Of a stretch of DNA of 22,251 nucleotides, positions 1-22,251 are shown piece after piece. This DNA is from Octopus sinensis. Lineage: Eukaryota. A program made the position numbers and the translations under genes. The notes beneath the pieces are model-generated. The model searched no databases and was not told the origin of the DNA. It saw only the letters and a program-made list of their open reading frames with translations. Position 1 is the stretch's first letter. Each line of letters opens with the position of its first letter. The stretch covers positions 1 to 22,251 of the forward strand of contig NW_021836955.1 of assembly GCF_006345805.1 (NCBI RefSeq), written 5' to 3'.

Positions 1-33
1 TATATATATTATATATATATATATATATATATT

Positions 34-205
34 GACTTGTTTCCACACAATTTCCGTCTACTAAATTCACACGCAAGGCATTTGTCGACCCGGGGCTATA
101 GTAGGAAGCAGTTGCCCAAAGTGCTGCGCAGTGAGACTGAATCCGTGAATCCGAAACCATCCATTGCAAAAACGAGCTTCTTAACCACACATGCATGCTT
201 GGGCC
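34..205 (-). mobile_element. SINE family A, diverged 5' half (tRNA head + CORE-like segment), running into (TA)n at the window edge
   Basis: Colinear with the better-preserved copies at 6740-6894 and 12064-12226 (tttccgtcta..aaattcac..aaggc..gctatagtag..ttgcccaa.gtgc..gcagtg.gactgaa). Confidence 0.8.
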
Positions 206-229
206 TAAAAATAAGAAAGCAAAATGCAA

Positions 230-305
230 GACGCCTGCAGGATTGGAACCCTCGACCTCCATGTCACTAAAATGGGCACTCTAAACAACTGAGCAGTTAT
301 GGGGC
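230..305 (-). pseudogene. tRNA-like relic (tRNA-Thr(AGT)-like pseudogene or isolated SINE head)
   Basis: Minus strand reads GCTC-AGTTGTTTA-GAGT (D arm/A box), CCATT-TTAGTGA-CATGG (anticodon arm, AGT at loop centre), AGGTC, GAGGG-TTCCAAT-CCTGC (T arm/B box), then TTTT a few nt downstream. The acceptor stem does not pair and the D-loop GG is lost. Confidence 0.55.
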
Positions 306-1135
306 GGGAATGTGTGGTGGAGTACCACGGAAAATTATCGATTTACCAAAATGAACGATAATGGGAAATGTTTGGAGGACCGCTGATATCAAGGTTTCTC
401 TTGGTGTATTACGATAAGCTAGTTTATATCAGTGATGAAACAAGAAGTTGCTATGTATATGCATTTCCCAAAGACATCAATGACGTTGATGGAATGGTAT
501 CAATTTTTATTTAATACCCATTGTTGTGTGAGTTCGATTCCATGATAATTCATAACTACTCTACTCTCACCGGCTATGTTTTATAGATTTTATAGGGGAT
601 TTATAGAAGGGAACATAGTATTTTCATGGGGACGAGTGTTTCACTTCCCTCGTGTTACCAAACTCTTTTTGTTTAGCTTTAATCAAAGCTGATCAGATAC
701 ATGATCAAAGGGATTCTAGTCATGGCCATAATGTATCTTGGACTAATTTAGCTAATGGGTCCTATTTTTGAAATGATAGATTGTGACTAAGGGACATTTG
801 ACTATTATTTCTAACAGGTCGTTGGTTTAAATGGGTAACAGGGTTGCTTGTGCAAGAAATTCATATTTCATAAATGAAAAGTCGAAGACTTTAGAGTGAC
901 AGTCCTCCCGACTTCGATATGGTTTCAGTGTTTGGCTGAGGTAATTTTATTCCATTATACGCTGACATTCCTCACTGCAGAAGCATGAATCCCACGACAT
1001 CATACTGTTTTTCTCTGTAGCACAAAACGTTTTCACCTTATCTCAAAAGAAAATAAATGTTTTTTGTTTTTTTTTTATGATAATGTACTGAATATGAAGG
1101 TTAGAGCGAGCTTTGCCGTAAAGAGAGATCACTCA

Positions 1136-1345
1136 GTTAACATAAATACTGATTTCAAAGTTTAGCTCAAGTCCAGTAAGTCTGGGGCATGGGTTAAATC
1201 GGTAACATCGACCCCAGTGTTCAACTGATACTTATTTAACGACCCCGTAAGGATGAAAGGTGAAGTCGACCAGAACGCAAGGACGGACGAAATGCTGCTA
1301 AGCATTTTGCCCAGCGTGCTAACGATTCTGCCAGCTCGCCGCCTT
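1136..1345 (-). mobile_element. SINE family B copy, B box deleted
   Basis: Matches the copy at 20836-21069 (catcgaccccagtg..ggatgaaagg..gtcgac..gctaacgattctgccagctcgccgcctt). About 18 nt containing the B box are missing between gtcgac and cagaacg. Confidence 0.9.
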
Positions 1346-1384
1346 CAGTTAACAATATTATAATGTCCTTCTTTTCGAATGTAC

Positions 1385-1651
1385 TGTGTGTGTGTGTGTG
1401 TGTGTGCGTGCGCGTGCTCGTGTGGTGTGTGTGTGGTGGTGTGTGTGCGTGCGCGTGTGCTCGTGTGTGTGTGTGTGTGTGTGCGTGCGTGCGCTCGTGT
1501 GTGTGTGTGTGTGCGTGCGTGCGTGCGCTCGTGTGTGTGTGTTGTGTGTGTGTGTGTGTGCGTGCGTGCGCTCGTGTGTGTGTGTGTATGTGTGTGTGTG
1601 TGTGCGTGCGCGTGCGTGCGCGTGCGTGCGCTCGTGTGTGTGTGTGTGTGT
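1385..1651. repeat. Compound (TG)n/(TGCG)n microsatellite
   Basis: Read directly: alternating purine-pyrimidine tract with recurring cgtgcgtgcgctcg interruptions. Confidence 0.98.
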
Positions 1652-1654
1652 AAT

Positions 1655-1795
1655 TGGTTTTCGCTCAGTTTCCGCCGGCCAAATTTCAATCACAAAATAT
1701 TGACTGAAACAAGGCTTGCTTAAATAATATTTGTACAAAATGCCGCGCTTTCTGATCGAACCCGGAACCCCATGGAAGCGGAACCGGTCCTCTTA
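1655..1795 (-). mobile_element. Old, highly diverged family-A-related SINE 5' half
   Basis: tcagtttccgcc..ccaaattt.aatcacaa..tattg and gatcgaacccggaaccccatgg align loosely with the family A 5' half and its B box. Confidence 0.55.
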
Positions 1796-2247
1796 AGTAT
1801 ATAGACGTAAAGAAACGTACTTGCGTCTAATCGACAGAAATTAATTTTCCTTGGGAATCTTAAATTGTTCATTTGAGAAGTAAAAAGGAAAAAAAAAAAA
1901 GACGATTAAGATCGTTTTGGTCTTCCATAGAGTACGGGTATCAATTGTACCGTTCCTCTTTTAAAAAATGAAGCCAAATTGCCTAACAACGAAGTGAGCA
2001 CGTGATCCGAGCAGGTGAGCCGTATTTGACCGATAGGACACAAAATAGAATGAAACACAAAGGAGGCTTCACGGTAAGAATGATAAAGAAAACCGAAAAG
2101 GAACTGTGAAATATAAATTGAACAAAGGAGACAGGGGCAATTGCAAGAAAACTCGACAAAAACAGTGGCTGATCAACAGATAGACGAACAGACAGGTTGG
2201 TTGGGGTTGTGAAATAGACGGAGGAGATAGATAGACTGTGGGTTATA

Positions 2248-2272
2248 TGTTGTTGTTGTTGTGGTGGTGGTT

Positions 2273-2307
<35 letters not shown>

Positions 2308-2520
2308 TGTAGTAGTAGTTGTTGTTGTAGTAGTAGTAGTTGTTGTTGTTGTTGTAGTTGTAGTAGTAGTAGTAGTAGTAGTTGTAGTAGTAGTAGTAGC
2401 TGTTGTAGTAGTAGTAGTAGTAGTTGTAGTAGTAGTAGTTGTTGTTGTTGTTGTTGTAGTAGTAGTTGTAGTAGTAGTAGTTGTTGATGTTGTAGTAGTA
2501 GTAGTAGTAGTAGTAGTAGT
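2248..2520. repeat. (GTA/GTT)n trinucleotide array 1
   Basis: Read directly; the source of the poly-V, poly-L/Q and poly-T ORFs. Confidence 0.98.
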
Positions 2521-2657
2521 TTTCTTTTTTTAGGTGAAAATTTTAGGGGAAAAAATATATACATTTAAATATAAGAAGAAGGGTGAGACGGATGGATATA
2601 GAAATAGCGGACGACGGACGGAGTGGATAACGAGTTAACACAACGATTAAACAAATA

Positions 2658-2860
2658 GTGCGTGCCTGCGCGCGTGTGTGTGGGGGGGGGGGGGGCTGTG
2701 ATTGTGCGTGTGTGCGTGCGAGCGTACGTACGTGCGTGCGTGTGAGTAAGTGTGTGAATGTGTGTGTGCGTGGCGTGTTTTCTGTCTGTCTGTTTGTCTC
2801 TCTGTCTACATGTCAATGCGTCTGTGTGCATGTCCATATATATGTATATATATTATATAC

Positions 2861-2899
<39 letters not shown>

Positions 2900-2970
2900 T
2901 ATATATATATTTTAATTGCTATTATGTGTATATATATATATAATAGTAATTATATATATTTATTATATTA
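2658..2970. repeat. Mixed (TG/CG)n, G14 run (2682-2695) and (TA)n low-complexity tract
   Basis: Read directly. Confidence 0.9.
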
Positions 2971-3117
2971 ATACATATATAATAATGGTAATAAAAATAT
3001 GTTTTATAATTATAGTGTGGAGAGGGAGGGAGGGAGAGCAGAAAGAGCGTATCGACATAATGATTGGCTAACCAAACCGATAATTTGACGAACAAATTGA
3101 GAGATACAGTAGTGCTG

Positions 3118-3132
3118 GCAGTAGTAGTAGTG

Positions 3133-3203
<71 letters not shown>

Positions 3204-3312
3204 TGTTGTTGTTGTTGTGGTGGTGGTGGTTGTAGTAGTAGTAGTAGTTGTAGTAGTTGTTGTAGTAGTTGTAGTAGTAGTTGTAGTAGTTGTAGTAGTA
3301 GTAGTAGTAGTT

Positions 3313-3343
<31 letters not shown>

Positions 3344-3450
3344 TAGTTGTAGAGGTAGCTGTAGTAGTAGTAGTAGTAGTAGTTGTAGTAGTAGTTGTAG
3401 TAGTAGTTGTAGTAGTAGTTGTAGTAGTAGTAGTAGTAGTAGTAGTAGTT
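3118..3450. repeat. (GTA/GTT)n trinucleotide array 2
   Basis: Read directly. Confidence 0.98.
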
Positions 3451-3600
3451 TTCTTTTTTAGGCGAAAAATATACATTTAAATATATTGCAGGCTGATTGG
3501 CTGAAACTGAGTAGCTGTCATTGTATGTTCGTATGTATGTACACACATGCACGAGCGCGCGCGCACACATACACACATACACATATATATGTATATAAAC

Positions 3601-4592
3601 AGGGTGCGTAAGGTATTTGAGGGCATACCTGTTTTGTGTCATCGCTACAGTTTTTGCTAACTCTGTATAATCTTTGTTTCAGAAAATAATAATGGCAGAT
3701 CCTCAGCTTACCAAAAAAATGAAGAGGCATGCTGTTATTGTGGTTATAAAGGCTGAGCATAGCGATTTAGACATATCTCAATTTTAAAAGGTTGCCAGAT
3801 ATTTCGTCTACAAAAGTTTATAAGGAGCTAGAGACTGAAGATGGAAACGTATCACCAGTATCAAAGCATAAAAAGCATTCTATACGTTCTGAAATCATCA
3901 GAACACTTGAATTTTTTCAGCAAGTTCAACAGACCATTGATTACAATCCCAGAAATCCATGAGGTCAATTGCAAAAGGTCTCCATGTGTCAGAAGGAACA
4001 GTTAGAATGTTGTCCACGAAGACATCAGCTTTAAGTCTTATCATAGGGCTATCAGCAATGAATGACGTGTGATGCTTCTTTACTTCTTTCCAGAAGGCCT
4101 TAGAATTAACTCTGCCGCCTACATTGAGGTCCTGAAAATAATTTTTAAGCCCTGGATAGACAGTGTATGCAATGGAAGGCCATATGTGTTTCAATAAGAC
4201 TCTGCAGTATCACACATGGCTCTATTAACACAGATGTGGATGACTGAAAATTTTCATAATCACATAACCCCTAACATTTGGCCTCCTAAATCCCCAGATC
4301 TCAATCCATCGGACTATTACATGTGGAGCGTTGTTGAAGGAGAGGTCAATGAACACTCCCATAACACCAAAGATTCTTTGAAAACTGCCATAGAGTAATG
4401 TCCAAAATGAACCAGGACCACTTGATTAGAGCATGTTGAAGCTGAAGGTGGCTTTATTGAATAACATTATAGAACAGGTTTATTTTTATCTTCATGGCAT
4501 TTTTTGATAGAAAAAGGTTATCATCTGTTATTATATATCTGTTTTTGTTTTTTAATAAGCATAAATCTGTCCTCAAATATCTTAAGCACCCT
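3601..4592 (+). mobile_element. Tc1/mariner superfamily DNA transposon, DD37D (maT) type, internally deleted and non-autonomous
   Basis: TIRs agggtgcgtaaggtatttgagggca (3601-3625) and tgtcctcaaatatcttaagcaccct (4568-4592) match at 22/25. Both sit in TA-rich flanks and enclose a decayed transposase. Confidence 0.9.
3692..4464 (+). pseudogene. Decayed DD37D transposase
   Basis: Frameshifted pieces: MADPQLTKKMKRHAVIVVIKAEHSD, MRSIAKGLHVSEGTVR..VVHEDI (HTH-like), YVFQ*DSAVSH, WPPKSPDLNPSDYYMW, AEGGFIE*. 37 residues lie between D(4198) and the D of PSDY. The region with the first catalytic D is missing at about 4055-4065. Confidence 0.88.
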
Positions 4593-4602
4593 AAATATAT
4601 AA

Positions 4603-4757
4603 GGCGCAGGCGTGGCTGTGTGATAAGAAGCTTGCTTGCCAACCACATGGTTCTGGGTTCAATTACACTGCGCGGCACCTTGGTCAAGTGTCTTGTACTA
4701 TAGTTTCAGGCCGACCAAAGCCTTCTGAGTGGCTTTGGTAAACGGAAACTGAAAGAA
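4603..4757 (+). mobile_element. SINE family A, 5' half only, ending in (TA)n
   Basis: ggcgcaggcgtggctgtgtga (A box), gggttcaatt (B box), gcaccttggtcaagtgtctt (CORE-like), ggaaactgaaagaa, then (TA)n. No 3' half follows. Confidence 0.9.
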
Positions 4758-4905
4758 TATATATACATATATATATATATATATGTTACAATGTTATTAT
4801 CATTCCGAAAATGCTTGATGCACGTTCGAATTGGGTAACAAGCTACTCCCTGCGTTGTGTCACTGAGAATATATCTCGCTTGTTGACAATGGTGTGTATA
4901 TCTCG

Positions 4906-4939
<34 letters not shown>

Positions 4940-4942
<3 letters not shown>

Positions 4943-5093
4943 CGAAGACAGATGTAGGAAAAACAAACAAGTATATTAGTTTGACGTTCGGGAATTATGA
5001 AAAAGTCTTTTACATTTCGAGCCTACGCTCTTCGACAGAAAGGAATAAGAGCAAATAAACAGAGAGTAAATGAAAAAAACGTGTTGAGTTCAG

Positions 5094-5136
<43 letters not shown>

Positions 5137-5370
5137 GATCTCAAATTTTAATTGATTTGCTTTTCGCAGGAAGGAAAGTTTCTTATTCGAAGACACGTCT
5201 CGCCTTCACCTTCGAAACGTAGAGTAGATGAAACCATGGCGACTGAAGAAGAGTTTTTTTTCTTTGTGTTAATTGTCCTGTACTCTATTTTTTTGGTTGT
5301 TTAAAAAAATGTCTATATTTTCGTTTCTCATTGTGTTCGACGTTTTTTTGATGTCCTGTACTCATATATG
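4940..5370. mobile_element. Probable Penelope-like element terminal (pLTR) relic, split by (TA)n
   Basis: Contains a minimal hammerhead-like motif on - (5007-5042) and a GAAACGTA/CTGAAGA-containing segment on + (5181-5245). The family assignment is inference. Confidence 0.5.
5007..5042 (-). ncRNA. Minimal type-I hammerhead-ribozyme-like motif (Penelope type), probably inactive
   Basis: Minus strand: cttt CTGTCGA A gagc-gtag-gctc GAAA T GTA aaag. Stem I (cttt/aaag) and stem II (gagc/gctc) pair perfectly, and GAAA plus the GUA cleavage triplet are present. A6 of CUGANGA is T and C15.2 is T. Confidence 0.6.
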
Positions 5371-5399
5371 CGTGTATATATACATGTAGAGGTAGTTAC

Positions 5400-5499
5400 G
5401 TACATATATGTATATATATATATGCATATGTTTTTATCTATTAATATATATATATATATATACATACATACATATGTGTATATGTACACACACACATAG

Positions 5500-5550
<51 letters not shown>
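5400..5550. repeat. Compound (TA)n(GATA)n(GA)n microsatellite
   Basis: Read directly. Confidence 0.95.
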
Positions 5551-5553
<3 letters not shown>

Positions 5554-5939
5554 TTGGAAAGCATTGTGAATATGTGCACATACTGTCACATTGAAAACTT
5601 TTGCCGAATTGCGTTCTACGGGGGGAAGCAATTGCATTTTCTACGCGTCTTCGAGCGCACGCTCACACAAGCGCGCGCGCGCACGCACACACACACACAC
5701 ACACACAGATGCACATGTATAATGAAAAAATAAATGACAAAAGAACGGGTATCATGCAATCACATTCATTGGCCTCCGGATTTTCCGCTCTGGCTGTTTC
5801 CAGCTGTAAGCCAATGAATATTATTACATAATTACTTTTCTTTTGTCATTCATTTATTTATCAATATTGTTGGCTCGCCTATTTGAGCGCTCAGATTGCA
5901 TACCTATTAGGTTGAGTCACTCTGAAGAAAACTCCTAGC

Positions 5940-5940
<1 letters not shown>

Positions 5941-5970
<30 letters not shown>

Positions 5971-5986
5971 CCCCCTCTCTCCCTCT

Positions 5987-6056
<70 letters not shown>

Positions 6057-6299
6057 GTAAATATATATGTATATATATATATATAATATGTATTATTATA
6101 CTATATTATATATATATATAATATATATTATATATATATATACAAATTGAGATGGGGTTGTAAAAGCAACCCTCCATGGGATAACATATATCCAATATAC
6201 TGCTAGTGAAGTACCCACAAAGTTAATACATAAATGTTAATGATTACGATGCAATCAATTCATTTACTGTATTAGATGTATTTCTCCATTTTCTTATCT

Positions 6300-6375
<76 letters not shown>

Positions 6376-6382
6376 ATATATC
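5941..6382. repeat. (CT)n and two (TA)n tracts flanking a ~155-bp AT-rich non-simple island (about 6145-6300)
   Basis: Read directly; the island is unclassified. Confidence 0.9.
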
Positions 6383-6490
6383 TACTAGCTTAAAAGCTGC
6401 CCTATCGAGTGGCCTTTTCTGCTAGCTCCTTGAAGGGCTTTTCATTAAGTTTTGGTCCTAACGACACTTCATGTATTGAGTACATACTCA

Positions 6491-6894
6491 TTTACTCTTT
6501 TATTTGTTTCAGTCATTTTACTGCGGCCATGCTGGAGCACCGCCTTTAGTCGAGCAAATCGACCCCAGGACTTATTCTTTGTAAGCCAAGTACTTATCCT
6601 ATCGGTCTCTGTTGCCGAACTTGCTAAGTTACGGGTACGTAAACACACCAGCATCGGTTGTCAAGCGATGTTGGGGGGACAAACACAGACATAGACATAT
6701 ACACACACACATATATATATATACATATATACATATGTACAACGGGCTTCTTTCAGTTTCCGTTTACCAAATCCACTCACAAGGCTTTGGTCGGCCCGAG
6801 GCTTTAGTAGAAGACACTTGCCCATGGTGCCACGCAGTGGAATTGAACCCGGAACCATGTGGTTGGTAAGCCAGCTACTTACCACACAGCCACT
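6491..6894 (-). mobile_element. SINE family A, near full length, with internal microsatellite
   Basis: On -: tRNA head (tggctgtgtgg A box, ggttcaattcc B box), CORE-like accatgggcaagtg, internal (TA)(TG) tract about 6690-6738, 3' module and gtaaaagag-type tail. It resembles Octopus tRNA-derived CORE-type SINEs (from memory). Confidence 0.95.
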
Positions 6895-6991
6895 TGATAT
6901 AATTTGTCGACTTGGAACTCATTGCAAAGCTGCATGATAAACAATATTTTTGTCTTCCCATTCAGAAATCAGTACAATTTTTTTCTGTCTA

Positions 6992-6993
<2 letters not shown>

Positions 6994-7060
<67 letters not shown>

Positions 7061-7450
7061 TGTTGATTGTTTTCAATCATCACCATCACCAGTACCACCA
7101 GCATCGCCACCACAAGTGCCATACACACACACCTTTCAAACTTCTGATACTACCACCATCAATACCTTTGACTTTGCCGCCTTCCTCTCCACCACCATCA
7201 CCACTGTCTTTCACATCGCTTACTCTCACCGTCATCCCTGACCACCACCACCATCATCATCACCGCCCCCTCCGTATCTATCACAACTACAGCTCATACT
7301 ATTACTGTCACTCCACTACCATCACAAAAAGTCTAAATGTGTGCGTTCGTTATTTAGCAAGTTACTTCAGTGTTGAGACCCTCTTTCTCTCACATACCCA
7401 CTTTTTCTCTCTTTCTCTCTTTCTTTCTCTCCTCTTTCTCTCTATCTTCA
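6994..7450. repeat. (CT)n, CAC/CAT-rich and CT-rich low-complexity tracts
   Basis: Read directly. Confidence 0.85.
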
Positions 7451-7597
7451 CCACACCCTCACCGTCTCTATTCCGACTATTACTCTCACTCCTTGTGGGA
7501 AATAGTAGGAGTGTCATTGAATAGTGAGAGATGGAGTTTAACTGTGACACACTGACACACAGGAAATTAGTTTTCGCATTTATTATATTAGACACAC

Positions 7598-7651
<54 letters not shown>

Positions 7652-7661
7652 GCATTCGATA

Positions 7662-8503
7662 TACAAGTGGTTTGAAATAAACAACATGCAGTTTGATGCA
7701 GGAACTTAGACTCCAATGTTTTTACAGGGGATCACACTGTAAGGTAAAAAAGGCTATAAGAGGGATCATGTTGAGTGGGTATAGAGGCAAGTATACGGCT
7801 AAGCAAATTGGGTACATCAGTATTGTCATGGTGATACCTACTCAGAGGCCGACGGTAGAAAGTGTATGGAGAGGAGTGTATGAGCTGTATACAAGTGTAC
7901 GATGGTTCAAACGTTTCCAAGATGGCCGAAAAATGTCGATATTAACGAACGTTCTGGGAGACCCGCAACCAGCAGAACTGAGAAAAACATCGCAGGTGTG
8001 AGTGCAGCTGTGAGGGGAAATCGTTGAATCACCATCCGTGAGTTATCAGAGGATGTGCAGATTAGTTACAGTTCAGTTCAGTCCATCATCGTTGAAGATT
8101 TGGGTATGAGACGTATGTCTGCCAAGTTTGTGCCAAAACTGCTTTCAGCTGACCTAAAAGTCACTCCCGTTTCAGTTGCACAAGATCTCCTTGACTGGAT
8201 CGAGAACGATGAGAACGTTTTGAAAACTTTGCGTAGGTTTCTGAACAGGCATCACCAAGCATTTGACAAAATCTGATGCAGATTCTCAGCTCAATTTTCT
8301 CTGTCATGGTCAATGCGACGATCACACGTTACACACCTTCCTTCCAAGCATTGCTGTAAACAGCGGTAGTGAACTAGAACGTTAAAACTTAGTGCGCTTG
8401 CACAACAGAGTTTGAGGTCAATCTGTGCCAAGCGGCTTTACTCTGAGTGCTTTAGCTTCGTTGCTATATCAACAGTCCGGACACTTATTGATCAAACCAC
8501 ATA
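7662..8503. mobile_element. Mariner-type relic: TIR, 5' UTR and transposase N-terminus on -, the next transposase segment inverted on +, catalytic domain absent
   Basis: Minus 8307-8227: MTEKIELRICIRFCQMLGDACSETYAK. Plus 7857-8227: KVYGEECMSCIQVY/WFKRFQDGRK/NVDINERSGRP..ITIRELSEDVQISYSSVQSIIVEDLGMRRMSAKFVPKLLS (WVPHEL-like). A TIR-like end cacttattgatcaaaccaca-TA lies at 8482-8503, with a weak counterpart gtggtttgaaataa at 7667-7680. Confidence 0.88.
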
Positions 8504-8523
8504 TGTATGTATTTATATATATA

Positions 8524-8567
<44 letters not shown>

Positions 8568-8604
8568 TATATATATATAATTGTCATTTATTGTGTAAAC
8601 CCTA

Positions 8605-8670
8605 CACTTTATGTCTGTCTTTATATTGTCCCCCTCATCCTTCGCCCTGGTAGCAAATAAAGAATTATAA
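8605..8670 (+). mobile_element. 3' tail fragment of the type carried by the family B copy at 20836-21069
   Basis: tgtctgtctttatattgtccccctcatccttcgccctggtagcaaataaagaa aligns with the reverse complement of 20836-20895 (tgtctgtccttgtttgtcccttctatgttttgccccttgtgggcaataaagaa). Confidence 0.65.
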
Positions 8671-8671
8671 G

Positions 8672-8689
8672 ATTATTGTTATTATTATA

Positions 8690-8723
<34 letters not shown>

Positions 8724-8731
8724 TATTCTTA

Positions 8732-8773
<42 letters not shown>
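8672..8773. repeat. (ATT)n / (TAA)n array at the LINE 3' end
   Basis: Read directly. Confidence 0.97.
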
Positions 8774-8774
<1 letters not shown>

Positions 8775-11500
8775 TGTTTGACTTTTTCTTTGTATTAGTA
8801 CAAGTTGACTCCAAGTCACACCCAGAGACCTCAAGAGACAACAAGTTAGAAGAAGTTCAAGCTTGTGTTATGTCTAGGGTGTCATATATTTAGTTTTGCA
8901 AATAGCATTGTTCTAAAGAATGTTTAAGAAAACAAGGAAATTATAAGTTTGTTTTAAAATTTGAGATTACAAAGAGAGTATTTTACATAGGATATGGACA
9001 GTTCCCATGAGCACTATCTTTTGAATTTCCTCCATTTTGGGGTTTCCTGATATCTGAGCTAGGTAGGAATCAGACCCGTTTGCTATCATTCCTAGGGCAT
9101 TTATGACAACAGGTATTGTTTTAGTGTTGAGGTTCCACATTTCTATTTCAAGATCTTTATACTTGTTCAGTTTTTAGTAGGTCTTGACAAATACATTTAT
9201 GTCAATTGGGACAGTCATATCAATGAGGTGGCATGATTTTTGTCTGATGTCTTTCAATATAATGTCTGACCTATTTGCATCTCTCTTTATGTCAGTTTGA
9301 ACGATGAAGTTCTAAAGGAGTGAGATGTTATCATTTTCAAGCACTGGAGGTGGTTTATGTTCCCACCAGTTTTTATCATAGGACAGGGCCAGGTTTTTAT
9401 AAATTACCTAGTGAATATACTGTGCTGCTCTATCATGCCTGTTGAGATACTCTGTAGGCGCAAGAAGACTGCACGTGGAGACTACGTGATCAATGGTTTC
9501 ATCTTGTTGTTTACGTACACATGTTAGGCTACTGCCGTTCTTTAATATGTTGGCCTGGTATTTCCTTGTAGGCAGACATTGATCTTGAGCTGTTATGATA
9601 AACCCTTCTGTTTCTGATTTTAAGCCAGAAGACTTTAACCGTTGATAGGTAAGGACTTTGTCAACATCGGCATTATTAGCTCTTTTGGGGTATTTGCTAT
9701 TGAGAGGTTTTTCTTGTCATTTATCAAAAAGAATATCTAAGACACCAGTTTTAGCACGGGTTTTCATACGCTTAGTTTTTTCTGTGCTTGTTTCCAGTAC
9801 GCATAATTCTGGGATTTGTTGTATTTGGAATTCACTTAGATATTCCTTTGCCTCTTTTGTTACTGAATATGATGCTTTCTTGTTTTCGTGCTTTAAGACA
9901 AGTTTTTCAGATAGGTGTGTAGGCCAACTGTGGCATTTTTCATTGTTAATTCCAGTTGTAAAAGTCCACGCTCACTCTTTTTTCTTGGCAGGTAAATTCG
10001 TTCTATATCTACCTTAGAGTGGTGCATTCTACACATTGTCAACAATTTTCGTATTTTTCTGTCAAGATTACCTATTTCAGTAACTGACCAGTTAATGATA
10101 TTGAAACTGTAAATCACGACCGGTATGACTAAAGTGTTGATCGTTTCGATCTTGTTTCTTGCATTCAGCTCTGTCTTGAGTATTTCTCTTACCCTGCGAT
10201 AACATCCTCATCATTGAATGTTTGATTCCATTACCTTCAAATACTCCTAGGTATTTGTAGCTCTCCGCTGTTTCTCACTCCTTTATGATATTCTGCTGGT
10301 CAAGATTAAAGTTGGATGTTTCTGTCTTTTTTCCTTTGATAAAGGTAGAGTTTGCATATTTATCGAGGCCAAATTTCATTCTGATGTCATCAGCGAATTG
10401 CTTAACAATTGCTAGTAAGCCCTGTAGTTGTTGGTCATTTTTTGCAAAGAGCTTTAAATTATACATGTAAAAGAGATGATTTATATTTTTATCAAACATT
10501 TTAGAGCCATATTGTACATCATTGAGCAATTTCGAGAAGGTATTAAGGTCAGACAAAAGAGGAGTGGTGATAGAGAGTCACCCTGGAAAATGCCTCATGA
10601 AATTCTTACATCTCCAGCATTGAGAGATTCATTGTCACTGTTCAAAGTCAGTGTGGTTCTCTATGATCTCACACTTACAGACAAGAAGCTTCGCAGAGTA
10701 GGTGCTATTTTATACATTTCCAGAAAACTTCTTAATCCAGCTATGTGGTAGACTATCAAAAGCGTCTTTTATTGTCTACCCATGCTGTCGACAAGTTTTT
10801 GTGTCGTTTGCGACAATCTTCCAAGATCATCTTGTTGATGAGTAACTGATCTTTACAACCATAGTACCAACGTTTACATCCTTTTTGCTCATTAGGGAAT
10901 ATGCCACTTTCTATTAAAAAACTACAGGTATATTTAGTCAAGACAGATGTTAGCACTTTATACATTGTTGTTAAGCAGATTATGGGTCTATAATTTTTAG
11001 TTCATTTGTTTCTTCATATTTTGGAAGTAGGAATGTAAGACCATTAACAAGCCAAGAGGAAATCATACTAGGTTGTTGCAAAGCATTGTTGTAAAGTTTT
11101 GTTAGCAGTTCATGACTCTCTGAGAAAGCATTCAACCAGAAGTTAGGAATTTTATCCTTTCCTGGAGACTTCCATTTACTTGACTTCCTGAGAGCAGATC
11201 TTACATCCTCTATTTTGATAACCACCCACGTTTGCTCTTCTGAGGGGTTTAAGTCAGTAGATATTCTATCAATCCAAAAGGCCTTTTTATTGTGTTTTTT
11301 TCTTTGCGCCCAAATTTTATTCCAAAATTCCTGTAATACTTTTGATGGGACAGACTTTACTGTAACTGGTATTTTCCCTATCTTCCTGTAAAAATTTTGC
11401 AGCTTCCTGTAAAAGTTTTTGCAGCTTTAGCAGTTACCTTTTGCTTGATGGTTTCTATGGTGGTATCGATGTCAAGTGTGGTTTTCATATAATTTTTTCT
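8774..11500 (-). mobile_element. 5'-truncated non-LTR retrotransposon, R4/Dong-like clade (RT + CCHC + restriction-like endonuclease)
   Basis: Motifs in correct order on -: KWKSPGKDKIPNFWL; EQKGCKR..GCKDQLLINK..AWVD; GIFQGDSLSPLLF (about 10561-10595); HLFYMYNLKLF (YMDD degenerated); KFGLDK; DIERIYLPRK..RGLLQLE; degenerate CCHC ..ETIDHVVSTC..RHD; NRSDII..LIDMTVP..KYKDL. Stop at 8967-8969, then a ~190-nt 3' UTR ending in (TAA)n. Confidence 0.92.
8967..11480 (-). pseudogene. Disrupted reverse transcriptase / RLE polyprotein
   Basis: Multiple stops and frameshifts. ORFs 9893-10117, 10275-10556, 10756-10965 and 10980-11225 of the track are its fragments. Confidence 0.92.
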
Positions 11501-11745
11501 CTAATTGAGGTTTTTTTTAAACATTCTATGTTTAAAGCACTTCATCTCACGTTCCTCTACGATCACTTCAACACCTGACGCGTGGTAAGTCGTGCTCCTG
11601 CTCAGAGAAGGTCAATTTGACGGATGGAGTGGTCTAATGTACACCACATACATTAGATTTGTGCACGTCGTTCGGCAAGAACTGAACACTCATACGTCGT
11701 TTTCGATGGGTGAGTCCATATAAATATATATATATATATATATAT

Positions 11746-11781
<36 letters not shown>

Positions 11782-11784
11782 CTG

Positions 11785-11972
11785 TTTACACTCTGTTACT
11801 TGTTTCAGTCATTTGACTGCGGCCATGCTGGAGCGCAGCCTTTACTCAAACCCCGGGACTTATTCTTTGTAAGCCTAATACTTATTCTATCGGTCTCTTT
11901 TGCCGAACCACTAAGTTACGGGGATGTAAACACACCAGCATCGGTTGTCAAGCGATGTTGGGGGGACAAACA

Positions 11973-12062
<90 letters not shown>

Positions 12063-12226
12063 GACGACGGGCTTCTTTCAGTTTCTGTCTACCAAATCCA
12101 CTCACAAGGCTTTGGTCGGCTCGAGGCTATAGTAGAAGACACTTGCCCAAGGTGCCACGCAGTGGGACTGAACCCGGAACCATGTGGTTGGTAAGCAAGC
12201 TACATCCACACAGCGACTCCTGCGCC
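11785..12226 (-). mobile_element. SINE family A, full length, with internal (CA)n(TA)n at about 11975-12062
   Basis: High similarity to 6491-6894 and 12841-13340; the 5' end ggcgcagg is intact at 12226. Confidence 0.95.
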
Positions 12227-12270
<44 letters not shown>

Positions 12271-12375
12271 GGTAATATAAACAAGAAAACACATAAAAAG
12301 AAAAAAAGAAAAAACAAAACAACGCAACGTGGAACATTAAAGTAAAAAACAAAAGAAGAGGATATATATATATAC

Positions 12376-12424
<49 letters not shown>

Positions 12425-12426
12425 AT

Positions 12427-12462
<36 letters not shown>

Positions 12463-12480
12463 GTGTGTGTGTGTGTATGT
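12227..12480. repeat. (TA)n tracts with an A-rich spacer
   Basis: Read directly. Confidence 0.9.
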
Positions 12481-12840
12481 ACGGTATCTTCAGCTGTTCC
12501 TGCATTTTTTTCACTAATCATGGAGGTCTTAAATGGCCATATTAGTCTAGAATGATATAAACTTGCCTTAATTTTTTAGACAAGTGTGATTTCTATTCAC
12601 GAGCATCCGTGCGAGTTGAAGTGATGGTAAAAGACAATTCTTGGATATGAATAATTACATTTATTCCCATGCACTGAGTAGACGAGATATGGGCAGATGT
12701 ATGCACTTATACTTCTACATATATATGTATGTGCGCATAAAATTTAAATATACTTCTGCCCATATGCAAAAATGTGTATATCTATGATTGAGTGTTTGTT
12801 AGTGTTTCTAGTGTGTTTACGTTTGCATTTGTGCTGAATA

Positions 12841-13075
12841 TACTCTTTACTCTTTTACTCTTTTACTTGTTTCAGTCATTTGACTGCGGCCATGCTGGAG
12901 CACCGCCTTTAGTCGAGCAAATCGACCTTGGGACTTATTCTTTTGTAAGCCCAGTACTTATTCTATCGGTCGCTTTTGCCGAACCGCTAAGTGACGGGGA
13001 CGTAAACACACCAGCATTGGTTGTCAAGCAATGCTAGGGGGACAAACACAGACACACAACATATACACATACACT

Positions 13076-13133
<58 letters not shown>

Positions 13134-13340
13134 ATATATATATATATCTATATATATATATATATATATACATCTACTATTACAGGCTTCTTTCAGTTTC
13201 TGTCTACCAAAATCACTCACGGCATTGGTCGGCCCGGGGCTATGGCAGAAGACACTTGCCCAAGATGCCACGCAGTGGGACTGAACCCGGAACCATGTGG
13301 TTGGTTAGCAAGTTACTTACCACAGAGCCACTCCTGCGCC
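12841..13340 (-). mobile_element. SINE family A, full length, with long internal (TA)n (about 13055-13172) and tandem (gtaaaaga) tail
   Basis: Both halves align with the other A copies; intact 5' end. Confidence 0.95.
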
Positions 13341-13357
13341 TATATGTTTACAAATGT

Positions 13358-13359
13358 GC

Positions 13360-13402
<43 letters not shown>

Positions 13403-13445
13403 TGTGCGTGTGTATGTAGTGTTAGTGTATTTGTGTATGTGTGTA
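13358..13445. repeat. (TG)n microsatellite
   Basis: Read directly. Confidence 0.95.
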
Positions 13446-14221
13446 TACGTATGTGAGTGTCGTTCTGTCTCTAGGCAAGTGTGACTTTCACATAACTTCC
13501 GTTATAATTATGTTCGCCTGTATTTGATTGACTGTCTATTCAGTGAGCAATGTGTATGCGCGTATGTACATATATTATATATGAGTGCGTATTTACATGT
13601 ACGTATATGTGAATGTGTGTGTGTCACTTAGACATCATCAGTTCAAGTATGAAACAATACAAAACAAAAATAAACACTATCAAAATAAATTTTTTTTTAA
13701 ATACCAAATCTAAAATGAAAAATAACCTCTGACTACGATTGCTTCTAGGCTCGTGATAAAAAAATTTTGACGACGGCGTTTCTGGCCTTCCATAACTAGC
13801 AGGTGCGCCTGTAAACAAAATATAGCCTCACTGACGCCACCCGAGGTACAGGCAGCAGCTGAGTCGGGGCACGTGTCGAGCCGTGATAGGGTACAATGGA
13901 ACTTTCCTTCAGTCATGCCTACTGGTCGCCGACCAACGCCAAACAACAAAAGAATCAGTGTTTAGCTCGAACGGGGAAACGATTCACACGTCCACCCCCT
14001 TAACATACACACACCACCATCACCACCAGCACGCACATTCTCCACACCCCGCGTCTCATTCCCCTCTCACTACGACCAAGATATGCTCTCACTGCCACCA
14101 CCACCACCACCCGTAACGTCACGTCCACCCCGCAGTCGCAGTTGTTATTACAGATAAAACTTCCTCCCCGCCACCACCACCACCTCCCCATCTCCACACT
14201 CAACCCGGTATCTACCAACAC

Positions 14222-14375
14222 GTTGACAACGACGACGACTACTACTACTACTACTATTTCTACTACTACTGCTACTACAACTACTACTACTACTGCTACT
14301 ACTACTACTACCACTACTACTACTGTTGCGACTACAACAACAACAACTTCTACTACTACTACTACTACTACTACA

Positions 14376-14419
<44 letters not shown>

Positions 14420-14612
14420 ACTACTACTACCATTACTACTACTGTTGCAGCTACTACTTCTACTACTACTGCTGCTGCTACTACTACCACTACTACTACT
14501 GTTGCGACTACTACTACTACTACAACTACTACTACTACCATTACTACTACTGTTGCAACTACTACTACTGCTGCTGCTGCTGCGACTACGTCTAGTACTA
14601 CTACTGCTGCTA
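14222..14612. repeat. (CTA)n/(CTG)n compound trinucleotide array
   Basis: Read directly; the source of the poly-T/L/S/Y ORFs. Confidence 0.97.
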
Positions 14613-14642
14613 CTCATTCATTTTTTTTTTTCTTCCTAGAAA

Positions 14643-14853
14643 TTAATCCTTTCTACTATAGGCACAAGGCCTGAAATTTGTGAGAAGGAGACTAGTCGAT
14701 TACATCGACCCTCATCGTTTCACTGGTACTTAATCTATGAACCTCGAAATGATGAAAAGCAAAGTCGACATCGGCAGAATTTGAACTCAGAACGTAAGAA
14801 CGGGCGAAATACCGCTAAGCACTTTTGTGGCGTGTTAACGATTCTGCCAGTTC
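14643..14853 (-). mobile_element. SINE family B copy (tail type 2)
   Basis: agtcgattacatcgaccc..aaagtcgacatcggcagaatttgaactcagaacg..aacgattctgccag; B box gagttcaaatt on -. Confidence 0.9.
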
Positions 14854-14883
14854 ATTATTTTTTATACTCAATCTTTTTTTTTT

Positions 14884-14972
14884 ATCTTTTGCTTGCTTCA
14901 GTCATTTGACTGCGGCCATGCTGAGGCGCCATGTTGAAGAATTTTTAGTCAAATAAATCGACCCCGGTACTT
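14884..14972 (-). mobile_element. SINE family A 3' tail fragment
   Basis: ttcagtcatttgactgcggccatgctg..tttagtc.aa.aaatcgacccc matches the family A 3' end. Confidence 0.85.
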
Positions 14973-15539
14973 CATGATTTTTTGTTTTTTCTGTATTTGG
15001 TTTTTTATCTAGTTGGTTTGCTTGCCAGCATTTCAAAAACTTAAAGCTTATCGAAAATTTTAAAATTTGGCACAATAATATATTTTTTCAAGCTGAATTG
15101 CTGAACTGATTTCACCTTTTCCAGAAAAACATTTTTTTTTAAGTTATAGAGGTTTAAAATTTGAACATTTTCACCCAATCAGGAAACAGGATTTGGAAGC
15201 TGTCATTTTGTGCGTGACTGCACATTTTGTCCTCATTCTGAAAATAGTACATGTTGTCAAACAAGTGGTTTCAATATATTTGTCAACACGTGCTTTCTCG
15301 CAGACAAAGGCGTTCTCATGTTCCACTTGTTACTATGGAAAAAGGCGTGAATGTGTGTGTGACTTACGATTGGCTAAAATTACCAAATTTTCAAACTTTA
15401 ATTGCTAGTAATTCTTTATTTAATGATTTAAAGCGAAAATGATTTTCACGTCATTCAGTAGCCTATAAAAGTGTACCATTACACTGAATAGGAAATCAAT
15501 TGGAACAGAATTGGTGCTGGCATCCAAACCGACAAAAAA

Positions 15540-15668
15540 ACACACACGTACACACACACACACACACACACACCACACACACACACACACACCACACACA
15601 CTCACATCATACATACATACATGCATACATGCATACATACATGCATACATACATACATACATACTACA

Positions 15669-15700
<32 letters not shown>

Positions 15701-15722
15701 CATATATATAGATATATATATA

Positions 15723-15778
<56 letters not shown>

Positions 15779-15790
15779 AGAGAGAGAGAG
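15540..15790. repeat. Compound (CA)n(CATA)n(TA)n(GA)n microsatellite
   Basis: Read directly. Confidence 0.97.
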
Positions 15791-16033
15791 TAAAATAAGG
15801 ATTTAGATAGAATCGGGTATTTGAAAAGATATGCACCAGGTAGGGTTGGATAAACCAGTGGTTCCAGCCTATGGCTGATAAATAGAAAATAGGATAATCC
15901 GGTTGTGCACACAGAGAAAACCAGCCCTAAGTGTATTTAGCGCTTAGATGCTGGTCCAAAGCACGCGTTACGCTGATTGTACGTTGTTGGTTTAGAGTGT
16001 GCGACAAGTCGTAAATCCTTTCGTGTATTATAA

Positions 16034-16394
16034 TCAAATGAATAATAACAGACGATGGATAGTTGTCAGCTCGTTACAGCTGTTCTTACGCATTTTTTTA
16101 TAGGAGAAAGAGAACATTACTCCATTACAAAAAGCCGTAATCATCAGATGAAACATAATTTTTGCAAACAAAAGAATTTCCCAAGAATACGGCAGAAACG
16201 TGGCTGAAGTCTGTCGAGGCTCACTATGAAAGAATTAGGCCTCGACAGACTTCAGCCACGTCCCTGCCGTATTCTTGGGATATTCATTTTGGTGAAATGA
16301 CGATTACGGTTTTTTGCAATGAAGTAATCTTCTCATTCTTCGAAACAGCTGTAATGAGCTGACAATTATCCTTCGTCTGTTATTTTTCATTTGA
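16034..16394. repeat. Long imperfect inverted repeat (foldback), ~361 bp, 16-18 nt loop
   Basis: 16198-16220 is the exact reverse complement of 16239-16261. 16179-16220 vs 16239-16280 pairs at 40/42. The outer arms stay colinear to tcaaatg (16034) / catttga (16394), with two left-arm insertions. Confidence 0.95.
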
Positions 16395-16415
16395 GCATAG
16401 ATATATATATATATA

Positions 16416-16565
16416 CGACGGGCTTCTTTCAGTTTCCGTTTACGAAACCCAGGCTTTGGTCAGCCCGAGGTTATAGTAGAAGACACTTACCCAAGATGCC
16501 ACACAGTAGGACTGAACCCGAAACTATGTCGTTGGGAAGCAAGCTTCTTACAACACAACCATGCC
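16416..16565 (-). mobile_element. SINE family A, 5' half only, bounded by (TA)n on both sides
   Basis: cgacgggcttctttcagtttccgt..agaagacactt.cccaag.tgcc..ggactgaacccg matches the family A 5' half. Confidence 0.9.
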
Positions 16566-16600
16566 TATATATATATATATACATATGACTAAATGAACGT

Positions 16601-16790
16601 GCGGAACGACTAAATGAACATTTGAGACAATATGACGATAAAAAAACAGTCCTCCATACTCTACCAACATGCCAAGGACCAATATGGAGGCAACCTGACA
16701 TCCGCATCTTATCCAAGCACCCAAAAGATCTAACACTCAGACAAATACAGGAGTACGTCCTCATAAATGAAACTTCGCCAATTTAATTGG
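16601..16790 (+). pseudogene. Fragment of a GIY-YIG endonuclease C-terminus, Penelope-like element type
   Basis: With two compensating frameshifts: AERLNEHLRQYDDKK/QSSILYQHAKDQYGGN/PDIRILSKHPKDLTLRQIQEYVLINETSP. This fits the R..EH...S.L..H...IL......R.I.E..I...P pattern of PLE GIY-YIG domains. Confidence 0.65.
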
Positions 16791-17123
16791 AAATATACAT
16801 AGTAGATATCATACCCCCATACCCACAGTTTATAGAGGTAGAGTAGAATAGTTATGTAGATAGATATATGCATGTGTGCGTATGGGTGTAGTATATATGT
16901 AGATATAGTATATAGTATATATAATATAATATATATATATATATATAATATATATATATATCTATATATATATGTATTGATAATTGTATATATAATGAAC
17001 TTTACAGAAGTTCCTACCGTTAATCGGCTATATTTACATACCGAATTCTACCAGTAAATAATTGTTGGTTTCTTTAAAAACCATTATAGAAATTATTTAC
17101 TCTTATTATATTATATATATATA

Positions 17124-17162
<39 letters not shown>

Positions 17163-17817
17163 CTATAGAAGATGTATGTAATGTATGATGTGTGGTAGTG
17201 TGTGTGTGGTGTGTGTTGTGTGTGTGTGTGCGCGCTGCGTATGTGTGTGTGTGTGTACGGTTGCATATTTGCACGCGTGTATATATATAGACATATACCC
17301 AACACTTAAATGAGAATAATTATTGTACAATCTATTTTGAAAGGCTTTACTACTATTATTCTAATGTGTTCCCCATTTATACCAACAATTATTTGTGATA
17401 TCTGGAAATAAACTAGGATTTCGAATGAGGAAAAGACCTAACTCATTACATATACAATCTGTAATCGCAGCAATACAAATATGTAAGACCATTCTAAAGT
17501 CTAACATATAAATATTAACGTAGTTGTTATTTAAATTTCAGCGATAGAACTTTGGTCTCTGTTAGAAACCAACACCTTCCTTCTTCGAATATTTCTTATA
17601 GATAAATAAAAAATTTGAATGATAGATAAATATACGCGCGTTTGCAAACTGTGTAGAAAATTTGACATTTTGAAAGAATCCAAGCAAGATTCTTCTTCTC
17701 AGAACGTCTTTTAGTACAGATCAAAACCAAATTGAAAGATTATCTTCCGGCCAAAATAATCGTTCTCAGGCTTCATGTCGCACATGGAATAATAAATAAA
17801 CAAATAAATAAATATAA

Positions 17818-18230
17818 TAAGTAGCTTGCTTACTAACCACATGGTTCCGGGTTCAGTTCCACTGCGTGGCACCTTGGGCAAGTGTCTTCTACTATAACCT
17901 CGGGTCGACCAAAGCCTTGTGAGTGGATTTGGTAGACGGAAACTGAAAGAAGCCCGTCGTATACATGTATATATATATGTGTGTGTGTGTGTATGTATAT
18001 GTATATATGTATACATTTGTGCGTCTGTGTTTGTCCCCCCCAACATTGCTTGACAACCGATGCTGGTGTGTTTACGTCCCCGTAACTTAGCGGTTCGGGA
18101 AAAAGAGACCGATATAATAAGTACTAGGCTTACAAAGAATAAGTCCTGGGGGTCGATTTGCTCGACTAAAGGCAGTGCTCCAGCATGGCCACAGTCAAAT
18201 GACTGAAACAAGTAAAAGAGTAAAAGAGTA
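17818..18230 (+). mobile_element. SINE family A, slightly 5'-truncated, with internal (TA)(TG)
   Basis: Best sense-strand view of family A; B box gggttcagtt and tail gtaaaagagtaaaagag. Confidence 0.95.
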
Positions 18231-18394
18231 TAAAAGTGGGTAGTTGTTGGGTAGCAGACGATGATTATTGAATCTGCTCAAAAGGAGTTGAACTGAGGCT
18301 AACCAACAACCTTCATCACAAGCCAACGAGACAGCTTGTACGGGGAAGCTTACGATCCGGATATAGCAGCGAAAGTTCCCTCAACTAACACCTT

Positions 18395-18574
18395 ATCATG
18401 TTGATTTCAATTTTTGGCACAGAGCCAGCAAGTTCGGGGTAGGCAATAAGTCGATAATATTGACCCCCTGCTCAACTGGTATTCATTTTATCGACCCCTA
18501 AAGGATGAAGACGAAGGAAATACCACTTAGCCCTTTTGTCCAGCATGGTAACGAATCTGCTAGCTCGCTGCCTT
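18395..18574 (-). mobile_element. SINE family B copy (tail type 3), ~40-nt deletion including the B box
   Basis: ttttatcgacccctaaaggatgaa|gacgaaggaaatacc..gctagctcgctgcctt. Confidence 0.85.
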
Positions 18575-18579
18575 AAATC

Positions 18580-18690
18580 TTATCATATTACAAGAAAGAT
18601 GAACATATTACATAATGAATAATTCTAGATGCACTGTATCTTAATTTAAGAAAGGGTGGCCACGGTTAGATGCCCTACAGAAATTAAGGC
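18580..18690 (+). mobile_element. Possible third old repeat family, with related fragments at about 677-740 (-) and 19880-19950 (-)
   Basis: gaaagggtggccacggttagatgcc resembles the reverse complement of 19920-19950 (ggaagggatggctacggatggagcgc) and, weakly, of 700-730. Short, diverged matches only. Confidence 0.35.
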
Positions 18691-18911
18691 TTCCTTACAA
18701 CTCTAAACAATAACATATATACATCCACCGCATTCATTTGCCTCATTCATCAACCCCATTCATCCAACCCATTCGTCCACCTCTTTCATCCTTCCACCCG
18801 TTTCCTCTTTTACACGGTTTCATGCTAGTCATGACTAAACAATTGTTTTATCTTCACTCCACCCCTAAGTGCAAGTTTTGGGAGGTGGGTGGACTGCTTC
18901 ATAGAATCTCT

Positions 18912-19232
<321 letters not shown>

Positions 19233-19364
19233 AAAGAGGAGAAGTAGGAAAAGAAGGAGAAGAAATAGGACGGAGGCGAAGGAGGAGACGGAAGAGTAGT
19301 GCGTGGGGTTAAATTGGACTTCAGCGTGTTTAATTACACCTCTCTTCTACCCACTTCTCTCTCC

Positions 19365-19376
19365 CTTTTTCTCCCT

Positions 19377-19409
<33 letters not shown>

Positions 19410-19700
19410 CCTCTTTCTATCTCTCTTTCCCTCCTACCATAATAGAGTACCTTAAACACAAAAATATTAACAACAAATAAACAGCAAATAACACCACTGC
19501 TGTTGTATTCATGTTTAAATAACATTTTATCGACGATATTCATCTTCTTGTTTAATAATTGGAATTTTTTTCAATTTAAACAAATCGGTTTTATTTATTT
19601 ATTTATTTATTTATTTTTCTTGTTCGTGTATTATTTTATTTATTTATTTAGTTGTTTATGTATTTATTTATGTATTTATTCATTTATTATTTAACGCTTT
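19365..19700. repeat. (CT)n and (TTTA)n low-complexity tracts
   Basis: Read directly. Confidence 0.85.
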
Positions 19701-20000
19701 ATTTAAAAAGCAATTGATTTTTTTCCCTTTTATTCATTTCTGCTAACCAATAGATGTTATTGATGTTGTTGCTATTGTCGTTGCTGTTGTTACTGCTGCT
19801 GCTCTTGATGGTGGTGGTGGTGGTGGTATAAGGGAGGATCATGCTGTTATTATTGTTGTTGTCGATGTTGTTGTCGTCCAGTCCCGGGTCAGTATTGACT
19901 CAGCAAACTTATGGCCGAGAGCGCTCCATCCGTAGCCATCCCTTCCCGACTCTTCCTACATGATATAGCTCACACTACATCATACAATGTATCCTTCCGT

Positions 20001-20289
20001 GTTTTGTTTCAGTCTCTGGACTGCTGCCATTCTGGGCACTGCGTTCAAGGGCTCAGCCAAACAAATTGACCCCAGTACTAATTTTTAAAGTCTGCTTTCT
20101 TTTATCGCTCTTATGCGGACGTAAACAAACCAACATCGGTTGTCAAGTGACGGGCTTCTTTCAGTTTTCGTCAACCAACTCCACTCACAAGGCTTTGGTT
20201 GACTCGGGATTATACTGGAAGACACTTGTCCAAGGTGCCGCATTGTGGGACTGAACGCAGAGCCATGTGGTTGGGATGCAAACAGTTTA
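20001..20289 (-). mobile_element. Diverged SINE family A copy lacking the internal microsatellite block
   Basis: The 3' and 5' halves join directly at ggttgtcaag|tgacgggcttc. Confidence 0.85.
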
Positions 20290-20672
20290 GCTCGCTTTGC
20301 AACTACATGGTTTCAGGTTCAGTCCCACTGCATGGTATCTGGGGCAAGAGTCTTCTACTAGCTCCGCGCCAACCAGTGCTTTGTGATTGATTTTGCTACA
20401 TGGAAACTGTGTAGAAGCATGTTGTATGTGTATGTCTGTGTCTGTGTCAGCGTGTGTGTGTGTCTGCGCGCGCTTGTGCTCGCTTGACAACCGTTGTTGG
20501 TTTGCTTACGTCTTCGTAGTTTAGCAGATTCGACAAAAGTGTACAAAATAAGTACCAAAATTTAAAGCGGAAAAACATGTACTGGGGGTCGATGTGTTCA
20601 ATTAAACCCGTGAAGGCGATGCCCCAGTATGGCCGCAATCCAATGACAGAAGCAAGTAAAAGATAACAGATA
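20288..20672 (+). mobile_element. Diverged SINE family A copy, head-to-head with the previous one
   Basis: tagctcgctttgcaactacatggtttcaggttcagtcccactgc..ggggcaagagtcttctac..(TG)..gcttgacaaccg..ggggtcgat..caagtaaaagata. Confidence 0.85.
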
Positions 20673-20740
20673 CTTCGTTATCACTTAGAGACGAAATAAT
20701 AGCTTACCCCAATGACACAACGCACATATTTGGATCAAAG

Positions 20741-20820
20741 CTGATTACATCATACCTACATATGCCCTTTCAACAATGGAGAGATGAAAACCAGAGTCCA
20801 CCTCGGCAGGGTTTTAAACC
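20741..20820 (-). mobile_element. Very old family B central fragment
   Basis: gattacatc..gagatgaaaaccagagtccacctcggcagg resembles gattacatc..ggatgaaaggcaaagtcgacctcggcgg. Confidence 0.55.
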
Positions 20821-20835
20821 ATAATATAGCAATTC

Positions 20836-21069
20836 TTATTTCTTTATTGCCCACAAGGGGCAAAACATAGAAGGGACAAACAAGGACAGACAAACGGATT
20901 AAGTCGATTACATCGACCCCAGTGCGTAACTGGTACTTAATTTATCGACCCCGAAAGGATGAAAGGCAAAGTCGACCTCGGCGGAATTTGAACTCAGAAC
21001 GTAACAGCAGACGAAATACTGCTAAGCACTTCGCCCGGCGTGCTAACGTTTCGGCCAGCTCGCCGCCTT
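20836..21069 (-). mobile_element. SINE family B, full length, best-preserved copy (tail type 1), with target-site duplication
   Basis: Intact tRNA-like head (A-box-like tggccgaaacg, B box gagttcaaatt) and central gtcgactttgcctttcatcctttcggggtcgataaattaagtaccag domain (MetaSINE-like, from memory). TSD ataatatagcaattc (20821-20835) vs aaaatataacaattc (21070-21084), 13/15. Confidence 0.95.
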
Positions 21070-21159
21070 AAAATATAACAATTCATCGGTTAAATAACGA
21101 TCCTGACGTATCACATAGGTCAAAAGATATTACAAGAGATTTGAAGAACGCATATTTAA

Positions 21160-21375
21160 ATATCCTTTCTACTATAGAGAAGGCTTGGAATTTTGGGTGA
21201 AGGGGCTAGTCGATTACATCGACCCCCGTGTTCAACTCGCACTTATTTTATCGGCTCCGAAAGGATGAAAGGCCAAGTAAACCACGATGGAATTTGAGCT
21301 CGTAACATTAAAACGGACGAAATGCCGCTAAGCAGTATGTCCAGAGTGCTAACGATTCTGCCAGCTCGCAGCCTT
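21160..21375 (-). mobile_element. SINE family B copy (tail type 2)
   Basis: atcctttctactatag..gtcgattacatcgacccc..gctaacgattctgccagctcgcagcctt. Confidence 0.9.
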
Positions 21376-21444
21376 GACATGTATTTAAATGTCAAAAACC
21401 TAATTTCATTGTCTTTTCATCACTTAATGTTTCACATTATGAGG

Positions 21445-21633
21445 GAGCTGAGCTGGCAGAATCGTTAGTGCGCCGAGAGAAATGCGTAGCAGCGTTTCGT
21501 CCGTCTTCACATTCCGAGTTCAATTTCGGGGGTAGGATAAGTCGGGAGTGTTCAGCTGATGCTTATTTTATTAACCTGACGAAAGGATGGCAGGCAAAGT
21601 CAACCTCAGCAGGATTTGAACTCGGAATGTAAG
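21445..21633. mobile_element. Rearranged family B copy: head on + (21445-21526), body on - (21527-21633)
   Basis: The head gagctggcagaatcgttag..gagttcaa is followed by the reverse-strand body aaaggatggcaggcaaagtcaacctcagcaggatttgaactc. Confidence 0.85.
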
Positions 21634-21990
21634 TTCAGAATTTTATTTATTAAAAACAGATTAATTAGGTCTTATATTTTATTTGTTTTTTGGACAGCGT
21701 GTTTTTTTTCTCTATATTTTCTCATATATTAATAAAGATACTTTTATCACTCATGATGGAACATAATGCTGATTCTGAGTTGCAATGAAGTTGATGTTAT
21801 TAGGCTCAATATCAGTTCCTCCTGTGCTCAAGAGTACATTGAGAGCAAGTTGATGTCAGCTGACAGAATCAGAAGAGTAAACTTACATTCCAAAACCGCT
21901 CTGTGTAGAATATATTGTCATAAGGTCAAAACTTAAAGTAGAAAACCTAAGCCAAATCATAGGGCAGAGTAACTTTACATATATATATAA

Positions 21991-22046
21991 TTAGCTTAGT
22001 GGCATTATCTTAGTAGTATTAGCTTAGTGGTACTAGCTTAGTGGTT
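21991..22046. repeat. Minisatellite, 4 x 14 bp
   Basis: ttagcttagtggca / ttatcttagtagta / ttagcttagtggta / ctagcttagtggtt. Confidence 0.9.
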
Positions 22047-22251
22047 CTGTTTACACATCCTACTGAAGTACCTGGTAACACCAAACGAAGAAGCGAAACT
22101 GATGCTGCGCAAGGGGAATCCTGGAATCCAAGAAATCTAATGCCGGTTTGCGTCGTGGGCAAATTTAAACCAAATGAGAATTTGTAGAATATTGATAGGG
22201 TCTAGCATTTTGACATAGCACAAACTCCTTATAATTTTCCATAGATTTAAC

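What the first reader, a model, noticed from the sequence alone, without database searches (positions are those of the whole stretch)
16029..16399. Unexplained 360-bp palindrome (foldback) in otherwise non-repetitive sequence
Seen: the arms 16034-16220 and 16239-16394 are reverse complements over their whole length, apart from two ~15-20 nt insertions in the left arm. They resemble none of the SINE, LINE or mariner sequences in the window, and TA dinucleotides flank both ends (16029-16030, 16398-16399). The six outer-arm transition mismatches I checked split evenly (three G.U on +, three on -), which does not favour either strand as a selected RNA stem. Inference: a foldback/MITE-like element of unknown family, or a snap-back duplication. 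Either could extrude a cruciform or give a long hairpin RNA (endo-siRNA or ADAR substrate) if transcribed.
Basis: partly seen in the sequence, partly recalled or inferred. Interest (0 to 1): 0.8.

Follow-up and report, generated by a model that had tools for sequence, protein, structure and literature searches.

The report
Decayed 371-bp palindromic repeat in octopod DNA
The 371-bp palindrome is real and old, sits in repeat-rich octopod DNA, and is most likely a dead hairpin-shaped mobile element or a local inverted duplication with no sign of a selected function, so it is ordinary for this genome.

Summary
The palindrome is real. The arms, 16029-16220 and 16239-16399, are 89% complementary (149/167 aligned positions). 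An 18-nt loop separates them, and the left arm carries two extra blocks of 16 and 14 nt. Both strands fold equally well (-209.7 and -210.4 kcal/mol, z about -22). The 18 mismatches are 10 transitions (4 G.U on +, 6 on -) and 8 transversions. That fits neutral decay rather than a maintained RNA stem.

The window is octopod DNA: its SINE matches Argonauta hians at 80-90% identity. It is full of SINEs, microsatellites and other inverted SINE pairs. The arms match nothing else in the window, no protein, no Pfam family and no Rfam family above threshold.

Arm divergence (K2P 0.117) implies an origin of roughly 16 My at most. This effectively rules out an assembly artefact.

The best reading is a dead palindromic, MITE-like DNA transposon copy inserted at a TA-rich site beside a SINE tail. 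A local snap-back duplication is almost as likely. Copy number is the decisive test, and it could not be run because no octopus genome was reachable with these tools.

If the locus is transcribed, the hairpin would be a passive ADAR hyper-editing substrate. An endo-siRNA role is disfavoured in molluscs. Interest is low.

The parts
16029..16220 (.). Left arm of the palindrome (192 nt, 36% GC)
   Evidence: It aligns to the reverse complement of the right arm at 89% identity. The ungapped cores are reported.
16085..16100 (.). 16-nt block present only in the left arm (an insertion here, or a deletion in the right arm)
   Evidence: Gap in the arm-to-arm alignment. It is an unpaired bulge in both folds.
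16147..16160 (.). 14-nt block present only in the left arm
   Evidence: Gap in the arm-to-arm alignment. It lies in an internal loop in the folds.
16221..16238 (.). Asymmetric 18-nt central spacer (loop), TCACTATGAAAGAATTAG
   Evidence: It lies between the innermost paired bases, GAGGC and GCCTC.
16239..16399 (.). Right arm of the palindrome (161 nt, 40% GC)
16029..16030 (.). Left TA, a candidate 2-bp target-site duplication
   Evidence: Read directly from the sequence. It is ambiguous: the ATA at 16030-16032 and 16397-16399 fits equally well.
16398..16399 (.). Right TA, a candidate target-site duplication, continuous with the (TA)n tail of the neighbouring SINE
16400..16565 (-). Context: a tRNA-derived octopod SINE copy in minus sense, whose (TA)n 3' tail (16400-16417) abuts the palindrome
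   Evidence: It is 76-84% identical to five or more other copies in the window and is aligned with them. The family matches Argonauta hians DNA at 80-90%. This copy is 10.9% diverged from the six-copy consensus.

Best explanation
The segment 16029-16399 is a dead, non-coding, palindromic (hairpin-type) miniature DNA transposon copy of a family I could not identify. It is MITE-like and possibly mobilised by a Tc1/mariner-type transposase that targets TA. It integrated into a TA-rich site next to the simple-repeat tail of an older SINE in an octopod genome.

Since then the two arms have mutated independently: about 5.8% per arm, roughly 16 My or less on the octopus neutral clock. One arm has gained, or the other has lost, two 14-16-nt blocks.

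The element does nothing actively today. As DNA it is a hairpin- or cruciform-prone site. As RNA, if a host transcript or a read-through transcript covers it, it would fold into an imperfect duplex of about 170 bp. Octopus ADARs would be expected to hyper-edit and unwind such a duplex.

Shown: the structure, its age, the absence of coding or RNA-family signal, the neutral mismatch pattern and the octopod origin. Inferred: its mobility, the TA target and the fate of any RNA.
For: Element-like structure:
- The inverted repeat covers the whole element, which is 371 bp long with an 18-nt loop.
- There is no ORF above 66 aa and no Pfam hit.
- The central 67-aa translation has no protein homologue.
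- The left-arm 52-aa ORF has only one hit among 1.84 billion representatives, and it is spurious.
- Complementarity stops sharply at both ends, and the flanks are unrelated to each other and to the arms.
- TA lies at both ends.

Context:
- The mariner relic at 7652-8500 in the same window also sits between (TA)n runs, so TA-rich tracts do host TA-targeting elements here.
- Arm divergence is K2P 0.117, which is 0.058 per arm, or about 16 My at 0.0036 per My (rate from PMC13282606). That is close to the reported burst of TIR elements at about 25 My in Octopus vulgaris.
- The abutting SINE copy looks older, at 10.9% from consensus. This fits an arrival of the palindrome after the SINE.
- About 66% of the O. 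vulgaris genome is repeats, including Tc1-mariner and MITE families (PMC13282606).

No selected RNA stem:
- 8 of the 18 mismatches are transversions that break pairs.
- G.U-compatible mismatches split 4 on + against 6 on -.
- The fold energies of the two strands are equal.

There is precedent for a passive RNA role. The palindromic Harbinger MITE is the most hyper-edited repeat in Xenopus, and octopus has an exceptionally high fraction of dsRNA-forming loci (PMC5625713).
Against: - Only one copy is present in 22 kb.
- Multi-copy status, the defining property of a transposon family, could not be tested.
- The target-site duplication is only 2-3 bp in a TA-rich context and is not statistically meaningful.
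- Positions 16032-33 do not pair with 16395-96, so the ends are not crisp.
- The termini do not resemble those of the mariner relic in the window (p>0.28).
- The age comparison with the SINE is weak. It rests on a six-copy consensus, and the SINE is richer in CpG.
Confidence: 0.5

Rival explanations
1. It is a local snap-back (fold-back) inverted duplication. A unique segment of about 180 bp was copied in inverted orientation right next to itself, by template switching or hairpin-primed repair, possibly favoured by the adjacent microsatellite. It has decayed since. It was never mobile and is single-copy in the genome.
For: - It is single-copy in the window, and the arms resemble no SINE, LINE or mariner sequence there.
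- There is no convincing target-site duplication.
- No similarity to any transposase-bearing element was found.
- The short asymmetric spacer fits a turnaround point.
- The locus is next to replication-slippage-prone (TA)n tracts.
Against: - Both outer ends of complementarity coincide with TA, as expected for a Tc1/mariner-type insertion.
- The genome is about two-thirds transposon-derived, so the prior favours a TE (PMC13282606).
- Full-length palindromic MITEs of 80-400 bp are a common, well-documented class (PMC1784062, PMC5625713).
- Neither arm shows continuity of similarity into its flank. That is neutral between the two readings.
Confidence: 0.33
2. It is two independent copies of an unrecognised interspersed repeat of about 190 bp that happened to insert tail-to-tail 18 bp apart, like the inverted SINE pairs elsewhere in the window.
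For: Adjacent inverted pairs of SINEs occur at least twice in this window: 20149-20281 with 20288-20422, and 21290-21367 with 21450-21527.
Against: - Those pairs belong to families with 5-10 copies in the window. The palindrome arms have no third copy, so two chance neighbouring insertions of a rare family are improbable.
- Both the outer and the inner ends of the arms are in exact register.
Confidence: 0.05
3. It is a selected hairpin-RNA gene: a long hpRNA or miRNA-like precursor, or a dedicated ADAR-binding structure. It could be transcribed by Pol III read-through from the abutting SINE.
For: - The fold is very stable on either strand.
- On the minus strand the SINE has no T4 terminator. 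The first TTTT (16173 to 16170) falls just 3' of the inner near-perfect hairpin of about 48 bp, an shRNA-like layout.
- Several miRNA covariance models score on the central hairpin.
Against: - The miRNA hits come from many unrelated families, occur on both strands, and reach about half of each gathering score. That is generic hairpin signal. Nothing reaches threshold.
- The mismatches are strand-neutral, 8 of 18 break pairs, and there are two large bulges. There is no sign that the stem is maintained.
- A T4 run is expected about every 100 nt in DNA this AT-rich, so the terminator position is weak evidence (p about 0.1).
- The SINE copy is 11% diverged.
- No dedicated endo-siRNA pathway was found in molluscs (PMC12479628).
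Confidence: 0.05
4. It is an assembly or sequencing artefact, such as a chimeric strand-switch read or a missed hairpin adapter.
For: Palindromes with a short spacer are a known artefact shape in long-read and amplified libraries (my own knowledge).
Against: - The arms differ at 18 of 167 positions and by about five indels, including blocks of 16 and 14 nt. Arms copied from one molecule would be essentially identical after consensus.
- There is no adapter-like sequence at the centre.
Confidence: 0.03

Closest known systems
Palindromic MITEs of the Tc1/mariner superfamily, e.g. human Made1 (source of the mir-548 hairpins) and Stowaway-like MITEs (PMC1784062, PMC3814204)
   Same: It is small and non-coding. 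The inverted repeats make up nearly the whole element, so one copy folds into a hairpin on its own. TA lies at both ends. There is potential to yield hairpin RNA when transcribed.
   Different: - Made1 is 80 bp and this element is 371 bp.
- Family membership (many copies) and relatedness to an autonomous mariner are unshown.
- The termini do not match the mariner relic in the window.
- No miRNA-like conservation was found.
Palindromic Harbinger-derived MITE of Xenopus tropicalis (about 200-220 bp), the most hyper-edited repeat in that genome (PMC5625713)
   Same: It is a self-folding repeat with a short loop that needs no neighbouring inverted copy to form dsRNA. This is the best functional analogy for what would happen to this RNA in an ADAR-rich animal.
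   Different: Harbinger elements make TWA 3-bp duplications. Here TAA (16031-33) faces GCA (16395-97), so the feature is not met. The host lineage is different. Editing was not measured here.
Drosophila Foldback (FB) elements
   Same: Long inverted arms with a short or absent middle segment, and the ability to snap back.
   Different: FB arms are built from tandem subrepeats, are kilobase-scale, and carry 9-bp duplications. Here the arms contain no tandem repeats, there is no 9-bp duplication, and the whole element is only 371 bp.
Inverted SINE/Alu-type pairs that form editable dsRNA
   Same: They give the same kind of RNA duplex. Such pairs occur in this very window.
   Different: Those are two separate insertions of an abundant family. 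The palindrome's arms have no other copy in the window.
Drosophila hpRNA (endo-siRNA hairpin) loci
   Same: A long inverted repeat with a short loop.
   Different: hpRNA arms derive from target genes and give phased 21-nt siRNAs. Here there is no gene similarity, and molluscs appear to lack a dedicated endo-siRNA pathway (PMC12479628).

Membership tests
MITE (miniature inverted-repeat transposable element), Tc1/mariner type | Terminal inverted repeats | tested here: met
   The arms are 89% complementary along the whole element.
MITE (miniature inverted-repeat transposable element), Tc1/mariner type | Small size (under about 800 bp) and no coding capacity | tested here: met
   The element is 371 bp and its longest ORF is 66 aa. 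There is no Pfam hit and no real protein homologue.
MITE (miniature inverted-repeat transposable element), Tc1/mariner type | TA target-site duplication | tested here: inconclusive
   TA is present at 16029-30 and 16398-99. However, the right flank is a (TA)n run, TA is 10% of dinucleotides, and ATA fits equally well.
MITE (miniature inverted-repeat transposable element), Tc1/mariner type | Many dispersed copies in the genome | not testable with these tools
   There is one copy in the 22-kb window and none in 20 kb of Argonauta hians. No octopus genome is in the searchable DNA collections. The protein database has no ORF-called octopus assembly: a query built from the window's multi-copy SINE found only 2 proteins.
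MITE (miniature inverted-repeat transposable element), Tc1/mariner type | Ends related to those of an autonomous transposon | tested here: not met
   There is no significant similarity to the ends of the only mariner relic available, at 7652-8500 (p = 0.29-0.89). Other autonomous elements of the genome could not be tested.
Foldback (FB-like) elements | Arms made of tandem subrepeats, with a 9-bp target-site duplication | tested here: not met
   TRF finds no tandem array within 16029-16399. No flanking direct repeat longer than 4 bp is found, and that one is TATA.
PIF/Harbinger-derived palindromic MITE | TWA 3-bp target-site duplication | tested here: not met
   With the core at 16034-16394, the flanks are TAA and GCA. 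No TAA or TTA pair fits any boundary.
Known miRNA or other Rfam RNA family | Covariance-model score at or above the family's gathering threshold | tested here: not met
   There are no hits at gathering thresholds. In E-value mode, more than 10 unrelated miRNA models hit the central hairpin on both strands at about 25-57% of their thresholds.
hpRNA / endo-siRNA hairpin locus | Arms homologous to a target gene, with Dicer-phased small RNAs | tested here: inconclusive
   No gene or protein similarity was found for the arm translations tried. Small-RNA data are not available here. The literature reports no dedicated endo-siRNA pathway in molluscs (PMC12479628).
ADAR hyper-editing substrate | A long, nearly perfect intramolecular RNA duplex | tested here: met
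   The predicted imperfect duplex is about 170 bp, at -210 kcal/mol on either strand.
ADAR hyper-editing substrate | The locus is transcribed and shows clustered A-to-G mismatches | not testable with these tools
   No RNA-seq data are accessible.

The most novel reading that the evidence does not exclude
The hairpin is a functional RNA locus in an octopod. One possibility is an shRNA-like Pol III read-through product of the abutting SINE: the first T4 terminator lies right after the inner hairpin of about 48 bp. The other is a long hairpin kept as an ADAR-binding, hyper-edited structure. In both cases it would be more than inert transposon debris.
Probability: 0.05. Interest if true: 0.5.

Novelty: new member of a known kind. 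Interest (0 to 1): 0.15.

Why it matters
It matters little on its own. Self-folding repeats are one of the two ways genomes make the long dsRNA that ADAR enzymes edit. Octopus has an unusually high density of such loci and unusually active editing. A catalogue of self-palindromic octopod repeats would therefore help separate background hyper-editing from the recoding that makes cephalopods interesting. It would also improve repeat libraries, in which short MITEs are poorly covered. This single decayed copy shows no sign of selection and does not open a new question.

Tried and rejected
- Exact-pattern scans for three arm motifs in the metagenome, viral and prokaryotic genome collections found nothing. 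That was expected, since these collections hold no cephalopod DNA.
- Exact look-ups of the 66-aa ORF across the centre and of the 97-aa flanking ORF found neither on record.
- A homologue search with the central 67-aa translation found nothing.
- An HMMER search of the left-arm 52-aa ORF against 1.84 billion representatives gave one hit (E = 6e-6). It is to a tandem-repeat protein, 28% identical over 24 residues. I reject it as a repeat-inflated artefact.
- I tried to reach octopus DNA through the LINE RT. The best hits (64-67% aa identity) lie on contigs of ENA assemblies whose organism the record does not give. Those contigs share only the LINE with the window and lack its SINE.
- A SINE-peptide query identified the octopod origin (Argonauta hians). 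It also showed that the protein database holds no ORF-called octopus genome, so the negative searches say nothing about copy number.
- There is no wider palindrome: the flanks 15791-16028 and 16588-16890 are unrelated to each other and to the arms.
- Mariner-end similarity was rejected.
- The mir-132 hit (29.7 bits against a threshold of 52) was rejected as generic hairpin signal.
- The supplement of the O. vulgaris repeat paper holds no TE library.
- No paper in the library mentions both 'octopus' and 'foldback'.

Full report
**Observation.** The segment 16029-16399 is a genuine imperfect palindrome.

- A gapped alignment of the left half against the reverse complement of the right half gives 149 identities in 167 aligned positions, or 89%.
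- The left arm carries two extra blocks, 16085-16100 and 16147-16160, and there are three single-base indels.
- The central spacer is 18 nt and asymmetric, 16221-16238.
- The ungapped cores found independently are 16029-16084 with 16344-16399 (56 nt, 89%) and 16170-16220 with 16239-16289 (51 nt, 92%).
- As RNA the + strand folds at -209.7 kcal/mol and the - strand at -210.4. Shuffles average about -78 (z about -22).
- As DNA the fold is -125.4 kcal/mol, z = -19.6.
- A minus-strand self-BLAST of the whole window shows this is the strongest tight self-complementary segment by far: 231 bits against 63 for the next.

**Context.** The window is not 'otherwise non-repetitive'. It contains more than 50 tandem-repeat rows, many SINE copies, a degenerate LINE reverse transcriptase and a mariner relic.

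A peptide translated from the SINE hit a protein of Argonauta hians. The SINE DNA matches that Argonauta locus at 80-90% identity. The window is therefore octopod DNA, though I cannot name the species.

One SINE copy (about 16400-16565, minus sense) lies directly against the right end of the palindrome. Its (TA)n 3' tail runs into the terminal ...GCATA.

**What the arms are not.**
- They match nothing else in the window. A word-7 blastn gives no hit with E<0.08.
- They match nothing in the three foreign loci fetched.
- There is no ORF above 66 aa and no Pfam match.
- The central translation has no homologue.
- The left-arm ORF has only a spurious match, to a tandem-repeat protein, among 1.84 billion representatives.
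- Rfam gives nothing at gathering thresholds. In permissive mode, more than ten unrelated miRNA models score on the central hairpin, on both strands, at a quarter to just over half of their thresholds. That is what any clean hairpin does.
- The termini do not resemble the ends of the mariner relic at 7652-8500.
- The complementarity does not extend into the flanks.

**Selection and age.** The 18 mismatches are 10 transitions and 8 transversions. Of the transitions, 4 would be G.U on the + strand and 6 on the - strand. With the two bulges and the equal fold energies, nothing suggests that either strand's stem has been maintained.

The K2P distance between the arms is 0.117, which is 0.058 per arm. 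At the octopus neutral rate of 0.0036 per My used in PMC13282606 (taken from Albertin et al. 2015), that is about 16 My if the arms began identical. The figure is an upper bound for a MITE whose arms were never identical.

This divergence effectively excludes an assembly or library artefact, because such an artefact would have near-identical arms.

The neighbouring SINE copy is 10.9% from a six-copy consensus, so it looks older than the palindrome. This comparison is weak. The consensus is small, and the SINE is richer in CpG.

**Most likely nature.** I favour a dead palindromic MITE-like DNA transposon copy that inserted at a TA in a TA-rich tract beside the SINE tail (confidence 0.5). The reasons are:
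- the inverted repeat spans the whole element;
- the size is typical;
- there is no coding capacity;
- the ends are sharp and coincide with TA;
- the same window shows a mariner-derived element sitting between (TA)n runs;
- about 66% of the O. vulgaris genome is repeats, including Tc1-mariner and MITE families, with a TIR burst dated near 25 My (PMC13282606).

The weaknesses are real. I could not test copy number, which is the defining property. The TA duplication is not significant in this context, and ATA fits equally well. No autonomous partner was identified.

The main rival is a local snap-back inverted duplication (0.33). It predicts a single-copy sequence and an ortholog carrying one arm.

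Minor rivals are:
- two chance insertions of an unrecognised repeat (0.05);
- a selected hairpin-RNA gene (0.05);
- an artefact (0.03).

**How it would work.** The element does nothing actively. As DNA, a 371-bp palindrome with 11% arm divergence and an 18-nt spacer is only a weak candidate for cruciform extrusion. This is my inference from general knowledge of palindrome stability.

As RNA, any transcript covering it would form an imperfect duplex of about 170 bp. In animals, such structures are the main targets of ADAR hyper-editing. The palindromic Harbinger MITE is the most edited repeat in Xenopus, and octopus has an exceptionally high fraction of dsRNA-forming loci, 4.4e-3 of random 50-mers (PMC5625713). 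Repeat-derived intramolecular duplexes dominate editing across Metazoa (PMC9989829).

A survey that included O. bimaculoides found no evidence of a dedicated endo-siRNA pathway in molluscs. It suggested instead that editing may melt dsRNA (PMC12479628). The endo-siRNA reading is therefore disfavoured.

One curiosity concerns the minus strand. The abutting SINE has no T4 terminator there, and the first TTTT (16173 to 16170) falls just after the inner hairpin of about 48 bp. A Pol III read-through product would thus look like an shRNA. T4 runs are frequent in DNA this AT-rich and the SINE copy is old, so I treat this as a low-probability idea.

**Limits.** The DNA collections available hold no cephalopod genome. 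The protein database evidently holds no ORF-called octopus assembly either, because a query built from the window's multi-copy SINE returned only two proteins. The negative searches therefore say nothing about how many copies exist in the source genome.

Nothing here is surprising for an octopod genome. In this same window, inverted SINE pairs capable of forming dsRNA occur at 20149-20422 and 21290-21527, and also at 16451-16550 with 17818-17917. At best this is an undescribed member of a well-known class. Interest is 0.15.

Noticed in passing
window 16400-16565 (minus sense), tail 16400-16417: This tRNA-derived octopod SINE copy abuts the palindrome. It has no T4 run on its sense strand. The first TTTT downstream is at 16173 to 16170, just past the inner hairpin of the palindrome, so a Pol III read-through transcript would be shRNA-like.
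   Followed up: partly
window 7652-8500: This is an internally deleted mariner relic with a weak Mos1 HTH_48 match (E = 0.008). Its short terminal inverted repeats share the core GTGGTTTGA. It is flanked by (TA)n microsatellites on both sides (7625-7651 and 8501-8579).
   Followed up: partly
window about 9150-11230 (minus strand): This is a frameshifted, stop-ridden LINE reverse transcriptase. A stitched 157-aa translation is 64-67% identical to RT fragments on contigs of ENA assemblies whose organism the record does not give. Those contigs lack the window's SINE.
   Followed up: partly
window 21290-21367 / 21450-21527, with related copies at 1191-1345, 14694-14853, 20902-21077 and 21208-21383: A second interspersed repeat family is present here as a head-to-head inverted pair 82 nt apart (74% complementary). 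It is another potential dsRNA-forming locus.
   Followed up: no
window 20149-20281 / 20288-20422: Two copies of the main SINE lie in inverted orientation only about 6 nt apart (about 67% self-complementary over 219 nt).
   Followed up: no
window 6484-6881, 11779-12231, 12848-13345, 17818-18231: These are longer composite repeat units of about 420-500 bp. The SINE core is separated by an internal microsatellite from a conserved block of about 250 bp. The copy next to the palindrome and several others lack that block.
   Followed up: partly
window 5722-5773 / 5810-5861: This is a small inverted repeat in non-microsatellite sequence: 52-nt arms, 79% complementary, with a 37-nt spacer.
   Followed up: no
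window 2273-2520, 3120-3449, 14238-14614, 18912-19230: Four very long trinucleotide microsatellites, (GTA/AGT/ACT)n, have 83-126 units each, on both strands. They create long artificial ORFs.
   Followed up: no
window 3898-4194 (minus strand): This is a 98-aa ORF of normal composition with only a faint ParBc_2 match (E = 0.05). It may be a fragment of another mobile element or an exon.
   Followed up: no
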